Assembly: GCA_025350905.1 (NCBI GenBank)
Contig: JANXWY010000254.1
Span: 365 to 64,364, forward strand
DNA from: Verrucomicrobiota bacterium
GTDB lineage: Bacteria > Verrucomicrobiota > Verrucomicrobiia > Limisphaerales > JADLHS01
Direction: 5' to 3'
DNA length: 64,000 nt
The notes under the pieces are model-generated. The model was not told the origin of the DNA, ran no database searches, and was given only the letters and a program-made list of their open reading frames with translations. A program made the translations under genes and the position numbers. Of the stretch, positions 1 through 64,000 are shown piece by piece (within the stretch, counting starts at the first letter, position 1; the number at the start of each line of letters is the position of its first letter).

Positions 1-729
<729 letters not shown>

Positions 730-1168
730 GCGGCCAGATTAAACAGCCAACCCTGCGGGAGCGCAAAGCGGAAATGCGGAGCGCTGGTCTCCGACCCGGG
801 TGTTTATTTGAATGGTTCAGAAGGCCAGTAAACGAGACGCAACCTTTCAGGATGAAAAGCCTCACGTGTCGCCGAAGGAGGAATGACAAACCGGGTTGGA
901 GGCCGAGGCAGCCGCTCGCGGCACAAGGAGCTGGTAAATCTTTCTGTCCAGCATCAGCCCGATAGCCTCACCGGCGTCGGTTTCGGCCTTGCTCACCGCC
1001 TTTTTGGCTGCGAAAGCCGTGTGCCTTGTTTGATTGCTTTGCCATTCTGCTACCGTAGACCCTTGCGTAGACCTTTGATTTGCCGCCCGGCCCGAACCAG
1101 GCTGGGCGCAACCCGGCGCCGCCGCAATTTTCTCGTATGTCGGGCGGAGCGGTGTTTACGATACGCCT

Positions 1169-2086
1169 ATGTCATCGGGTTACGACCAATTGCTCGACGC
1201 GACGATTCAACATCTCGAAGCCCTGAAGCTGCGCGGGGTGCGCCATGTTGCCGTCGCCCCGGAAACGCTGCTCGCGTTGAGACAGCCGGCACCCCGAGGC
1301 GCACCACCGGCACCGGCGCCAGAAGTTAGGGTCGAGCAACGAGAGGAGGCTCGCTTTAAATCTGGAGTCCCAAGTTCGAAGGCCAAAGGAGTTCCAAGCT
1401 TACTGGCGACTGCGGCCAAGAATTTCGGCGCCACCACGGCTTCTGCCGCCCCGTTCGATCCCGGCGCCAAAGCCGCCGCGTTCGGGGCGTTGCGGACCCG
1501 CGCCCTTGCCTGTGTCAAATGTCCGCACCTCGTGTCCTCGCGCAAGAACGTCGTGTTCGGCGTGGGCAATATTGATGCACCTTTGATGTTCGTGGGCGAA
1601 GCGCCGGGCGCGGACGAAGATGAACTCGGCGAACCGTTCGTCGGCAAGGCTGGCCAGTTGCTCACGAAAATCATTGAGACCATGGGACTGAGTCGCGCAG
1701 AGGTTTACATCGCGAATATCCTAAAATGCCGGCCCGACACGCCCGACCAAGCCGCCGGTAACCGCAAGCCGACACCGGAGGAGATGGTCACGTGCATCCC
1801 GTACCTTCAGGAGCAGATCGATTTGATCCAGCCGAAGGTGATCGTGGCACTTGGCGGGACAGCGGTAGAGGGCTTGCTCGGCAAGACCATCGGGATTACC
1901 AAATTGCGCGGGAACTGGAAATCCTACCGCGAGATTCCTCTGATGCCGACTTACCATCCGGCTTACTTGTTGCGCAACCAAGCGCTGAGCGAGAAACGCA
2001 ATCTGTGGGAAGATATGTTGCAAGTCATGGAGAAACTTGGCCGCCCCGTTAGCGAGAAGCAGCGGAGGTTCTTTACAAGAGCCTGA
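1169..2086 (+). CDS. uracil-DNA glycosylase, family 4
   Basis: 305-aa ORF. It has the GEAPGADED motif, CVKCPHL, and HPAYLLRN near the C-terminus, typical of family-4 UDG (SPO1 DNA-polymerase-related type). Confidence 0.85.
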   Translation: MSSGYDQLLDATIQHLEALKLRGVRHVAVAPETLLALRQPAPRGAPPAPAPEVRVEQREEARFKSGVPSSKAKGVPSLLATAAKNFGATTASAAPFDPGAKAAAFGALRTRALACVKCPHLVSSRKNVVFGVGNIDAPLMFVGEAPGADEDELGEPFVGKAGQLLTKIIETMGLSRAEVYIANILKCRPDTPDQAAGNRKPTPEEMVTCIPYLQEQIDLIQPKVIVALGGTAVEGLLGKTIGITKLRGNWKSYREIPLMPTYHPAYLLRNQALSEKRNLWEDMLQVMEKLGRPVSEKQRRFFTRA

Positions 2087-2328
2087 GAGCAATCGCTCTC
2101 CCTCCCGCTGACCTTTGTTGCTCGACCCAGGATGATCGTCGTCGCTGACGAATGCGGAAGCCTCACCAATAGCTCGGCGAGTTGGCGATCAAAAAAGTGA
2201 CGAGCGTGCGTTTGGTGGTAATTGAACCAGGCGAGGGCCTTCAATCAGCGGTGATGCCTTGGCGCTGCAACGCCTGTCGTTACCAGTCTCAAACCATCCC
2301 CTCTGCGCGGGGTAAAGGGTGATGCCCG

Positions 2329-2604
2329 CTAAATTCCCACGAAAACATTGGCGAGGCGACCGCCCACGTAGACACAGTTGCGATGGCCGAAGAGTTGTTT
2401 GCGCAGTTTTTCAATGCGCACTTCCGAGCGCTCAATCTGGCCGACAACGAAGTGGTAAACTTCCTTCACGGGCTCATTGAGTAAGCGGCTGGAACGATGA
2501 ATGGGTTGTTTATCCACTTTGATGAGTAAACTGCCAGTTAGCTGATTATAGTTGAACTCGACTAGGTGTTTTTCGACTTCACCAACCTCAATTTTGAATT
2601 TCAT
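2329..2604 (-). CDS. hypothetical small protein (91 aa)
   Basis: Isolated ORF with protein-like, non-Arg/Pro-biased composition, visibly AT-richer than its neighbours. No family recognised. Confidence 0.4.
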   Translation of the reverse strand: MKFKIEVGEVEKHLVEFNYNQLTGSLLIKVDKQPIHRSSRLLNEPVKEVYHFVVGQIERSEVRIEKLRKQLFGHRNCVYVGGRLANVFVGI

Positions 2605-2827
2605 AAAATAGCTCCTTACTAACTAACAATCACCCAACGCAAACTTCATGCCGCGCCGCAGGCGGGTGCGGTTTGCGATTTATTTTCCCCCGGGGGAAAT
2701 CCTGAAGGAATCATTGTTGGTCAGGGATGAACGCGAATCCAATCTCACTGAACCCGCGGAATCCGTGCACCAGCTGAGACATTCAGGACCGGGCGTCCCA
2801 AACCCATTTTGCAATTGCCCAAGATTC

Positions 2828-4993
2828 TTACGGGCCGAGCAGCAACCGGTGGATTTCCCGGGCGTCTTTCGTCGGCGGCTGACACGCCCTGCCGGTGCAG
2901 AGATAAGCGACCGGGCCGTTTTTTGCCGGTAAGGTGCGGGCGAATTCCTCCACGGCGCCGGCGTTGCCCAGCACGATTATGTTCGGTTGATAAACCGAAT
3001 GTGCCGCGTGAATCAACTCCCGGGCCTCGACCGAACCTGGATCGCCGGCAATGACGACCCGGCGCGGCTCGTCCAGTGAGAAATCCAGCGCGTGCAGCAG
3101 GTAAGGCAAGGCCTGTGGGTGTTGCTCCAATCGCGGCCCAAACAGGCGCAGCGTGGTCTCGGCGGCTTGCCGAAAATCAGCCCGGTCAGTAATGGCCGCC
3201 AGTTTCAAGAGTGCGAGGGTGGCGACGGAGTTGCCGGACGGTTCGGCCCCGTCGTAATCATCCTTCACCCGCAGGATGAGATCGGGCGAATCCGCCGCAC
3301 TTTGCCAAAACCCACCATGCTCCGTGTCATAAAATTTTGCGAGCATCGTCTCGGCGAGCGCGCTGGCGAAGTCGAGGTGCTTGGGCTCAAGCGTCGCTTC
3401 GTAAAGTTGAAGGACGCCCTCGAGCTGGAAGGCATAGGCTTCGAGCAATTGCACGTTGTCGCGCGCGCCATCACGCCAGCGGTGGTACAGTGTCCGGGAT
3501 TTCGCATCCCAGAGCCGTGCTTGAATAAACGCCAGGTTTTTCTCCGCCACCGTGAGATAACTCTCGTCCCCGAGCACCGCAAAAGCCCGCGCCATGGCAC
3601 CGAGCATCAGGCCGTTCCACGAGGCGAGGATTTTGTCGTCGAGTTGGGGGCGGCTCCGATGGTTGCGCGCCTTCAACATTTTCTGCTTGGCGGAAGCTAA
3701 GAGCGGCTGATCTACCGGGCGGAGGTCGGGATCAGCAATGTGCAACACGTTTTGGCCCGCCAACGGCGACGGATGGCTGTGGTCCACAAAGTTACCCGGC
3801 TTCGTGATCCCGAAATAACCGGCCGTCACGTTGAATTCCTCTGGCGTCAGTAATCCTGACAACTCTTCGTGCGTCCAGCAGTAGAATTTCCCTTCGTGCC
3901 CGTCGCTGTCGGCGTCTTCGGCGGAATAAAAGCCGCCCTCCGGATGCGTCATGTCGCGCCGGAGATAACCAATGATGTCGCGCGCCCGATCGGCGACCCG
4001 CGGTTCGCCGCTGACGAGATACGCATCGAGATAGAGATGGAGCAACTGCGCGTTGTCGTAGAGCATTTTTTCGAAATGCGGCACCCGCCATTCGGCATCC
4101 ACGGAGTAACGGGCAAAGCCGCCGCCGAGTTGATCATGGATGCCGCCGGCGGCCATGCGGTCGCACGTGTGCAAGGTCATGCGCGTGGCTGCGGGGTCCT
4201 GGAAGCGCCGGGCGTAACGCAACAGAAGCGCCGGCTGGCTCGGCTGGGGAAATTTGGGCGCCCCGCCGAACCCGCCGTTCCGCGGGTCGTAGGCTTCCAT
4301 GAACACCGCGCCCGCACGCCTCAGGGTGTCGGCGCTCGGGCTGGGGCCGGCGGCCACGACGGGCGCCGTTGCCAGTTTGAGGCGGTCGCGAATTGCATTC
4401 GCGGACGCGGCGACCTCACCGTGGCGCTCCTGCCAAACCTCGGCGATTTTCTGCAGGGTGGTGAGGAAGCTGCCGCGGCCGTGGCGGTCGTCCGGCGGAA
4501 AATAGGTGCCGCCAAAGAACGGCTTGCGGTCCGGGGTCAGGAAAACGTTCAGCGGCCAGCCGCCGCCACCCGTGGTGGATTGCACGAACGTCATGTATAT
4601 CTTGTCGACGTCCGGACGCTCCTCGCGGTCCAGTTTGATACTGATGAAATGTTCCCGGAGATAGCCGCCGATTTTTTCGTCCTCGAAGGATTCGCGTTCC
4701 ATGACGTGACACCAATGGCAGGTCGAGTAACCGATGCTGAGAAAGATGGGTTTGTTTTCCGCTTGCGCCCGGGCGAAGGCCTCGTCGCCCCAGGCGAACC
4801 AATCCACGGGATTGTGCGCGTGCTGCAGGAGGTAGGGTGATTTCTCGCCTGCGAGGCGGTTGGTGTGCCGGGGTGAAGGGGGCTGGTTGGTGTTCATGGC
4901 GGAGTCGGGTTTGGTGTGGTGGCGGGAGCCGTCGCACGCGCTCAACCCGACCGCCAGGGTAGTCGCCAAAAAGCAAATCGCCGCGAGTTGCAT
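2828..4993 (-). CDS. thioredoxin-domain protein, YyaL/DUF255 family, probable lipoprotein
   Basis: Contains [13 protein letters not shown]...[14 protein letters not shown] (thioredoxin-like CxxC) followed by a long alpha/alpha-toroid-like region. I prefer the ATG at 4993, which gives [20 protein letters not shown] with a lipobox, over the ORF-track start at 5035. Confidence 0.85.
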
Positions 4994-5089
4994 TCGGTAC
5001 CGGGAGAGCGTAGCGGTCCCCGCCCCGCGGCCCAAGGGAAACCTGGCGCATTCCGATGCTGTCGGGCGGACGCCGGCGGCCCCGGGCCC

Positions 5090-5123
5090 AATAAAAAACG
5101 GAGCCTGCGTCTCGCAAGCTCCG
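5090..5123 (-). terminator. rho-independent terminator downstream of the RRM protein gene
   Basis: On the minus strand, cggagcttgcg-aga-cgcaggctccg forms an 11-bp stem including one G-U pair, followed by ttttttatt. It lies 22 nt after the stop codon. Confidence 0.7.
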
Positions 5124-5144
5124 CTTTGAAATCAAGCTGATTGC

Positions 5145-5489
5145 TCAGTAGCGACCGCGACCGCCACCACCGCCGCCGCTTCCCCCACCGTACTCGCGCC
5201 GCGGGCCGCGACCACCCCCGCCGCCGCCGGGCGGACGTTCCTCGCGCGGGCGGGCGACATTGACCGTCAGGGCGCGGCCGTCGAGTTCCTTGCCGTTCAA
5301 CGCCTCAATCGCCTTTTGCGCTTCTTCTTCTGAACTCATGGTCACGAACGCAAAGCCGCGCGGGCGGCCCGACATCCGGTCCATCATCAGGTTGGTTTCC
5401 ACGACCGAGCCGTGCGCCGCGAAGGCGTCCTGCAAGTCGTTTTCGGTGATTTTGAAGGAGAGGTTTCCAACAAACAGTTTCGTGCTCAT
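5145..5489 (-). CDS. RRM-type RNA-binding protein with Gly/Arg-rich tail
   Basis: RNP2 motif LFVGNL, RNP1 motif RGFAFVTM, and a C-terminal GGGGGRG... tail. Confidence 0.85.
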
Positions 5490-5714
5490 TGCTGCAATGT
5501 CCTAGACGGTACCGTGCTATCTCCCGACTGTTCCCGACCACCGGGTTTCAAATCATCACTGAACCGAGTTCACTTGAAGATTTACCATGCCGTGAAAGCG
5601 ACACGCTATCTATCAGACGGCGTTACCCTGACAGGTTCAATTCCAAGTTCAAGCGGGAAATACTGGAAATTTTCCCGCTTTCCTGGGACGAAAATTTACC
5701 TATCGTCTGGGACG

Positions 5715-7109
5715 ATGTTTTCGGAAATCAAGTCAGTTCACTTTGTCGGGCTCTGTGGCACGGCGATGGCCGCGACCGCGGTGGCTCTAAAGCAGCGCGG
5801 GTTTGCCGTGACCGGCTCGGACCAAAGCGTTTATCCGCCCATGTCCACATTTCTGGCCGAGCGTCAGGTCGCGGTGATGGATGGGTACGCCGAGCGCAAT
5901 CTCGCGCACCGGCCCGACCTGGTGGTCATCGGCAACGCCATTTCGCGCGGCAATCCGGAGGCGGAATACACGCTCGACCATAAGCTACGTTTCTGTTCGC
6001 TGCCGGATTTGTTGCGCGAATTTTTTATTCGCGGGAAACGCTCGATTGTCGTTGCCGGCACCCACGGCAAAACCACCACGACCTCGCTGCTGACGTGGGT
6101 GTTCGAGCACAACGGATTGAATCCGAGCTATCTCATCGGCGGCATCCCCAACAATCTCAGTCAGGGCGCGCGCTTCACGGACAGCGAATGGTTCATTATC
6201 GAGGGCGACGAATACGACACGGCGTTTTTCGACAAACGCAGCAAATTTATTCATTATCTGCCCGAAGTTGCGATCCTCAACAATGTCGAATTCGATCACG
6301 CGGACATCTTCGCCGACCTGGCCGCGGTGCAGCAGACGTTCCGCCATTTTCTCCGGCTGGTGCCGCGCAACGGGCTGCTGCTCGGCAACGGCGACGACCC
6401 CAATGTCGCGCCGCTGCTCGACGTGAATTTCTGTCCCGTGAAACGATTCGGCCTCAGGGAGCATAACGCCGTCCGCGCCACCAACGTGCGGCTCGGCCCG
6501 ACCGCCAGCGAGTTCGAGATTCCCAGCGCCAAATTTCACTTGAACCTGGCCGGCGAATTTAACCTGCGCAACGCTCTCGCCGTCGTTGCGGCCGCGAAAC
6601 ACTGCGGGTTGTCCAACAAACAAATCCAGTCCGCCTTCGACACGTTCAAGGGCATCAAGCGGCGCATGGAAGTCCGCGGCATTGCCGGCGGGGTGACGGT
6701 GATTGACGATTTCGGCCATCATCCGACGGCCATCCGCGAGACGCTCCGCGCGTTGCGCATCAAGTATGCGAAGGAAAAAATCTGGGCGGTTTTCGAGCCG
6801 CGCAGCAATACCACGCGCCGGAAAATCTTCCAGAGCGAACTCGCTTATTCTTTTGCCGATGCTGACGGCGTGGTCGTGTCGCAAATTGCGCGCCTGGAAT
6901 TGCTCGCCCCGGAGGAGCGATTGAACCCGGAGCAGTTGATGGCTGATTTGAAGACTTTGGGCAAGGACGCCGCGTATTTGCCGGACGCGGACGCCATTGT
7001 TGCGCACCTAGCGATAAAGGTGGAAGGCGGCGACATTGTCTGCGTCTTCAGCAATGGCGGCTTTGGCGGCATTCACTCGAAGTTGCTCGAACGGTTGGGG
7101 CGGAGGTAA
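5715..7109 (+). CDS. mpl: UDP-N-acetylmuramate:L-alanyl-gamma-D-glutamyl-meso-diaminopimelate ligase
   Basis: From ATG 5715: MFSEIKSVHFVGLCGTAMAA...VYPPMSTFL...AGTHGKTTTTS...EGDEYDTAFFDKRSKFIHY...NNVEFDHADIF...SNGGFGGIHSKLL. This aligns along its whole length with my recollection of E. coli Mpl. Confidence 0.85.
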   Translation: MFSEIKSVHFVGLCGTAMAATAVALKQRGFAVTGSDQSVYPPMSTFLAERQVAVMDGYAERNLAHRPDLVVIGNAISRGNPEAEYTLDHKLRFCSLPDLLREFFIRGKRSIVVAGTHGKTTTTSLLTWVFEHNGLNPSYLIGGIPNNLSQGARFTDSEWFIIEGDEYDTAFFDKRSKFIHYLPEVAILNNVEFDHADIFADLAAVQQTFRHFLRLVPRNGLLLGNGDDPNVAPLLDVNFCPVKRFGLREHNAVRATNVRLGPTASEFEIPSAKFHLNLAGEFNLRNALAVVAAAKHCGLSNKQIQSAFDTFKGIKRRMEVRGIAGGVTVIDDFGHHPTAIRETLRALRIKYAKEKIWAVFEPRSNTTRRKIFQSELAYSFADADGVVVSQIARLELLAPEERLNPEQLMADLKTLGKDAAYLPDADAIVAHLAIKVEGGDIVCVFSNGGFGGIHSKLLERLGRR

Positions 7110-7364
7110 TCGGTTCCCAATCCAACCCGTTTGCCCGGCGCCAGAGCATCGGAGGCGAATGCGGGAGCCCATCGGTTGGGACGGGGAGGCGAGACGCCCG
7201 CCGTCTCCGTTTGCTTTCTAGCGTGTCCGGTGGCTGCCGGTAGCGGGTGTCGGAGCGCCCGGAGCAATCGCTTGCGATCCAGCAACGGCGGGGCCAAATC
7301 TTCAGTCTTACCGCAAACTTCGCGTGAGCCTTTTCGCTTCGCCCGGTCCAATCGACTGAAGCCT

Positions 7365-8648
7365 ATGAACACTTACGCATACGAAGCGGTAGACGCCGCG
7401 GGCGCAAGTTCTGCCGGCGTGTTGGAGGTCGCCAGCCAGAGCGAAGCGGTCCGGCGCATCAAGGAAATGGGGTTGTATCCGCTCCGCGTCGCCCAGCGCC
7501 ATAAGCACCGGTTCCACAGAGTCCTGGCCAAACCGCGACCGAATTTTCGGCGGGGAAGTTTTTCGATTCCGCGTTTCGGCCAACGCGTAAAACCCGCGGT
7601 GCTTACGGTCTTGACGCGGCAGATCGCGACGCTGGTGGACGCCGGCTTGCCGCTGCTGCGGGGACTGAGAATTCTGGCGCAACAGGAAACCAACCGCACG
7701 CTCAAGCGAATCCTGGGTGAGGTGGGCGCGCAGATCGAAAGTGGCAGCCAATTTTCGGAGGCGCTCGCGGCGCATCCGAAGGTATTCAACCGGCTGTACG
7801 TGAACATGGTCCGCGCCGGCGAGCTGGGCGGGGCGTTGGAGATCGCCCTCCGACGGCTCGCGGAGTTCATGGAGAAGGCGCAGAAGATCAAAGGCAAGGT
7901 GAAGTCCGCCCTGTTTTATCCGGCGGCAGTGATGACGGTCGCCACGGCGATCATGGGCTCGATGCTGGTATTCGTCATCCCGCGGTTCAAGGAGGTGTTC
8001 AGCGGGCTGACCGGCGGGGCCCCGCTCCCGGCCTTCACGACCCTCGTACTCAAGGTCAGTGATTTTACGAAACAGCATTTCGTCATTGCCCTGCTGACCC
8101 TCGTGGCGGTGGGAATTGCCCTGACCTTGGCCGGGCGAACCAGAACGGGGCGGCTCGCGTTCGACCATTTGAAACTGAAGCTTCCGGTTTTCGGCCCGGT
8201 ATTTCGCAAAGCGGCGATCTCGCGGTTCGCTCGGACGCTGGGGACGTTGTTGAACAGCGGGGTGCCGGTTTTACAAGCCTTGACGATTGTGCGGGAGACC
8301 GCGGGCAACTCGGTGTTAGGCAATTTGATTTCGCGGGTTTATGACGGCGTCAAGGAAGGCGAGCCCATCACCGCGCCCTTGCGATCGTCGTCCATCTTCC
8401 CGCCGATGATTGTCGGCATGGTGGACATTGGGGAACAGACCGGCGCTTTGCCGGATATGTTGCTGAAGATCGCCGATGGCTGCGACGACGAGGTGGACAA
8501 TGCGGTGAGCGCCATGATGTCGTTGCTCGAACCGATCATGATTGTGTTCCTGGCAGTCGTGGTGGGCAGCATCGTCATCGCGATGTTTCTGCCGATCATC
8601 GGCATCATGACCGGCCCCGGCATTGGCGGCCCGGGGGATACCGAATGA
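7365..8648 (+). CDS. type II secretion / type IV pilus platform protein (GspF/PilC family)
   Basis: From ATG 7365. There is an internal duplication of the T2SSF domain (LTRQIATLVDAGLPLLRGLRIL and FARTLGTLLNSGVPVLQALTIV) and three hydrophobic segments. Confidence 0.8.
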   Translation: MNTYAYEAVDAAGASSAGVLEVASQSEAVRRIKEMGLYPLRVAQRHKHRFHRVLAKPRPNFRRGSFSIPRFGQRVKPAVLTVLTRQIATLVDAGLPLLRGLRILAQQETNRTLKRILGEVGAQIESGSQFSEALAAHPKVFNRLYVNMVRAGELGGALEIALRRLAEFMEKAQKIKGKVKSALFYPAAVMTVATAIMGSMLVFVIPRFKEVFSGLTGGAPLPAFTTLVLKVSDFTKQHFVIALLTLVAVGIALTLAGRTRTGRLAFDHLKLKLPVFGPVFRKAAISRFARTLGTLLNSGVPVLQALTIVRETAGNSVLGNLISRVYDGVKEGEPITAPLRSSSIFPPMIVGMVDIGEQTGALPDMLLKIADGCDDEVDNAVSAMMSLLEPIMIVFLAVVVGSIVIAMFLPIIGIMTGPGIGGPGDTE

Positions 8649-8774
8649 CCGGATCGGGGTTGGTCAAGAGTGGGTTGCCGGTTAGGGAAAAGTGCAGGTT
8701 TCTCACTCCGAGAACGTGGCGCCTCCCCGCGCCTTTTGGTCAGCGGCGCTAGGCAATCCGCCCAATACCTTTTC

Positions 8775-10016
8775 CTATTTCAACGCCTGATAATATCCCG
8801 TCTGGAATGCCGCGAAGAAATTGTGTTCGTTGAATGGGAAGTGCTGCGCGAAGGCGATGGCCACGACCCGCTCCTTCGGATCAACCTGGCAATAAGTCGT
8901 CGCCGCGCCGTACCAGCCGAATTGTCCAATCGACGACGGCATTGAGAGTTGACCGAGATCCGTCGTCACTTCCACGCCGAGCCCAAAGCCCTTCTGCCGG
9001 GTCGCCACCTGGTTGTTCGGCAACGTCACCAGATGATTCGCCGTCATCAACTCGACCGTCTTCCGTCCCAGGAGGCGGTGGCCTTCGAGCGAGCCTCCGT
9101 TGCAGAGCATTTGCGCAAACCGGGCGAAATCACCCGCCGTGGAGAAGATTCCCGCGCCGCCCGCTTCAATGCCGCGTCCCGCCTCCGGCCAGGTCTCGAC
9201 GATCGGTTGATCCTCCACGAACTTCCCGTCCGTCCCGTGTTTGTAAGTTTTGGCGAGGCGATTCATCTTTTCCGGCGGCACATCGAAGCCCGTGTCGTTC
9301 ATGCCCAATGGCCGGAAAATCCGTTCCTCCAGAAAGGCGCCGAACGTCTGGCCCGACACACGCTCGATCACTGCGCCCAGCACGTCTTGATTAATGCCAT
9401 AGGTGTAAGCGTCGCCGGGCTGATGCATGAGCGGCACCTGGGCGAGCTTGGTGATGAAGTTGGTCAACCCCGGCCCGCTCCACAGGTTCGCGTCGCGCCA
9501 CATTTTTGCGAGTTCCGCGTTCGTGGTGGAGAAGTCATAGAACAGCCCGCTGGTGTGCGTCATCAGATGTTTGATGGTGATGGGCCGCTTGAGCGGTTCG
9601 AGTTGCGGCACGTGCGCCGTGCCGCCCTTCCAGACCGTCATGTCCTTTAACTCCGGCAGATACTTCGCCACCGGATCATCCAGATTCAACCGCCCCTCCT
9701 CGACCAGCACCAGGGTGGCGACGCTCGTGATCATCTTCGACATTGAATACACTCGGCAAATCGTGTCGCGCTCCATCGGCAACTGCCGCTCCACGTCGCG
9801 ATAACCGTAGGTCTGGAAATCCACGATCTTCCCGTCGCGCGCCAGTAACGTGATGATGCCCGCATGCTGGCCTTCGCCCACGAACCGCTTCACCGTGGCG
9901 TGCAACACCGTGAGCCGCTCCGGCTCAAACCCCGCCGTCTCGGGCGAAGCCGTCGGCAATTGCGCCCGCGCCGAAACCGCCACGAGAAACGTCAGAGAAA
10001 AGAAAATGGATTTCAT
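8775..10016 (-). CDS. serine hydrolase, beta-lactamase/esterase family, secreted
   Basis: Signal peptide MKSIFFSLTFLVAVSARAQ, S-x-x-K motif in YSMSKMITS, and a length of 413 aa typical of the class C-like/EstB family. Confidence 0.8.
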   Translation of the reverse strand: MKSIFFSLTFLVAVSARAQLPTASPETAGFEPERLTVLHATVKRFVGEGQHAGIITLLARDGKIVDFQTYGYRDVERQLPMERDTICRVYSMSKMITSVATLVLVEEGRLNLDDPVAKYLPELKDMTVWKGGTAHVPQLEPLKRPITIKHLMTHTSGLFYDFSTTNAELAKMWRDANLWSGPGLTNFITKLAQVPLMHQPGDAYTYGINQDVLGAVIERVSGQTFGAFLEERIFRPLGMNDTGFDVPPEKMNRLAKTYKHGTDGKFVEDQPIVETWPEAGRGIEAGGAGIFSTAGDFARFAQMLCNGGSLEGHRLLGRKTVELMTANHLVTLPNNQVATRQKGFGLGVEVTTDLGQLSMPSSIGQFGWYGAATTYCQVDPKERVVAIAFAQHFPFNEHNFFAAFQTGYYQALK

Positions 10017-10335
10017 ACGAGCGAGGATTTAAGCGGAAACATTGGTCGTCGTCGCGGAAAATTCGCGAAAAAATCGCGGCGTAAAATGTGCCACGACTGT
10101 TTCAATGGCCCGCTTCATACCCGCTAAGGGCAGAGACCTGGTTTATCGGGAATGCAAATCCATGAGGGCCGACGGGGCGGTTTATCGTGCCGTGATTGGG
10201 TGCGGCGGAACCCCCCCCCGCGGCCTTCCATGGGCGGGATAATTTGGCCTTCCGCCCAAATTGGGCTTGGACCCTTTACTCTGGGCGTTGCCTTGGTCTG
10301 GCATACAGTCACGCGGTCGGCGGCTGGGGGCGACG

Positions 10336-10519
10336 GTTGCTCAATACAGCCACTTCCCGATCTTCCCGTCAGGACTCAATACTACGCCTTGACGGCGAAA
10401 GGCCCAGCACATGTAGCTAATGCTCACGAAGAAGGATGCGGGTAAGCGGTTCGCGGCGCAGATTTTCACGCCCAGCGGCGTCGTCTTGCCGCCGAATCCC
10501 ATCGGGCCGATGCCGAGTT
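10336..10519. repeat. direct repeat copy 1 (184 bp), homologous to 11682-11865
   Basis: Hand alignment with offset 1346 shows 165 of 184 identical positions and no indels. The longest identical block is 36 nt at 10479-10514. Confidence 0.9.
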
Positions 10520-10541
10520 TGGTCGCAGCGGCGGCGTCCAT
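10341..10541 (-). pseudogene. displaced 3' fragment of the class I fumarate hydratase alpha-subunit gene
   Basis: Translation ...LGIGPMGFGGKTTPLGVKICAANRLPASFFVSISYMCWAFRRQGVVLSPDGKIGKWLY matches the C-terminus of the intact gene at 11687-12565 except P/L and F/Y. It has the same stop codon. No upstream gene body is present. Confidence 0.8.
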
Positions 10542-10547
10542 TTACTT

Positions 10548-10871
10548 TTATCGCCTATCCGGATCAAACAATTCCGACCTCATCTGGAGCTGCTTGATGC
10601 TGTTGGTCGCTACGTCCTGCATTCTGATTCCCGCTTCGCCGCAGAGCAGAGCCACATACCAGAGGACATCGGACAGCCTATCCTGGAGCTCACTCGTTTG
10701 AACCGCCGCCAGAGTGAACTTTCCAGATGTCGATGCTGTGCTCAGCAGTGAACTGATCTTCCCAGCTTCTTCCTGCAATCCGGAAACGGGAAGAAGTATT
10801 CGGTCCCGATTGTTGCGCAGCGAGAGCGGCAATTTGGTCGCGGTAATTTGATATTCTTCGAATGTTTTCAT
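10548..10871 (-). CDS. MazG-like all-alpha NTP pyrophosphohydrolase family protein (107 aa)
   Basis: Pattern FEEYQ..A..T....GLQEEAGK......ELQDRLSDVLWYVALLCGEAGI......N..KL..R matches the small MazG/NTP-PPase fold. The first metal motif reads E-A-G-K where E-A-G-E is usual. ATG start with a GGAAG upstream. Confidence 0.6.
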   Translation of the reverse strand: MKTFEEYQITATKLPLSLRNNRDRILLPVSGLQEEAGKISSLLSTASTSGKFTLAAVQTSELQDRLSDVLWYVALLCGEAGIRMQDVATNSIKQLQMRSELFDPDRR

Positions 10872-10916
10872 CGTAATCTTCCGTCGAGCCGTGCGCCCAC
10901 CTAGCCTGCAGATGGT

Positions 10917-11567
10917 TCAGTTCATTGCCCGTTCGGGAATCATTAGACCGGAAGCAGATGCCTTGGATAGCAAGGCATCCAGATTTTCCAGACAGAAGCG
11001 CGACCAGGATTCGTAAGCGCCAGCATCTTTCATAGCTTCATCCACCGGAACGAATTCGGGAGCTACGATCCCACTGCGCCGTCCGACGATGGCCTCGTCT
11101 GTGACAAGCATGACATGCACGACTCCAAAATGAACATAGCCAACGTCTGTGCTGTCATCGTTGATCACCGCAACAGCCGCGTCGTTCGTTTCGTTAATGT
11201 CAACCTCCTCCATCAATTCGCGGCGCATGCCGTCGTGGTATCCGTGCTGGTTAGAAAACAATCCATGATCTTCCTCTGAAATGTGCCCGCCCACTCCTAC
11301 GGAAAACAACCCGTGCAACCTAGTTTCCTGCCCGCCTTTGCCCCGGCGATACCGCAGTAATTTCCCGTTACACAAGATAAGAACGTAGGGAATGAGTTGT
11401 TTGTAGCGCTTGTCGTGTTCGGCCTCGCTTCGGTTGAGATACAGAATATTTGAACTGGCGGTGACGACCGGCAGATATTTATCAACGTCAAGATTCAGTC
11501 CTTGAAACACCCCCGGTTCTTCGAGAAGTTTCCGTTCAAAACAAAGCACTCGTTCTTCAGCAGCCAT
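10917..11567 (-). CDS. Nudix-fold protein, COG4112/YmaB-like (216 aa)
   Basis: YKQLIPYVLI...RLHGLFSVGVGGHISEED...MRRELMEEVDI...INDDSTDVGYVHFGVVHV resembles the YmaB-type predicted MutT-family phosphoesterase. The REUxEE core (RELMEE) is present, but spacing from the upstream G...E is longer than the canonical Nudix box. Confidence 0.6.
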   Translation of the reverse strand: MAAEERVLCFERKLLEEPGVFQGLNLDVDKYLPVVTASSNILYLNRSEAEHDKRYKQLIPYVLILCNGKLLRYRRGKGGQETRLHGLFSVGVGGHISEEDHGLFSNQHGYHDGMRRELMEEVDINETNDAAVAVINDDSTDVGYVHFGVVHVMLVTDEAIVGRRSGIVAPEFVPVDEAMKDAGAYESWSRFCLENLDALLSKASASGLMIPERAMN

Positions 11568-11681
11568 TTGTCGTTTTTCTGTTTATTTGTCCAATGTTGG
11601 AATCCGCCTCCAATCATTGCGAGCAAAAATTATTTTTGTTGTTTGTGCCCTATTCAGAGGTTGTTCACATTCGCGGCAACC

Positions 11682-11865
11682 GTTACTCAATACAGCCACT
11701 TCCCAATCTTCCCGTCAGGACTCAATACTACGCCCTGACGGCGGAAAGCCCAGCACATGTAACTGATGCTTACGAAATACGATGCGGGCAGGCGGTTCGC
11801 CGCGCAAATCTTCACGCCCAGCAACGTCGTCTTGCCGCCGAATCCCATCGGGCCGATGCCAAGTT
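11682..11865. repeat. direct repeat copy 2 (184 bp), forms the functional 3' end of the fumarase alpha gene
   Basis: See copy 1. The 36-nt identical block is at 11825-11860. Confidence 0.9.
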
Positions 11866-12565
11866 CGTTTGCCGTCTTCAGGATGTCCTGCTCCAACTCA
11901 TCGAGTTCGGGAATCGGATTGCGGTCGGGAATCGGTCGCAGAAATTGGGTCTTGCTCAGCTCGTAGCCTGTAGCGCGGTCGCCGCCGATGCACACGCCGA
12001 GGATGCCGGGCCCGCAGCCTTTACCCTGCGCCTGCAAGACCGCGTCCAGGATCGCCTTGCGGCAGCCGTCGAGGTCGCGATTGGCATTGAGCTTTTCGTT
12101 CGGCAGCGAGTATTGCGCGCCGACGTTCTCGCAGCCGCCACCCTTGAGCGCGAGCCGCACGGAAATTTCCGGCGAGCGATGCTGATGAAAATGAAACGCC
12201 GGCGCGCCCGGCCCGACATTCGTGCCGTCGTTCTTCCCCGTGAGCGAATCCACGGAGTTCTGGCGCAGGAAGCCTTTCTTGGTCGCGAGCGTCACCGCCG
12301 CGCGCGCGGTGTCGGCGAAAGTGATCTGGTCGAAGCCGACCGGGCAATCCACATAAAATAAAATGCTCCCCGTGTCCTGGCAGATGGGTTGCGACTTGTT
12401 TTTTGCGAGCGCGATGTTCTGATCAATGATCTTCATCGCGTTCTCGGCAATCGTCCCTTTCTTTTCCTGTTCGAGAGAGTTTAAAATCGCCTGGTGGACG
12501 TCTTCAGGGATTTCCGTGGAAGTGCGGCGAATCAATTCCAGCAGAGAGACGGGTAGTTCAGTCAT
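11687..12565 (-). CDS. Fe-S hydro-lyase alpha subunit (class I fumarate hydratase / L-tartrate dehydratase alpha)
   Basis: 292 aa with QDTGSILFYVDCP, GGGCENVGAQYSLP and IGPMGFGGKTT motifs of the two-subunit class I fumarase/TtdA family. No beta-subunit gene is adjacent. Confidence 0.85.
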   Translation of the reverse strand: MTELPVSLLELIRRTSTEIPEDVHQAILNSLEQEKKGTIAENAMKIIDQNIALAKNKSQPICQDTGSILFYVDCPVGFDQITFADTARAAVTLATKKGFLRQNSVDSLTGKNDGTNVGPGAPAFHFHQHRSPEISVRLALKGGGCENVGAQYSLPNEKLNANRDLDGCRKAILDAVLQAQGKGCGPGILGVCIGGDRATGYELSKTQFLRPIPDRNPIPELDELEQDILKTANELGIGPMGFGGKTTLLGVKICAANRLPASYFVSISYMCWAFRRQGVVLSPDGKIGKWLY

Positions 12566-12608
12566 AAAGCGGGGCCAGCCTACGGTTTTAGCGGGGCAGC
12601 GTCAACGA

Positions 12609-12804
12609 ACTGCGCGGCGAGGGGTGCGACTGGAAGTGGCGGTCCGTGTGGTAGAACGGCTCGCGCTGCGAGCCGTCGTGCCGCGCCCAGCGGCACGTCC
12701 GAGTCACCGCACGTTCCGCCCGCTCGGCGCGGGCGGAGTGTTCGCAGCGCGAACACTCCTACCACCCGGGTTGACCGCCACTTCTGGTCGCACTGCGCGG
12801 CGAG
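12609..12804. mobile_element. MITE-like nested-palindrome element with flanking direct repeats
   Basis: Terminal inverted repeats at 12624-12654 and 12759-12793 pair as 7+12+7 bp. They enclose four perfect hairpins: 12656-12676 (9 bp), 12677-12697 (8 bp), 12716-12736 (8 bp) and 12735-12759 (up to 11 bp). The element is flanked by the direct repeat actgcgcggcgag at 12609-12621 and 12792-12804. Confidence 0.5.
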
Positions 12805-13141
12805 AACCGGTGCGGATTGGCTGCGCAAACAGGCGCTGCCGTTTCGTGACCCAAAGGTGTACGGCAGGAATAGTCGGGCCGGGTGGACTGCCATGCAATC
12901 GAGATTTACGCTCGGAACTTTTCTCCCCGGCCCATTTGGCTCGCTTGTCACCCCGGCCATTGGGATGTCCGCTGAATCAAACGATCGGTCGACAAAATAG
13001 CGATTGGGGAGTTAGCGAAGCAGCGTGGGGTGGTCTAGGAATCCGGCTTGACGCGGGCGGGGTCAATCGACGGCACCAGTCCGAACTGGTTTTCCGCAGT
13101 CTCTTGGCCAAACCCGTTTCAATCGAAACCTGGGCTGCCAC

Positions 13142-13978
13142 TTAGTCCCGTGTCAAAAGTTCGCGATAGGCGCAGGTCAATTTTTCGACCAGCGGCGATT
13201 GCTTCAATGGCGCTCCATCAAGTTCCACCGCTGGCATCACGCCAAAGGTACTCAAGGTCACGAACACCCCTTCGACCTGGACCAATTCCGCCGGCGTCAC
13301 TAGGGATTCCTGGACGGGCACCGCCAGTTCGCGGCAAAGTTCTAGCACCACGGCGCGCGTGACCCCTGCCAGCACCCCGCTGGTCATGGGCGGCGTGCAA
13401 ACCGTACCCGCTTGAATCCAAAACAGATTGCTGCCCGCGCCTTCGACCACGAAACCATCCGTGTTCAACAGCAACGCCTCGTCGGCGCCGACCGCGTCGG
13501 CTTCCGCGCGGGCCAGGATTTGAGTCAGCTTGTTGGCCGTCTTGTATTGCGCGAGCGACTCGCCGGCGGGCAGTCGCCGGGAGCTGGTCTGCAACCGCCA
13601 GCCGCGCGGGAGCAACTCTGGGGACGGAAACGGGTGCAACGACATCACGAGTGTCGGATGATCGGCGCCCTTCGGCGAATAGCCCCGCACGCCCACGCCC
13701 CGCGACAAGGTCAATCGCAACAGCGCCTCCGGCAGCTGATTCAGGGTGATGAGTTCGGCGACGAATTTTCCCAGCGCCTCATCCGCAAAAGGCAGACGGA
13801 GCCCGAGAAATTCCGCCCCGCCGTGGAGTCGTTCCAGGTGTTGTGGCCAGCGGAACGGTTTGCCCCGGCAGATGAGCACGGTTTCAAACAGACCGTCGCC
13901 ATAGAGAAAGCTGCGGTCGAACACGGATACCACCGCGCGATCTTCGGGCACGAACTGGCCGTTGAGAAAAACGAGCAT
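13142..13978 (-). CDS. class IV (fold type IV) aminotransferase, aminodeoxychorismate lyase-like
   Basis: 278 aa with SFLYGDGLFETV and VVEGAGSNLFWI, typical of the PabC/IlvE/Dat fold. I favour PabC-like because of its short length and because pabB is nearby, but this is not proven. Confidence 0.75.
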   Translation of the reverse strand: MLVFLNGQFVPEDRAVVSVFDRSFLYGDGLFETVLICRGKPFRWPQHLERLHGGAEFLGLRLPFADEALGKFVAELITLNQLPEALLRLTLSRGVGVRGYSPKGADHPTLVMSLHPFPSPELLPRGWRLQTSSRRLPAGESLAQYKTANKLTQILARAEADAVGADEALLLNTDGFVVEGAGSNLFWIQAGTVCTPPMTSGVLAGVTRAVVLELCRELAVPVQESLVTPAELVQVEGVFVTLSTFGVMPAVELDGAPLKQSPLVEKLTCAYRELLTRD

Positions 13979-14092
13979 GCGGATGGGTTAGGCGAAGGCG
14001 AGCGGCTCGGCGAGCAGAAAATGGTCCTGGCCTTTTTGGCTTGGATGAAAAGCGGAGTTGTCTCCGGCGCCAGAATGGCGCATCAATAGCCC

Positions 14093-17000
14093 ATGCGTTT
14101 CTGGGTCGTGGTCTTCTTGTTGGCGTTGGCTGGCGGCCTATCGCCAGCGGCGACCAATGAGCCCGCTTTGGTTCACATGCTCGTGCCGGGGTTCACAGTG
14201 CGCGAACTGCCCGTCCATCTTCCCAACCTCAACAATCTCCGCTTCGCGCCCGACGGCCGGCTCTTTGCCCTCGGCTACGACGGCCGGATTCACGTGTTGC
14301 GGGACACGAACGGCGACGGACTGGAGGACACCGATGAAATTTTCTGGGAGCAACCGACCCTCACGGTGCCCGTCGGCATGGCGCTCGCGCCGGAGGGGGT
14401 TTACGTGTCATCGCATGGCAAGATTTCACTGCTGCGTGACACCGATGGCGATGGGAAGGCGGACCAGGAAGTAATCATCGTCAGTGGCTGGCCGCCTACG
14501 GATGTTGCCAGCGGTGGCGTGGACGCCACGGCCGTCACGCTCGACCCGGAGGGGAACCTTTATTTCGGTCTGCTCGTCGCGGACTACTCAAACGCCTATC
14601 GTCTCCGCAAACGAAAGGATTTGAAGCCGGAAGAGAAGGCTTGGTTGGTGGCGCACCATCAGCCCGGGGAAGGCGATCCCGAAGCGGAAGTCTCGCTTTA
14701 CGACCTCAATTCAGTGCGCGGCACCATCCAGAAGTGGTCGCCCAAAACCATAAAGCTTGAAACCATCGCCACCGGCATCCGCGTACCGTACGCGCTCGCC
14801 TTCAATCGCAGCGGCGATTTGTTTGTCACCGATCAGGAAGGCGAGACGTGGTGTCCCAATGGCAATCCGCTCGATGAATTGAATCACATTATTCCCGGGC
14901 ACAACTATGGTTTTCCCCCGCGGCAGGAAACGTGGCTGCCCAATTTGGTGAGCGATCCACCGGTGGTTGCCTTTGGGCCGCAGCATCAATCAACCTGCGG
15001 CCTGGTTTTCAACGAACCCAAGAAAGGTCAGGGTTTGTTCGGTCCCCAATGGTGGGACGGCGACGCGTTTGTGGCCGGTGAATCGCGGGGCAAAATCTGG
15101 CGCGTCAAGCTGGTCAAGACCCCTTACGGCTACGTCGGGAAAGAATACCTCATCGCCCGCCTGTCTATGCTGACCACCGATGTTGCGATTTCTCCGAAAG
15201 GTGATCTCTACGTATGCTGCCACAGCGGTCTGCCGGATTGGGGCACGGGACCAAAAGGCGAAGGGAAGATTTTCAAAATTACCTACACCGATCCTCAAGC
15301 ACCGCAGCCCGTCATCGGCTGGGCGGCGGGGTTGAATGAAGTCCGCGTTGCGTTTGACAAACCCCTCGACGCGGCGGTGATAAATGCCGTGGTGAGCCAG
15401 GAGATTGAATTCGGTGAATTCGTCCGCGCGGCCGACCGCTACGAAGTGCTCAAGCCACCGTATGCGGCCGTGAAGCAACAGGAAGCCACTCCGCGCGGCC
15501 GGCTGAAGATTATCAGTGCGAAACTGGAGGATGACGGCCAAACCCTCGTGCTCGCGACCGAGCCGCATCCGCAAGCGGTGAACTACGCGCTGACGATTCC
15601 GGAGATGAAAGCCAGAGGCAGGAACGATCGCGGGGCGACCGTGGAGGTGGATTACGGATTCGAAGGGGCGACCGTGATGGCGACTCGCGACACGCCGGCG
15701 AAGAAACTGCCAGCACTACTCAAAGGCTGGGGACGCGGCATCGGGCTCAAACTGGATGATGTGGAAATTGTCATCAACCGCTGTCAACCCTCCCCCGACA
15801 CCACAATTGCCAGAGCCTTTTTTGGCGGTGCGTCGGCTCGCATCCAAGCGATCAACCAAGACGACCAACGCCCGGTCAGCCAATATGTGGTCAAAGGGCT
15901 GCTGAACCTGCCGAGCAACGCGGCCCAATTAACGGCCCTGGCTGGCGCCCCGTTCAAGCTAACTTTGCGGGAAGATTTTGGAGCGAAACCGAATGTAGCG
16001 ACGGTCCCGGCCGGAAAGCGTGCCGATGGGCTGTACGAAGCCGTGATTTCGCTCGCCACCTTCCCGCAATTCAGCCGCTTGCAAGTGAAGTTTACCGACC
16101 AACAGGCAACGGTCGCTCTCGGATATTCGCTGACCGGTGAGGCCACGGTGCATCCCCTCACCCCACAACACTTGCTGAACGCTTGGGCGCCGGCGAGTCG
16201 TGACACCACTGCCACCACCAACCTGCCAGCAGCATTTGTCCCTGGTGACTACGAAGGTGGGCGGGAATTATTTTTTGGCGACCAATTGAAGTGCGCCACC
16301 TGTCATCGCCTTCGCGGCGAAGGTGGGGCGGTTGGGCCGGACTTGAGCAACCTGGTTTCGCGTGATGCAGCCAGCGTGTTGCGCGACATCAAGGAACCCA
16401 GCGCTTCCATCAATCCGGACTACGTCGCCTACAATGTCGTGTTGCACAACGGGAGCGAGACGACCGGTTTCATCCGCACTCAGGACGCCGACGCGCTGCA
16501 CTTCGTGGCGGCTGACGGAAAAGAAACGGCGGTCCGGGTGACGGACGTAAAAGAACTGCGCCCCAGCTCACTGTCGCTCATGCCCGCCGGGCTGTTGGAC
16601 ACTTTGAATGACGGACAAATCCGCGATCTGCTGACGTTTCTGCTCCACGAACCGCCGAAGCACACCCATGCCGAGGTCAAAAAGATTTTGGCCACCGAAC
16701 CCGGAGCCAAGGCCTCCGCCTTCGACATCGTACTGGTGGCGGGGAAACAAGACCATGGACCGGGGCAGCATGATTATCCCGCGTGGCAGCAGCAATGGCA
16801 CGCGTTGCTGGCACCCAAGGCCAAGGTTGGTGACGCGTGGGACTGGCCGTCATCGGAACAATTCCAACAGGCCGGAGTGGTGGTTTTTTATTTTTGGAAT
16901 CATGACTGGAGTCCGGGGCGACTCGGCCAGTTGGACGCCTTTCTGGCCCGGGGTGGCGGCGTGGTTTTGTTGCACTCGGCGACCATTGGCAACGACCAGG

Positions 17001-17407
17001 CAGACTTGCTCGCCGAGCGGACCGGACTCGCCGCCTACGCCTCGCCGCGCACGAAGTACCGGCACATGCCCCTCGAACTGAATCTCGTCGCGCCGACCGG
17101 CAACGCCATCACCCGCGGGTTGCCCGCCACGCTCCGCTTGCTCGATGAGCCTTACTGGCCATTAACGGGAGATCCAAAAAAAGTTGAAGTGCTGGCGACC
17201 GCAAACGTTGACGGCGAAGCGCGCCCGCTGATGTGGACTTTTCAAAAAGGCAAAGGTCGCGTCTTTGCAAGTGTTCTGGGGCATTACACCTGGACGATGG
17301 ACGATCCGCTCTTCCGCTTGCTGGTGTTACGTGGAATTGCATGGGCGGCCGGAGCCGACCCGGCGGCGCTGGAAGCTCTGGCGATTTCGGGAGCCGACTC
17401 GAAATGA
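14093..17407 (+). CDS. multidomain secreted protein: sugar-dehydrogenase-like beta-propeller, cytochrome c domain and ThuA-like domain
   Basis: Signal peptide. An N-terminal propeller has repeated DTNGDG/DTDGDG segments. CATCHRLRGEGGAVGPDLSNL carries a CxxCH heme site. The C-terminus (IVLVAGKQDHGPGQHDY...GGGVVLLHSA...VLGHYTW) is ThuA-like. Confidence 0.8.
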   Translation: MRFWVVVFLLALAGGLSPAATNEPALVHMLVPGFTVRELPVHLPNLNNLRFAPDGRLFALGYDGRIHVLRDTNGDGLEDTDEIFWEQPTLTVPVGMALAPEGVYVSSHGKISLLRDTDGDGKADQEVIIVSGWPPTDVASGGVDATAVTLDPEGNLYFGLLVADYSNAYRLRKRKDLKPEEKAWLVAHHQPGEGDPEAEVSLYDLNSVRGTIQKWSPKTIKLETIATGIRVPYALAFNRSGDLFVTDQEGETWCPNGNPLDELNHIIPGHNYGFPPRQETWLPNLVSDPPVVAFGPQHQSTCGLVFNEPKKGQGLFGPQWWDGDAFVAGESRGKIWRVKLVKTPYGYVGKEYLIARLSMLTTDVAISPKGDLYVCCHSGLPDWGTGPKGEGKIFKITYTDPQAPQPVIGWAAGLNEVRVAFDKPLDAAVINAVVSQEIEFGEFVRAADRYEVLKPPYAAVKQQEATPRGRLKIISAKLEDDGQTLVLATEPHPQAVNYALTIPEMKARGRNDRGATVEVDYGFEGATVMATRDTPAKKLPALLKGWGRGIGLKLDDVEIVINRCQPSPDTTIARAFFGGASARIQAINQDDQRPVSQYVVKGLLNLPSNAAQLTALAGAPFKLTLREDFGAKPNVATVPAGKRADGLYEAVISLATFPQFSRLQVKFTDQQATVALGYSLTGEATVHPLTPQHLLNAWAPASRDTTATTNLPAAFVPGDYEGGRELFFGDQLKCATCHRLRGEGGAVGPDLSNLVSRDAASVLRDIKEPSASINPDYVAYNVVLHNGSETTGFIRTQDADALHFVAADGKETAVRVTDVKELRPSSLSLMPAGLLDTLNDGQIRDLLTFLLHEPPKHTHAEVKKILATEPGAKASAFDIVLVAGKQDHGPGQHDYPAWQQQWHALLAPKAKVGDAWDWPSSEQFQQAGVVVFYFWNHDWSPGRLGQLDAFLARGGGVVLLHSATIGNDQADLLAERTGLAAYASPRTKYRHMPLELNLVAPTGNAITRGLPATLRLLDEPYWPLTGDPKKVEVLATANVDGEARPLMWTFQKGKGRVFASVLGHYTWTMDDPLFRLLVLRGIAWAAGADPAALEALAISGADSK

Positions 17408-17441
17408 TCGTCCGCCCGGCGCCGGCCGGATGGCGCGGGAC

Positions 17442-19037
17442 TCAAACTGGGCGCAACACGTTGCCAGGCTGTTCTTCCAACGCAAGTGCCGCCAGAAAGC
17501 CCGCGGCTTTGGCAAGGGTCTCTTCATATTCCGCCGCCGCGACGGAATCTGCCACGATCCCCGCGCCGACGTGGAAATAGGCCGTGTCGGCTTTGCGGAT
17601 TGCCGTTCGGATGGCAATGCTCAAATGACTCTCGCGATTGAAACCGAGATAGCCGTGGCAACCCGTGTACGGGCCGCGCGCCAGCGGCTCCAGTTCATCG
17701 ATGATCTCCATCGCGCGAAACTTCGGTGCGCCCGTGATGCTGCCGCCGGGAAAACACGACGCCAGCGCCGCGAAATGTGTCACGTCCGTTCGCAACCGGC
17801 CCTCGACCGTCGAGACGAGATGCTGCACCTGGGCGAAGCGTTCCAATTTGGCCAGCTCCGGCACTTGCACCGAACCGTATTCGCAGACTTTGCCGAGGTC
17901 GTTGCGCAGCAGGTCGGTGATCATGACCAGTTCGGCCAGTTCCTTCGGGCTGGTTTGGAGTTCGTACGCCAGCTGGGCATCGCGATTGGCATCGGACGAA
18001 CGCGGGCGCGTGCCTTTGATGGGCCGGGTGGTGATGTGCGATCCGCTTAGGCGGAGAAACTGTTCCGGCGACGAAGAGGCGATTTGAAAATCGCCGCAAT
18101 CCAAATACGCGGCGAAGGGCGCGGGTGAAACGGCGAGCAAACGCCCGAACAATTCCCAGCCGGAGGAGGCGCAAGGCGCGGCGAGGCGTTGCGAGAGGTT
18201 CACTTGGTAAATATCTCCGGCGCGAATATACCGCTGGGCGCGGGTGACGGCGGTCAGGAACGCGGAGCGGGAAAAGTTTGAGCTGACATCCCCCTCACCC
18301 CCCTCACCCCGGCCCTCTCCCCCTCGGCGGGGGCGAGGGAGGGGCACCCGCGCGGCGGCGCAACGGCGTGGGCCATTTGAATTCTCTCCGGCGGGCGATG
18401 CATTCTCCCTCTCCCTTTCGGAAAGGGAGAGGGCCGGGGTGAGGGTTTGCGTTTTGTCGTCGTTAAGCAGCGTTTGCCAAAACTCCACTTGCATCCGCGC
18501 CCGTGATTCACTCCGCGAACCGTCGACGCTCAAACCCGTCGCGACGACACAAGTTTTGCCCAGGCGATGATCGAACACCACGAGGCTGGCATAGAAGCCC
18601 ACCTGGCAATCGGGCAGCTCGAGATCGTTGATCGCGCGGCGCGGGAGTTTCGGTTCGGTGAAATTTTTCAGGTCGTACCCCCAGAAACCAAAGCAGCCGC
18701 CGAGCGGGAACGGCAGATCAATTTCGTCCAGCAATTCGTAGCGGGCCATCAAGGCGTCCAGTAGATGCCAGGGGTTGCCAAATTGGAGATCGCGCCGCTC
18801 CCCGCCGCGAATCTCGCAGCGGGAGCCAAACGAACGAAACGTCAGGAACGGCTGGGCAGCTATGAAGGAATACCGCGCCTGTGCCGAATCAAAACCGGCG
18901 CTGCGCAGCAAAACGATCCCCTCCCGCCCGGCGAGTTGGGCGATGAACGACTCGGGTGAATGAGTTGTAGCGATCTGTTGAATGAGCGGTCGCATAGCCG
19001 GATTCAATTCCGTGCCGGAGTCGGGCGACCGGGGCAA
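17442..19037 (-). CDS. pabB: aminodeoxychorismate synthase component I (anthranilate synthase I family) carrying an in-frame repeat insertion
   Basis: GDIYQVNLSQR, PGGSITGAPKFRAMEIIDELE and RGPYTGCHGYLGFN motifs. About 52 extra residues (QTLTPALSLSERERENA...GEGRGEGGEGD) are encoded by the repeat at 18289-18445. Confidence 0.85.
   Translation of the reverse strand: MPRSPDSGTELNPAMRPLIQQIATTHSPESFIAQLAGREGIVLLRSAGFDSAQARYSFIAAQPFLTFRSFGSRCEIRGGERRDLQFGNPWHLLDALMARYELLDEIDLPFPLGGCFGFWGYDLKNFTEPKLPRRAINDLELPDCQVGFYASLVVFDHRLGKTCVVATGLSVDGSRSESRARMQVEFWQTLLNDDKTQTLTPALSLSERERENASPAGENSNGPRRCAAARVPLPRPRRGGEGRGEGGEGDVSSNFSRSAFLTAVTRAQRYIRAGDIYQVNLSQRLAAPCASSGWELFGRLLAVSPAPFAAYLDCGDFQIASSSPEQFLRLSGSHITTRPIKGTRPRSSDANRDAQLAYELQTSPKELAELVMITDLLRNDLGKVCEYGSVQVPELAKLERFAQVQHLVSTVEGRLRTDVTHFAALASCFPGGSITGAPKFRAMEIIDELEPLARGPYTGCHGYLGFNRESHLSIAIRTAIRKADTAYFHVGAGIVADSVAAAEYEETLAKAAGFLAALALEEQPGNVLRPV
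18289..18445. repeat. family-1 TIR mini-element (~157 bp) inside pabB
   Basis: The left arm cctcaccccggccctctcccc... and right arm ...gggagagggccggggtgaggg are inverted. The 48 nt at 18401-18448 differ at one position from 50172-50219. Confidence 0.8.
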
Positions 19038-19103
19038 ACGGCGCCGAACGGCCGCGGGTGCTCCGCCAACCGATCTTCGGGGGGGCTTCTCATCTCGTTC
19101 CCT

Positions 19104-19886
19104 CTATGCCTGCGGCGCGCGTTTCGTCTGCGCCGTGTTCCAAAGCAGCCAGGTCAGCTCGTCGGCAAATTCCTGGCGGTTGGGGTAACCGCGCACCAAA
19201 TCCGTGCCTTCGCACACATCGCGGGCGCCGCGATTCAGGAGGGCGCCGGGCGCGCGCTTGCCGATTTCACGCACCAGCCACACAAACTTTTCCACCATCG
19301 AATAATCGGGCCGGTCGAGCGCGTACTTGAAGGGAAATTCGTCGGCATTGACTTCGTAACGGGTCACGCCATCCACGAGCAGGATCTCCAAAATCAATTG
19401 CGGTCCGGCGGGCACCTTGCGAGCGGGATCGACGGTGCGTCTCGGCCACTGGCTGAAAAACGGCTGCGGCGCCGTCGTGGCATGCTCGCTCCGGGGATGG
19501 CTCGTTTCGTCGCGCCGCACTGCGCCCGCCGCGACCAAAGCCATCGCCCGCCACGCCACCGCGGTGGGCTGTCCGCGCAGATCATAAACCTCGAGCGCCA
19601 CGTCGGTCAGGGTCAGCCGATGCAGCCGTTTACTTTCCGGCAGGAGTTGCAGCTCGCCCTCCGCCACGATGGCCGCCGCGACGCCCTCGGCCTGCAACGC
19701 GCGGTGAAACGCCCGGGCCGTATCCGCGCTGAGTTGGCGCTGGAGTATGCCTTGGGCGTTGGCGGCCAGGCGCACGGCATCCGCGTCGGTGAGATGACTG
19801 AAAGAACGGAACGCGCGCCGGATTTGCTCCGCCGTCGGGCGGGCGGCATCTCTTTGCAGAACGGCGTAAAGAGCGGAGACAGTCAT
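19104..19886 (-). CDS. hypothetical protein (260 aa)
   Basis: ORF fits tightly between the LOG gene and pabB on the same strand and has a plausible composition. No family recognised. Confidence 0.5.
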   Translation of the reverse strand: MTVSALYAVLQRDAARPTAEQIRRAFRSFSHLTDADAVRLAANAQGILQRQLSADTARAFHRALQAEGVAAAIVAEGELQLLPESKRLHRLTLTDVALEVYDLRGQPTAVAWRAMALVAAGAVRRDETSHPRSEHATTAPQPFFSQWPRRTVDPARKVPAGPQLILEILLVDGVTRYEVNADEFPFKYALDRPDYSMVEKFVWLVREIGKRAPGALLNRGARDVCEGTDLVRGYPNRQEFADELTWLLWNTAQTKRAPQA

Positions 19887-19897
19887 GCCCAGGATGG

Positions 19898-20581
19898 TTA
19901 GGAAAACGCCATCGGTACGGTTGCGGGCGGGCCGACCCGCTGGAGATATTCGCGGATCACGGCCACGGCTTCATCCACCTCGTCGGTGAGCGTGAGCAGT
20001 TTCAAATCGTCCGGGCCGATGAAAGCGTGGCGCCCGCCCAACCCGGTTTTCATCCAGCGAAGCAGGCCCGACCAGTGGCGTTTGCCGAACAAAATCAGCG
20101 GAAATTTCGGAATTCGCTCCGTCTGCACCAGCGTCAGCACTTCAAATAATTCATCCAGCGTGCCGAAGCCGCCGGGCAGGAAAACGAACGCGATGCTGTA
20201 CTTCACGAAACAAACCTTACGCGAGAAAAAATAGTGAAAATTAACCGGGAGGTTGGCGAAGCCGTTGCCCTTTTGTTCGTGCGGCAGTTCGATGTTGAGG
20301 CCCACCGACGTGCCCCGGCCCCGCGCCGCGCCTTGGTTCGCCGCCGCCATGATCCCCGGGCCCCCGCCGGTAATCACGGGCAGGCCGTATTTCGCGAGCT
20401 GTTCGCCGAGCCGCACGGCGGCCCGGTAATACGGGTCGCGCGGGGCCGTGCGGGCGGAGCCGAAGACGGTGACCGCCGGTTGGACGTGCGAGAGTGCTTC
20501 AAACGAAGTGACGAACTCGCCCATGATGCGCAGGATGCGCCAGGGATCCTCCTTGGTGAACGCCGGACCGTGATTGTTCAT
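19898..20581 (-). CDS. LOG family protein (TIGR00730-type nucleotide phosphoribohydrolase)
   Basis: From ATG 20581: ...VTVFGSAR...VITGGGPGIMAAANQGA...PGGFGTLDELFE. The upstream part of the ORF-track ORF overlaps the neighbouring gene and is Arg/Pro-rich. Confidence 0.85.
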   Translation of the reverse strand: MNNHGPAFTKEDPWRILRIMGEFVTSFEALSHVQPAVTVFGSARTAPRDPYYRAAVRLGEQLAKYGLPVITGGGPGIMAAANQGAARGRGTSVGLNIELPHEQKGNGFANLPVNFHYFFSRKVCFVKYSIAFVFLPGGFGTLDELFEVLTLVQTERIPKFPLILFGKRHWSGLLRWMKTGLGGRHAFIGPDDLKLLTLTDEVDEAVAVIREYLQRVGPPATVPMAFS

Positions 20582-20811
20582 GCGCGGTGAGGCTAACGCT
20601 GCGGCGGCGACGAAACAAGCGTGACGCTTGCGATTCGGTCGCTTCTTCCCGCCTCGGTGCGGGAGTCCATCACCTTCAATCTCCAATGCGAAACCTCGGT
20701 TCGCCATTGGTCGGGTTCGCTCGATCAGCGGCTGGAGGCCAGCGGGGGCAAGCGGGTGAAGGTCCAACGATTCCTCCCGGGACGGTGATGGATCGTCGCG
20801 CGGCGTCCGGT

Positions 20812-21603
20812 TTACGGCTTCTTCCGAAACACAATGACGTGCTGCTGTGGCAGCGTGCCAATGGTTTCGACCCATTCAAGCGGATGCAAGTTCATCTCCT
20901 GACGCACCTGCGCCTCGGTCATTTTGTGGACAAGTTTGATGGGGACATTGGGATCTTCGCCCCGAAACTCGACAAAGACCATGCGGCCCCCCGGCTTCAA
21001 CGCGCGGCACATGGCTGCGACCATTTCAAAGGGATGATCGAACTCGTGGTACACGTCGACCATCAAAATCAGATCCAGCGCCGCCGGCGGCAGTTTGGGA
21101 TCGGTGATCGTACCAAGCACGGGCTGGACGTTGAAGATTTTTTCGGCCGCCAATTTGTTAGTGAGAATGTCCAGCATCTCTTGCTGAATTTCCACGGCAT
21201 AGACGACGCCCCTCACCCCGTTCCTCTCCCCATCGGTTCGGGAGAGGGGGTCCGAAGGGCGGGAGAGGGGACCACCAACGGCCTTGGCCAGCCGGCGTGT
21301 GTAATAACCCGTCCCGGCGCCGATGTCCGCGACGGCATCGCCCGGGTGAAGTTTCAGCGCCGGGACGAGCAAATCGGGTCGCTCCTCCCGCTCACGTTCG
21401 GGCCGTTCCAGCCAATCGGCCGCCTGATGCCCCATGACGTGCGCAATCTCGCGGCCCTGGTAAAACGTACCGATCCCGTTCGGGTCATGTTCGGCCTTCG
21501 TTTCGTACCGCGGCGGTGACGCCGGCGAATTGGTCGGGCCGGTGTCAGCCAGGATGGTGATCGTCACGATGAGGAACGCGGCGATGAAAAGTGGTGGTTT
21601 CAT
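20812..21603 (-). CDS. class I SAM-dependent methyltransferase with N-terminal signal/anchor and an in-frame repeat insertion
   Basis: Motif I VADIGAGTGYYT. The usual short stretch before YAVEIQ is replaced by GGPLSRPSDPLSRTDGERNGVRGV, encoded by the repeat at 21209-21271. Confidence 0.8.
   Translation of the reverse strand: MKPPLFIAAFLIVTITILADTGPTNSPASPPRYETKAEHDPNGIGTFYQGREIAHVMGHQAADWLERPEREREERPDLLVPALKLHPGDAVADIGAGTGYYTRRLAKAVGGPLSRPSDPLSRTDGERNGVRGVVYAVEIQQEMLDILTNKLAAEKIFNVQPVLGTITDPKLPPAALDLILMVDVYHEFDHPFEMVAAMCRALKPGGRMVFVEFRGEDPNVPIKLVHKMTEAQVRQEMNLHPLEWVETIGTLPQQHVIVFRKKP
21209..21271. repeat. family-1 repeat arm(s), 63 bp, inside the methyltransferase CDS
   Basis: cccctcaccccgttcctctccccatcggttcgggagaggg... 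shares the cctcacccc/ctctcccc/gggagaggg blocks of family 1. Confidence 0.65.
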
Positions 21604-21693
21604 TTTGTGACCGATAGATGTCTAGTGCCAGGGTCGCGCGTTGGCAAGCTCGGCCTTCCCTCCCGGCGGCGCTTCGCGCATCCTGTCCGCCTG

Positions 21694-22641
21694 ATGCCGC
21701 TTCATGAAACGCATTTTAAAGGCTGGGCTAAACCCGGCCCGGTTGCGCCCGCACTCGGAGCGCCGGCCGCCGACCCGGCGCGAAGGGTGAGCGTTCCAGC
21801 TTCCGTGACTTCGGAACCTGCGCTGGTGGGTGAATTCCAACGCGCCGGATCGGTGATCGGCGCTCCGCTCGTGGTTGAACCGCACGAAACCCTCGATGCC
21901 ATCAGCGGTCACTTTCGTTTGTTTCAACTGCGCGATGGTCACCGTTTTTCCACCGACGACATTTTGACTGGGTGGTATGGCACGAGTTGGTGTCCCACGG
22001 CGCGCACCGCCCTTGATCTCGGCAGCGGGATTGGAACGGTCGGGATGATTTGCGCGTGGCGCTTGCCAGGGGCGCGGTTCGTGACCATTGAGGCGCAGGG
22101 CGAAAGCGTCGCCCTCGCCCGGAAATCCGCCCGCTACAACGGACTCACCGACCGATATGAAATCCGCGCCGGCGACTTTCGTGATGCCGCGGTGCTCGGG
22201 GGCGAGGAACGTTTCGATCTGGTCACCGGCAGCCCGCCCTATTTCCGGCCGGACGCCGGAGTGAAGAGCGAACATCCCCAGAAACTCGCCTGTCGTTTCG
22301 AATTGCGCGGCACGGTGGCGGATTACTGCGTGGCGGCGGCCCAGCATCTTGCCCCCGGCGGTTTCTTCGCGTGTGTGTTCCCGACCGAAGCCGCGCAACT
22401 GGCGCGCGTGGAAGCGGGCGCGCAGGCGGCGGGGCTGGTGATCGTGCGACGCCGGCCCGTGATTTTCCGCGAAGGCGAACCCCCGTTGATCGCATTGTTC
22501 GGCTTGATGCGGGCGGACGATTTGCCGGCGTGGTTTCGCGATCGAACCTGGGTGGAGCCCGAACTCATTATTCGCAGCCGCACCGGCGAGATTCACCCGG
22601 AATATTCAGCGGTGAAACTAGCCATCGGCTTTCCACCGTGA
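21694..22641 (+). CDS. SAM-dependent methyltransferase, TrmN6/YfiC-like (small-domain N6-adenine type)
   Basis: [26 protein letters not shown] and GSPPYF (an NPPY-like motif). The start is uncertain: the ORF opens at GTG 21607 and the ATG at 21694 was chosen. Confidence 0.65.
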
Positions 22642-22723
22642 GCGCGGGCCGGCGCGTTGGGGGATGAAAAATCGGTTGTCAAAATCGTTTTGCGCCGACG
22701 GGCCCAACCCCATAAACTCACGC

Positions 22724-23950
22724 ATGTTCAAATTCATACGTGGAATCGCGTGCGGGATTTTTCTTCCCAGCTTGGTACTGGCGCTGACCGCTTCCGGGGC
22801 GGCATTACCCAAGGTGACGTTACGTGAGGTGTTCCCGGCGTTGGCGACGGAACGCCCGCTGTGGCTGGCGCAAGCGCCGGATGACTCGGATAGAATTTTT
22901 ATCATGGAGCAGCGGGGGCGCATTCTCATCGTGCGCCCGGGCAGCGATGGCGCGGAGGCGAAAGAGTTTCTGAACATTGTGGAGCGCAAGCCCTTTGCGG
23001 AGAATGAAGAGGGCCTGCTCGGCATGACGTTTCATCCCGGATTCAAAACCAACGGCCTGTTCTACGTCTTTTACAGCCAGCAAAATCCCAAACGCAGCGT
23101 GGTCAGTGAATTCAAAGTGTCGGCGACGGACCCGAACCAAGCCGATCTCGCGTCCGAGCGCATTCTGTTGGAAGTGCCGCGGCCCTATTGGAATCACGAC
23201 GGCGGGCAGGTGAGTTTTGGACCCGACGGGTTTCTTTATATTGCGCTTGGGGACGGCGGAATGTTCAACGATCCCCACAACAATGGTCAAAACACCGCGT
23301 CACTGCTGGCCAAGATGCTACGGATTGATGTCAACACGCGCTCGAAGTCCGGCGTTGGCGAAAACCGGAAAGAACTGGCGTACGGCATTCCGAAGGACAA
23401 CCCGTTTGTTGGCGAGCCGGAAAAATATGGAGTGCGCAAAGAAATCTGGGCCCTGGGGCTGCGCAACGTGTGGCGCTTCAGTTGGGATCGGGCCACGGGC
23501 GAATTATGGGCGGGCGACGTGGGGCAGGACGACTGGGAAGAAATTGACCTGATCGTCAAGGGCGGCAATTACGGCTGGTGTGTTCGCGAGGGTGAGCATG
23601 CGTTCAAACCCGGTCCGGAGGGGGCCCGTTTTGTGGAGCCGATCCTGGAGTATCCGCATCGGCCGGAGCAGATGGCCCAGGCGCGTTTCCCGACCCACAC
23701 CCCCGGCCTGAGTGTGACGGGCGGCTATGTTTATCGCGGGCAAAAATTTCCGGCCCTGAGGGGTGTTTATGTTTACGCTGACTTCGCTTTGGGCACGATC
23801 TGGGGTCTGCGCTATCAAGCGGGGAAGGTTAGCGAGCAAGGTACGTTGCTCTCGCAGCCAAAGAATGTTACCAGCTTTGCCGAGGACCGCGCGGGGGAAC
23901 TCTACGCGCTGACATACGATGGGAAGATTTATCAAATCACCGTGCCGTGA
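22724..23950 (+). CDS. PQQ-dependent sugar dehydrogenase (soluble GDH/sorbosone dehydrogenase family), paralog 1
   Basis: Signal peptide from ATG 22724 ([15 protein letters not shown]...), then [34 protein letters not shown] and [11 protein letters not shown]. Confidence 0.85.
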
Positions 23951-24041
23951 TGGCCGAACCGGTCTTTCCATTGGCGCGCGGATGAGTTCGCCGGTTTGAA
24001 ATCGCTTTGCACCGGCTGGGCCTGAACCGTAAGCTCGCGGC

Positions 24042-25268
24042 ATGTCAAAAATCTTGCGAGGGATCAGCGCTGGAATTTTCCTTCCCCTCCTGTTACTAAA
24101 TCTACCCTGGGCCGGGGCGGCCTTGCCCCCAGTGACCTTGCGCGAGGTGTACCCGGCATTGACCGTGGCGCGACCGACGTGGATGACGGAAGCGCCGGAC
24201 GGATCCGGCCGAATGTTTATCCTGGAGGAACAAGGGCGCGTCCTCATCGTTCGCCCAGGCAGCGAAGGGGCGGACGCCCAGGAGTTTTTCAATATCGTGG
24301 ACCGCAAGCCTTACGACAGCAATGCCGAGGGCTTGCTTGGTCTTGCCTTTCACCCGCAGTTCTCGACCAACCGGTTGTTTTACGTCTATTACAACCAGCA
24401 GAATCCGCGGCGGGGCGTGATCAGCGAATTCAAAGTTATGGCGGGAGACTCCAACCGCGCGGACCTGGCTTCGGAACGCATTATTTTGCAAGTGCCGCTC
24501 CCGTCGACAAGCAACCACGGGGGCCAGGTGAGTTTTGGCCCGGACGGCTTTCTTTATCTGGCTCTGGGCGAAGGCAGTGGCGGCAACGATCCCCACAATA
24601 ATGGCCAAAACACGGCGACGCTGCTCGCCAAGATTCTACGGCTGGATGTCAACACCCGGTCCGTTTCCGGGACCGGCGAGACGCGGAAGGAACTGCCCTA
24701 CGGAATTCCAACGGACAACCCGTTCGTCGGCGAGCCCGAAAAATATGGGGTGCGCAAAGAAATCTGGGCGCTGGGGCTGCGCAACGTGTGGCGCTTTAGT
24801 TGGGACCGCGCGACGGGCGAGATGTGGGCGGGCGATGTGGGTCAGGACGACTGGGAAGAGATTGACCTGATCGTCAAGGGCGGCAATTACGGCTGGTGCG
24901 TGCGCGAAGGCAGGCATGCTTTCAAACCGGGGCCGGACGGCGCACGGTATCTTGAACCGATCCTCGAGTATCCGCATCGACCCGACCAACTGGCCAAGGC
25001 GCAATTCCCCACCCATACCCCGGGGCTGAGCGTCACGGGCGGCTACGTTTATCGGGGTCGACAATTTCCGAGCCTGGGCGGCGTTTATGTTTACGCCGAC
25101 TACGCTTTGGGCACGATCTGGGGGTTGCGCTATCGCGACGGTAAAATCATTGAGCAAGGCACGCTGCTGTCCCAGCCGAAGAATGTCGTGAGCTTTGCCG
25201 AAGACCACCGCGGGGAGCTTTACGTCTTGATGATGGATGGAAAAATTTATCAGGTCACGGTGCCGTAG
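24042..25268 (+). CDS. PQQ-dependent sugar dehydrogenase, paralog 2 (tandem copy)
   Basis: Same architecture as 22724-23950. A 66-residue stretch ([12 protein letters not shown]...GWCVREG) differs from paralog 1 at one residue. Confidence 0.85.
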   Translation: MSKILRGISAGIFLPLLLLNLPWAGAALPPVTLREVYPALTVARPTWMTEAPDGSGRMFILEEQGRVLIVRPGSEGADAQEFFNIVDRKPYDSNAEGLLGLAFHPQFSTNRLFYVYYNQQNPRRGVISEFKVMAGDSNRADLASERIILQVPLPSTSNHGGQVSFGPDGFLYLALGEGSGGNDPHNNGQNTATLLAKILRLDVNTRSVSGTGETRKELPYGIPTDNPFVGEPEKYGVRKEIWALGLRNVWRFSWDRATGEMWAGDVGQDDWEEIDLIVKGGNYGWCVREGRHAFKPGPDGARYLEPILEYPHRPDQLAKAQFPTHTPGLSVTGGYVYRGRQFPSLGGVYVYADYALGTIWGLRYRDGKIIEQGTLLSQPKNVVSFAEDHRGELYVLMMDGKIYQVTVP

Positions 25269-25476
25269 CGAGCGCGCCGAACTTCAGTTCCGCGCTCCGC
25301 TGCTCTCACCAACTGCATTGTTCATCGGCCTGCATTTTTTGTTCGGATTTTGGGCAAGGCCGGTACTCACACTTTTTGGGTGAAATAATCGCTTGAATCC
25401 ACAGGCGTCGGACTGTTACAAAACGCCCCGTTAACAACCAAACCTCTATACTCTATAAACCAAACCGGAAAACTAA

Positions 25477-26265
25477 ATGAAATCCAACGATTCCCCTACA
25501 AACCTACTCGTCTACAGCGTGCGTTTTGCGAGCATCCTGCTAATCGGGGCGACCATCGCCCAGGCGGCCGATTCCGCGCCCGCGGCGAAAAAAGGCTGGG
25601 AAACCACCGCGGCGGCGGGGTTGACCATCACCAGTGGGACCAAGGACACATTACTCATCACGGCAGGGCTTAATACCAGTCGCAAATGGGACCAGGACGA
25701 GGCAGCGTTCGGGATCAGCGGCGGCTACGGACAGGATAACAACAATGCCGCGAAACAGAACACGCCGAACGCCGAATTCCTCCAGGGTTTCGGCCAATAC
25801 AACCGTTTGTTCACCGAGAAGTTTTACGGCGGGCTCCGGTTGGATGCGTCGTCGGATGGCATCGCGGATCTGGCTTATCGGGTGACGCTCACGCCCTTGG
25901 CTGGCTACTACTTAATCAAAAGTACGAACACCACCTTGGCAGTTGAAGCTGGTCCTTCTTTGGTGACCCAACAGTATAACGGCCAGGACAACGACACCTA
26001 CTGTGGTGTCCGTTTTTCCGAACGATTCGAACATCAGCTCACCGATTCGAGCAAAATCTGGCAAAATGTATCCTACGTTCCCCAAGTGGACGACTGGCTG
26101 GGGAATTACAATGTCACGTTTGAAGCCGGCATCGACACCGCCATTACCAAAGACAAGAAATGGAAGTTACGCGTGGTGTTTCAGGACATTTACTCCAGTC
26201 AAGTGCCCGCTGGCATCGACAACAACGAGTTGCGCTTGGTCGCGGGCACGGGTTACACCTTCTAA
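25477..26265 (+). CDS. DUF481 (YdiY-like) outer-membrane beta-barrel protein
   Basis: Signal peptide, alternating beta-strand pattern, and a C-terminal ...LRLVAGTGYTF ending in an aromatic residue. Confidence 0.75.
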   Translation: MKSNDSPTNLLVYSVRFASILLIGATIAQAADSAPAAKKGWETTAAAGLTITSGTKDTLLITAGLNTSRKWDQDEAAFGISGGYGQDNNNAAKQNTPNAEFLQGFGQYNRLFTEKFYGGLRLDASSDGIADLAYRVTLTPLAGYYLIKSTNTTLAVEAGPSLVTQQYNGQDNDTYCGVRFSERFEHQLTDSSKIWQNVSYVPQVDDWLGNYNVTFEAGIDTAITKDKKWKLRVVFQDIYSSQVPAGIDNNELRLVAGTGYTF

Positions 26266-26360
26266 ACTGCCTCTCTGCCTCACTTGGAGGTGAGCAGCGT
26301 GGTAAGCAGCTCTGCTACGCGGGCGGTCGGCGATTCTTTTGGACGAGCGGTTCCCCGAGT

Positions 26361-26400
26361 CAGGCCGGGGTCGAAAGCGACCCCGGCCTGGTTTCTTTGT
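26361..26400 (+). terminator. rho-independent terminator after the DUF481 gene
   Basis: caggccggggtcg-aaa-gcgaccccggcctg hairpin followed by gtttctttgt. Confidence 0.65.
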
Positions 26401-26582
26401 CACGGACGAATTGCGCGGCCCGCTTAGTAGCTTCGATGGGTTTGAATAGGGACGCTCCAATTCAGACTGTTGGCCAGCGCCAGCCCTGCACGCTATCGTC
26501 AGAAATCTTGCGCCCGAGCCAGTCTCCGCAGCCGACCACTCAGGCCAGATTTTTGATTCCCCTGGCGTTTCAACACATGAAA

Positions 26583-26614
26583 ATGAAAAACCGGCAAGGT
26601 TGAATCCTTGCCGG
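26583..26614 (-). terminator. rho-independent terminator after the CxxC protein gene
   Basis: On the minus strand, ccggcaagg-attcaa-ccttgccgg forms a 9-bp stem followed by tttttcattt. It lies 25 nt after the stop codon. Confidence 0.7.
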
Positions 26615-26639
26615 TTGATAAAGTGCGGAATTAATTCGG

Positions 26640-27140
26640 TCAGCTCGCCAGGTCACGCTTGACGCTGGCTTCCAATTCCCCGCTGGCCTTGTCGTTCAGC
26701 CCGACGGAGGTCCAGGCGATCCGGTTTTTCTGCGCGTAGTAAATGGTGCGGCTCACGCCTTTTACGTTGTAGGCTTCGTCCCAATCCTTTTCCGCGGCCA
26801 CCACAACTGGGAAAGTGATCCCGTTTTTGGCGGCGGCGGCTTTAATGGCAGCGGTGTCCTTGGAATCGATGATCTGGGCGAACACACCAAGTTTGTTCTG
26901 GCCGCTTTGCAGCGCCTGGAGTTTCTTGAGGTCAGCCCAGAAGGCGGCATCGTTCAAGTTGCCGAAGGCCACGATCTTGGCGGCCTTGGCGCTGTAAGCG
27001 CAAACCTGGCAGTATTCCTTGCCGGTTTCGACGTTTTTGATGGTGTAGGGCGTGAGGCTGTCACCCGGTTTCAGAGCGGCTTGGGCGATGCTCGCCAGCG
27101 CAACGGCGGCCAACAATAGAGCGGTTTTTTTCATAGTCAT
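26640..27140 (-). CDS. secreted hypothetical protein with CxxC motif (thioredoxin-like fold suspected)
   Basis: Signal peptide MTMKKTALLLAAVALASIAQA and a single YCQVCAY motif. The family assignment is tentative. Confidence 0.5.
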   Translation of the reverse strand: MTMKKTALLLAAVALASIAQAALKPGDSLTPYTIKNVETGKEYCQVCAYSAKAAKIVAFGNLNDAAFWADLKKLQALQSGQNKLGVFAQIIDSKDTAAIKAAAAKNGITFPVVVAAEKDWDEAYNVKGVSRTIYYAQKNRIAWTSVGLNDKASGELEASVKRDLAS

Positions 27141-27391
27141 GATTAAGTTAATGGTGGTTAATTGACACCATGCGGAGATTTTAGTTCAACAATAGTTTCC
27201 GGCAAGGATTAGTTTTCCCAAATTCGAATGCGGATACCGCGGCGATGCTCGGTTTCGCTTTTTCGCTTCCCCCCATTGACGTTCGCGGTGCTGGCTTCCG
27301 CCTCCGAGATGGTAACGCGGAAAAAATTCCAGGCTTTGAGCGGGCCGAAATTATGTGAGGTGGAGCCTTCGCGACTCTCCCCCAAATGGAA

Positions 27392-28654
27392 TCATTTGGC
27401 CGCCGGTTTCACCGCGACGTCCAGGCAAATCCCTTCCTTGTCGTTCCGGGCGTAAATGCGGCCTTGGCTCACCACCGGCATCGTCCAGCATTTGCCACCG
27501 TAAACCTCGGCCCGGGCGACTTCGTGATACGCCGCCGGCTGGGCGTCCACCAGCACCAGCGGACCGCGATCGCCCTGCACCAGCACCTGGTCGCCCACAA
27601 GAATGGTTCCACCTCCGGAACCGAACCCGGGCTTGGACCAAACCTCTTTGCCCGTGGCGATCTCGATGCACTTGAGCGGCGCGGTGGCAAACTCCTTAAA
27701 TCCGTAAATCCCGTAGAGATAACCATCGCGGCAAACCGGCGTCGTCCAGTGGTTCATCAATTTGCCTGATTCCCGCCAGAGTTCCGTGGCCACGAATTTG
27801 TCGCCGGACTGCGTGATCCGGCAGGCGCCCGCTCCCACCCCGTAGCCCGCCGAGCAATAGACGATGTCGCCCGATACGATGGGCGAGGACGCGGTGGAAA
27901 CTTGATACGGAAACGGGAACCGCCACAACTCGCGGCCCGTCTTGGTCTCCGCGGCTACCAATCCGGTTTGCGTAAAGAAGATTACCTGGCGCACGCCCAG
28001 GATCGTCGCCAGCACCGGCGAGGCATGGGTGGGCGCGTCCTCCCCGCCCTTCCAAACCAGTTTGCCATCCGCCTTATCGAAAGCCAGCAACGCCTGTCCC
28101 GCTCCGCCGCCGTTCACGAAGATCAAACTGCCTTCCAGGACCGGTGAGGCGGCGCTGTTCCACTTGATGACCTTGCCGCCGAATTCGCTGGCGAGATCGT
28201 GTTGCCAGATTTGCTTGCCGGTGGCCGCGTCAAGACACGTCAACACTTGATAGGCGCCAAGCAGATACACGCGGTCGCCATCCACCGTCGGGGTGGAGCG
28301 CGGGCCGTCACCGCCCTGCTTGTCCATCGTCGGCTTGCCCAACGGCACCGCCCACAATTCCCGGCCAGTATTCGCGTCCAGCGCCAGCACTACCTCCTTG
28401 TCTTCTCCGGCCACCGCTCGCTGGATGAAACAAAACGCCCGGCCGCTGCTGACCACAAACGAGCCGAAGCTTGGCCCCAGCGGCGCCTTCCAAACCACGC
28501 GCGGACCTTCGGTCGGCCAGGGCGCAAGGATTTTTTCCGGCGTGGAACCATCGTTGTTCGGCCCGCGATATTGTGGCCAGTCGGCCGCGGTCAAGTGGGT
28601 GGCCGTAGTGAGCAATAATCCGAACCAGCGAGCGAGGGATTGGGTTTTCATCAT
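27392..28654 (-). CDS. PQQ-like beta-propeller repeat protein (BamB-like fold), secreted
   Basis: Signal peptide then ADWPQYRGPNNDG, with repeated propeller blades. Paralogous to 43628-44824. Confidence 0.8.
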   Translation of the reverse strand: MMKTQSLARWFGLLLTTATHLTAADWPQYRGPNNDGSTPEKILAPWPTEGPRVVWKAPLGPSFGSFVVSSGRAFCFIQRAVAGEDKEVVLALDANTGRELWAVPLGKPTMDKQGGDGPRSTPTVDGDRVYLLGAYQVLTCLDAATGKQIWQHDLASEFGGKVIKWNSAASPVLEGSLIFVNGGGAGQALLAFDKADGKLVWKGGEDAPTHASPVLATILGVRQVIFFTQTGLVAAETKTGRELWRFPFPYQVSTASSPIVSGDIVYCSAGYGVGAGACRITQSGDKFVATELWRESGKLMNHWTTPVCRDGYLYGIYGFKEFATAPLKCIEIATGKEVWSKPGFGSGGGTILVGDQVLVQGDRGPLVLVDAQPAAYHEVARAEVYGGKCWTMPVVSQGRIYARNDKEGICLDVAVKPAAK

Positions 28655-28681
28655 TTAATAATTGAGGATAGACGCGGCCAT

Positions 28682-29584
28682 TTACCGGGAATTCAACCGT
28701 TCCAAGACTTCCTGCGCCAACACTTCGTACGCGGCCGCACCGGCGCTGTACTTATCGTAGTGGATGATCGGCCGACCGAAGCTGGGGGCTTCCGCGAGTT
28801 TCGTGCTGCGCGGGATCATCGTTTCAAACACGCGCTCCCCCAGCAGATTGCGCACTTCACTCACGACTTCGTTCGACAGCTTGGTCCGGGCATCGAACAT
28901 GGTCATGACCACGCCAAAGATTTCCAACCGGGGATTCACGCCGGCGGCGCGCAGTTGCGTCAGCACGCGGTTCATCATCGAAATACCTTCGAGCGCGTAA
29001 TATTCGCATTGCAACGGCACCAGCACGCCATCCGCGACCGCAAATGCGTTGAGCGTCAGGATGCCCAGCGACGGCGGGCAATCCACGAGCAGCAAATCAA
29101 ACTGGCCGGACTCGCGCACCGGTTGCAAGGCGTCCGCGAGCCGCAACAGGTGATTCTCCGCCCGCGCCAGCTCCACGTCGGCGCCGCACAAATCGACTTC
29201 GCTGGGAATCAGGGACAGCCGTTCGAAGGCCGTGGGTTTGATCTTGTCGGCCAGCGCCCCTTCGCCGAACAGGGGGCGATAGGCACTCGCGCCCTCAATT
29301 TTTTCCACCCCGACGCCGCTCGTGGCGTTAGCCTGCGGGTCCAGGTCGAACAGCAGGATGCGCTGCCCCAACGCCGCGAGGCACGCGGCCAGATTCACCG
29401 CCGTGGTGGTTTTGCCGACGCCGCCCTTCTGGTTGGCGACCGCGATGACTTTGGTAGGCACGTGGGAGATTAAACGGAAAGCCCGGCGGGGATTCAAGCG
29501 TTGACCGCGGGTGGGCGGATAAACTTCACCGGGATCGTCTTCGGCGCGACGGGTTAAGTCGTGAGCGCCGATCGGATTCGGCAC
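28682..29584 (-). CDS. parA: ParA/Soj family ATPase
   Basis: Deviant Walker A motif KVIAVANQKGGVGKTTT, then DLDPQANAT. The true start may be an internal GTG, because the N-terminal ~45 residues are atypical. Confidence 0.85.
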   Translation of the reverse strand: MPNPIGAHDLTRRAEDDPGEVYPPTRGQRLNPRRAFRLISHVPTKVIAVANQKGGVGKTTTAVNLAACLAALGQRILLFDLDPQANATSGVGVEKIEGASAYRPLFGEGALADKIKPTAFERLSLIPSEVDLCGADVELARAENHLLRLADALQPVRESGQFDLLLVDCPPSLGILTLNAFAVADGVLVPLQCEYYALEGISMMNRVLTQLRAAGVNPRLEIFGVVMTMFDARTKLSNEVVSEVRNLLGERVFETMIPRSTKLAEAPSFGRPIIHYDKYSAGAAAYEVLAQEVLERLNSR

Positions 29585-29803
29585 TGAATCCGGCCGCGGG
29601 CCGGGGTGAAGAACGGGGCGGGTTAAGCCTCGCTACCTCGGCCCCTCCGATGACTGCACGTGGTTTCCAACAAGATTCTAAACCTGGCGGCGGGCAAAGT
29701 TCGCCAGCTTTGATCCTCGGAAGGGCGACGGCCGTGGGCTTTCGCACGGGAGCGTAAAATTTCTCCACTGGATTTTGCTCTGCGCCGGCTGCATCATAGC
29801 GCT

Positions 29804-30157
29804 ATGAAGCTGATTATTTCTTTGCACAACGTTACCCTGACCAAAGCGATTGAAGACCACATCCTCGCCCGGTTGGATAAGCTGGAGCATTTCGATCGCT
29901 GGGCCATTGATGCGCGGGTGACGCTCGAACATGACCACACCCGCGTGCCCGCCAAGGCCTTCTCCTGCTCGATGCGGCTCAGTGTGCGCGGCCCCGATCT
30001 GTTCGCGGAGGACCGCGAAGAAGACCTTTATGCGGCCATAGATCTGGTTTCAAAGAAAATCGAACAGCAGATCCGCAAACGACACAACAAAACCAAGGCG
30101 CGCAAACACAAAGTTGCCGCCCGGAACAAGCAAAGCCTCAAGGAACGTGGACTTTGA
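29804..30157 (+). CDS. hpf: ribosome hibernation promoting factor (short HPF/RaiA family)
   Basis: 117 aa: MKLIISLHNVTLTKAIEDHILARLDKLEHF...DLYAAIDLVSKKIEQQIRKRH. Confidence 0.85.
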   Translation: MKLIISLHNVTLTKAIEDHILARLDKLEHFDRWAIDARVTLEHDHTRVPAKAFSCSMRLSVRGPDLFAEDREEDLYAAIDLVSKKIEQQIRKRHNKTKARKHKVAARNKQSLKERGL

Positions 30158-31422
30158 TGGCTGGCTCGACGCCTCGCCTGCTGCGTGCCCGCGTGGTGCT
30201 GCCGATCTGGCGGCCGCCCATCGCCGATGGGGGCGTGGTGGTGGCCGGCCAGCGCCTCGTGGCCGTTGGCCGTTGGCGCTCCCTGCGGGGCCGATTTGCG
30301 GGCCCGGTTGACGATCTGGGCGACGTCGTGTTGTTGCCGGGGTTGGTCAATGCCCATTGTCACCTCGACTACACCCACATGGCCGGTTTGTTCCCGCGGC
30401 AAAAAAATTTCTGCGACTGGATCAAACTCATTACCACCGAGAAGGCGCACTGGACCTTCTCCGACTACGCCGAGGCATGGCTGGATGGCGCCCGAATGTT
30501 GCTCCGCTCGGGGACCACCACTGTCGCCGATATTGAAGCCGTACCGGAATTGTTGCCGGACGTTTGGACCGCCACTTCGCTGCGGGTGATTTCCTTTCTG
30601 GAAATGACCGGGGTTCGCAGCCGGCGCCATCCGGAATTGATTCTGCGCGAAGCGCTCGAAAAAATCGACTCCCTGCCCCCCCACCGCAGCGCCGCTGCGC
30701 TCTCGCCCCACGCCCCCTACTCCACCACGCCCTGCCTGCTGGAGCGCACCGCCGCGCTCGCCCGCACACGTAAACTCCGCGTCACGACCCATATTGCCGA
30801 GTCCGCGACAGAATTTGAAATGTTCCGGCATGCGCGCGGCGAGATGTTCGACTGGCTGCAACGCAATGAGCGCGCCATGGCCGACTGCGGCAAATATTCG
30901 CCCGTGCAACACGCCGCCCGGGCCGGCTTGCTGGGCCGCAACTTTCTCGCCGCCCATGTCAACTGGCTGGCCCCGGGCGACGCTGCCTTGCTCGCCCGCA
31001 AGCACACCAGCGTCGTTCACTGCCCACGCAGTCACGCTTATTTTCAGCACCAGAGGTTTCCCTACCGCGCCCTCGCCCAAGCCGGCGTGAACATCTGCCT
31101 CGGCACCGACAGTCTCGCGACGGTCCAGAAGGAGCCGCGCCAAAAGGTCGAGTTGGACATGTTTGTCGAAATGCGCGCCTTCGCCCAAACGCAGCCTGAG
31201 GTCGTGCCCGAAAAAATCGTCCGCCTGGCCACGATTAATGGTGCCCGGGCGCTCGGCCTCCGCGGTCAGGTCGGGGAACTGACGCGCAACGCCTTCGCCG
31301 ATCTCATCGTCCTGCCGTTTACGGGTAGACCAAGGGACAGTTACGATGCCATCCTTGCTCACGTCGGCCCGATCGCAGCCGGAATGATCGATGGCGAATG
31401 GACCATGGCCCCGGGCGCGTAG
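30157..31422 (+). CDS. amidohydrolase family protein (chlorohydrolase / nucleoside-deaminase-like)
   Basis: LLPGLVNAHCHLDYTHM metal-binding motif and a later HIAES motif. ATG 30157 overlaps the hpf stop codon (TGATG). Confidence 0.8.
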   Translation: MAGSTPRLLRARVVLPIWRPPIADGGVVVAGQRLVAVGRWRSLRGRFAGPVDDLGDVVLLPGLVNAHCHLDYTHMAGLFPRQKNFCDWIKLITTEKAHWTFSDYAEAWLDGARMLLRSGTTTVADIEAVPELLPDVWTATSLRVISFLEMTGVRSRRHPELILREALEKIDSLPPHRSAAALSPHAPYSTTPCLLERTAALARTRKLRVTTHIAESATEFEMFRHARGEMFDWLQRNERAMADCGKYSPVQHAARAGLLGRNFLAAHVNWLAPGDAALLARKHTSVVHCPRSHAYFQHQRFPYRALAQAGVNICLGTDSLATVQKEPRQKVELDMFVEMRAFAQTQPEVVPEKIVRLATINGARALGLRGQVGELTRNAFADLIVLPFTGRPRDSYDAILAHVGPIAAGMIDGEWTMAPGA

Positions 31423-31517
31423 TCGTGCGGTGACGTTCCTGGGAGCGCCGGCATCCCTGCCGGCGGCCCGCCACGGCAGAGCTTCACGCGAGACTTCCTT
31501 TCCATCCGTGTTCATCC

Positions 31518-32780
31518 GTGTTTATCTGTGGTTCAGTGAATTCACTCGATGCGGAACTTCATCGCCGCCTTGACGCCCTTCGCGCGCAGGGGTTGCATCG
31601 CGAATTGCGCCGCGTGGATTCGCCCCAAGGCCCGTGCCTCCAGATTGCTGGTCGCGAGTTGATTAATTTTTCCTCGAACGATTATCTCGGTCTGGCGAAT
31701 CATCCGACGCTCAAGGCAGCCGCCGTTCGGGCGGTGGAACAATTCGGCGCGGGCGCGGGCGCTTCGCGGCTCGTGTGCGGCTCGCTCGCGCCGTTTCATG
31801 AACTGGAAGCCGCGCTCGCCGCCTTCAAAGCCACGGAAGCCGCGCTGACCTTTGCCACCGGCTATGCGACAACCCTCGGCACCATTACCGCGTTGCTCGG
31901 CAAGGATGATCTCATCATTACGGACAAACTCATTCACGCCAGTATGGTGGATGCGGCACGACTCTGCAGCGCGAAACTCCGCATCTTCGCCCACAACGAT
32001 CTCAACGATCTCGAAGCGATTCTAAAATGGGCCACGCAAAGCCCTCGGCCCTTGGCTCTCGGTTTTCGCCAGATCCTGATTGTCACCGAGTCCGTCTTCT
32101 CCATGGACGGCGACCACGCGCCGCTCCGCGAAATCGTGGCGCTCAAGGAAAAATACGGGGCGTGGTTGATGGTGGACGAAGCCCACGCCACCGGGCTTTA
32201 CGGCGCCAATCGGCGCGGTCTCGCCGAGGCACTCGGCGTGAGCGATCGCATTGAGATCCAGATGGGCACCCTGGGCAAAGCGCTCGGCGCGAGCGGCGGC
32301 TATGTTTGCGGCTCCCGGGCCTTGATTGATTTCCTCGTGAACCGCGCCCGCAGTTTCATCTTCAGCACCGCCCCCGTCCCCGCGGCCGCGGCCGCGGCCG
32401 CGGCCGGAGTTCAACTCGTGCAATCCCACGAAGGCAAATCGCGCTGCGAACAGCTGTGGCACTCGGTTAATATTGTAGGAGACGACGTGAGGAGTCTCAA
32501 ATCTTCCTCAGTCGAAAACCAGAGACAGCTCACGTCGGCGGCAACGAATGATAAGAGCGCCATCATCCCATTAATTGTAGGCGATGAAAACCTGGCGGTG
32601 GCGACGGCGAGCGCGCTCCGGGAACGCAGATTCTTTGTTCCCGCGATCCGTTATCCCACCGTTGCGCGCGGTTCGGCCCGGTTGCGAATTACGCTCGCCG
32701 CCACTCACACCGCGAACCACATTGCAGAGCTGACGCGCGTCTTGCGGACTTTAGACTTGGGACTCAAAACTCTGGACTGA
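31518..32780 (+). CDS. bioF: 8-amino-7-oxononanoate synthase with in-frame palindrome insertion
   Basis: NFSSNDYLGLANHP, DEAHATGLYG and GTLGKALGASGG (PLP lysine). The start may be GTG 31518 or GTG 31536. Confidence 0.85.
   Translation: MFICGSVNSLDAELHRRLDALRAQGLHRELRRVDSPQGPCLQIAGRELINFSSNDYLGLANHPTLKAAAVRAVEQFGAGAGASRLVCGSLAPFHELEAALAAFKATEAALTFATGYATTLGTITALLGKDDLIITDKLIHASMVDAARLCSAKLRIFAHNDLNDLEAILKWATQSPRPLALGFRQILIVTESVFSMDGDHAPLREIVALKEKYGAWLMVDEAHATGLYGANRRGLAEALGVSDRIEIQMGTLGKALGASGGYVCGSRALIDFLVNRARSFIFSTAPVPAAAAAAAAGVQLVQSHEGKSRCEQLWHSVNIVGDDVRSLKSSSVENQRQLTSAATNDKSAIIPLIVGDENLAVATASALRERRFFVPAIRYPTVARGSARLRITLAATHTANHIAELTRVLRTLDLGLKTLD
32473..32548. repeat. GTAG-headed inverted doublet (REPIN-like) inside bioF
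   Basis: ttGTAGgagacgacgtgaggagtctc ... gagacagctcacgtcggcggCAACgaa. The arms pair through cgacgtgag/ctcacgtcg and gtctc/gagac. It is translated as IVGDDVRSLKSSSVENQRQLTSAAT. Confidence 0.7.
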
Positions 32781-34300
32781 TGAACCCGCTCGCCCAACTC
32801 GACCACGCCCATGTCTGGCATCCGTTCACCCAGATGCGGGACTGGCTCAAGCGCGAGCCGATCGTCATCACTTCCGGCAAAGGCGCGGTCCTGCGTGACA
32901 CTCGGGGTCGGGAATATCTCGACGCCAACTCCTCCATTTGGACCAATCTGCACGGCCACAATCACCCGAAGATCAACGCGGCGATGGCCCGGCAGTTGAA
33001 GAAAATCGCGCACAGTTCCGCGCTGGGGCTGGCCAATGAACCGGCGAGTTTGCTGGCGGCGAAACTCGTCGAGGTCGCTAATCATCGTAGCCGCCGACGG
33101 GAGAAGGTGGATTCAACCAGTGCCGCCGCCTCCCGTCGGCGGCTGCAGAAAGTTTTCTTTAGCGACGACGGCTCAACGGCGATGGAAGTCGCGCTGAAGT
33201 TGGCCTACGAATTCACGCGCCGCACGCGCGGGCCCAAGACCAAGCCCCGTTTTCTCTCGCTCGCTGGCGCTTATCATGGCGACACCGTGGGGGCCGTGTC
33301 CCTGGGGCATATTGATCTGTTCCACAAGGCTTACGGGGGGTTGCTGTTCCCGACGGAGAAAGTGATGGCGCCCTATTGTTATCGTTGCCCTTTCAACCGC
33401 GCCTCGCCGGAGCGCGTGGACGCCCGTGACTATCGCAAATGCAATTGGGAGTGCGTCGGTCAGGCGGAACAAAAGTTTTCCGCCCAAAAGAAACGTGGAA
33501 ACCCTTTTGCCGGATTTGTCTTCGAGCCGCTCCTGCAGGGCGCGGCGGGGATGATTCCACAGCCGCCGGGCTGGCTGCGCCGCGTCACGGACATTGCGCG
33601 CGGCCATGGTGCCTTGCTCATCGCCGATGAAGTGATGACCGGTTTCGGTAGGACAGGCGTCCCGCCTGTCTCAAATCAATCCGCCGCTCGAGCGGAACAG
33701 GAAGTTAGAGCCAGGCGCGACGCCTGTCCCACGCTCTTCGCCTCGCACCGTGAGGGAGTGCAGCCGGATTTTCTTTGTCTCGCCAAGGGACTCACCGGCG
33801 GTTACCTACCCATGGCCGCGACGCTTACGACGGGAAAAGTGTTCGACGCCTTCCTGGGTCGCTACGAGGAGTTCAAAACTTTTTTCCACGGTCACAGCTA
33901 CACGGGCAATCAGCTCGGAGCGGCGGCGGCCTTGGCGAGCCTGGAGATTTTGCAGGGCGACGAATCCGGCCGTTCCCGGATCCTGGTCGAGCGGACGCTG
34001 GCCGCAGAACTGAAAAGTTTGTGGTCCCAGCCGAAGGTCGGCGACATCCGGCAAGTCGGGCTGGTCGTCGGGGTGGAACTAGTTCGCGACTGGCGCACCC
34101 GCGCGCCCTTCCCGCTGCAGGAACAGGCCGGGATCCGGGTTTGTGAAGCCATGGCGCGGCGCGGCGTGCTGACGCGGCCGATTGGTAACGTGATCGTGCT
34201 GATGCCGCCGTATTGCGCGACGCCGAAACAGTTGCGGCGGATGGTGGCCGTGCTGGCGGAGGCGATGGCCAAAATATTTGCCCGGCGCGCGGGCCGGTGA
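32780..34300 (+). CDS. bioA: adenosylmethionine-8-amino-7-oxononanoate aminotransferase with two in-frame palindrome insertions
   Basis: FFSDDGSTAMEVALK, LIADEVMTGFGRTG and LCLAKGLTGGYLPMAA. The start ATG overlaps the bioF stop codon (TGATG). Confidence 0.85.
   Translation: MNPLAQLDHAHVWHPFTQMRDWLKREPIVITSGKGAVLRDTRGREYLDANSSIWTNLHGHNHPKINAAMARQLKKIAHSSALGLANEPASLLAAKLVEVANHRSRRREKVDSTSAAASRRRLQKVFFSDDGSTAMEVALKLAYEFTRRTRGPKTKPRFLSLAGAYHGDTVGAVSLGHIDLFHKAYGGLLFPTEKVMAPYCYRCPFNRASPERVDARDYRKCNWECVGQAEQKFSAQKKRGNPFAGFVFEPLLQGAAGMIPQPPGWLRRVTDIARGHGALLIADEVMTGFGRTGVPPVSNQSAARAEQEVRARRDACPTLFASHREGVQPDFLCLAKGLTGGYLPMAATLTTGKVFDAFLGRYEEFKTFFHGHSYTGNQLGAAAALASLEILQGDESGRSRILVERTLAAELKSLWSQPKVGDIRQVGLVVGVELVRDWRTRAPFPLQEQAGIRVCEAMARRGVLTRPIGNVIVLMPPYCATPKQLRRMVAVLAEAMAKIFARRAGR
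33087..33146. repeat. GTAG-headed perfect inverted doublet (60 bp) inside bioA
   Basis: A perfect 15-bp inverted repeat: agccgccgacgggag (33089-33103) and ctcccgtcggcggct (33130-33144). It is translated as ...SRRREKVDSTSAAASRRRLQ. Confidence 0.8.
33648..33732. repeat. GTAG-headed inverted doublet (~85 bp) inside bioA
   Basis: GTAGgacaggcgtcccgcctgtc ... gacgcctgtccCAC. There is a perfect 11-bp inverted repeat, ggacaggcgtc (33651-33661) and gacgcctgtcc (33719-33729). The left arm also self-pairs as gacaggcg/cgcctgtc. Confidence 0.8.
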
Positions 34301-34306
34301 ACCAGC

Positions 34307-34328
34307 GGGCGCATGGCGCCCCGATTTT
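34307..34328 (+). terminator. possible terminator between convergent bioA and rpoN
   Basis: gggcgc-atg-gcgccc hairpin followed by cgatttt. The stem is short. Confidence 0.35.
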
Positions 34329-34349
34329 GGCGCCCGGCCAACCGAGGCC

Positions 34350-35834
34350 TCAGTAAACCTTCCGCAGATTCGAGGGGAGAATGTTTAATTCCGAACGGTA
34401 CTTCGCCACCGTGCGCCGGGCGATTACGATGCCTTCGTCCTTCAGCATCTTCACCACTTCCTGATCGGATAACGGCTTGCCGGTATTTTCGGCTTTGAAA
34501 ATTTCCGCGATCATGTCCTTGACGCTCGTGTTCGAGACGCCCGCCCCGCTGTCGGTTTGCAGCCCGGCGGTGAAAAAGTATTTCATCTCGAAGATGCCCT
34601 GCGGCGTCTCCATATACTTGCCGGACACCGCACGGCTCACCGTCGTTTCATGCACGCCCACGACTTCCGCCACCTGCACCATCGTCAGCGGGCGCAGGTG
34701 CGCCACGCCCTTGTCCATAAATTCGCGCTGCCGTTTGACGATTTCCTTCGCAATGTTGCCAATGGTGCTTTGCCGCTGGTGCAGACTCTTGATGAGAAAT
34801 TTTCCGGCACGGATTTTTTCGCGGATGTAATTCTTCACCTCCGCCGTGTTCTCGCCCTGCGACATCAGGTCCTTGTAGACGTTGCTGATGCGCAGGTGGG
34901 GAATATGTTCGTTGTTGGTCGTGACCGTGAAGTCGTCGCCACTGCGCTTCACGAACACCTCGGGGAGGACAAACTGGTCGAGCACGGTGAGAAAAGCCCG
35001 ACCTGGGCGCGGCTCGAGTTGCGCAATGCGCTCGAGCGAATCCTGGACGTCATCCAACGTCGTGCCCGTGCCGCGGGCGATTTCCGGAATGCGGCGTTTG
35101 CCCAAGGCTTCCATGTGATCGCGCACGATTTGATATTCGAGCGATTCCTGCTGGCCTTTGCGTTCGAGTTGGAGCATCAGGCATTCGCGCAGATCGCGGG
35201 CGCCCACGCCAGGAGGATCAAACGTTTGGATTACCTTGAGCACTTCGAGAATGGCTTCGCCGGGCAGGTTGCCGAGCGCCGCGATTTCCTCCACCGAGGC
35301 CTTGAGGTAACCGTAATCGTCAATATTGCCGATGATCAGTTCGGTCACGGGCCGTTGGACTTCGGGCACGCCTGAATCCCGCACCTGCTCGAGCAACGCC
35401 TCCGCCAGCGACGTGCCGGCCACCAGCGAGTCGAACATGAACTGCCGCTTCTCCTCCTCCTCCGCCGAAGCGCGCGTGGGCAGATTGGTCTGCGCGAAAT
35501 GATCCCGCCATTCCTGATCCATCTGCACCAGCTTTTCGAACTCCACCTGGAAATCATCCGCCGGCGCGCCCTCGGCGACATCCGGGTTCATATCGGCCGG
35601 CGGTTCGGACGGATCCGCCGCATCGGCGGGACTGTCGCCATCGGCCGCCTTCTCCGACAGATCCGCGTCGGGACTCGCGATCTCCTCGAGGACCGGGTTT
35701 TGCTGCAATTCCGCCTCGACCAACGCCTTGAGTTCCAGGGTCGGGGCATGCAACAACGCCAGCGATTGCTGGAGTTGGGGGGCCAACACCGTTGACAGGT
35801 TGAGCCGTTGCGAAAGATGTAAGCCTTGCGCCAT
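34350..35834 (-). CDS. rpoN: RNA polymerase sigma-54 factor
   Basis: N-terminal LSQRLNLSTVLAPQLQQSLALLHAPTLEL, an acidic region, and the C-terminal RpoN box ARRTVAKYR. Confidence 0.9.
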   Translation of the reverse strand: MAQGLHLSQRLNLSTVLAPQLQQSLALLHAPTLELKALVEAELQQNPVLEEIASPDADLSEKAADGDSPADAADPSEPPADMNPDVAEGAPADDFQVEFEKLVQMDQEWRDHFAQTNLPTRASAEEEEKRQFMFDSLVAGTSLAEALLEQVRDSGVPEVQRPVTELIIGNIDDYGYLKASVEEIAALGNLPGEAILEVLKVIQTFDPPGVGARDLRECLMLQLERKGQQESLEYQIVRDHMEALGKRRIPEIARGTGTTLDDVQDSLERIAQLEPRPGRAFLTVLDQFVLPEVFVKRSGDDFTVTTNNEHIPHLRISNVYKDLMSQGENTAEVKNYIREKIRAGKFLIKSLHQRQSTIGNIAKEIVKRQREFMDKGVAHLRPLTMVQVAEVVGVHETTVSRAVSGKYMETPQGIFEMKYFFTAGLQTDSGAGVSNTSVKDMIAEIFKAENTGKPLSDQEVVKMLKDEGIVIARRTVAKYRSELNILPSNLRKVY

Positions 35835-35957
35835 GCGCTACGAAGTCTAGCGGCCCCCTGCCGTTGCACAAGGCCGAACTTGGTCCGCCGTGTGCGGCGC
35901 GCCGAAAAATATGCGCGCAAAACTTGACTTGGCGGCCCATTTTCCCAACATCGCCCC

Positions 35958-36968
35958 GTGCCGCTGTTCAGCATTCAAAACGAGTTCCGTTACGAAGTCG
36001 TACGGAAAATCTTCGAGGGCGGCATGGGGATCGTCTACGAAGCCGAGCAACGCGGCGCCCGCGAATTTGTGAAACGCGTGGCCATCAAGGTCGTGCGCGC
36101 CAACTACGCCAGCCAGAAAACCTTTATCGATAATTTCATCGGCGAAGCGAAGCTGGTCGCGGACTTGATCCATACTAATATCGTTCAGACCTACCAGCTG
36201 GGCGAAGCCAATGGTGTCTTCTTCATCGCCATGGAACTCATCCGCGGTGTGAACCTCGAACAATTCGGCCAGCAACTGAGCGACCGGCGCCGCCAGTTGC
36301 CGCTCGAGCTCGGGGTGTTCATCTCCAGTCGGATCGCCCGTGGGCTCGCCTATGCCCATGCCAAGGCCGGCGCCGATGGCAAACCACTGGGCATCGTCCA
36401 TCGCGATGTGAGTTTTAAAAACATCATGATCGCGTTCGAGGGCGACGTGAAACTGACGGATTTCGGCATCGCGAAAGCGCGCGGCTACCTGACCGATCAG
36501 GAGGGGGAGGTGGTGGCCGGCAAGGCGGATTACATGAGCCCGGAACAGGCGGATTTTCAGATCACGGACAAACGTTCGGATCTTTTCTCCGTCGGCGTGG
36601 TGCTCGCCCACTTGCTGCTCAGCTATAACATTTTCAAGGGCGCGACCGCCGAGGAATCCCGCCAGCGGATTTTGAAGTCTGCCATCCCGGATTTCCGCAC
36701 CCTCGATAACCGGATTGACGAGCCGCTCAACCACATTTTGCAACGCTGCTTGACGCGGGACCTGAGCAAGCGTTTCGCCAGCGCCGATGAGTTGATGTAT
36801 GAGCTGGAGTATTACATTTACCATGGCGGCTACGGCCCGACGAATGAGACCCTGGGCAAGTTCATTCGCGAGTTGTTCGCGCCGGCGGCGCCCCCCATCG
36901 CCCCCAATCCGGCGCAGGGCAACTCGGAGCTGCTTGAATCCGCCGCCCGCCTGCGGGCCCGGACCTGA
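35958..36968 (+). CDS. Ser/Thr protein kinase (Hanks type)
   Basis: GGMGIVYEA, VAIKVV, HRDVSFKNIM, DFGIAKA and YMSPEQ. GTG start. Confidence 0.8.
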   Translation: MPLFSIQNEFRYEVVRKIFEGGMGIVYEAEQRGAREFVKRVAIKVVRANYASQKTFIDNFIGEAKLVADLIHTNIVQTYQLGEANGVFFIAMELIRGVNLEQFGQQLSDRRRQLPLELGVFISSRIARGLAYAHAKAGADGKPLGIVHRDVSFKNIMIAFEGDVKLTDFGIAKARGYLTDQEGEVVAGKADYMSPEQADFQITDKRSDLFSVGVVLAHLLLSYNIFKGATAEESRQRILKSAIPDFRTLDNRIDEPLNHILQRCLTRDLSKRFASADELMYELEYYIYHGGYGPTNETLGKFIRELFAPAAPPIAPNPAQGNSELLESAARLRART

Positions 36969-36974
36969 CGTCCC

Positions 36975-37877
36975 ATGAAGCGCGTTTCTGCCGGTGCGAT
37001 CGTGAAGCTCGCCTTGCTCCAATCGGCGTGCACCCCTCAGCCCGCGGCCAACCTCCGGCACACGCTCGCGCTCGCCGAACGCGCCGCCCGGCAAGGCGCG
37101 CAAATCATCTGCACGCAGGAGTTGTTTGGCTGCCAATATTTTTGCCAGAGCGAAGACCACCGCAATTTTCAGCTGGCCGAGCCGATTCCCGGCCCGAGCA
37201 CGGCGGCGTTTCAAAAACTCGCCCGCCAACACCGGGTCGTGATCATCGCCTCGCTTTTCGAGCGGCGCGCCGCCGGTGTGTATCACAATACCGCCGCCAT
37301 CATTGATGCCGACGGTGCGTTGCTCGGCACGTATCGCAAGATGCACATCCCGGATGACCCGCTGTTCTACGAAAAGTTTTATTTCACCCCCGGCGACCTC
37401 GGCTTCCGTACCTGGGCCACGCGCTATGGCCGGATCGGCGTGTTGATTTGCTGGGATCAATGGTATCCGGAAGCGGCGCGGCTCACCGCGATGCAGGGCG
37501 CGCAAGTTTTGTTTTACCCCACCGCCATCGGCTGGCATCCGGGCGAGAAAAAGCAGAGCGGGGCCCAACAACACGACGCGTGGGAACTGATCCAACGCAG
37601 TCACGCCGTGGCCAACGGCTGCTATGTGGCCGCGGTGAATCGGATCGGCCACGAAGTCCTCCGCGGCGTCGGCGGCGATGGCCTGGAGTTCTGGGGGCAA
37701 AGTTTCGTGGCCGGCACTTCGGGAGAAATCCTCGCCAAGGCCAGCGTCAACCAGGAGGAAATTCTCATCGTCCCGGTCAACCTGGAACAGGTGGACACCA
37801 CGCGCACCCATTGGCCGTTCCTGCGCGACCGCCGCATTGATGCCTACGCGGGCTTGACCAAGCGGTTGATTGATTGA
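36975..37877 (+). CDS. aguB: carbon-nitrogen hydrolase, N-carbamoylputrescine amidase-like
   Basis: CTQELF..., YRKMHIPDDPLFYEKFYFTPGD and VLICWDQWYPE (catalytic Cys). Confidence 0.8.
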   Translation: MKRVSAGAIVKLALLQSACTPQPAANLRHTLALAERAARQGAQIICTQELFGCQYFCQSEDHRNFQLAEPIPGPSTAAFQKLARQHRVVIIASLFERRAAGVYHNTAAIIDADGALLGTYRKMHIPDDPLFYEKFYFTPGDLGFRTWATRYGRIGVLICWDQWYPEAARLTAMQGAQVLFYPTAIGWHPGEKKQSGAQQHDAWELIQRSHAVANGCYVAAVNRIGHEVLRGVGGDGLEFWGQSFVAGTSGEILAKASVNQEEILIVPVNLEQVDTTRTHWPFLRDRRIDAYAGLTKRLID

Positions 37878-37952
37878 CAGTTTACCTGGCTCGAGTGCGT
37901 CGTACCGGTCGCGGTCAGGGCCGATTGTCCGAACCGAAGCCCGGGCCGCCGA

Positions 37953-38807
37953 TCAAACGTAGAGCGCCGCCTTCAAGTCCCGCACCAGCACACTCAAGTA
38001 GAGATAGCGCTTGTCCGGTTCCCGTTCGATACACTTGAGGATCGCCCGCTCCAGCGCGACCGGCACGTCGGGATTCAGCTGGCGCGGCGTTTGGAATTCG
38101 GCCCGCTCCGTCTGGGCGCGGAGAATTTCCGCGGATGATTCGCCGGGAAAGGGCTTTTGGTTCGTCAGTAACTCGTAGGCGGCCACGCCGAAAGCGAACA
38201 CGTCCACGCGCTGATCAATCGGCTGGCCGGATAATTGTTCCGGCGCCATGTACGCGGGCGTGCCGGGATTCTTGCTGATCTTTTTGGCCTTCTCGGTGAT
38301 CGGTTGCGCGAGATCGAAATCCACGACGCGCACGGCGGCATTGCGCGAGACGAGCACGTTCTCCGGTTTCACATCCAGATGCATGAAGCCGCATTCGTGG
38401 ATGTGTTCCAGGGCCGCCGCCACATCAATCAGGATCTGCGCGACGTTTTCCAGCAGCACCGGATCGTGCCGGGCGTAAAGTTCCTTCAAGTTCGCGCCTT
38501 CGACGTATTCCATGGCGAGATATTGCTGGCCGTCAATCTTGCCATGTTCGAGGTAGCCGATGACCCCCTCGTGGCCCTGACATTTCTCGAGCACTTCACA
38601 ACCCTGGAGGAATCGTTTGCGGGCCGTGCTGTCGCTCTGCAAATCCGGAAGCAGCCGGCGGACCGCGTAGGACTTGCCTTTGCCGTCCGTGGCGAGCCAG
38701 ATGTCGGCCATGCCGCCGTTGGCGATTAGTTCGTGCAACTGATATTTGCCGAACGGTCCGGGGCCCGATGCCTTCGGGACGTTTGATTTTCTGAACAAAC
38801 CTAACAC
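37953..38807 (-). CDS. Ser/Thr protein kinase (non-RD type)
   Basis: GGMADIWLA, YAVRRL, HLDVKPENVLV, DFDLAQP and YMAPEQ. Confidence 0.8.
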   Translation of the reverse strand: MLGLFRKSNVPKASGPGPFGKYQLHELIANGGMADIWLATDGKGKSYAVRRLLPDLQSDSTARKRFLQGCEVLEKCQGHEGVIGYLEHGKIDGQQYLAMEYVEGANLKELYARHDPVLLENVAQILIDVAAALEHIHECGFMHLDVKPENVLVSRNAAVRVVDFDLAQPITEKAKKISKNPGTPAYMAPEQLSGQPIDQRVDVFAFGVAAYELLTNQKPFPGESSAEILRAQTERAEFQTPRQLNPDVPVALERAILKCIEREPDKRYLYLSVLVRDLKAALYV

Positions 38808-38922
38808 GCCGCTTTATTACCATGCGGCGCCGCGCTTCGCCACTTTTTTGGCGCAGCGTATTCCCGCCGCGCTTCACTTCCGGCTTGGCGCGCTCCGCCT
38901 CAATTCCTATGGTCCCACCACG

Positions 38923-39657
38923 ATGACCGTCCCTTTGGCCCGCACGCTTCAGGCGGGACTCGCGTTGCTCTATCCGGAGGTCTGCCAACTCTGCGGCGAA
39001 CAGCGGGCGGCGCCCGCCGAAGGTTTCGTCTGTGTGCATTGCTGGAGCCAGGTGCGGTTCATTAAGCCGCCTTTCTGCGCGCGCTGCGGCGTGCCGGTCG
39101 CCGGCGAAATCAACACGGCCTTCGAGTGTACCAACTGTCGGGATCTGGAGCTGCATTTCTGTTCCGCACGTTCGGCGGTCACCGCGCGCGGCGTGGTCCT
39201 GGAAGCCGTCCATCGTTACAAATATTCCCGGGCGCTCTGGTTTGAGCCCTTCCTCGTCGATCTCTTCCTGCGGGCCGCGCTGCCCGCGTTGCGTGAGGAA
39301 ACCTGGGACTTGGTCGTGCCCGTCCCGTTACACCCGCTCAAGGAACGCGAACGTGAATTCAACCAGGCCGAGCGTTTCGCCGCTCCGCTCGCCCGGGCGC
39401 TCGCCCTCCCGCTGAACCCGCAACTGCTGCGCCGCGTCCAGCCGACCCGTACGCAGACCCTGCTCACCAAGGCCCAGCGCGCCGCCAACGTCCGCCGCGC
39501 CTTTGCCCGGCGGGCGGACCGCCGTTTGCAGGGCGAGCGGGTGATTCTGGTGGACGACGTTTTCACCACCGGCGCCACCACGAGCGCCTGCGCCCGGGTG
39601 TTGCGCGCCGCCGGTGCCGGCGAAGTTTGCGTCTGGACAGTGGCCCGGGGACTTTGA
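38923..39657 (+). CDS. comF: ComF family protein (phosphoribosyltransferase domain)
   Basis: From ATG 38923: an N-terminal Cys-rich zinc-ribbon-like segment (CQLCG...CVHC...CARCG...CTNC) and the PRT motif VILVDDVFTTGATT. Confidence 0.8.
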   Translation: MTVPLARTLQAGLALLYPEVCQLCGEQRAAPAEGFVCVHCWSQVRFIKPPFCARCGVPVAGEINTAFECTNCRDLELHFCSARSAVTARGVVLEAVHRYKYSRALWFEPFLVDLFLRAALPALREETWDLVVPVPLHPLKEREREFNQAERFAAPLARALALPLNPQLLRRVQPTRTQTLLTKAQRAANVRRAFARRADRRLQGERVILVDDVFTTGATTSACARVLRAAGAGEVCVWTVARGL

Positions 39658-39723
39658 ATACTCGGGACGACTTGTTGGTGGTTTGCCGATTTTGAAAAAA
39701 ACCGTGAAGCTAGCGACGACGAA

Positions 39724-40731
39724 ATGAATCTTTCGCCCCGAACCTCCAGTCCAAGCCAGATTTTGACCATGTCCACCACCTCGTTCACCAAGAAGGGCCT
39801 CGGCGCTGACTCGATCGAACCCGCCCTCACCCCGCCGCCCGCCAGCGACAACCCCACGCCCTTCGTCAAACGCAAACTCAAACTCGGGGGGACCAAATCC
39901 AAGAAACGCGAGATTCCGGAAGGTCTCTGGCAGAAATGCCCCAAGTGCGAGACCATGATCTTCGACAAGGAACTGGATGTGAATCTCAAGGTTTGCGCGA
40001 AGTGCGAGTATCATTTTTCCATCGGCGCCCGTGAACGCATCCATTCCCTGGTGGAGACCTGCACGTTTGAGGAAATGAACGCCCAGATGGTGAGCGTCGA
40101 CGTGCTCCAGTTTACCGGCGCTTCCTCCTACCGCGACAAGCTCGCCGCCAACTGGAAGAAGACCAATCTGACGGATGCCGTCATCACCGGCGTGGGCCGC
40201 ATTGGCGAACATCGCGTCGCCCTCGGCGTCATGGACTTTAGCTTCCTCGGCGGTTCGATGGGCGCGGTGGTGGGCGAGAAACTCACGCGCCTCATTGAGG
40301 CCGGCACCGAGAAAGGGCTGCCCGTCATCATCATTTCCACCAGCGGCGGCGCGCGCATGTACGAAGGTATGTTCAGCCTCATGCAAATGGCCAAAACCTG
40401 CGCTGCTCTCGGCTATCTCGCCAAAGCCCGGCTGCCCTATATCAGCATCCTTACCAATCCGGATTACGCCGGCGTGATGGCCAGTTACGCAAGCGTGGGG
40501 GATCTCATCCTCGCCGAGCCCGGCGCCATGATTGGTTTCGCCGGCCCGCGTGTCATCAAGGACACGACGCAGGCCGAACTGCCGCCGGGGTTTCAAACCG
40601 CCGAGTTCCTGCTCGATCACGGCCTCATCGACGCGATCGTTCCGCGCAAAGAAATGAAGGAACGCCTGATGGAGTATCTTGCCTTCATGATGGCGGGACG
40701 GAAAAACCGCGCGGCCACCGCGACGGCATAA
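39724..40731 (+). CDS. accD: acetyl-CoA carboxylase carboxyltransferase beta subunit
   Basis: Zinc ribbon CPKCETMIFDKELDVNLKVCAKCEYH, then FLGGSMGAVVGEK. Confidence 0.85.
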   Translation: MNLSPRTSSPSQILTMSTTSFTKKGLGADSIEPALTPPPASDNPTPFVKRKLKLGGTKSKKREIPEGLWQKCPKCETMIFDKELDVNLKVCAKCEYHFSIGARERIHSLVETCTFEEMNAQMVSVDVLQFTGASSYRDKLAANWKKTNLTDAVITGVGRIGEHRVALGVMDFSFLGGSMGAVVGEKLTRLIEAGTEKGLPVIIISTSGGARMYEGMFSLMQMAKTCAALGYLAKARLPYISILTNPDYAGVMASYASVGDLILAEPGAMIGFAGPRVIKDTTQAELPPGFQTAEFLLDHGLIDAIVPRKEMKERLMEYLAFMMAGRKNRAATATA

Positions 40732-40979
40732 CCGCTGGCCCGGGCGGGCTTCCCCGTTGGACTGGCCCGGGCGCGCGACCCAGCCAGAGCGAGCGCACAA
40801 TTCTCCGTCACTCCGGGGGGGCGAGCCGGCGTACGGGACCAAGGACTCCAATCGGCTCCGGAAAATATTTACCCCGCCGCGCGGCCACCGTAAACGGCAG
40901 CGGCCGCAAAAATCCATTCCATGCGTGCCCAGTGAATTCCTCCTTGGCCGCGCACCATCCGCGGTGAATACTCCGTCGC

Positions 40980-41795
40980 GTGCCATCACTCCTTGAAATT
41001 CTTGCCGCCGAATTGGAACGCCCCCGCGAATTGCCCGCGCAGGTCATCGCTCATCTCAGTGGCACTTACGGTCTCGACCGCGATGCGATCGGAGCCTTCC
41101 TGGTGAAGGAACTGCCCCAGCTGGAAGATTACGAAATTGACCTGGCCCTCTCGCCCGTCTTCACCCCCACGCTGGCCGATCAAGCCGTCTTTGCCGACCG
41201 ATTGGGTGCGGATTCCGTGCCGGCGACCGATTGGCCCGGATTGATTCAACAACTCCTCACCCGCCCGACGCGCGCGCAACTGGTGACGGAGGACGGACAA
41301 CAACAGGCCGTGCCCTTGCGCGCGGTGACGCTCGAGCGCTACGTCCATCGCCTGCGCTTGGACGCCACGATTCCCGGGCCGCTGTTTGAATTGCTGGTCC
41401 ACTTCGCTCCGGCCAACGACCGCCCCTTGCTCCAGGCCGTCGCCCGGCGCGCCGTCTGGGAGAACGAGCCCCGCCGGGGGATCCTGATGCGTTACCTCAC
41501 AGCAGTCGCCGGTGGCGCCACTTATCATCTCGCCGACGTGCGGGAATTACTAAAACTGGCCGAAACGTACCAGCCCGCGGATGTGGCCGGTCTGCTCGCC
41601 CAAATCCCCCATTGGTTGCAGGTGCTGGCTCAGGAAATCAATTCGGGGGGTGGCGGGAAACCCTTCTTCAACGAACGCGTCGAAGAACTGCATGGCGGCG
41701 GCCGCGACCAACGCCGGCAGAATAATTCTCGCGTCGCCGCGAAAGTAAATGAACGGGCGTCGCTCGAACGGTTGCAGCGATTGTTGGCGGAGTAG
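40980..41795 (+). CDS. hypothetical protein (271 aa)
   Basis: GTG-initiated ORF with balanced composition. No family recognised. Confidence 0.5.
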   Translation: MPSLLEILAAELERPRELPAQVIAHLSGTYGLDRDAIGAFLVKELPQLEDYEIDLALSPVFTPTLADQAVFADRLGADSVPATDWPGLIQQLLTRPTRAQLVTEDGQQQAVPLRAVTLERYVHRLRLDATIPGPLFELLVHFAPANDRPLLQAVARRAVWENEPRRGILMRYLTAVAGGATYHLADVRELLKLAETYQPADVAGLLAQIPHWLQVLAQEINSGGGGKPFFNERVEELHGGGRDQRRQNNSRVAAKVNERASLERLQRLLAE

Positions 41796-42002
41796 TTCCT
41801 GACCACCGGCGGCTCCGCCAATGCTCGCTCGCCTTGCGAAGGGTCGCGCCAGGCATCAAGCCGCGGGCCTTGATTTCGGCGAGTGGCACCATCCGGTGCG
41901 ATTTTGATTGCACCCCGACCCGATGGACGCGCAATTTCCGAGTGCGCGCCGCTGGGTAGTTGGCACAATCAACACGGACTAGGCGACCCGCGTAGTAACG
42001 TC

Positions 42003-42671
42003 ATGCCTCGTGAAACCGCCCAAGCCCTAGCCACTCGTACCCGGGACATTACCGCCGGCTTGCGGGCCGCCTATCCCAATGCCCATTGCGAACTGAACTT
42101 CGCCAACCCGCTTCAACTCCTGATCGCCACGATCCTGTCCGCCCAATGCACTGACAAACGCGTCAATCTGGTGACGGCGGAGTTGTTCGCGAAGTATCGG
42201 AGCGCGCAAGATTTTGCAGACGTCGATCTCGCTGAACTCGAACGAGCCGTGAAAACCACCGGCTTTTTCCGCAACAAAGCGAAAAACATCCAGGCCTGTT
42301 GCCGCACACTCGTGGCGAAACATGGCGGCGCGGTCCCGCGTACCATGGATGAACTTACCGCCCTCGACGGGGTGGGCCGCAAGACGGCCAATGTCGTTCT
42401 CGGCAATGCGTTCGGCATCAACGTCGGCATTGTGGTGGACACCCATGTCACCCGGCTGGCCCATCGGCTCGGTCTCACGCGGCTGACGGACGCGGTCAAG
42501 ATCGAGCACGCGTTGCTGCCGCTCGTGCCCCGCGCCGACTGGACCCGGTTCAGCCATTGGCTCATCTGGCACGGTCGACGTCGATGCGGTGCGCGCAAGC
42601 CGGATTGCGACGGGTGCGAGATTGCAAAGCTATGTCCCTCCGCGGGCAAAGCGTTCCAAGCGGGCCGATGA
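42003..42671 (+). CDS. nth: endonuclease III
   Basis: From ATG 42003: LIATILSAQCTDKRVN, the HhH motif LDGVGRKTANVVL, and the Fe-S cluster motif CGARKPDCDGCEIAKLC. Confidence 0.9.
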   Translation: MPRETAQALATRTRDITAGLRAAYPNAHCELNFANPLQLLIATILSAQCTDKRVNLVTAELFAKYRSAQDFADVDLAELERAVKTTGFFRNKAKNIQACCRTLVAKHGGAVPRTMDELTALDGVGRKTANVVLGNAFGINVGIVVDTHVTRLAHRLGLTRLTDAVKIEHALLPLVPRADWTRFSHWLIWHGRRRCGARKPDCDGCEIAKLCPSAGKAFQAGR

Positions 42672-42759
42672 GAAAGTGGTCAAGGAAGCGGCAACCCTTC
42701 GGGGGTCTGCTCCCGTTTTCTCCCTTTCACACGTTCTCCCCCGCCGTGATACTCCGCGC

Positions 42760-43452
42760 GTGAGTTTTTCAAAATTCAACGAGTGGCTGCTCCTGCATTC
42801 CGGTCCCGGCAATGCGGCGTTTAACATGGCATTGGACGAGGCGTTGCTCGAAGCCCTGCCGCGCCTCGGCCAACCGGTGCTGCGCTTCTACGGTTGGACG
42901 GAACCGGCGGCCACCTTTGGTTATTTCCAGAAGTTCGCCGAAGTCGAACGCACCACTTTGCTGCGTCCGCTGGTTCGTCGTCCAACCGGCGGTGGGGTCG
43001 TGCCGCACGATGCCGATTGGACTTACTGCCTGGTGTTTCCTGCCGGGCACGAGTGGCATTCACTTCGCGCGGAGGAAAGCTATCGCCGCGCGCACGCCTG
43101 GATTCAGTCCGCGTTTGCGACCTTGGGAACCGAATCAGAACTTGCGACCAGCTGCAAGAAAACCGCCCCGGGCCAGTGCTTCGTCGGCCACGAGAAATTT
43201 GATCTTCTGTGGCACGGGCTGAAAATAGCGGGGGCGGCCCAACGACGTAATCGGCTGGGCCTGTTGATTCAGGGTTCGGTGCGACCGCCGCCCCTCCCGT
43301 TGGCGCGCGCCGATTGGGAGCGGGCGATGATCGCTACGATGGGATCGACGTCCACGTGGACGGAGTTTAATGCCGACGGCCCGCTGCTCGACCGGGCGGC
43401 GGAGCTGGTAGCGCAGAAGTATTCGCAACGAACTTACAACCAGAAACGGTGA
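42760..43452 (+). CDS. lipoate-protein ligase / octanoyltransferase family protein (BPL/LPL catalytic domain)
   Basis: NMALDEALLE, RRPTGGGVVPHD and LKIAGAAQRR (conserved Lys). I chose the GTG start at 42760 because the ORF-track start at 42589 would overlap nth. Confidence 0.7.
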   Translation: MSFSKFNEWLLLHSGPGNAAFNMALDEALLEALPRLGQPVLRFYGWTEPAATFGYFQKFAEVERTTLLRPLVRRPTGGGVVPHDADWTYCLVFPAGHEWHSLRAEESYRRAHAWIQSAFATLGTESELATSCKKTAPGQCFVGHEKFDLLWHGLKIAGAAQRRNRLGLLIQGSVRPPPLPLARADWERAMIATMGSTSTWTEFNADGPLLDRAAELVAQKYSQRTYNQKR

Positions 43453-43627
43453 GCGAACTACACGCCGGGTGGCTTTTGCTCGGGTTCGGAATCCTGATCT
43501 TGCTCTCCGCCTTCGTTTCCAACCGGCGCCATTCCTAACGCGAATAAGAGTAAGAAAAAGATTAAGACCGGAAAGCCGGCCTGCCGCTGCGTTGACACGC
43601 CGCCCCGCCTCGGCTAACTCTGGCGGT

Positions 43628-44824
43628 ATGAAAACCGTATTTCAGGTTGCAATGATTGGCTTGCTGGCGATGACGCTCCCGACCCGCGCCGCGGATTGGC
43701 CCTGTTTTCGCGGGCCTGACCATGACGGTATCTCGAAAGAAACCGGCTGGTCGGTCACCTGGCCGGCGGAAGGGCCGAAGAAACTTTGGAAGGCAAAAGT
43801 CGGCATCGGCTTCGCCTCCTTGGCCGTTCGCGCCGGGCGCGTTTACACCACCGGCAATCTGAAAGACAACGACGTCGTTTTCTGTTTCGACGCGAACACC
43901 GGCGTGGAGGTGTGGCAATATTCCTACCCGGCCAAACTCGACCCCAAATATTACGAAGGCGGCCCCAGCGCCACCCCCACCGTGGACGGCGACCGCGTTT
44001 TCACCTTCAGCAAGCGGGGCGTAATTCACTGCCTCGACGCCGCCAAAGGGACCGTGATCTGGTCGAAGAATTTGATGGACGAGCTGAAGGCGAAAATGCC
44101 GACCTGGGGATTTGCCGGCTCCGTCCTGATCGAAGGCGATTTAGCCATCGTTAACCTCGGCACCGCCGGGGCGGCGCTCAACAAGAACACGGGCAAAGTC
44201 GTGTGGTCGTCCGGTGACGAAGAAGCGGGGTACGCGACCGCCGTGCCCTGCGCGGTGGGCGGTCAACGCGCCGTGGCGCTCGTCATCCGTCAGGACGTCG
44301 TCGCGCTGGGGGTGAAAGACGGCAAGGAGCTTTGGCGATTCCCCTGGAAAACCGAGTACGATGTCAACGCCGCCGATCCGATTCTCGCGGGCAGCAAGGT
44401 ATTTATTTCGTCCGGCTACAACCACGGCGGCGGCGTGTTTGAGGTGAGCACGCAACCGGCAACTAAACTTTGGGAAAACAAGAACATGCGCAACCATTTC
44501 AATAGTTGTGTCCTCTGGCAGGGCCACCTGTATGGCGTGGACGACAACCAGCTTCGTTGCCTCGACTTCAACACGGGCGAAGTGAAGTGGACGGAGAAAT
44601 CCGTGGGCAAAGGTTCGTTAATCCTGGCGGACGGCAAGTTGATCGTCCTGAGCGAAAAGGGTGAACTCATGGTGGCCGACGCCAGCCCCACCGCGTTCAA
44701 GCCCATGGCCCGGGCGCAAGTGCTCGGCGGCAAATGCTGGACCACGCCCGTGCTGGCGAACGGGAAAATCTATTGTCGCAACGCCGCCGGCGACGTGGTG
44801 GGTGTGGATGTGAGCGGGAAATAA
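43628..44824 (+). CDS. PQQ-like beta-propeller repeat protein, secreted (paralog of 27392-28654)
   Basis: From ATG 43628: signal peptide then ADWPCFRGPDHDG. The C-terminus CWTTPVLANGKIYCRN parallels the paralog. Confidence 0.8.
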   Translation: MKTVFQVAMIGLLAMTLPTRAADWPCFRGPDHDGISKETGWSVTWPAEGPKKLWKAKVGIGFASLAVRAGRVYTTGNLKDNDVVFCFDANTGVEVWQYSYPAKLDPKYYEGGPSATPTVDGDRVFTFSKRGVIHCLDAAKGTVIWSKNLMDELKAKMPTWGFAGSVLIEGDLAIVNLGTAGAALNKNTGKVVWSSGDEEAGYATAVPCAVGGQRAVALVIRQDVVALGVKDGKELWRFPWKTEYDVNAADPILAGSKVFISSGYNHGGGVFEVSTQPATKLWENKNMRNHFNSCVLWQGHLYGVDDNQLRCLDFNTGEVKWTEKSVGKGSLILADGKLIVLSEKGELMVADASPTAFKPMARAQVLGGKCWTTPVLANGKIYCRNAAGDVVGVDVSGK

Positions 44825-44835
44825 GCTCCCGGCCG

Positions 44836-45384
44836 CTAGTCGATGTCATCCCGCTTGAATAGAACCAAATGCGAAATTGGGTCGTACCCGAGCGACTCTC
44901 GCACCCAGTCGTAAGAATTCTTATTAGTGAACACAACCTGGTAAAACTGCGGGTTTGTTCCGAGATCTTCCGGCCTCCACCAATTGGGGGCAAGCTGTGA
45001 GTTGGCTCCCGTGGTCAGCAAGTTCATTTGATTTGTACCAGCCGGCGACAACCCTCTATCAAGAATCCGTTGAAAAGTCTTGTCATCGGTTTTAAATCGC
45101 AAGTAGCAGCCGCCGGATTGTCCAACCAAAAACCTTTTAGTTTTCAGTCCCCTGACATCCCGAGGCGGAGGGAAACCGAAAGCCGACTTGAATACATCCG
45201 CCGGGCGGCTGGAGATTAGTAAAAGCAGGACCAGGAGAAATGCAAATGCTGGGATAGAGAGCCATTTGGCCTTTCCCCTCTTCACGCCGCACAGGCGAAA
45301 ACCGAACCGCCAAAGAAAGTGAAAGACCGCGAAAGCTAGCGCTGTCGCCGGGAGATACCAAATCATGTTAACAATGTCCGGCAT
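44836..45384 (-). CDS. hypothetical membrane protein (182 aa)
   Basis: Two N-terminal hydrophobic segments. Visibly AT-richer than its neighbours. Packed 11 nt from both flanking genes. Confidence 0.45.
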   Translation of the reverse strand: MPDIVNMIWYLPATALAFAVFHFLWRFGFRLCGVKRGKAKWLSIPAFAFLLVLLLLISSRPADVFKSAFGFPPPRDVRGLKTKRFLVGQSGGCYLRFKTDDKTFQRILDRGLSPAGTNQMNLLTTGANSQLAPNWWRPEDLGTNPQFYQVVFTNKNSYDWVRESLGYDPISHLVLFKRDDID

Positions 45385-45395
45385 GATTCTCAGTC

Positions 45396-46007
45396 TTATC
45401 GGCGCGCATCAGCAACGTTCAGAGGTGGCAAAGGTTCAGACTCCAAAAACCTCATCATGTTATCGCCGTGCTTCATGACTTTGGCCTCGCGCCACCACTG
45501 GGGGATTTCCAGCGTGTCGCGGCGGGCATGTCCCAGCACGAGGCGTCCGCCCGGCGCCAGCAACTTGGCCAGATCGGGTTCGTCCACGAGCTGTTGCGCG
45601 AGCGAAGTCGAGCGGCGGCCGACATTTTTGTCGCCGTAAGGTGGGTCGGCCAGAATCAGATCAAACTTGCGCCCGGCAGCGACGAGTTGGGGCAGCGCGG
45701 CAAACACATCCTGCGCGCGGACTTCGAACGCGTGGGGCGGAAACTCGGGCAACGCGGCGTTGCGCCGGATAAACGCCGCGTGTTTGGGCGATAATTCCAC
45801 ACACAACGCCGCGGCGGCGCCGCGACTCAGACATTCGAGACTTAAAGCGCCACTGCCAGCGAACAGCTCCAACACGGTCGCGCCGACGACCCGGGCGCCC
45901 AGCGAGTTGAACACGGCCTGTTTGACCAGATCGGGCGTGGGTCGCACCGCCAGTCCTTTCGGGACTTTCAAAATCCGTCCGCCCGCTTGTCCACCCGTGA
46001 TGCGCAT
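45396..46007 (-). CDS. rsmD: 16S rRNA (guanine966-N2)-methyltransferase
   Basis: RPTPDLVKQAVFN, LELFAGSGALSLE and ILADPPYG. Confidence 0.85.
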   Translation of the reverse strand: MRITGGQAGGRILKVPKGLAVRPTPDLVKQAVFNSLGARVVGATVLELFAGSGALSLECLSRGAAAALCVELSPKHAAFIRRNAALPEFPPHAFEVRAQDVFAALPQLVAAGRKFDLILADPPYGDKNVGRRSTSLAQQLVDEPDLAKLLAPGGRLVLGHARRDTLEIPQWWREAKVMKHGDNMMRFLESEPLPPLNVADARR

Positions 46008-46032
46008 GAAGAGTAATGATTGTAACCCCCCG

Positions 46033-46048
46033 CCCTCACCCCGGCCCT
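46033..46048. repeat. solo family-1 repeat arm
   Basis: ccctcaccccggccct is identical to the outer arm of the 18289 and 51868 elements. No partner arm lies nearby. Confidence 0.4.
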
Positions 46049-46156
46049 ACTCGCAAACTGTCCGCCCACAGCGCAGGTCGGCATTGTGCGCTAGGCTCGA
46101 CGGTCGGTCGGCTGGGCGTGGGACGGGAAACTTTGAAGCTCATGGTGACGAATGAG

Positions 46157-47086
46157 CTAAAGGTGGCAATGGCGTAAAAATTCCCGATTGCGCCGCGCAA
46201 ATTCCTGGGGCGCGCCCATGCCGGGCAAAACATCCTGTTCCACGACAATCCAACCCGGGTAACCATCCCGTTGCAGCTCGGCAGCAAACGCCTTGAAGTC
46301 GATGTCGCCTCGGCCGAGTTCGCAAAAGATGCCGTGCTTCAGGGAGGCAAAATAATCCCACTCGTTGCGGCGCGATTGTTCATCCACCTGTGGGCTGCAG
46401 TCCTTGAAGTGGACGTGCCAGATGCGTTCTTTGAACTGCCGGTACGCGCGGAGCGGATCGCCGCCCCCGCCGAAACGAAAGTGGCCCGTGTCGAAACAAA
46501 GCCCGACGAGCTTGGGGTCGGTCAATTTCATGAGCTGCTCGATTTCCCAGGGCGTCTCGACAAACCCAGCGCAATGATGGTGGAACACGCTCCGCAACCC
46601 GGTCTGGCGGCGGACCGCCTCCGCGACCCGATCCACTCCTTTGCTGAAGGTTTCCCATTTCTGTTTGGACAGGCGGTGCTCCGAACGGATGCGGCCAGCG
46701 AGTTTCGTTCGCGTCGCGTCCTGGCCGTTATCATCGGCCAGCACAATGAACGGGAGCGGGCCCATGGCCTCGGCCATCAAGCGCGCCGTCTTGACGGCCC
46801 GGGCTTCCCCGTCGGCATGGGCGGACTCGCGCGCGAAAGCCACGGGGACGAAAGCGCCGAGCAATGCCAGTTCCCGAGTTTGCAGTTCACGTCGCAAAAC
46901 TTTTGGATCGGTGGGCATGAACCCCCAGTCGCCTAATTCCGTGCCGGTGTAGCCGGTCGCTTTGATTTCATCCAGCACCTGGGCGTACCCGAGCGCCTTG
47001 CCCGGCAAATCAAATTCGAGCACGCCCCAGGAACAGGGCGCGTTGGCGACGGGAATCGAACGGGCGGGCTTGACGACTGGTTTCAT
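46157..47086 (-). CDS. iolE: xylose-isomerase-like TIM-barrel protein, IolE-like (myo-inosose-2 dehydratase)
   Basis: APCSWGV...ATGYTGTELGDWGFMPTDPKVLRREL pattern, and a position directly after iolD. Confidence 0.65.
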   Translation of the reverse strand: MKPVVKPARSIPVANAPCSWGVLEFDLPGKALGYAQVLDEIKATGYTGTELGDWGFMPTDPKVLRRELQTRELALLGAFVPVAFARESAHADGEARAVKTARLMAEAMGPLPFIVLADDNGQDATRTKLAGRIRSEHRLSKQKWETFSKGVDRVAEAVRRQTGLRSVFHHHCAGFVETPWEIEQLMKLTDPKLVGLCFDTGHFRFGGGGDPLRAYRQFKERIWHVHFKDCSPQVDEQSRRNEWDYFASLKHGIFCELGRGDIDFKAFAAELQRDGYPGWIVVEQDVLPGMGAPQEFARRNREFLRHCHL

Positions 47087-47143
47087 CGCGTGCGGTTGAT
47101 TCTTGCGGCCTGGGTTCTGGTTTGAGGTTCAAGTTTCAGGTCG

Positions 47144-49006
47144 TCACAGATAATAACGCTCCCGGGTTTTGGCGCGCTCATAGTTCTTCCGCGCCTTTTT
47201 GACGGCGGCGCTGGTGGAGATTTCTGCGATGGGCACGTCCCACCAGGATTCGTACCCGGGCACGCGTTGCTCCAGACTGGTCTCGATCACAATGACGGTC
47301 GTCTGCGTTTGCCGGCGGGCTTCGGTCAGCGCCGATTTCAGTTCCGGAACATCCCGGGCCGTGATGACATGGGCGCCGAGGCTGCGCGCGTTGGCCGCGT
47401 AGTCCACCGCCACGGGTGCGCCGTCGAGCTGCGCCGTTTTTGTATTGCGCAAGCGGTAGCGCGTGCCGAAGCCGCCGCTCCCGATCGCGCGCGACAGGCC
47501 GCCGATGCTTTGAAAACCATGGTTGTTGAGCAACAAGACCGTCAGCTTGTATCCCTCTTGGATGGCGGTGACCAGCTCGGACGACATCATCAGCCAGGAC
47601 CCGTCCCCAATCAGCACATAAACTTCCCGGTCCGGCGCGGCCATCTTCACCCCCAGCCCGCCGGCGATTTCGTAGCCCATACACGAGTAGCCGTATTCCA
47701 TGTGGTATCCCTTCGGATCACGCGTGCGCCAGAGTTTGTGCAAATCCCCCGGCAGACTGCCCGCCGCGCCCATCACCACGTCCTGCGGTCGCGCAAAGTC
47801 ATTCACCGCGCCGACCACGGCGCCTTGGTTAACCGGCGTGCCCGTGTCCAAGTGGTAAAGGCGTTCGACTTCCTTATCCCAAGCGCGGTTGAATTTCTGT
47901 CCCTGCTGGCGATAGGCGCGGCTGACCTGCCAGCCGCGGAGCGACTTGCCCAGCGCTTCCAACGCCGCCCGCGCGTCCGCCACCAGTGGCAGCGCGGAGC
48001 GTTTGCACGCGTCGAACTCCGCAACGTTGATGTTGAGGAAGCGAACCTTCGGGTTTTGAAACGCGGTGTTCGAAGCGGTGGTAAAGTCGCTGTACCGGGT
48101 GCCGATGCCGAGGACCAGATCGGCCTCGCGCGCCGTGATGTTGGCGCCGGGCGTGCCGGTGGCGCCGATGGCGCCGAGCGATTGGGGATGGTCATAGCGC
48201 AAAGCGCCTTTGCCGGCCTGTGTTTCTGCCACGGGAATGCCGGTTTGTTCGGCGAACAGCGCCAGGGCGGCCTGGGCTTCGCTGTAAAGCACCCCGCCAC
48301 CCGCGATGATGATGGGTTTTTTGCTCGCGCGAATCCATTCGACCGCCCGCTTTAACAGCGTGGCTTCGGGTACCGGGCGCGGGATATACCACACCCGGTC
48401 CGCGAACAGTTCGGTCGGGTAGTCGAAGCCCTCCGTTTGCACATCCTGCGGCAACGCGAGCGTCACGGCGCCGGTCTCGGCGGGAGAGGTCAACACACGC
48501 ATGACTTCCGGCAGCGCGTTCATGAGCTGATCCGCGCGGTTGAGGCGGTCCCAGTATTTGGAAACCGGCCGGAAGCAATCGTTGACCGATACGTCCTGCG
48601 ACGACGGATGTTCGAGTTGTTGCAACACGGGGCCGACGTTGCGGCGCGCGAAGATGTCGCCGGGCAAAAGCAGCACCGGGAGACGGTTGATGGTGGCCAG
48701 CGCCGCACCGGTCACCATATTGGTCGCGCCGGGGCCGATCGAGCTGACGCAGGCAAAGGTGCGGAGCCGATTGTTCATCTTCGCGAAGGCGGCGGCGATG
48801 TGCACCGAACCCTGCTCGTTTTTTGTCTGGTAATAACGAAACGCTGGATACTGCTGCAGCGCTTGGCCGATGCCGGCGATACAACCATGGCCGAAAATGC
48901 CGAGGCAGCCGGCGAAGAACGGCTGGCGCCGGCCGTCGCGTTCCACGTGCTGGTGCAGCAGAAATTGAATGATCGCTTGCGCAGTCGTCAGTCGTTTCGT
49001 CTTCAT
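47144..49006 (-). CDS. iolD: 3D-(3,5/4)-trihydroxycyclohexane-1,2-dione acylhydrolase (TPP enzyme)
   Basis: 620 aa: RLTTAQAIIQFL...FGHGCIAGIGQAL and the TPP motif GDGSWLMMSSELVTA. Confidence 0.85.
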   Translation of the reverse strand: MKTKRLTTAQAIIQFLLHQHVERDGRRQPFFAGCLGIFGHGCIAGIGQALQQYPAFRYYQTKNEQGSVHIAAAFAKMNNRLRTFACVSSIGPGATNMVTGAALATINRLPVLLLPGDIFARRNVGPVLQQLEHPSSQDVSVNDCFRPVSKYWDRLNRADQLMNALPEVMRVLTSPAETGAVTLALPQDVQTEGFDYPTELFADRVWYIPRPVPEATLLKRAVEWIRASKKPIIIAGGGVLYSEAQAALALFAEQTGIPVAETQAGKGALRYDHPQSLGAIGATGTPGANITAREADLVLGIGTRYSDFTTASNTAFQNPKVRFLNINVAEFDACKRSALPLVADARAALEALGKSLRGWQVSRAYRQQGQKFNRAWDKEVERLYHLDTGTPVNQGAVVGAVNDFARPQDVVMGAAGSLPGDLHKLWRTRDPKGYHMEYGYSCMGYEIAGGLGVKMAAPDREVYVLIGDGSWLMMSSELVTAIQEGYKLTVLLLNNHGFQSIGGLSRAIGSGGFGTRYRLRNTKTAQLDGAPVAVDYAANARSLGAHVITARDVPELKSALTEARRQTQTTVIVIETSLEQRVPGYESWWDVPIAEISTSAAVKKARKNYERAKTRERYYL

Positions 49007-49019
49007 GGGAATTGATGTA

Positions 49020-50039
49020 TCAAAAGCCGCCGCGTTCTTCGATGAATTTTAATGCCTCCGCCTCATAGGCCATGAAATTGGCGCAGCCGTGGCGCGTAAC
49101 CACGATGGCGCCGCCGGCGTTGCCCATGCGCGCGGCCCGGTACCAGTCCCAACCTTTCACGAGACCGTAGATGAAACCGGAGGCGAAGGCGTCGCCCGCG
49201 CCGAGGACGTTATAGACCTCCACCGGAAAGCCGGGCACATCGGTCGGCTGGCCAGCCGTTGGAAACAGCGTGGCCCCTTTCTCGCCGCGCTTCACGACAA
49301 TCAGTTTGGGGCCGTGGCGTTGCAGGGCATGGACGGCATGCTCCAGATCACCGGCGACGCGCGCCCCGGAAATTTGGGAGTGGCTGACGTTGACCTGCGT
49401 GGGGTCGGTGAGATTGGCGGCTTTGCATTCGTCCTCGGTGCCGAGGACGATGTCCACCAACGGCAAAGCCGCGCGCACCGTGACGCCGAAGGCGCGGGCG
49501 TCGTGCCACTGGTTCGGGCGAAAATCCAGGTCGAGCACCACGGTGGCGCCGGCGGCCTTGGCCTGCTCGGCGGCAAAAAGATTGGCGCTGCGACTCGGCT
49601 CCCGGCTGAGGCCGGTACCGGAAAACTCGAAGATGCGTCCGTCGGCGATGGGGGTCTTGAGCACATCATCAATCGAAAGCTGATTGTCCGCGCAATTATC
49701 GCGGTAATACACGAGCGGGAACTTGTCCGGTGGCTCAATGCCCAAAATCACTGCGCTGGTCCGGCTGTCGGGTTTGCGCGGGATAAATTTGGTTTCCACT
49801 CCTTCCTGCTTGAGAAAATTCAGAATGAAATCGCCGACCGGATCTTCGCCCACCGCCGTGAGCACGGCCGTCCGCAATCCCAGCCGCTGCGCGCCCACCG
49901 CGATGTTCGTCGGCGAGCCGCCGACGTACGCGGCGAAGGATTTGATTTGCGGGAACGGCGCGCCTACTTCATTCGCGTAAAGATCAATGGACGAGCGTCC
50001 CATCGTGATGAGATCGAAAGTGGGAGGTGGCTTGGTCAT
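49020..50039 (-). CDS. iolC: 5-dehydro-2-deoxygluconokinase (PfkB family)
   Basis: DLITMGRSSIDLY...FAAYVGGSPTNIAVG and GAGDAFASGFIYG. Confidence 0.85.
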   Translation of the reverse strand: MTKPPPTFDLITMGRSSIDLYANEVGAPFPQIKSFAAYVGGSPTNIAVGAQRLGLRTAVLTAVGEDPVGDFILNFLKQEGVETKFIPRKPDSRTSAVILGIEPPDKFPLVYYRDNCADNQLSIDDVLKTPIADGRIFEFSGTGLSREPSRSANLFAAEQAKAAGATVVLDLDFRPNQWHDARAFGVTVRAALPLVDIVLGTEDECKAANLTDPTQVNVSHSQISGARVAGDLEHAVHALQRHGPKLIVVKRGEKGATLFPTAGQPTDVPGFPVEVYNVLGAGDAFASGFIYGLVKGWDWYRAARMGNAGGAIVVTRHGCANFMAYEAEALKFIEERGGF

Positions 50040-50069
50040 AGTTTAGCGGTAACAGTTCAGTCGGATGGA

Positions 50070-50215
50070 CCCCTCACCCTGACCCTCTCCCCATCCGATG
50101 GAGCGAGGGAACAGCGAAGTTCGCGTCACGACACTTCCAGCCGTGCTGGTTTCACCTACAGGCTGACGAGAATTCTCCCTCTCCCTTTCCGAAAGGGAGA
50201 GGGCCGGGGTGAGGG
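50070..50215. repeat. family-1 TIR mini-element (146 bp), intergenic iolC-iolB
   Basis: Left arm cccctcaccctgaccctctcccc..., right arm ...gggagagggccggggtgaggg. The right arm is near-identical to the pabB copy. Confidence 0.8.
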
Positions 50216-50239
50216 TTTGGCTCGATTGCATTACGACAC

Positions 50240-51139
50240 CTAGTTTTTTGTCCCGTCGGTGGCCTTCTCCATCGCCATCGTCACCATCGGCACGCGCGGA
50301 TCCAGTGTCGTCCACGTTCCCTTGATCCAGGCGTGGTCAGGGTCGTCGATGTTGGCCAGCGACTGCGCGCTGCCGGCAAGAAAATTCAAATAGTAAGTCG
50401 GGTAACCGTGCGCCGCCGCCACCGGATGATAGCCCTCCGGCACGAGCACCACGTCGTTGTTGCGTGCTACCAATACTTCATTGAGACGCAAGTCAGAGGT
50501 GTAAACTCGTTGGATGGCGTAACCCTCCGGGCGATCGAATTTGTAGAAGTACGTTTCCTCCAGATCGGCCTCAATCAGTTTGCCCGCGGCATCCACGCGA
50601 TGCACGTCATGTTTGTGCGGCGGATACGAACTCCAACTCCCGGCCGGCGTGTACACCTCGACCGCCACCAACCGATGACAGTCGAAGCCGGGAGGGAGCA
50701 GCGAATTGATCTGCCGCGTGGCGTTGCCGCCACCCCGAATTTCCACCGCGACTTGTTCCGGCGTCACCAGTCGGGGTGGATGGTTTCCCTCCGACCGACA
50801 CCAACCGCAGGCGAGGTCCACGCCTTCAGCAAGTGCGGTCACGGTGAATTCCGTTTCCCGCGGCAAATAAAGCGCGTAGGGCATCCCGTGAAAAACATCC
50901 GGTCGCCGGCCGATCTTCGGCCACGCGCCGCGTGAAGATTCGACCGAGCAACTGCCGCCCAAGACCACGAAGCCGTACTCATACGGGCCCGTGTTGCCGT
51001 GCCAGGTTTCGCCCCGGCTCAGGGTGCGCGCCGCAAAACTCAAGTGCTCCCAGCCAGCGGTCTCGGGCGTGACGCGAACATATTCGCCCGGCGTTGACTT
51101 CGGGCGGACGAGCAAGGGCGATTCAGTTGACGGCTTCAT
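50240..51139 (-). CDS. iolB: 5-deoxy-glucuronate isomerase
   Basis: 299-aa cupin-type protein: ...FVVLGGSCSV...YYLNFLAGSAQSLANIDDPDHAWIK. Confidence 0.85.
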   Translation of the reverse strand: MKPSTESPLLVRPKSTPGEYVRVTPETAGWEHLSFAARTLSRGETWHGNTGPYEYGFVVLGGSCSVESSRGAWPKIGRRPDVFHGMPYALYLPRETEFTVTALAEGVDLACGWCRSEGNHPPRLVTPEQVAVEIRGGGNATRQINSLLPPGFDCHRLVAVEVYTPAGSWSSYPPHKHDVHRVDAAGKLIEADLEETYFYKFDRPEGYAIQRVYTSDLRLNEVLVARNNDVVLVPEGYHPVAAAHGYPTYYLNFLAGSAQSLANIDDPDHAWIKGTWTTLDPRVPMVTMAMEKATDGTKN

Positions 51140-51177
51140 TATTCAGGAAGTTTTTAGCCCGCACTCCGCAGTTGGCA

Positions 51178-51200
51178 GGGTCATCGCGCTGCGATGACCC
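51178..51200. repeat. 23-bp perfect palindrome gggtcatcgc-gct-gcgatgaccc
   Basis: 10-bp perfect stem with a 3-nt loop. A sister copy lies at 52128-52148. Confidence 0.8.
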
Positions 51201-51264
51201 CGCGCTGTATCAGGCGCGGAACACATCTCGACTTTTGAGCCGGCGCGCCGAAGTAAACGGTTCA

Positions 51265-51391
51265 CTCTCACCCTTACCCTCTCCCGCTGGGAGAGGAGGC
51301 CAGGCGCGGGATCGAAGCATGGAGCGCGACGATTTGCCGACCGGCGCCGAAACGGATTCCCTCTCCCAGCGGGAGAGGGTAAGGGTGAGGG
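51265..51391. repeat. family-1 TIR mini-element (~127 bp)
   Basis: ctcacccttaccctctcccgctgggagagg ... ccctctcccagcgggagagggtaagggtgaggg. Confidence 0.8.
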
Positions 51392-51421
51392 AGAACGCCA
51401 CCTAATCCTGCACGCCAACTC

Positions 51422-51856
51422 ATGCTCAAACAGTCGCCCAAGCAAACCGCCCTCGCCTGCAAGCTGCGCCACGCCGACACCTAGGCCGAGCAACTCCTCT
51501 GGCGCTGGCTGCGCGACCGCCGTTTCTCCGCCTATAAGTTTCGCCGCCAACAGCCGCTCGGCCCGCACACTTTGGATTTCTTCTGCCCCGAAGCAAAACT
51601 GAACATCGAACTGGACGGCTCGCAACATGGCCACCCGGAACAGGCTCGAGCGGACGCGGAGCGCGACCGTTGGCTGGAGGAGCGCGGCATCAAGGTGCTG
51701 CGCTACTGGAATGGACGACTGCGCCGGGAGAAACAGGTGGTGCGCGACGCCATCTGGCAGGCGTTGCAGGAACGCGCGCCGAAGCCGCTGCCGGATTATT
51801 GTCGTCCGGGAGTGGTGTCCCCAAAAGCTCAGGGTCAAAGGACGCCGCTTGCATAA
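51422..51856 (+). pseudogene. DUF559 endonuclease-domain gene with one in-frame TAG
   Basis: MLKQSPKQTALACKLRHADT*AEQLLWRWLRDRRFSAYKFRRQQPLGPHTLDFFCPEAKLNIELDGSQHG...RDRWLEERGIKVLRYWN matches the DUF559 pattern along its whole length. The TAG at 51482-51484 sits where T-x-AE is usual. The ORF-track ORF (51572) starts at an internal TTG. Confidence 0.75.
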
Positions 51857-51867
51857 CTCATGCTCCT

Positions 51868-52017
51868 CCCTCACCCCGGCCCTCTCCCGCTGGGAGAGGG
51901 AGAATCGCAGTCCGCAGACGGTCGTCGCCGGAGTCTGAGGCGGCAGCAGGCGCATTGGCAAAATCCGCGCCGACGAAGGCTGTTCCCTCTCCCAGCGGGA
52001 GAGGGTCAGGGTGAGGG
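51868..52017. repeat. family-1 TIR mini-element (150 bp)
   Basis: ccctcaccccggccctctcccgctgggagaggg ... ccctctcccagcgggagagggtcagggtgaggg. Confidence 0.8.
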
Positions 52018-52044
52018 TGAATGGTGGCGTTAAATTTGACGCGC

Positions 52045-53082
52045 TCACTTTTTGAAATGCTCCCTGGGCGCGGCATGAGTAATTAAGCTCACCGGCGCAA
52101 TTCCCTTCGCCCGCTCTGCGCGGGCGTGGTCATCGCAGCGCGATGACCCTACCTCCTCGGTCTGACCGGCGGCACCGAGCGTCGTGCACCTGGCCGCCAC
52201 GAACGCGGCGAACTCGGCCACGTAGGTTTTCCCGGGTTGCATGAAATCGAACTCCTTCGGGGATTGCTGAAAGAACTCGCGGTGGACACGCGTCCAGATC
52301 AACCGGCCATCGGTACCAATGTTGACCTTGGTGATGCCCGAGGCGATCGCGCGCGGCAGTTCACTCTCGGCCACCCCGCTGGCGGTTGCGTCCAGTTTAC
52401 CACCCGCCGCGTTGATCCGTTCGACTTCCCGGACCGGCACGGCCGAGCCACCGTGCAGTACCAACGGAAAACCCGGCAGCCGTTTCTGGATTTCCGCGAG
52501 GCGATCAAAGTGCAATCCCTGTTTGCCAGAAAACTTGTACGCCCCATGACTGGTGCCGATGGCCACCGCGAGACTGTCACAACCGGTGCGTTGGACAAAT
52601 TCCTCCGCCTGCGCCGGGTCGGTCAGGATCGCTTCCTTCGCGTCCACGCTCATTTCGTCCTCGATGCCCCGCAACAAACCCAGTTCGGCTTCCACGGCGA
52701 TGCCGCGGGCGTGCGCCTGCTCCACGACCCGCTTCGTGGTCGCCACGTTTTCTGCAAATGGATGATGCGAGGCATCAATCATCACGGAGTGGTAATCGCC
52801 TGATGCGATCGCCTCCGCGCAACTCGCCTCATCGCCGTGGTCGTGATGACAGGCAAAGACCACGCTGGGATAAATTTCCGCCGCCGCCTCCAACATCGCC
52901 GCCAGCATCCGGGGATGCGCATAACTCCGCATCACGCGGGTGAACTGGACGATAACTGGCGCATGGGCCTGCTCCGCTCCGCGAAATAAACCGTGGACTT
53001 GTTCCATGTTGGACACATTGAAAGCGCCCAGCGCATAGCGGCCATAGGCGGCTTGCAGCAGGTCAAGGGTGGCGGAGCGCAT
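52045..53082 (-). CDS. fba: class II fructose-bisphosphate aldolase family (possible IolJ-type role)
   Basis: GAFNVSNMEQ, ACHHDHGD, IGTSHGAYKF and VLHGGSAVP. The C-terminal ~35 residues run through a palindromic repeat. Confidence 0.85.
   Translation of the reverse strand: MRSATLDLLQAAYGRYALGAFNVSNMEQVHGLFRGAEQAHAPVIVQFTRVMRSYAHPRMLAAMLEAAAEIYPSVVFACHHDHGDEASCAEAIASGDYHSVMIDASHHPFAENVATTKRVVEQAHARGIAVEAELGLLRGIEDEMSVDAKEAILTDPAQAEEFVQRTGCDSLAVAIGTSHGAYKFSGKQGLHFDRLAEIQKRLPGFPLVLHGGSAVPVREVERINAAGGKLDATASGVAESELPRAIASGITKVNIGTDGRLIWTRVHREFFQQSPKEFDFMQPGKTYVAEFAAFVAARCTTLGAAGQTEEVGSSRCDDHARAERAKGIAPVSLITHAAPREHFKK
52128..52148. repeat. 21-bp palindrome ggtcatcgc-agc-gcgatgacc
   Basis: Sister of 51178-51200. 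It lies inside the aldolase C-terminal tail and is translated as SSRCDDHA. Confidence 0.8.
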
Positions 53083-53248
53083 TCGGTCTTCCGAGGTTCA
53101 CGTTAATGAAATTAGTCTGCGGACACCGTGCTCAGGTGACAAGACCATTCAGCAAAACTGAAACGGGATGCGCGGCATTGATGAAATCCGGACGGCCATT
53201 GCCGGGCAAGCGTTGCCTTCACAGAGCCGTGTGCCTAATCTCCGCCGG

Positions 53249-54973
53249 ATGAATTTTAACTGGCGTCGCCGGGAATTCGCGTTTGCGGGCATCGTGGCTC
53301 TGGCATTTCTGACCGGCCTCTTTTTGCGGGTGTATCTGCTGAGCGATCTGGTGTTGATGGATGATGAATGGCACGGTCTGCATTACACCATTGGCAAATC
53401 TCCCGTCTGGCTCCTCACGCATTTTTCGATTCCGGGCGCGACGTGCATTCCGCTGAATTTCTACACCTGGGCCTTGGCGGCCACGGTTGGGTGGTCGGAA
53501 ACGCTGCTCCGGTTGCCGTCGGTGCTCAGCGGATTATTGTGCATCATCGTCGGTCCGTGGCTGGCCCGGGAACTCGTTGGCTTCCGCCGGGCCGCGCTCC
53601 TCGCGCTGCTGTTGGCCATTTCCCCGATGCTGATTTTCTACAGTCGCATTTGTCGGCCCTACAGCTTTGTCGCCCTGTTGAGCTTCGCCACCATTCTGTT
53701 GGCCGCCCGCTGGCGACAGTCGGGCGATCGCCGCCACGCACTACTGTTTGTCGCAACGGGAACTCTGGCGGTCTACTTCCATTTATTCGCAGTCATCGCG
53801 GTCGCCGCCCCTTTTCTAATTACTGTGGGAGCCTGCCTGCACGCGCGTTGGCGGAAGCTGCCGCTCACGGCGGTCGCGGGTCCGCCGTTGCGCCAATGGT
53901 TCGCGGCGGCGGCGGCGATGGCGGGCCTGATCGCGATCCTGGTGCTGCCGGCTTTCATCGGCTCGCTCCGGAGCACTTTTTTCAAGGTGGCACTGACGGG
54001 CACGCTCCATTGGAGTTCCGTTCCGGAAGTGGCAATGCTCTTTGCCGGCACCGGGCAACCGATACTGGGCGGGTTGTTTTGGGCCGCGGTCGTCGGGGGC
54101 GCCGTTATGCTTTTTCGGCGGCAGCCTTGGTTTGGGGTCGTTCTCATCGCGCTCTATCCGCTGCATGTCGGCGCCCTGCTGCTTTCCCGGCCAGACGCCG
54201 CGCAGAGCGCGATTGTGTTGGCCCGCTATTGTCTGCCCTTGCTGCCGGTCAGTCTGCTGCTCGCCGCGTGTGGTTTTTTTTCGGCGCTGGAGGTTATCGG
54301 CGCCCGGGTGGCCCTGCGGCCGGCGGTGGTGGCGGCCGTCGGCCTGGCCGGGGTCGCCGCTCTGGCCCTCACCGGGCCGCTGCCGCAATGTTATGTGGCC
54401 CCCAACAATTTCACCAGCCACGGGGCCTATCAGCACCGCTATGGCCTCATCGACTGGCGCCGCTCCTTCTACAGCCAGCTGACCCCGCCGGACTTTCCGC
54501 TGGTCACAACCATTCGCGTGGACGAGGTGTCGCCGTTCTATCGTCAGCTCAACGAAACTCCGGGGGCCGCTCCCATTGTCGAGTATCCGATGCCGATCGG
54601 GGATCATTTCAATCCGCTCTATTACTATCAGCATTTCCATCATCGACCGGTCCTGGTTGGGTACACGACGACGCGGACGAATTCGGCCGCCTTGCCCGAG
54701 GGTAACATTTTTGGCAACACCTACATCGACCAGGTTTTGAGCCGGGTGCGTGACCCGGTTCAAATCCGGTTTCGCAATGCCGTCGGCATGGAGGACTTGG
54801 TTGCGATGCGCGTTCGGGGTGTTCAATTTATTCTGCTGCACAAACGCTTCGAGGCGCAGCTCGCCGGCGTGTTGGCGCCGCTGGCAGAACTGGAACGCTT
54901 GGGAAAACTGTATCGCGAGAAACTGGGCCGCCCCATCTATGAAGATTCCTTCATCGAGGTGTTCCAACTTTGA
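53249..54973 (+). CDS. polytopic membrane glycosyltransferase, GT39/ArnT-like (GT-C fold)
   Basis: From ATG 53249: about 12 hydrophobic segments, an early DDEWHGL acidic loop, and a soluble C-terminal domain. Assignment rests on architecture only. Confidence 0.6.
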   Translation: MNFNWRRREFAFAGIVALAFLTGLFLRVYLLSDLVLMDDEWHGLHYTIGKSPVWLLTHFSIPGATCIPLNFYTWALAATVGWSETLLRLPSVLSGLLCIIVGPWLARELVGFRRAALLALLLAISPMLIFYSRICRPYSFVALLSFATILLAARWRQSGDRRHALLFVATGTLAVYFHLFAVIAVAAPFLITVGACLHARWRKLPLTAVAGPPLRQWFAAAAAMAGLIAILVLPAFIGSLRSTFFKVALTGTLHWSSVPEVAMLFAGTGQPILGGLFWAAVVGGAVMLFRRQPWFGVVLIALYPLHVGALLLSRPDAAQSAIVLARYCLPLLPVSLLLAACGFFSALEVIGARVALRPAVVAAVGLAGVAALALTGPLPQCYVAPNNFTSHGAYQHRYGLIDWRRSFYSQLTPPDFPLVTTIRVDEVSPFYRQLNETPGAAPIVEYPMPIGDHFNPLYYYQHFHHRPVLVGYTTTRTNSAALPEGNIFGNTYIDQVLSRVRDPVQIRFRNAVGMEDLVAMRVRGVQFILLHKRFEAQLAGVLAPLAELERLGKLYREKLGRPIYEDSFIEVFQL

Positions 54974-55020
54974 CCGGACACTTCGATAGATTGGTAGGGC
55001 ACCACCCCTGGCTTTTCAGA

Positions 55021-56862
55021 TTACCGCCCGGCGCCGGCGCCCAACTGGCTGGCCAAAGCGGCGTATTCGGATTGAATGGCATCCCGCTCCTGCTGAACTT
55101 CGGGTGGCAGCGGTCGACCACGGAAGGCAAGGGTGAGGTATTCGGCGAATTGAGCCCGGGCGCCTTCGGCGTAAGTCATCCGTTGCGGAAGCGCGATATC
55201 GGTTTTACCCAGTTTGCGATAAAGCCGCGCCAGATTGAGCTTGGTGGAATCGAAACGCGGGTGGATCTGGTCGGCCGTAAGCAGACTCGTCAATGCCGCG
55301 TTGAGATCACCATTGACCTCCTGCAGGATCGCCCTCAGGAAGAATAAAAAATACGTTGCGGAGGGCGGAGGTTGTTTGCGGTCGCTCCAAAATTCGGCGA
55401 TCCCGCCATCGACCACAATCGCCATCTTGCCCAGCAAGACGTCGGCGTGCGCGGGATCGGTTTGGGCCGCCGCATAGCAGTATGCAGCCAGGTTTCCGAA
55501 GGCGGTCGGGCTGGGCGATGGCAGTCCGATGTGGTACCGCCAGAGCGTTTCGGCGTTGCGCCACGCGGTTTGATACGAAAGTTTTTGAAAGAGATTCAGG
55601 CCGAGGAAAATCAGACATGCCGCCAGGACTACCATCCGCCGGGCCGGCTGGGGATGCCGTAATGCGTGGCCGGCGGCGGCCGAGGCCAGGGCCAGCAGGC
55701 AGAAGGCGGAAAAATAGGCGTAGCGATCCGCCACGATAATTCCCATGAAGATCAGATTCAAAAACGGAATCATCAACGCGAGGAAGGCGCCATAATAAAA
55801 GAACAGATCCTTGCGGAAACGGAACAGCCAGATCCCCGTCCCGAGGAGCGCGGCCAGGGTGGCCAGGGAAGCAATGATCTGCCACACCGGATAGGCGGCC
55901 GCCACCAGTGGCCAGGTGTAAAGCACCGTGTTGTGGGTCGGCAAAAAAATCTGTTTCAGGTAGACCCAGAAGGCCGGGGGATTGAACATCATCAAATTCC
56001 AGAGATGTGCCAGACCGTGCGCCTGATAACCACGGTCAAAGATTCCCATCTGGGCCAGGGTGCGCTGATACCAGACGTAAACCAGGCCGCTGACGATGAG
56101 GCTGGGTATCAGCAGCCAGCCTTCCCGGACGAGCCGGCGCCAATCGGCTAAAGGCGCTTCGGGCGAACGGTCACCCTGCAGGTATGGCAGGCAGGCGGCG
56201 TGGAGGAACAGCACCAGGGGGAAAGTCAGGGCACTGATCTTGGAGAGCAGGGCCACGACGAAACACAACCACGTCGTGGCGAACCAACTGCATTGCGCCG
56301 CGAGGGACGGCGTCGCCAACCTGCGGGTTTGGGCGCAGAGCGCCAGGAGCATGAACAGGGTCGAGAGAATGTCCTTGCGTCCCATGATCCAGGCCACCGG
56401 CTCGGTATGCACGGCCAGCGCCAGATAAGCCACGGTGGTGCCGAGCGCAAAGCCGTAGCGACGGGTCGTCCCCAGCAGGAAGGCGAACATCGCGGCCACC
56501 ACCAGGCCGTGCAGGATGACGTTGCCCAGGTGATACCCAAACGGATTGCCAAAGCCAAAGAGCTGGCTGTCGATGGCCCAGGTGACGTCCCGCACCAGGA
56601 GCGGTTCTTCGCGTGGGAAACCGGTTACAAATATTGCCTTCAGGTTTTCCGTCAACTGCGGCTGGCCGTACAGTTCCGGATGATCCCGCAAAATCCGCAC
56701 GTCATCGAAGTACACAAATCCGTACCACACCGACGGCAGATGGAGCAGCCACGCCGCGACGGCCAGCAAGACACCGGTGAGCAAGCTGCGATAACGGTTC
56801 GCCCAGCCAAGTTCTTTGACGACGGGGGCCGGTCCAGTCGGTTGTGGCGGGATGGGCATCAT
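55021..56862 (-). CDS. polytopic membrane protein with C-terminal TPR repeats (PMT/TMTC-like mannosyltransferase architecture)
   Basis: Start ATG 56862 overlaps the upstream stop codon (ATGA). N-terminal FVYFDDVRIL acidic loop, many transmembrane segments, and a TPR-like C-terminus (LNLARLYRKLGK...). Confidence 0.65.
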   Translation of the reverse strand: MMPIPPQPTGPAPVVKELGWANRYRSLLTGVLLAVAAWLLHLPSVWYGFVYFDDVRILRDHPELYGQPQLTENLKAIFVTGFPREEPLLVRDVTWAIDSQLFGFGNPFGYHLGNVILHGLVVAAMFAFLLGTTRRYGFALGTTVAYLALAVHTEPVAWIMGRKDILSTLFMLLALCAQTRRLATPSLAAQCSWFATTWLCFVVALLSKISALTFPLVLFLHAACLPYLQGDRSPEAPLADWRRLVREGWLLIPSLIVSGLVYVWYQRTLAQMGIFDRGYQAHGLAHLWNLMMFNPPAFWVYLKQIFLPTHNTVLYTWPLVAAAYPVWQIIASLATLAALLGTGIWLFRFRKDLFFYYGAFLALMIPFLNLIFMGIIVADRYAYFSAFCLLALASAAAGHALRHPQPARRMVVLAACLIFLGLNLFQKLSYQTAWRNAETLWRYHIGLPSPSPTAFGNLAAYCYAAAQTDPAHADVLLGKMAIVVDGGIAEFWSDRKQPPPSATYFLFFLRAILQEVNGDLNAALTSLLTADQIHPRFDSTKLNLARLYRKLGKTDIALPQRMTYAEGARAQFAEYLTLAFRGRPLPPEVQQERDAIQSEYAALASQLGAGAGR

Positions 56863-57494
56863 CGAATGGCGGCGATCAACATTTGTTTGGCCATGGGCTT
56901 CCACGGACTCATCAAATAAAGCCGGATGAGCAGCGGATGCACCGGTAGAAATCCTGCCAGCGTCAGCGGCAGAAAACGCGGCACGCAACGGGCAATTCGG
57001 AAACCATTGGCCGCCAGCAAATCACTCAAACCGCGGGCCGTGTAGATGGCCACGTGGGTGTAGTCATCAAAATACTCGCGGGCGCAGTATTTAAAATTTG
57101 GTTGCACGATGGTGAGTTGAGCGCCGGGTTTCATTTTTAGCCGCAGTTGCGCGAGGCAAAGCACCAGGTCAGCTTGCGTCAGGTGCTCGAAACAGTTGCT
57201 GCTGAAAACATAGTCCACGGAATCATCCGCCACCGTCTCCAACCGGGTGACGCTCGTAACCAGGCCTTCCACGCCGCGGTCCAGATGGGCGACCATGCCC
57301 GCCCAGGTGTCCACGGCCAGTCGGCGTTTGGCTTTCACGGCGTTGATGAAATCCCCGTAACCCGCCCCCAATTCCAACACCACGGCATCGGGCGGAATCT
57401 GCTTTTGAAACACGTGCCTCACCAACGTTTGCCAGCATACTTTGCGGCGGGGATCCGGCACGAAGCGGGTCTGGTGGTAGTTGGGGTCAGTCAC
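56859..57494 (-). CDS. class I SAM-dependent methyltransferase
   Basis: Motif I VVLELGAGYGDF. GTG start overlapping the stop codon of the GT2 gene. Confidence 0.75.
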   Translation of the reverse strand: MTDPNYHQTRFVPDPRRKVCWQTLVRHVFQKQIPPDAVVLELGAGYGDFINAVKAKRRLAVDTWAGMVAHLDRGVEGLVTSVTRLETVADDSVDYVFSSNCFEHLTQADLVLCLAQLRLKMKPGAQLTIVQPNFKYCAREYFDDYTHVAIYTARGLSDLLAANGFRIARCVPRFLPLTLAGFLPVHPLLIRLYLMSPWKPMAKQMLIAAIR

Positions 57495-58464
57495 GGGCGA
57501 ATCCCTTCCAATCCACGAAGATGCCGAGCAACATCCGCAGGCCCAACCGGGTGGCGACCCGGTTGTTCAAGTTGCCGCCTTTGCTGGTGCCGACCCGGGG
57601 ATGGAACGTGATCGGGCATTCGAGGATGCGCAGCCCCAGCTTGAGCGCGGTGTCGAGAAAGTAGGCGTTGAATTCGAGGTTGATCCGGGGGTCCAGGTTT
57701 TGCAGAAGCCGGCGCAGCGACTCATTGCGGCACACTTTGTAAGTCGTGCCCACATCCGTGAGCGAAACCATCCCCAGATGCTTTAATTCAAGAACTTTCC
57801 CGGCGAACAGATTTCCGTAATGCATGAACAGGGATAATTGCGTGCGCCGGTCCTGAAGTTGTTCGACGATCCGACTGCCGTTCACCACATCGGCGTGGGG
57901 AATATAGGCGAGGAACTTGTCGAGGTCGTTCGCGCGAAACGTCAGGTCCCCTTCGCACAAAACCGTTAATTCGGTGTCCTCAAACCGGAGCGCCTGCTGC
58001 AACGCCCGGTGAACACACGCGCCGTACCCTTGGCGTGGTTCATTAAAAACGAGGGCGCCGGCTTCCTCGGCGACCGCCATGGTTCGGTCCGTACTATTAT
58101 TGCTGATCACGATCACGCGCCGAACCAGCGGATGCGCCCGAAAATCCTGCACGGCGGGGCCGATGCTGCGTTCGTCGTTGTACGCGGTGAGGGCGACGGT
58201 GAAGAAACGATTCGCCGGCGGGTCATTGCGGATGGATTTAGCGTGGCGCAGCCGCACCACATTGCGGAACAAATCCCAGCCGATTAACACCGCGCCGATC
58301 ACCAACGGGATGCCGCTGTACCAGACGAGCGCTTCATTGAAGCGCCGAAATAGGGGCGGATCCCAGAACAGCCAGCGCAGCGGGCCAAGCGCAACCCCGG
58401 CGACATAAGCGGTCAACGCAAGCGAGACGAAAAGAAAACCATAGAGCGCTCGCCAAGTTGTCAT
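57487..58464 (-). CDS. family 2 glycosyltransferase (polyprenyl-phosphate sugar synthase-like)
   Basis: N-terminal transmembrane segments, then FTVALTAYNDERSIGPAV...VISNNSTDRT...CEGDLTF. Confidence 0.8.
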   Translation of the reverse strand: MTTWRALYGFLFVSLALTAYVAGVALGPLRWLFWDPPLFRRFNEALVWYSGIPLVIGAVLIGWDLFRNVVRLRHAKSIRNDPPANRFFTVALTAYNDERSIGPAVQDFRAHPLVRRVIVISNNSTDRTMAVAEEAGALVFNEPRQGYGACVHRALQQALRFEDTELTVLCEGDLTFRANDLDKFLAYIPHADVVNGSRIVEQLQDRRTQLSLFMHYGNLFAGKVLELKHLGMVSLTDVGTTYKVCRNESLRRLLQNLDPRINLEFNAYFLDTALKLGLRILECPITFHPRVGTSKGGNLNNRVATRLGLRMLLGIFVDWKGFARD

Positions 58465-58608
58465 CGTGTCCGGCCAGTGGATGGAAAGATGTCCGGGAGG
58501 CTCTGCTGGGGAGTAATTTGTTCGCCAACGCTCACCAATTCATGCTAGCCGCAGGGTTCGACCTGTCAACAGTTGACTCCCGCGCGCGCGGACGTGCGGC
58601 CCGCCCGG

Positions 58609-59577
58609 TCAATTCGCTTCAATGCGCAGGAACTGGGTGTTGGGCGCCGTCCCGAGTTCAACTTTATTCAGGCAGGCCGGCAGCAGGCAAAAATCCCCGG
58701 CGCGCAAAACCGGTGAATCGCTCCCGCTCACCCGCGCCTCCCCCGCGACCACGCCGACGATCTGCATCCGTCGTGCCGGTAAAGGAATGACGCCCTTTTC
58801 CGCTGCACGAAATAATTCCACGGTAAAGAGCGGATCGCGGACCAACCGGCGGATGCGACAGTTCACCCCGGTGGTTTCTTCGCCGCCGACCAGCCCGGGT
58901 TCGAAGTCGTCGAAGTCAATGCTGGCGAGTGATTGCGCCACGTGCAGCGCGCGCGGCTGCCCGTCGAGCCCGACGCGGTTCCAGTCGAAGACGCGATAGG
59001 TGGTGTCCGAGTTTTGTTGGATTTCAAAGATCACCAGCCCCGCGCCGATGGCATGAACGCGGCCGCTCGGCAAGAACATGGCGTCGCCTGCGCGTACGGG
59101 TACTCGGTGAAAACATTCCGCCACGCTGCCGTCCCGGAGTCCCCGCTCGAAGTCGGCGCGCGTAACTCCCCGCTTGAGTCCAACGTAAAGTTCCGCGCCT
59201 GGCGCGGCTTCGGCGATGAACCACATTTCGGTCTTGGGCTCGCCCTGCAGTTCGGCGGCTTTGGCTGCGGGCGGATGCACCTGGAGGGAGAGCTTATCCT
59301 GCGCATCGAGCAGCTTGAGTAGCAGTGGAAAACGTCCCTCGGCCAGGCGCGCATCCCCGAGCAAATCGGCGCGGTGGTTTTCCACCAGCCAATGCAAATC
59401 TTTCCCCGCCAGCGGCCCGTGGTCGATGACGTTGGCGGCGTCGGGGCGGTCGCTGATCTCCCAGGATTCGCCGATGGGCCCACGCTCCGGGAGTTGCTTG
59501 CCGTAAAAGCGAGCCAAGCTGCGTCCACCCCAGACGCGCGGTTGGAAGATTGGTTTAAAGCTCAGCGGATAAAGCAT
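58609..59577 (-). CDS. manA: type I phosphomannose isomerase
   Basis: PRVWGG, ESWEISD, LSLQVHP and a cupin C-terminus. Confidence 0.85.
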   Translation of the reverse strand: MLYPLSFKPIFQPRVWGGRSLARFYGKQLPERGPIGESWEISDRPDAANVIDHGPLAGKDLHWLVENHRADLLGDARLAEGRFPLLLKLLDAQDKLSLQVHPPAAKAAELQGEPKTEMWFIAEAAPGAELYVGLKRGVTRADFERGLRDGSVAECFHRVPVRAGDAMFLPSGRVHAIGAGLVIFEIQQNSDTTYRVFDWNRVGLDGQPRALHVAQSLASIDFDDFEPGLVGGEETTGVNCRIRRLVRDPLFTVELFRAAEKGVIPLPARRMQIVGVVAGEARVSGSDSPVLRAGDFCLLPACLNKVELGTAPNTQFLRIEAN

Positions 59578-59836
59578 GGTCAGTAGGATTGGCGATTTGA
59601 TCCAACCGGTCAGGTACGGTGCGGTGCGTACGAAGTGACTCCGGCCGCGAACCCGTTGATAGGAGGGACGAGTTACACGAGTCCCCGACCTTTCGGCCCC
59701 GTCGAAACCCTTGGGGCTCGGCTAACTCCTCCCGCCATGGTCTGGAGGCCGGCTCGGCGGGACGTGCTCGATCCGCGAAATTCAATGCGTGTCCATTCCG
59801 GGTTGAAATTATCGGTTGGTGATTCGCGGCTTCCCC

Positions 59837-60871
59837 TCAGGCCGCGGGTGCGGCGTGCGCGGCGCGGCGGAGAGTTTTCTTGCCGGCGCTTTTTTCTTCC
59901 GGTGTGGCCGCCTGTTCCAGGAAATGCCCGTGCGCGCGGAATTTTTCGTAGCGTTTCTTGAGTCGCTCCGGGCCGGGTAGCGCCAGGAGTTCGCCGAGAT
60001 GGCGGAGGAGCGCGGATTTCAACGCGGCGGCCGTGACGGCGGGGTCGGTGTGCGCCCCGCCCAGCGGTTCGGGGACAATTTCATCCACCAGCTTGAATTG
60101 CAGAAGTTCGTTCGCGGTGATTTTCAAGGCGGCCGCCGCCTTGGCGGAGGCCGCCCGGTCTTTCCACAAAATGGCGGCGCAACCCTCGGGACTGATCACG
60201 GAGTAATAGGCATTCTCCAAAATCAAAACGCGATCCGCCACGCCGATGCCGAGCGCACCGCCGGAACCGCCTTCGCCGATGACAATGGCGATGACCGGCA
60301 CATCCAGCAGCGTCATCTCGCGCAGGTTCACCGCGATGGCTTCCGCGATATGGCGTTCTTCGGCTCCGACCCCCGGATAGGCACCGGCCGTGTCAATAAG
60401 CGTGATGATCGGCAGGCCGAATTTCTCAGCGAGGCGCATCAGCCGCAGCGCCTTGCGATAGCCTTCGGGATGAGCGGAGCCGAAATTGCGGAGAATATTT
60501 TCCTTGGTGTCGCGCCCCTTCTGCGTGCCGATAACGACGACGCGGTGTTCGCCGAGCCGGGCGAAACCGCCGACCATGGCGCGGTCCTCGGCGAAGAGGC
60601 GGTCGCCGTGCAATTCCCGGAAATCGGTGAAGGCGGCGTTAAGATAGTCGAGCGTGTAGGGTCGTTTCGGATGGCGGGCGAGCTGAATGCGCTGCCAGGG
60701 GGTGAGATTGGCGTAAACCTGTCGGCGCGTTTCCTCGAGTTTGACTTCGATCTGCTGGATTTCCTCTTCCATGCTGATCCCCATGGCATGCATCTCGGGG
60801 TGCTGGCGGAGGTCCTCCAGCTTTTGTTGCAGTTCGAAGATCGGTTTCTCGAAATCGAGCTGATGTTTCAT
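59837..60871 (-). CDS. accA: acetyl-CoA carboxylase carboxyltransferase alpha subunit
   Basis: From ATG 60871: MKHQLDFEKPIFELQQKLEDLR..., IGEGGSGGALGIGVADRVLILENAYYSVISPEGCAAILWKD. Confidence 0.9.
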   Translation of the reverse strand: MKHQLDFEKPIFELQQKLEDLRQHPEMHAMGISMEEEIQQIEVKLEETRRQVYANLTPWQRIQLARHPKRPYTLDYLNAAFTDFRELHGDRLFAEDRAMVGGFARLGEHRVVVIGTQKGRDTKENILRNFGSAHPEGYRKALRLMRLAEKFGLPIITLIDTAGAYPGVGAEERHIAEAIAVNLREMTLLDVPVIAIVIGEGGSGGALGIGVADRVLILENAYYSVISPEGCAAILWKDRAASAKAAAALKITANELLQFKLVDEIVPEPLGGAHTDPAVTAAALKSALLRHLGELLALPGPERLKKRYEKFRAHGHFLEQAATPEEKSAGKKTLRRAAHAAPAA

Positions 60872-61129
60872 GACTGCCAAGCTTAAGTGACCCGGTAGCG
60901 ACAGGCAACGGCGAATTCCCGGGGCGCCGCTTGAGGCCCACGCTTGTCCTTTCCTTGCGGAGCGCCGCTCTCCGATCCGGCGCGTCTTCGTGCGATTCAT
61001 TTTCCTGCCGGGTCGGAGACCGGCCCTGCGGGGCCGGCCTCCAACTGCGCCCGAATTGCAGTACGCCTCCGCGAATTGCTTGAAAAGCCTTTCATTGGCG
61101 CGGGTTCCGGTGTAAACGAAATCCCCTGC

Positions 61130-64000
61130 ATGAACCCATGGTCCCGCCTCGCCATCGCCTTATTGTCGCTCACCTTGCCATTGTTTCCGGCGCGCGCCGC
61201 GGAAGATCCGTTTGCTGAAAATATTCGTACGACCGAGCCGCTCCCGCCGGACCAGGAACAGAAACAATTTCAGCTGCCGCCGGGGTTTGAAATTCAGCTC
61301 GTCGCCGCTGAGCCGGACATTGCCAAGCCCATGAACCTGGCCTTCGATGCCCAAGGTCGGCTCTGGGTAACCGAATCGCGTGAGTATCCGTTCGCCGCCG
61401 CCGCCAACCAGCCGGGCCGTGATCGCATCCAGGTGCTCAGCGACTTTGGCCCGGATGGGCGGGCACGCAAAATCACCACGTTCGCGGAAGGCCTGAACAT
61501 CCCGATCGGTTTGCTGCCGTATCGCGAGGGTGTTATCGCGTTCAGCATCCCCGACATTTATTATTTCGCCGACACAAACGCCGATGGCCACGCCGACACG
61601 AAGGAGCGGTTGCTGGGGCAGGTGGGGGCGCGCGACACGCACGGTTTAACCAGCGCCTTCCGCCGCGGCTACGACGGCTGGATCTACGCCGACCACGGCT
61701 ACAACAATGACTCCGCCCTGATCGCCCAGGACGGCAGCCGGATCAACTTGAACTCCGGGAACACCTATCGCTTCCGGCCGGACGGCGCGCACGTCGAGCA
61801 ATTCACCTGGGGGCAGGTCAATCCCTTCGGCTTGATGTTTGATCCACTCGGCGATTTGTGGTCGGCCGATTGTCATAGTTCGCCCGTCTACCAACTGTTG
61901 CGCGGCGCTTATTATCCAAGCTTTGGCAAGCCTCACGATGGCCTTGGTTTCGCCCCAAATATTTGTGATCACGCGCACGGATCGACCGCCATCGCGGGGA
62001 TCGTGTTTTATGCCGCCACCAATTTTCCGCCGTCGTTTCGTGGCAATACCTTCATCGGCAACGTCATGACCTGCCGGATCAACCGCGACACGTACGTCGA
62101 ACATGGCTCGACCCGGATCGCCCAGGAAGCGCCGGATTTTCTGCGCAGCAATGACCCGTGGTTTCGGCCGGTGGACTTGCAACTCGGCCCGGACGGCGCG
62201 CTTTACATCGCCGATTTTTACAATCGCATCATCGGCCACTACGAAGTGCCGCTCGATCATCCGGGGCGCGACCGGGAGCGTGGGCGCATCTGGCGTATTG
62301 TTTATCGTGGTGACGGCCTGGTCCCGCCTTCGCCCCAGACTTTTGATTTTGCCAAAGCCGCGACCGCCGAGCTGCTCAACCAACTGGCCAATCCGAACCT
62401 GACTTGTCGAATGTTGGCTCTGAACCAAATCGTGGATCGCATCGGCCAGCCCGCGATCGGCCCGGTCGGTAAAATGTTGCGGGACAAAAAATCCACGGCG
62501 GAGCAAAAATCACTGGGCCTTTGGATTCTCCATCGTCTCGGAGCTTTGAAAGGGGAAACCCTGGCGGCGGCGGGTGACCCGGACCGCTTGGTTCGCGTCC
62601 ACGCCATGCGTGTGTTGTCCGAACTGCCTTCCGTCAACGGATCGCTACCACCGCCGTATCGGTCGCTGGTCTTTGCCGGTTTGCTGGACCGCGACGCCTA
62701 CGTCCAACGAGCGGCGGCCGACGCGCTGGGTCAGCACGGGTCCAACCGCGAACCCGTTGACTCCGAAGCGATCCAGCGCCTGCTCAAGTTGCGCGTGCGG
62801 ATTCCCGCGGACGATGTCCAGTTGCTGCATGTTTGCCGGATGGCGCTACGCAACCAGCTGCGTTCGCCCGGCGCGTTCCTGTACCTGGAAACCCAAAATC
62901 TGAGCGCGCCCGATGCGAAAGCGATCGCGGAAGTCGTGCTCGGCCTTCCCGGCGAAGCGCCGGCTTCGTTCTTATTAAAACAGCTCCAAAGCACCTCCGA
63001 AAACCGGGACCAGCTACTGGCGGATCTGCGCCACGTCGCACGCTATGCGCCGGTATCCGAATTGGATGCGATTCCCACGCTGGCTCAAACGAATTTCCCC
63101 ACTGACTTGGAGACCCAGTTCGCGTTGTTCAAGGTGTTACAGGAGGGCCTCGCTCAGCGGGGTGGAAAACTTAGCCCCCGGTTGCGCGATTGGGCTGGCA
63201 CCTTGGCCGAACAACTATTGGCGTCCGCCAGTGACACAAACACACCTTGGGTCAGCGTGGCGCTGGCCGAGGCGCCCACCGTGAGCCCGTGGTTTTTGCA
63301 AACCCGGAAATCGGTCGATGGCGATGAAGCTTCAACTTTTCTTTGCAGTCTGCCGCCCGACGGGGAGAAACTCACGGGGACGTTGCGCTCGCGAGCTTTT
63401 CCCATCCCGGCCAAACTTGGTTTTTATCTCGCCGGCCACGACGGTTTTCCGGATCAACCTCCGGGGCACAAGAATCTCATCCGCCTGCTGGCCGCCGACA
63501 CGTCCGAAGTGTTGGCCAGCGCCGCACCGCCGCGCAATGACCTCGCGCAACCGGTGACCTGGGACTTGAGCGCGTTTGCCGGCCGACTCGGTCGGTTGGA
63601 GATCGTGGACGGCGACACCGGCACCGCTTACGCGTGGCTGGCCGTCGGGCGATTTGATCCGTTGGTCATCCCGCTGCCGTCTACCAACCCGAATCGGCAG
63701 GGCCAACGATTACTCAACGCCGCCGAGCTCACGCGCACAGTTCCTTTGCCACAATTCGCCGCGCGCTTCGCCGAGCTCTTTAACGCGAGTGAAACCCCCG
63801 AAGAATGGCGCGCGGCCGCCGCCCGAACGCTCCTCGCCCTCGACGCGCCGGTTTACCTTGGCGTGGTGGCCGGGAGCCTGGAGAACACCAACTCGCCGGC
63901 CGCCCTGCGCGAGCCGCTGGCCCTGCTGCTGGCCGAACAAAACTCACCGGTCGCGCGCTCAGCGGTATTCGCCGCGCTCCGGACGGCGCCCCACCGCTTG
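61130..64000 (+). CDS. PVC-type membrane-bound-dehydrogenase-domain protein with HEAT-like repeats (5' part, runs off the window end)
   Basis: Absent from the ORF track because it is open at the edge. My translation from ATG 61130 gives MNPWSRLAIALLSLTLPLFPARAAEDPF...FQLPPGFEIQLVAAEPDIAKPMNLAFDAQGRLWVTES...DPWFRPVDLQLGPDGALYIADFYNRIIGHYEVPLDHPGRDRERGRIWRIVY. The frame stays open to 64000. Confidence 0.8.
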   Translation, partial: MNPWSRLAIALLSLTLPLFPARAAEDPFAENIRTTEPLPPDQEQKQFQLPPGFEIQLVAAEPDIAKPMNLAFDAQGRLWVTESREYPFAAAANQPGRDRIQVLSDFGPDGRARKITTFAEGLNIPIGLLPYREGVIAFSIPDIYYFADTNADGHADTKERLLGQVGARDTHGLTSAFRRGYDGWIYADHGYNNDSALIAQDGSRINLNSGNTYRFRPDGAHVEQFTWGQVNPFGLMFDPLGDLWSADCHSSPVYQLLRGAYYPSFGKPHDGLGFAPNICDHAHGSTAIAGIVFYAATNFPPSFRGNTFIGNVMTCRINRDTYVEHGSTRIAQEAPDFLRSNDPWFRPVDLQLGPDGALYIADFYNRIIGHYEVPLDHPGRDRERGRIWRIVYRGDGLVPPSPQTFDFAKAATAELLNQLANPNLTCRMLALNQIVDRIGQPAIGPVGKMLRDKKSTAEQKSLGLWILHRLGALKGETLAAAGDPDRLVRVHAMRVLSELPSVNGSLPPPYRSLVFAGLLDRDAYVQRAAADALGQHGSNREPVDSEAIQRLLKLRVRIPADDVQLLHVCRMALRNQLRSPGAFLYLETQNLSAPDAKAIAEVVLGLPGEAPASFLLKQLQSTSENRDQLLADLRHVARYAPVSELDAIPTLAQTNFPTDLETQFALFKVLQEGLAQRGGKLSPRLRDWAGTLAEQLLASASDTNTPWVSVALAEAPTVSPWFLQTRKSVDGDEASTFLCSLPPDGEKLTGTLRSRAFPIPAKLGFYLAGHDGFPDQPPGHKNLIRLLAADTSEVLASAAPPRNDLAQPVTWDLSAFAGRLGRLEIVDGDTGTAYAWLAVGRFDPLVIPLPSTNPNRQGQRLLNAAELTRTVPLPQFAARFAELFNASETPEEWRAAAARTLLALDAPVYLGVVAGSLENTNSPAALREPLALLLAEQNSPVARSAVFAALRTAPHRL

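Follow-up and report, generated by a model that had tools for sequence, protein, structure and literature searches.

Organization of the locus

The stretch of DNA analysed here as a whole (64 kb, hereafter the window) contains an alpha-subunit gene of the class I (Fe-S) fumarate hydratase/tartrate dehydratase family, together with a detached second copy of the 3' end of this gene. Two small genes lie between the two tails, and a gene encoding a beta-lactamase-family serine hydrolase stands beyond them (Table 1). The alpha protein shares 80-97% amino-acid identity with its counterparts in 160 related Verrucomicrobiota loci, all from metagenome assemblies, which formed the comparison set (L numbers below); a look-up of its exact sequence gave no record. 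The first-pass annotation had remarked that the expected beta-subunit gene is not adjacent, and this gene is indeed absent from the whole window.

Table 1. Features of the variable interval and of its neighbours in the window
Feature	Position	Strand	Evidence
Beta-lactamase-family serine hydrolase gene (413 aa)	8775..10016	-	Pfam Beta-lactamase, 3e-70; synteny
Lineage-specific non-coding flank, from copy 2 to the next conserved gene	10017..10328		Comparison with relatives
Copy 2 (distal): detached alpha 3' end	10329..10526	-	Inside a 66-aa ORF (10341-10541)
MazG-like protein (107 aa), putative NTP pyrophosphohydrolase	10548..10871	-	phrog_229, 1.5e-6
Cargo module: ~105-nt conserved upstream region, NUDIX-like and MazG-like genes	10548..11671	-	Alignment with the modules of L174, L176 and L179; flank comparison
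NUDIX-like protein (216 aa)	10917..11567	-	phrog_8902, 1.7e-30; PDB 3E57, 1.2e-21
Copy 1 (gene-linked): last 61 codons, stop codon and ~12-15 nt	11675..11872	-	Repeat search; alignment
Alpha gene, class I (Fe-S) fumarate hydratase/tartrate dehydratase family (292 aa)	11687..12565	-	Pfam Fumerase, 4.2e-69; TIGR00722, 1.7e-62

Upon realignment, positions 10336-10519 and 11682-11865 were found to match at 165 of 184 nucleotides with zero indels, and the longest identical run measured 36 nt (10479-10514 and 11825-11860), which is the geometry that had been described previously. In a repeat search the pair grew to 198 nt (88% identity), a match for which chance is excluded, and only these two occurrences were counted in the window. 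The similarity of the aligned copies goes on for about 12-15 nt past the stop codon. Two amino-acid changes had been reported for the shorter aligned part and were reproduced (L/P and Y/F); the longer alignment adds N/T and E/K at its extreme edge. Copy 2 corresponds to positions 221-268 of the Fumerase profile (5e-14), and its L>P change hits a conserved residue.

The region between the tails had been taken for an inserted, AT-richer two-gene cassette devoid of an integrase. Such a cassette is real: its measured GC content is 0.51, versus 0.60 and 0.62 in the flanks, and its two ORFs encode a NUDIX-like and a MazG-like protein. The NUDIX-like protein is related to the uncharacterised Thermotoga protein TM1382 (PDB 3E57) and has 4446 homologues, named 'predicted NUDIX family phosphoesterase' at JGI. 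Its match to Pfam NUDIX (2e-3, 18.5 bits) lies under the cut-off of 21.1, and a RELMEEV motif with non-canonical spacing was read by eye. The homologues of the MazG-like protein are named 'NTP pyrophosphatase (non-canonical NTP hydrolase)'; the protein itself matched Pfam MazG and MazG-like at about 1e-3, under the cut-off, and PDB 2Q73 / 2Q5Z weakly. Neither cargo protein matched NCBIfam or, at E <= 0.1, PADLOC, and a single-sequence search of viral contigs returned no relative of the NUDIX-like protein. The pair probably acts on nucleotides in a phage-host or addiction-type conflict.

The conservation of the module with its other copies stops at the MazG stop codon, and the ~105-nt conserved region upstream is likely to be a promoter or leader of its own. 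No sigma-70 promoter-like site was detected between positions 10000 and 12800, where terminator-like sites did not exceed the shuffled expectation either, and no Rfam family was matched at E <= 1 between 9800 and 13200. The module is mobile. It also stands behind gyrB in L176 and L177, next to a duplicated gyrB 3' end of 112 nt (94.6% identity), as well as in other unrelated contexts without repeats.

Origin of the two tails

The differences between the tails are nearly all synonymous. For the window copies, dN/dS is 0.04-0.06 with a dS of 0.53, and 2.5 of 18 differences are non-synonymous against about 62% expected under neutral drift; neutral decay of a local duplicate was rejected on this basis (P ~1e-5). 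In L008, whose alpha-tail duplicate is 96% identical, 4.5 synonymous and 2.5 non-synonymous differences were counted, and in the gyrB tails of L176, four of the five internal differences fall at third codon positions. It follows from such near-exclusively synonymous differences that the tails derive from two functional alleles, as had been proposed from the first inspection of the window, where both copies were thought to have evolved as coding sequence in two lineages.

Over the first 124 nt, copy 1 is 97.6% identical to the closest relative, L094, and copy 2 is 88.7% identical. On sequence grounds the copies are xenologous, one being of donor and the other of recipient origin. Copy 1 is native-like until about 55 nt before its stop codon (window position ~11741). 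The ~54 nt after this point are atypical and common to both copies; within the final 62 nt, the window copies differ from each other at two positions and are unlike all 160 relatives. Copy 1 may be the native one of the window, a point on which the flanks give no decision.

A relative with one tail and no cassette had been predicted, and L094 fits this description, though with a different insert: it has a single tail and neither the NUDIX-like nor the MazG-like gene. The similarity between the window and L094 stops 55 nt before the end of the alpha gene and returns 45 nt before the ATG of the hydrolase gene, and the content between these breakpoints is wholly different. Of the non-coding flank, only positions 10017-10061 (45 nt) are common to both, and none of the 160 loci contains a homologue of the 279-nt flank that follows copy 2. 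The alpha gene thus forms the left and the hydrolase gene the right conserved flank of a variable interval; the two genes are shared by the window, L094, L002 and L039, with four different inserts between them. Neither a circle nor an empty allele of the exact strain was seen among these relatives, all metagenome assemblies, and the JGI metagenomes, searched for a same-strain empty site with a degenerate nucleotide pattern of the C-terminus peculiar to the lineage (GVVLSPDGKIGKWLY), gave no match.

The alpha/beta junction in related loci

Occupancy of the alpha/beta junction was counted in the 134 loci with at least 700 nt after the alpha gene. The junction is empty in 38 of them, where beta starts at most 70 nt after alpha; in 53, an insert of 71-4324 nt stands ahead of beta, and 12 carry gene-end remnants only. 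Among the loci with a traceable beta gene or traceable remnants of it, about 60% have an occupied junction. The inserts consist mostly of small genes on the same strand, among which PemK/MazF (seven occurrences), PIN (four), Zeta (three), Rv2179c-like exonuclease (three) and AAA_15/21+DUF4276 genes (three, corresponding to HEC-01 of PADLOC) were recognized. In contrast to the cargo of the window, other cassettes of the hot spot do match PADLOC systems (HEC-01 and others). The junction is a landing site, free of integrases, for toxin-antitoxin and defence cassettes. A common cassette protein of 137-159 aa (METIYIET...) was considered as a PIN protein; it received no Pfam or NCBIfam support and was therefore left unannotated.

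Many cassettes occupy the junction without any repeat. In the others, one and the same junction bears duplications of the alpha 3' end and also of the beta 5' end. Alpha tails were observed downstream of the cargo in the window and in L008, L009 and L140, and their left ends differ (-186, -166, -125 and -125, respectively). Copies of the first ~100 nt of beta (beta-head remnants) are more frequent: 36 of them were found upstream of cargo in 28 loci, and arrays contain up to three remnants plus the intact beta gene. The ends of 26 of the 36 remnants fall within nt 96-108 of beta, abutting at least four or five different cargos, a clustering closer than would be expected from random illegitimate joins. 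Possible causes are a specific site or enzyme, selection against longer beta fragments, or a small number of founder events.

In loci with remnants, the third-position identity of beta amounts to 0.82 in codons 8-33 and 0.66 elsewhere in the gene, as against 0.54 and 0.53, respectively, in empty loci. An intrinsic constraint on the beta head, such as RNA structure, was rejected, since the empty loci are without excess synonymous conservation. The uniformity of the head appears to be best explained by gene ends that travel along with the cassettes. Furthermore, the consensus of the beta head and its leader folds no better than shuffled sequences on either strand (z = +0.42 and +1.58), and attC-like folding of the head was rejected on these values.

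The 36-nt identical run and the search for recombinases

The first-pass annotation had placed a crossover core in the 36-nt run, at which an element carrying its own 3' end would have integrated. This run proved to be no att core but simply the best conserved stretch of the gene: among 154 relatives it ranks first of 840 windows of 36 nt, 91 of these relatives have at most two mismatches in it, and it is identical in L094. When copy 1 was compared with L094, the identity was 94.6% to the left of the run, 100% inside and 97.6% to the right, and it drops to 66.7% only in the final 54 nt. Copy 1 therefore keeps its L094-like sequence past the supposed core, and a switch from native to element sequence at the run is not supported, the identity on its right side being 97.6%.

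The recombinase that such an element would use was not encountered either. Using XerD, lambda Int and gamma-delta resolvase as phmmer seeds, nothing better than E = 0.3 was obtained in the 64-kb window or, for the 160 loci, in a total of 1.46 Mb of surrounding sequence. It is these three seed proteins, within the gene neighbourhood of 6-8 kb per side, and not the Pfam scan of the 42 window ORFs, that carry this negative result for tyrosine and serine recombinases; an enzyme acting in trans may exist. Taken together, the conserved core, the lack of a switch, the lack of a detected recombinase and the varying boundaries point to recombination by homology and not to a dedicated attachment site.

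Proposed mechanism of insertion

In our judgement, the window cassette is fairly probably one occupant of an integrase-free hot spot of Limisphaerales/Pedosphaera-like Verrucomicrobiota, which is filled by homologous recombination with foreign DNA. The donor would be DNA of a related genome in which a small accessory module adjoins a piece of a conserved gene, and its uptake would proceed through the host's own homologous recombination, presumably of the RecA type. Two routes may be envisaged. A circular or redundant donor could enter by a single crossover in the alpha tail (Campbell-type insertion-duplication); alternatively, one end could be anchored by homology and the opposite end joined illegitimately (homology-facilitated illegitimate recombination, HFIR). 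Both routes would lead to the same product, and either may have operated here. In Campbell-type insertion-duplication, a single crossover in a cloned segment places the insert between repeats that are donor/recipient hybrids, and the integration of circular donors in this way is a laboratory tool in naturally transformable bacteria. We know of no description of a natural, recurrent Campbell-type insertion at a housekeeping junction.

As the spacing between alpha and beta is only 4-33 nt, joins that spare both genes mostly fall inside a gene end, which is then duplicated. The outcome would be either an alpha tail downstream of the cargo or a beta head upstream of it, and the observed duplications do lie on the side predicted if both genes are to be kept intact. 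One copy being of donor and the other of recipient type, their divergence would be synonymous only. Once present, the direct repeats could serve further rounds of homologous recombination, in which cassettes are lost, exchanged or stacked. The near-identity of the last 62 nt in the window requires an extra step under homologous recombination, which may have been gene conversion at a later time, a crossover within a segment that both copies already had in common, or the import of a pre-formed duplication. At the joint between cargo and copy 2, a possible AACTYGG overlap was seen in a single comparison (L179) and is absent in other copies of the module, so that microhomology at this joint is not reproducible. 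The finding of the same module behind gyrB with a duplicate of the gyrB tail suggests that the principle is general.

Alternative explanations

One alternative, which we consider unlikely, is that a site-specific element comparable to e14 / phage 21 at icd, or to a CIME, integrated at a core sequence with a replacement alpha 3' end, and that the cassette is what remains of it or a cis-mobilisable derivative, moved now or formerly by a tyrosine or serine recombinase encoded elsewhere. The element e14 does leave diverged direct 3'-end repeats with synonymous differences only at icd/icdC (PMC13626634), the cargo is AT-richer than its host, the beta-head remnants end in a narrow zone (nt 96-108) beside several cargos, and occupied loci show an unusual uniformity of synonymous sites in the core of the beta head. 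However, no recombinase was detected in the cassette, the 64-kb window or the 6-8 kb around the 160 loci, long arrays included. The proposed core is where the gene is best conserved among all relatives, and the gene-linked copy keeps its lineage across it. In addition, the alpha-tail boundary varies with the cargo, the same module uses gyrB with boundaries that have no sequence in common, and about 135 nt of the distal copy that precede any possible 3' crossover are foreign, a stretch that an att site does not require. A dedicated cassette system of a new type, analogous to integrons, in which gene ends serve as sites for an unrecognised enzyme and the cassettes are expressed from the host operon, seems improbable to us. 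Same-strand cassette arrays split by near-identical heads of ~100 nt (L099, L108, L110, L014 and L120) speak for it, as do the narrow right boundary, the tttaacNagcc-ATG leader carried by the heads after cargo in place of the GGAG spacer of empty sites, and a cargo rich in toxin-antitoxin and defence genes like that of chromosomal integrons. Yet the arrays have no linked candidate enzyme, the head has no attC-like hairpin (z +0.4 and +1.6), many junction cassettes have no repeat, and most of the heads with the common boundary come from just two cassette families, possibly with a single founder event for each.

We regard as very improbable a local duplication, either in tandem or by replication template switching, whose spare copy then decayed. 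Template switching can insert DNA flanked by a target duplication, and the duplicates of L008 (96%) and L176 (94.6%) look younger. But the low share of non-synonymous changes in the window copies (P ~1e-5) disagrees with decay, the synonymous bias recurs in L008 and L176, and copy 2 diverges from L094 by 11% as against 2.4% for copy 1. Finally, we give hardly any credence to an assembly chimera of two co-occurring strains, a possibility raised by the metagenome source and by the identical runs of 29-36 nt between the copies, which break short-k graphs. Logan assemblies of two sequencing runs contain contigs 100% identical to the window across the cargo/copy-2 and copy-2/downstream joins: L001 connects copy 1, across the entire cargo, with the first 12 copy-2-specific nt, and L092 connects copy 2 with the downstream gene. 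The strain itself is present in the samples SRR23617167 and SRR20627842. Moreover, the architecture recurs with other cargos in independent assemblies, long-read MAGs among them.

A rather doubtful but wider proposal is that the gene ends (the first ~100 nt of beta, the last 110-190 nt of alpha, the end of gyrB) act as portable recombination sites with no integrase in cis. A cassette would then leave as a circle together with a single gene-end copy and could insert again wherever a genome contains that gene, driven by host recombination alone or by an unrecognised trans-acting enzyme. If so, integron-like arrays of toxin-antitoxin and defence genes would exist inside essential operons, co-transcribed with them and hard to delete, and a trans-acting enzyme, if real, would account for the tight boundary at +96 to +108.

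Significance and comparison with known systems

Should insertion by homologous recombination be true, accessory genes, for example those for MazF, PIN and Zeta toxins, HEC-01 and nucleotide hydrolases, would spread without mobile-element machinery in a little-studied, mostly uncultured soil phylum. Tightly linked subunit genes supply two good homology arms, and owing to the strong viability filter at such a junction, insertions leave duplicated gene ends. A small cassette next to a diverged duplicate of a neighbouring gene end would accordingly be a signature by which accessory and defence genes can be searched for in metagenomes. For annotation, it is a warning that detached tails and heads are not simply decayed paralogues. 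Anchoring by homology also offers a testable alternative to explanations by a 'missing integrase'.

The situation resembles e14 and phage 21 at icd, where an insert lies between diverged 3'-end copies of a central-metabolism gene that is left intact, with differences that are conservative or synonymous and an excision that yields a chimeric gene (PMC13626634). The prophage e14, however, spans 15 kb, encodes its own integrase and has a defined att core, whereas the insert in the window measures 1.1 kb, no recombinase was found, the supposed core is simply a highly conserved gene segment, and the boundaries differ between cassettes. HFIR has been proposed for the arrays of displaced T6SS, Rhs and CDI modules, in which a conserved segment likewise serves as anchor and a gene fragment stands beside each displaced module, with no integrase (PMC5361080). 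In those polymorphic-toxin arrays it is the anchoring gene's own toxin tip that varies, whereas here housekeeping subunits are the anchors and unrelated, free-standing cassettes lie between them.

Hot spots free of mobile genetic elements gain their diversity from recombination at the core genes on either side (Oliveira et al. 2017, PMC5635113). Like the junction studied here, they have a variable interval between conserved genes, neither integrase nor transposase, and flanks marked by recombination. A double crossover alone leaves no duplications, however, whereas many of the events at the junction left duplicates of gene ends of 100-200 nt, which are now internal repeats. As in chromosomal integrons, the cassettes are small, mostly promoterless, on the same strand and rich in toxin-antitoxin genes, with a repeated unit of ~100 nt; in contrast to integrons, the junction has no IntI and no attI, and its repeat unit is a coding fragment without an attC-like fold.

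The repeat pair and the origin of its two copies

The alpha gene of the window codes for the alpha subunit of an enzyme in the class I Fe-S fumarate hydratase/tartrate dehydratase family. Its 3' end (copy 1) recurs as a detached tail (copy 2) on the other side of a 1.16-kb cargo region. The repeat described in the first-pass annotation was recomputed exactly (Table). The likeness runs about 15 nt beyond the stop codon, and the repeat is present twice in the 64-kb window. Contigs in Logan assemblies of two independent sequencing runs were 100% identical to the window over the cargo/copy-2 and copy-2/downstream joins, so the structure is not an artefact of one assembly.

Coordinates of the features discussed (Lnnn, related loci or contigs compared with the window)
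Sequence	Position	Feature	Remarks
Window	10336-10519 / 11682-11865	Copy 2 / copy 1	165/184 identities, no indels
Window	10479-10514 / 11825-11860	Longest identical stretch	36 nt
Window	10329-10526 / 11675-11872	Pair lengthened by repeat finder	198 nt, 88% identity
Window	11687-12565 (-)	Alpha gene	292 aa; Pfam Fumerase 4e-69; TIGR00722
Window	10341-10541	Intact ORF with copy 2	66 aa; Fumerase profile match retained, 5e-14
L008	7614-7949	Intact ORF with detached tail	
L177	2768-2908	Intact ORF with detached tail	
Window	12600-12815	Near-perfect palindrome	~216 nt; one long hairpin, -132 kcal/mol, z = -6.5
Window	52108-52168	Partial match to palindrome	62 nt, 81% identity
L002	8020-9372	Beta-head remnant and hydrolase gene	100-nt remnant, joined in frame
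L113	about 9580-9720	Head/tail chimera	alpha end +2303 to +2438
L014	6962-8718	AAA_15/21 + DUF4276 pair	
L176	3908-5272	gyrB-linked module region	also in L177
L182	3055-4324	NUDIX+MazG module	
L184	2780-4700	NUDIX+MazG module	
L088/L089	6001-6651	NUDIX homologue	75% identity, without MazG

All the detached tails fall within intact ORFs that start near the cargo end; the tails may just be of recent origin, or they may be translated into mini-proteins. One Logan contig (SRR20627842, L093) ends at window position 10340, the last base ahead of the copy-2 stop codon, where no 31-mer is repeated. This end point may mean that the sample contains another allele of the hot spot.

The synonymous divergence between the two copies was 0.53, with a dN/dS of 0.04-0.06. 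Neutral drift of a local duplicate would make about 62% of the differences non-synonymous; the observed proportion was 2.5/18 (P ~1e-5), so that a local duplication followed by neutral drift of copy 2 was rejected. The two copies are xenologous, in agreement with the earlier proposal that the tails diverged as coding sequence in two lineages, and the reading of the locus as an insertion was right.

The 36-nt run is not an attachment core

The same annotation had placed a crossover core in the 36-nt run and proposed site-specific integration there. This run, which encodes GIGPMGFGGKTT, ranks 1/840 for conservation among the 36-nt windows of alpha in 154 relatives, being identical in 16 of them and carrying at most 2 mismatches in 91. 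The nearest relative found, L094 (alpha 97% identical in amino acids and 91% in nucleotides), has a single tail and lacks the NUDIX and MazG cargo genes. Its identity to the window is 89.7% over alpha nt 1-370, 94.6% over nt 371-705, 100% over the 36-nt run, 97.6% over the 84 nt to the right of this run and 66.7% over the final 54 nt. Copy 1 therefore resembles native sequence to the left and to the right of the supposed core, no lineage switch occurs there, and the similarity breaks around window position 11741, about 55 nt ahead of the stop codon. The attachment core was rejected on these grounds, and the site-specific mechanism was likewise judged to be wrong. Over the first 124 nt of the tail, copy 2 is 88.7% and copy 1 97.6% identical to L094. 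Over their final 62 nt, copies 1 and 2 differ at 2 positions; the ending encoded there, VVLSPDGKIGKWLY, is present in none of the 160 relatives.

The next conserved gene encodes a beta-lactamase-family hydrolase, and the similarity to L094 restarts 45 nt ahead of it. The L094 interval holds an unrelated 831-aa gene (DUF2330 + HEAT repeats) on the opposite strand, and two loci with the same flanks as the window, L002 and L039, hold two further distinct inserts. In L002, the start of the hydrolase gene is joined in frame to a remnant of the 5' end of the fumarase beta-subunit gene (a beta head), so the hydrolase gene itself looks like a former cassette. No beta gene was found in the 64-kb window, and the rest of the beta gene is gone from this locus in the lineage of the window.

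The palindrome just upstream of alpha has no counterpart in any of the 160 related loci, and compared with L094 the window stretch 12630-12794 is inserted. This palindrome may represent a MITE- or REP-like element.

An integrase-free cassette hot spot between alpha and beta

Relatives of the alpha protein were collected from 80 genome and 80 metagenome loci, most of them labelled Verrucomicrobiota (Limisphaerales, Pedosphaera or "subdivision 3"). The native order is alpha then beta (Fumerase_C, 6.5e-57), with the beta ATG 4-33 nt past the alpha stop. Among the 134 loci having at least 700 nt 3' of alpha, the junction is empty in 38 (beta start at most 70 nt after alpha) and has 71-4324 nt inserted ahead of beta in 53; 12 show gene-end remnants only in range, and 31 have neither beta nor a remnant in range, ordinary genes coming next. 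The inserts are mainly small genes on the same strand: PemK/MazF toxins (7), PIN (4), Zeta toxin (3), Rv2179c-like exonucleases (3), four-helix-bundle proteins, Fic, RelE-like proteins and others. Three junctions (L014, L110 and L155) contain an AAA_15/21 + DUF4276 pair matching the PADLOC candidate defence system HEC-01 (up to 1e-140). The window cassette thus exemplifies a hot spot for cassettes that is both widespread and integrase-free.

Duplicated gene ends accompany these cassettes. Alpha tails are duplicated downstream of the cargo in every case, with left ends at -186 (nt before the alpha stop) in the window, -166 in L008, whose tail copies are 96% identical, and -125 in L009 and L140. 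Beta heads are duplicated upstream of the cargo in every case (36 remnants in 28 loci), with arrays in L099 (three heads plus the intact gene), L108, L110, L014 and L120. Both arrangements leave alpha and beta intact. Over beta codons 8-33, loci with remnants have a third-position identity of 0.82 vs 0.66 over the remainder of the gene; at empty loci the values are 0.54 vs 0.53, so there is no intrinsic constraint, and the uniformity results from heads being carried along with cassettes. Post-cargo heads have the leader tttaacNagcc-ATG, and empty sites a GGAG spacer. In L113, a head remnant (nt 1-101) is joined directly to the final 39 nt of an alpha tail, which may be a trace of recombination between both kinds of repeat.

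The cargo and its occurrence elsewhere

The cargo region has a GC content of 51% vs 60-62% in both flanks and holds two same-strand ORFs and nothing more, as the description of an AT-richer two-gene insert without integrase had it. The 216-aa product is NUDIX-like (Pfam match slightly under the cut-off; phrog_8902, 1.7e-30), its closest solved relative being the uncharacterised TM1382 (PDB 3E57, 1e-21). The 107-aa product is MazG-like (phrog_229, 1.5e-6), with homologues annotated as NTP pyrophosphatase. Neither protein matched PADLOC models.

The same gene order, NUDIX(216) then MazG(107), was found in L174, L176/L177, L179 and L182-L184 and forms a conserved module, in which about 105 nt upstream are also conserved and the MazG stop codon marks the end of conservation. 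Unrelated contexts, such as a Mu-like prophage, hold the NUDIX gene without MazG; in L088/L089 a moron-like homologue lies between terminase and Mu-type portal genes of a prophage-like region. The module is therefore mobile. In L176/L177 it lies directly 3' of gyrB, bounded by a 112-nt direct repeat (94.6%) of the gyrB 3' end, and is followed, further downstream, by a FAD-oxidoreductase gene, a 73-aa + PIN pair and a gyrA-type gene. Cargo and architecture are the same as in the window, at another target gene, which suggests that gyrB/gyrA is a second inter-subunit hot spot.

In L182 and L184 the module lies, with no flanking repeat, between ORFs resembling by eye the N-terminal and later parts of one large methyltransferase-type gene (NGGLF motif in the second); these ORFs had no Pfam or NCBIfam match. 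Here the module may disrupt a gene of restriction or BREX-like type.

The module encodes two small proteins resembling nucleotide pyrophosphohydrolases and has an upstream region of its own; it lies at a hot spot of toxin-antitoxin and defence genes, and its NUDIX gene is also present in a prophage. A role in nucleotide-based conflict is plausible, in which nucleotides or signals would be depleted or cleansed.

Mechanism of insertion

The simplest account would need nothing beyond the host's homologous recombination and donor DNA of related genomes. A circular or redundant "alpha tail plus cargo" donor could insert by one crossover within the tail (Campbell-type insertion-duplication), or a linear donor anchored by homology in alpha (or beta) could have its other end joined illegitimately (homology-facilitated illegitimate recombination, HFIR). 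Because the alpha-beta gap is 4-33 nt, most gene-sparing joins land in a gene end and duplicate it. Such joins predict the side of the duplicate, variable boundaries and one donor-type copy, and all three were observed. For the window, a Campbell-type crossover in the shared final ~60 nt, leaving copy 1 native and copy 2 as a mosaic donor tail, would need no extra steps; HFIR and then gene conversion between the 3' ends would fit as well; or a double crossover, with one exchange at alpha -55 and the other close to the hydrolase gene, could have brought in a pre-formed duplication.

That a dedicated mechanism inserts the cassettes seems unlikely, and it is kept in consideration mainly because 26/36 head remnants end at beta nt 96-108 next to several cargos. 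Most of these heads come from two cassette families, one MazE-type with a conserved promoter-like GGACTTGCCAG...GGCGGTAGATT and one unannotated (protein N-terminus METIYIET), each of which may stem from a single founder event; the zone is common to at least three other cargos (L002, L006 and L113). A specific site, a small hairpin at +80 to +108 or counter-selection of longer beta fragments could account for the clustering. At many loci (e.g. L099, L108), beta nt ~80-108 hold a short GC-rich hairpin (GCGTCG...CGACGC) where most head remnants stop. Against a dedicated mechanism, searches seeded with XerD, lambda Int and gamma-delta resolvase yielded no match with E better than 0.3 among ORFs of the window and of the 1.46 Mb surrounding the 160 loci, a three-seed search of limited sensitivity that leaves room for enzymes acting in trans. 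No recombinase was seen in the larger islands inspected, and the beta head showed no attC-like folding.

The components of this account have published precedents. Hot spots that lack mobile elements turn over through recombination at the core genes beside them (PMC5635113), and HFIR was proposed for displaced T6SS, Rhs and CDI module arrays that retain fragments of conserved genes (PMC5361080). The e14/icd-icdC system is a site-specific version of gene-end duplication (PMC13626634). The window locus combines features of all three: the hot spots free of mobile elements, the HFIR displacement arrays and the icd-type duplication of a gene end.

Follow-up and report, generated by a model that had tools for sequence, protein, structure and literature searches.

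Here we report a two-gene islet in the window (the whole 64,000-nt stretch of DNA analysed) that has roughly an even chance of being a mobile accessory (d)NTP-pyrophosphohydrolase cassette of the Verrucomicrobiota, in which the MazG-fold partner is optional and probably non-catalytic. At about 1.15 kb, the cassette would be self-contained, with a promoter/operator of its own ahead of the Nudix and MazG-like genes. By analogy with prophage e14 in icd, it would have inserted at the 3' end of fumA, whose final 61 codons are present as two alleles, one in the intact gene and the other displaced to beyond the cargo. Judging by homology, the Nudix enzyme would hydrolyse (d)NTPs to (d)NMP and PPi, trimming or cleaning the deoxynucleotide pool, and the MazG-like protein may tune the Nudix enzyme, perhaps through physical interaction, or bind a related nucleotide. 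The features of the islet, in the direction of transcription, are as follows.

11687..12565 (-): intact gene for the fumarate hydratase (class I) alpha subunit, fumA, the putative insertion target (Pfam Fumerase 4.2e-69, TIGR00722)
11675..11872 (-): direct repeat copy 1, the functional fumA 3' end (last 61 codons) plus 12 nt past the stop
11568..11674 (-): conserved cassette 5' region, a predicted promoter/operator that abuts the repeat border (sequence conservation)
10917..11567 (-): YmaB/TM1382-family Nudix hydrolase gene, 216 aa (homology, fold, motif)
10872..10916 (-): intergenic spacer, 45 nt
10548..10871 (-): MazG-fold (all-alpha NTP pyrophosphatase superfamily) gene, 107 aa (AF2 model, Foldseek, alignments)
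10527..10547 (-): short cassette tail, from the MazG-like stop codon to repeat copy 2 (junction comparison across loci)
10329..10526 (-): direct repeat copy 2, a displaced fumA C-terminal pseudogene fragment within ORF 10341-10541

The two open reading frames are co-oriented, lie 45 nt apart and are the sole cargo between two diverged fumA 3' ends; the ORF coordinates and flanking repeats thus confirm the first-pass annotation, which had described the pair as the only cargo of the islet. Both are real genes under purifying selection, with dN/dS values against homologues of 0.07-0.11 for the Nudix gene and 0.09-0.17 for the MazG-like gene; homologues of the Nudix-like protein number in the thousands and those of the MazG-like protein 144. 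Across 58 pairs the gap between the genes ranges from -3 to 53 nt (median 40), and the two are probably co-transcribed. The fumA direct repeat that bounds the islet, found by a repeat search of the window, is 198 nt long with 88% identity between its copies. Copy 2 matches Pfam Fumerase (5.4e-14, profile positions 221-268), and the window fumA is 84% identical to its orthologue at locus L020. In the junctions compared, the cassette tail measures 11-28 nt (the window locus, L109 and L011).

Over the 61 codons the two fumA copies differ at 21 nt but at only 4 amino acids (dN 0.033, dS 0.54, omega 0.06). Because the displaced fragment differs almost only synonymously, duplication of the target site in situ followed by decay was rejected for the window. 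Prophage e14 in icd, with its icdC pseudogene, provides a precedent for insertion at a gene 3' end (PMC13626634). In both cases the cargo separates an intact target gene from a displaced C-terminal fragment of it, and the two target copies differ mainly synonymously (PMC13626634). As with integrative elements at gene 3' ends, the cassettes also form tandem arrays with repeated gene ends, at gyrB. Unlike e14, the cassette is only about 1.15 kb and has neither integrase nor excisionase; only two genes lie between the repeats, and the neighbouring window genes are housekeeping. It also differs from e14 in having no conserved terminal motif in the junctions compared across loci, and in that its cargo is found at no fewer than two target genes (fumA, gyrB) as well as at other local duplications. 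As for other insertion targets, no tRNA or tmRNA is present in the window.

The same cargo recurs in unrelated surroundings. DNA homology between loci is confined to the open reading frames and about 105 nt upstream, and neighbouring genes are almost never common between loci; general genome fluidity in these MAGs could account for part of this low synteny. The cargo is flanked by fumA or gyrB ends and elsewhere by other local duplications, with gyrB 3'-end repeats separating cassettes in L011 and L029, and one cassette Nudix, 75% identical, lies in a prophage between terminase and Mu-type portal genes (L003/L004). Direct repeats flank 7 of the 61 real units, compared with 1 of 115 control positions (p=0.003). 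The view in the first-pass annotation that the pair is mobile cargo and does not belong to an nrd operon is borne out by the unrelated contexts and the fumA direct repeats. The carriers are soil and sediment Verrucomicrobia. An integron gene cassette was considered and rejected, since the flanking repeats are coding fumA and gyrB 3' ends and no attC-like inverted repeat is present at the cassette ends. Metagenome contig depth over the islet equals that of the flanks, and four metagenome runs yielded no joint skipping the 1346-nt unit, from assembler contigs that are able to show presence only.

The cassette carries its own conserved, predicted promoter region. Within this 5' region are TGTGAAYAAC-like and TGTGAATAAC-type repeats, TTTTGCTCG, CAACATTG and, ahead of the ATG, a purine-rich stretch; the region is kept at over 100 loci whose surroundings are unrelated. 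It has no Rfam match at E<=1, and RNAalifold returned zero consensus pairs for 26 diverse Nudix upstream regions. A structured RNA or riboswitch at this position was accordingly rejected, and we read the region as a DNA promoter/operator.

The Nudix protein belongs to the YmaB/TM1382 family and is predicted from its sequence to be a catalytically competent hydrolase. It matches TM1382 (PDB 3E57) at E=1.2e-21; its AF2 model (pTM 0.77) shows the alpha/beta/alpha Nudix fold, and a Foldseek search with this model gave 37 PDB Nudix matches at E<=1e-3, headed by 3E57 (E=5e-11). A Bacillus homologue (P0509) found directly after nrdI-nrdE-nrdF (Flavodoxin_NdrI, RNR large, RNR small), which is the YmaB position, aligns with the window Nudix at 32% identity over 189 aa (BLASTP, E=2e-23). 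The YmaB/COG4112-like assignment made at first reading is supported by both the TM1382 match and this nrd-linked orthologue. The protein also matches phrog_8902 (1.7e-30), its phage and prophage homologues are located in replication or nucleotide-metabolism modules, and IMG labels Verrucomicrobial and Bacillus/phage homologues alike as "predicted NUDIX family phosphoesterase". Preliminary dNTP pyrophosphohydrolase activity has been reported for YmaB (PMC5960316).

The Nudix box is laid out as G93-x5-E99, 16 residues, R116-E-L-M-E120-E121, and G93, E99, R116, E117, E120 and E121 are invariant among 36 relatives. The intact REUxEE core (RELMEE) and the spacing of about 16 residues are as described in the first-pass annotation. 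The 16 residues between E99 and R116 depart from the canonical 23-residue arrangement (Gx5Ex7REUxEExGU); a similarly long Nudix-box loop is present in TM1382 and YmaB orthologues, and what had been taken as atypical is instead a trait of the family. In HMM searches both proteins fall below Pfam thresholds: the Nudix protein scores 18.5 bits against a gathering threshold of 21.1 for PF00293 (NUDIX), some close homologues having a precomputed PF00293 match, and the MazG-like protein scores 19.3 against 22 for PF03819 (MazG) and 18.7 against 27 for PF12643 (MazG-like). The fold predictions support both families. With YmaB (Bacillus subtilis nrdI-nrdE-nrdF-ymaB) and TM1382 the window Nudix shares full-length homology, the same N-terminal extension, YKQxIPYV and GGH motifs, the long Nudix-box loop and the intact REUxEE. 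It belongs to a Verrucomicrobiota-restricted clade and differs from YmaB in lacking linkage to ribonucleotide reductase (no nrd genes were found near it or in annotated related loci), in being part of a mobile cassette that has a conserved, predicted promoter of its own, and in being coupled, in a minority of genomes, to a MazG-fold partner.

This partner has the fold of the small MazG-type enzymes. Its AF2 model consists of four helices (pLDDT 82), and its best Foldseek matches are DCTPP1/RS21-C6, HisE and DR2231; the best 40 are almost all DCTPP1, HisE, MazG or DR2231, with probability up to 1.0, TM about 0.55 and a weak E of about 0.04. A profile search from the protein recovered 3163 superfamily members at E<=1e-3, and it matches phrog_229 (1.5e-6). 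In common with DCTPP1/RS21-C6, integron iMazG (PDB 2Q5Z/2Q73), YpjD and phage MazG, it has about 105 aa and a four-helix fold, with recognisable GLxxEAG and DVLWY motifs.

The metal-binding motifs are another matter, reading E34-E35-A-G-K38 and E61-L-Q-D64-R65-L-S-D68. The first acidic motif is EEAGK instead of E-A-G-E, as originally noted, with K38 in a ligand position. The second had been described as a retained ELQD...D, which the alignment contradicts: the ExxD motif of canonical MazG proteins aligns with R65-L-S-D68, not with E61-L-Q-D64, so the second motif is altered too, Arg65 replacing the Glu of ExxD. Positions equivalent to 38 and 65 are Mg2+ ligands in Mtb MazG (PMC10014863). The usual set of four acidic Mg2+ ligands (ExxE...ExxD) is therefore incomplete, K38 and R65 filling two of the four places, while E35, E61, D64 and D68 are kept. 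Among 63 MazG-like sequences, 61 have K or R at position 38 and all have R or K at position 65; relatives at 30-33% identity retain GEAGE...ELGD. Compared with small MazG-type enzymes, the subfamily throughout has Lys/Arg for the second Glu of ExxE and Arg for the Glu of ExxD, carries an extra conserved motif, SLRNNRDR, and occurs only downstream of a YmaB-like Nudix gene.

With two of four ligands Lys/Arg family-wide, the MazG-like protein is not a normal second hydrolase. Most likely it is a nucleotide-binding partner that is optional and either non-catalytic or altered in mechanism. Nevertheless, a metal site could be rebuilt from E61 and D64, which lie one helical turn upstream, and the protein may for that reason still be catalytic. 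It is rather improbable that each gene encodes an independent, fully active house-cleaning pyrophosphatase, the two enzymes complementing each other in substrate range and being simply co-transcribed. Both folds do occur in NTP pyrophosphohydrolase superfamilies, and the retention of E35, E61, D64 and D68 under purifying selection would fit such enzymes, but basic residues occupy two universal Mg2+-ligand positions across the subfamily, and strict dependence of the MazG-like gene on a Nudix neighbour is unexpected for an independent enzyme.

The association between the two genes is one-way. Wherever a MazG-like locus has 500 nt or more of upstream sequence, a Nudix gene lies immediately upstream, whereas about 80% of related genomes have the Nudix gene and no MazG-like partner for it. 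An unbiased scan of 80 species genomes found 13 full pairs, 3-4 MazG remnants and 62 genomes without a MazG-like gene, and about 60 metagenome loci have the pair, which co-occurs outside the source genome, a point the first-pass annotation had left to be established. Full-pair, remnant and MazG-less states are interleaved on the Nudix tree; the MazG-like gene has been lost repeatedly, leaving remnants beside intact Nudix genes. We noted in passing that the Nudix C-terminal "...PERVM" tail occurs in 24 of 55 proteins with a MazG-like partner and in 16 of 63 without (p=0.05), a comparison that is confounded by phylogeny and was not counted as evidence. Literature searches on COG4112, TM1382 and Nudix+MazG defence turned up no description of this Nudix/MazG-like pair.

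The pattern of loss bears on the idea of a toxin-antitoxin-like pair, in which the Nudix enzyme would be toxic through nucleotide depletion and the MazG-like protein would neutralise it. Small, adjacent, co-transcribed genes in variable regions, one of them resembling a pseudoenzyme, would suit such a pair. However, 62 of 80 genomes have an intact Nudix gene and no partner, MazG remnants in decay adjoin intact Nudix genes, and neither the gene order nor the own-promoter layout has autoregulatory antitoxin features; we regard this explanation as very unlikely.

The first-pass annotation suggested, as speculation, a conflict-related function. Depletion of dNTPs is an established principle of anti-phage defence, and on infection a defence module could deplete dNTPs or destroy phage-modified nucleotides, with the MazG-like protein as second hydrolase or sensor. 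As mobile cargo, the pair occupies insertion hot spots: the fumA 3' hot spot of L020 holds AAA_21 and GmrSD genes, and other copies adjoin nSTAND1, PIN/HNH/kinase, or Zeta_toxin/Metallophos genes. The conserved, predicted operator suggests inducible expression, and MazG domains have been predicted, without validation, to be defensive (PMC13092281). Against this, no PADLOC-DB v2 family matches the Nudix or the MazG-like protein at E<=1, and the survey for defence-gene enrichment beside homologues was negative, the 150 immediate neighbours matching 89 PADLOC families versus 200 for 150 genes 5.5-10 kb away, a distal control that is not fully independent of this region. Moreover, many contexts are plainly housekeeping, one copy lies within a prophage, the Nudix gene lacks a partner in about 80% of genomes, and a sensor/effector logic is not obvious. 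Like dGTPase and dCTP deaminase, the cassette is accessory and mobile and probably acts on the dNTP pool; it differs from them in having no sequence relationship, PADLOC match or defence-island enrichment. A conflict role is possible but unsupported, the missing PADLOC match, the lack of neighbour enrichment and the prophage copy leaving it without direct support, and we consider an anti-phage defence module unlikely.

A further alternative is that the genes are a moron or counter-defence set of phages or other mobile elements, supplying or rebalancing nucleotides for replication of the element or degrading host immune signalling nucleotides. Phages commonly encode distant homologues of both proteins, and one copy (P0440) lies in a prophage nucleotide-metabolism block adjoining an Apyc1-like gene. 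The 75%-identical Nudix of L003/L004 and the e14-like insertion architecture (PMC13626634) point the same way. On the other hand, neither protein had a close relative in the IMG/VR scans, phage genes are missing from the vicinity of most of the 80 genome loci, and a non-exhaustive search found no phage record with both proteins, making this origin improbable.

A broader proposal would join two ideas. One- or two-gene units, each followed by a copy of the gene end, would be stacked at core-gene 3' ends (fumA, gyrB/parE) in a recombinase-less or trans-mobilised cassette system of the Verrucomicrobiota, integron-like functionally and not by homology, of which the Nudix/MazG-like unit would be one cassette. 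In addition, the MazG-fold protein with its dead metal site would sense or soak up nucleotides and thereby control a YmaB-type dNTPase in phage conflict, as part of a regulated nucleotide-depletion switch. Taken jointly, these strike us as quite unlikely to be correct.

Returning to the accessory (d)NTP-pyrophosphohydrolase cassette, the present evidence supports only a role in accessory nucleotide metabolism; if the pair did prove defensive or counter-defensive, it would constitute a new nucleotide-based module. Although almost uncharacterised, the YmaB/COG4112 Nudix family has a wide distribution, with members in Bacillus nrd operons and in many large phages. Here, a Nudix clade appears to have left the ribonucleotide-reductase context, to travel as a self-promoted cassette and to have taken on a MazG-fold protein whose metal site is either rebuilt or dead. 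Diverged core-gene ends bracketing cargo, with arrays at gyrB, suggest that accessory genes reach Verrucomicrobial chromosomes by a route that has been too little described, and the Nudix/MazG-like clade offers a clean natural experiment on the function of the enzyme and on the uses of a pseudo-pyrophosphatase.

The islet between two fumA 3' ends proves to be a genuine two-gene unit that recurs and is mobile. It is best described as a cassette in which a predicted YmaB-family Nudix (d)NTP pyrophosphohydrolase has a MazG-fold partner that is optional and has a degenerate metal site, and it matches no recognised system. An ORF map and motif check confirmed all coordinates, lengths, spacing and motifs quoted in the first-pass annotation. 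GC content is 0.52-0.53 within the islet and about 0.60 around it.

Features of the islet in the window, all on the minus strand
11687-12565: intact class I fumarate hydratase alpha-subunit gene, fumA (Pfam Fumerase 4e-69; TIGR00722)
119 nt: non-coding DNA between fumA and the Nudix ORF (ORF map)
10917-11567: Nudix-like ORF, 216 aa (ORF map)
45 nt: spacer between the Nudix-like and MazG-like ORFs (ORF map)
10548-10871: MazG-like ORF, 107 aa (ORF map)
21 nt: stretch from the MazG-like ORF to the partial second fumA 3' end (ORF map)
11675-11872 and 10329-10526: fumA 3'-end direct repeat, 198 nt, 88% identity (repeat search of the window)

The displaced fumA fragment still matches the Fumerase profile (Pfam positions 221-268). 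The two copies differ at 21 nucleotides, with only 4 of 61 codons changed (dN 0.033, dS 0.54, omega 0.06); this mainly synonymous divergence indicates that both evolved as working gene ends, and that one came from another lineage. Intact gene, cargo and displaced 3' fragment form the same architecture as that of prophage e14, which in icd leaves the icdC fragment (PMC13626634). Just upstream of fumA lies a nested inverted-repeat element (12624-12793; arms 12624-12644/12773-12793 and 12644-12693/12720-12769). Metagenome contigs cover it at 300-760x and its flanks at about 10x, so that it is a REP- or MITE-like repeat present in many copies in this community.

Both cassette genes are real and constrained, with dN/dS against homologues of 0.07-0.11 (Nudix) and 0.09-0.17 (MazG-like), values that are approximate, dS being saturated. 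Database relatives of the Nudix-like protein number 4446, the best of them (75-81% identical) from Verrucomicrobial MAGs under the IMG name "predicted NUDIX family phosphoesterase". The window protein falls below the Pfam NUDIX cut-off (18.5 vs 21.1 bits), has no NCBIfam match, and matches PHROG 8902 (function unknown; 1.7e-30). TM1382 (PDB 3E57) is its only solved relative by sequence (E=1.2e-21) and the best Foldseek match of its AF2 model (E=5e-11), followed by YfcD, RppH and NUDT22. The YmaB-like assignment was examined stepwise through intermediate homologues. The window protein matches an SPbeta-type phage protein, among whose relatives is P0509 of Bacillus glycinifermentans; the P0509 gene immediately follows nrdI, nrdE and nrdF and has ymaF-miaA-hfq upstream, which is the YmaB position. 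When the window protein is compared directly with P0509, BLASTP aligns 189 residues at 32% identity (E=2e-23), with the common blocks YKQxIPYV, GGxExRLH, GGH, RELxEE, INDD and WS(R/Q)F; this bears the assignment out, as does the TM1382 match. The atypical Nudix box is present as described (G93-x5-E99, 16 residues, R116-E-L-M-E120-E121; motif residues invariant in 36 relatives), but its spacing is a family trait rather than a lesion peculiar to this protein, because TM1382 and the YmaB orthologue have a similar long loop. On YmaB itself, the literature goes no further than placing this Nudix protein in the nrd operon and giving its dNTP pyrophosphohydrolase activity as preliminary (PMC5960316). 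In phages and prophages, homologues belong to modules for replication or nucleotide metabolism: in Listeria phage LIS04 the neighbours are primase and helicase genes, and in an Acinetobacter phage an exonuclease and a dCTP deaminase. In an SPbeta-like Peribacillus asahii prophage (L168, 1166-9475) RNR genes split by inteins or introns precede the YmaB-like Nudix gene, and thymidylate synthase, DHFR and an Apyc1-type gene (anti-Pycsar, metallo-beta-lactamase fold) follow it, all in a single run.

The MazG-like protein, with 144 relatives in a word-index search, falls below the cut-offs of both Pfam MazG and Pfam MazG-like but matches PHROG 229 "MazG-like pyrophosphatase" (1.5e-6). Its AF2 model is a four-helix protein (pLDDT 82) for which Foldseek returned almost exclusively DCTPP1/RS21-C6, HisE, MazG and DR2231 (TM about 0.55, weak E-values). 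Among 1.84 billion cluster representatives, searched exhaustively with a profile, 4 score at E<=1e-30, 54 at E<=1e-10 and 3163 at E<=1e-3, which shows a very narrow group within a large superfamily. Outside the family, the nearest relatives (30-33% identity) have the canonical GLxGEAGEV ... ELGDVLWY; at these positions the window's family reads GLQEEAGK ... DRLSDVLWY. K38 aligns with the second ExxE Glu, and R65 with the ExxD Glu (HMMER; iMazG, 4QGP, YpjD).

Residues of the MazG-like family (63 distinct full-length members)
Position 38: K or R in 61/63
Position 65: R or K in 63/63
E35: kept in 57/63
E61: kept in 58/63
D68: kept in 61/63

In Mtb MazG, Mg2+ is held by E119, E122, E138 and D141, exactly these ExxE/ExxD positions, and the ExxD Glu is a ligand in E. 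coli MazG as well (PMC10014863). Since K38 and R65 occupy ligand positions, the earlier statement that the second motif is retained was wrong. Half of the canonical metal site has thus been exchanged for positive charges, throughout the family and under selection. A further invariant motif near the N-terminus, SLRN(N/D)RDR, is peculiar to the family. We read the protein as a putative pseudoenzyme or mechanistically altered nucleotide binder, although E61 and D64 may give it a rebuilt metal site.

The pair recurs outside this genome. Sampling one genome per species gave 80 Nudix loci (61-80% identity), all in Verrucomicrobiota-type MAGs except obvious mis-binnings and one Kiritimatiellae; an intact, co-oriented MazG-like gene lies immediately downstream in 13, truncated or frameshifted remnants in 3-4, and none in 62. 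From the MazG side (70 metagenome loci), a Nudix gene is directly upstream at every locus with at least 500 nt of upstream sequence, and several further N-terminal MazG remnants were seen. The gap between the genes is -3 to 53 nt. Because remnants occur and loci with a full, a remnant or no MazG-like gene are intermixed on the Nudix tree, the pair is probably ancestral to the clade, its MazG-like partner lost many times. Dependence is one-way, of the MazG-like gene on the Nudix gene and not the reverse, which argues against toxin-antitoxin logic. One MAG (SMAG_U4403) has diverged Nudix copies on different contigs (72% and 69% identical to the window's), so genomes can hold more than one.

At the DNA level, the window resembles other loci only over the ORFs and about 105 nt upstream of the ATG. 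This upstream region, conserved across >100 loci, holds TGTGAATAAC-like repeats, TTTTGCTCG, TCAnnATTG and GAAAGGCAAA; it has no Rfam match, and the alignment of loci revealed no conserved RNA structure. We predict that it is a portable promoter/operator. In the window (11568-11674, extending exactly to the fumA repeat border) and its equivalents, two or three direct TGTGAATAAC/GTTAACA-like repeats lie about one helical turn apart, a spacing that suggests a dedicated transcription factor.

Neighbouring genes are almost never common between loci, the contexts including a Mu-like prophage, nSTAND1, PIN/HNH/kinase genes, Zeta-toxin/Metallophos genes and ordinary metabolism genes. In the prophage (L003/L004, 956-11120) a lone Nudix gene, its product 75% identical to the window's, shares the gap between large terminase and portal with a 1509-aa S8 peptidase bearing Ig domains. 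The same fumA 3'-end hot spot is occupied in another MAG (L020, 3654-8262), where fumA is followed by an orphan gene of 160 aa, then a fumA 3' fragment (4351-4479), and AAA_21 (ATPase) and GmrSD (restriction-type) genes; the Nudix/MazG pair of that genome lies about 1 kb upstream of fumA, not at its 3' end. At L109, L011 and L029 the Nudix unit is flanked on both sides by the copied final ~40 codons of a GyrB-type gene that is full-length, and further end copies separate other orphan cassettes. Small orphan-gene arrays downstream of such genes (L011 8394-12413, L029 9793-16070, L162 2460-8703) have a partial copy of the gene's last 30-135 nt after each cassette, the copies having a common 3' end and differing 5' starts; the layout resembles an integron, but neither attC nor integrase was seen in the arrays. 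At L090 the 5' end of the downstream gene is duplicated. Direct repeats of 40 nt or longer flank 7 of the 61 real units and 1 of the 115 control positions from the same loci (p=0.003). The varied contexts, gene-end repeats and ORF-limited homology uphold the view of the pair as mobile cargo. Cassettes run from about 105-125 nt before the ATG to 11-28 nt past the MazG stop codon; junctions compared across loci revealed no conserved terminal motif and no recombinase in the cassette, and metagenome contigs, which as assembler products show presence only, included no empty site. The cassette could be a remnant of an integrase-bearing element, move by trans-mobilisation, or enter by Campbell-type homologous integration of circles. 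At L006 (5278-10371) a dense array of ~286-nt units (88-96% identity) surrounds the pair and several small ORFs, with a 385-nt block (6210-6593) repeated at 9301-9678.

The conflict or defence function proposed in the first-pass annotation is unsupported: neither protein matches PADLOC, and comparison of 150 genes lying no more than 2.5 kb from the unit with 150 at 5.5-10 kb (PADLOC, E<=1e-5) showed no local enrichment of defence genes (89 vs 200 families matched). We keep defence as a possibility because individual neighbourhoods are defence-like (nSTAND1, PIN/HNH/kinase, and AAA_21 with GmrSD at L020) and MazG domains have been predicted, without validation, to be defensive (PMC13092281). 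The unit may serve in nucleotide-pool sanitation or control, in defence, or in a function of the element that carries it, and its interest rests on a MazG site that is altered, a linkage that is strictly one-way and a cassette architecture that duplicates gene ends.
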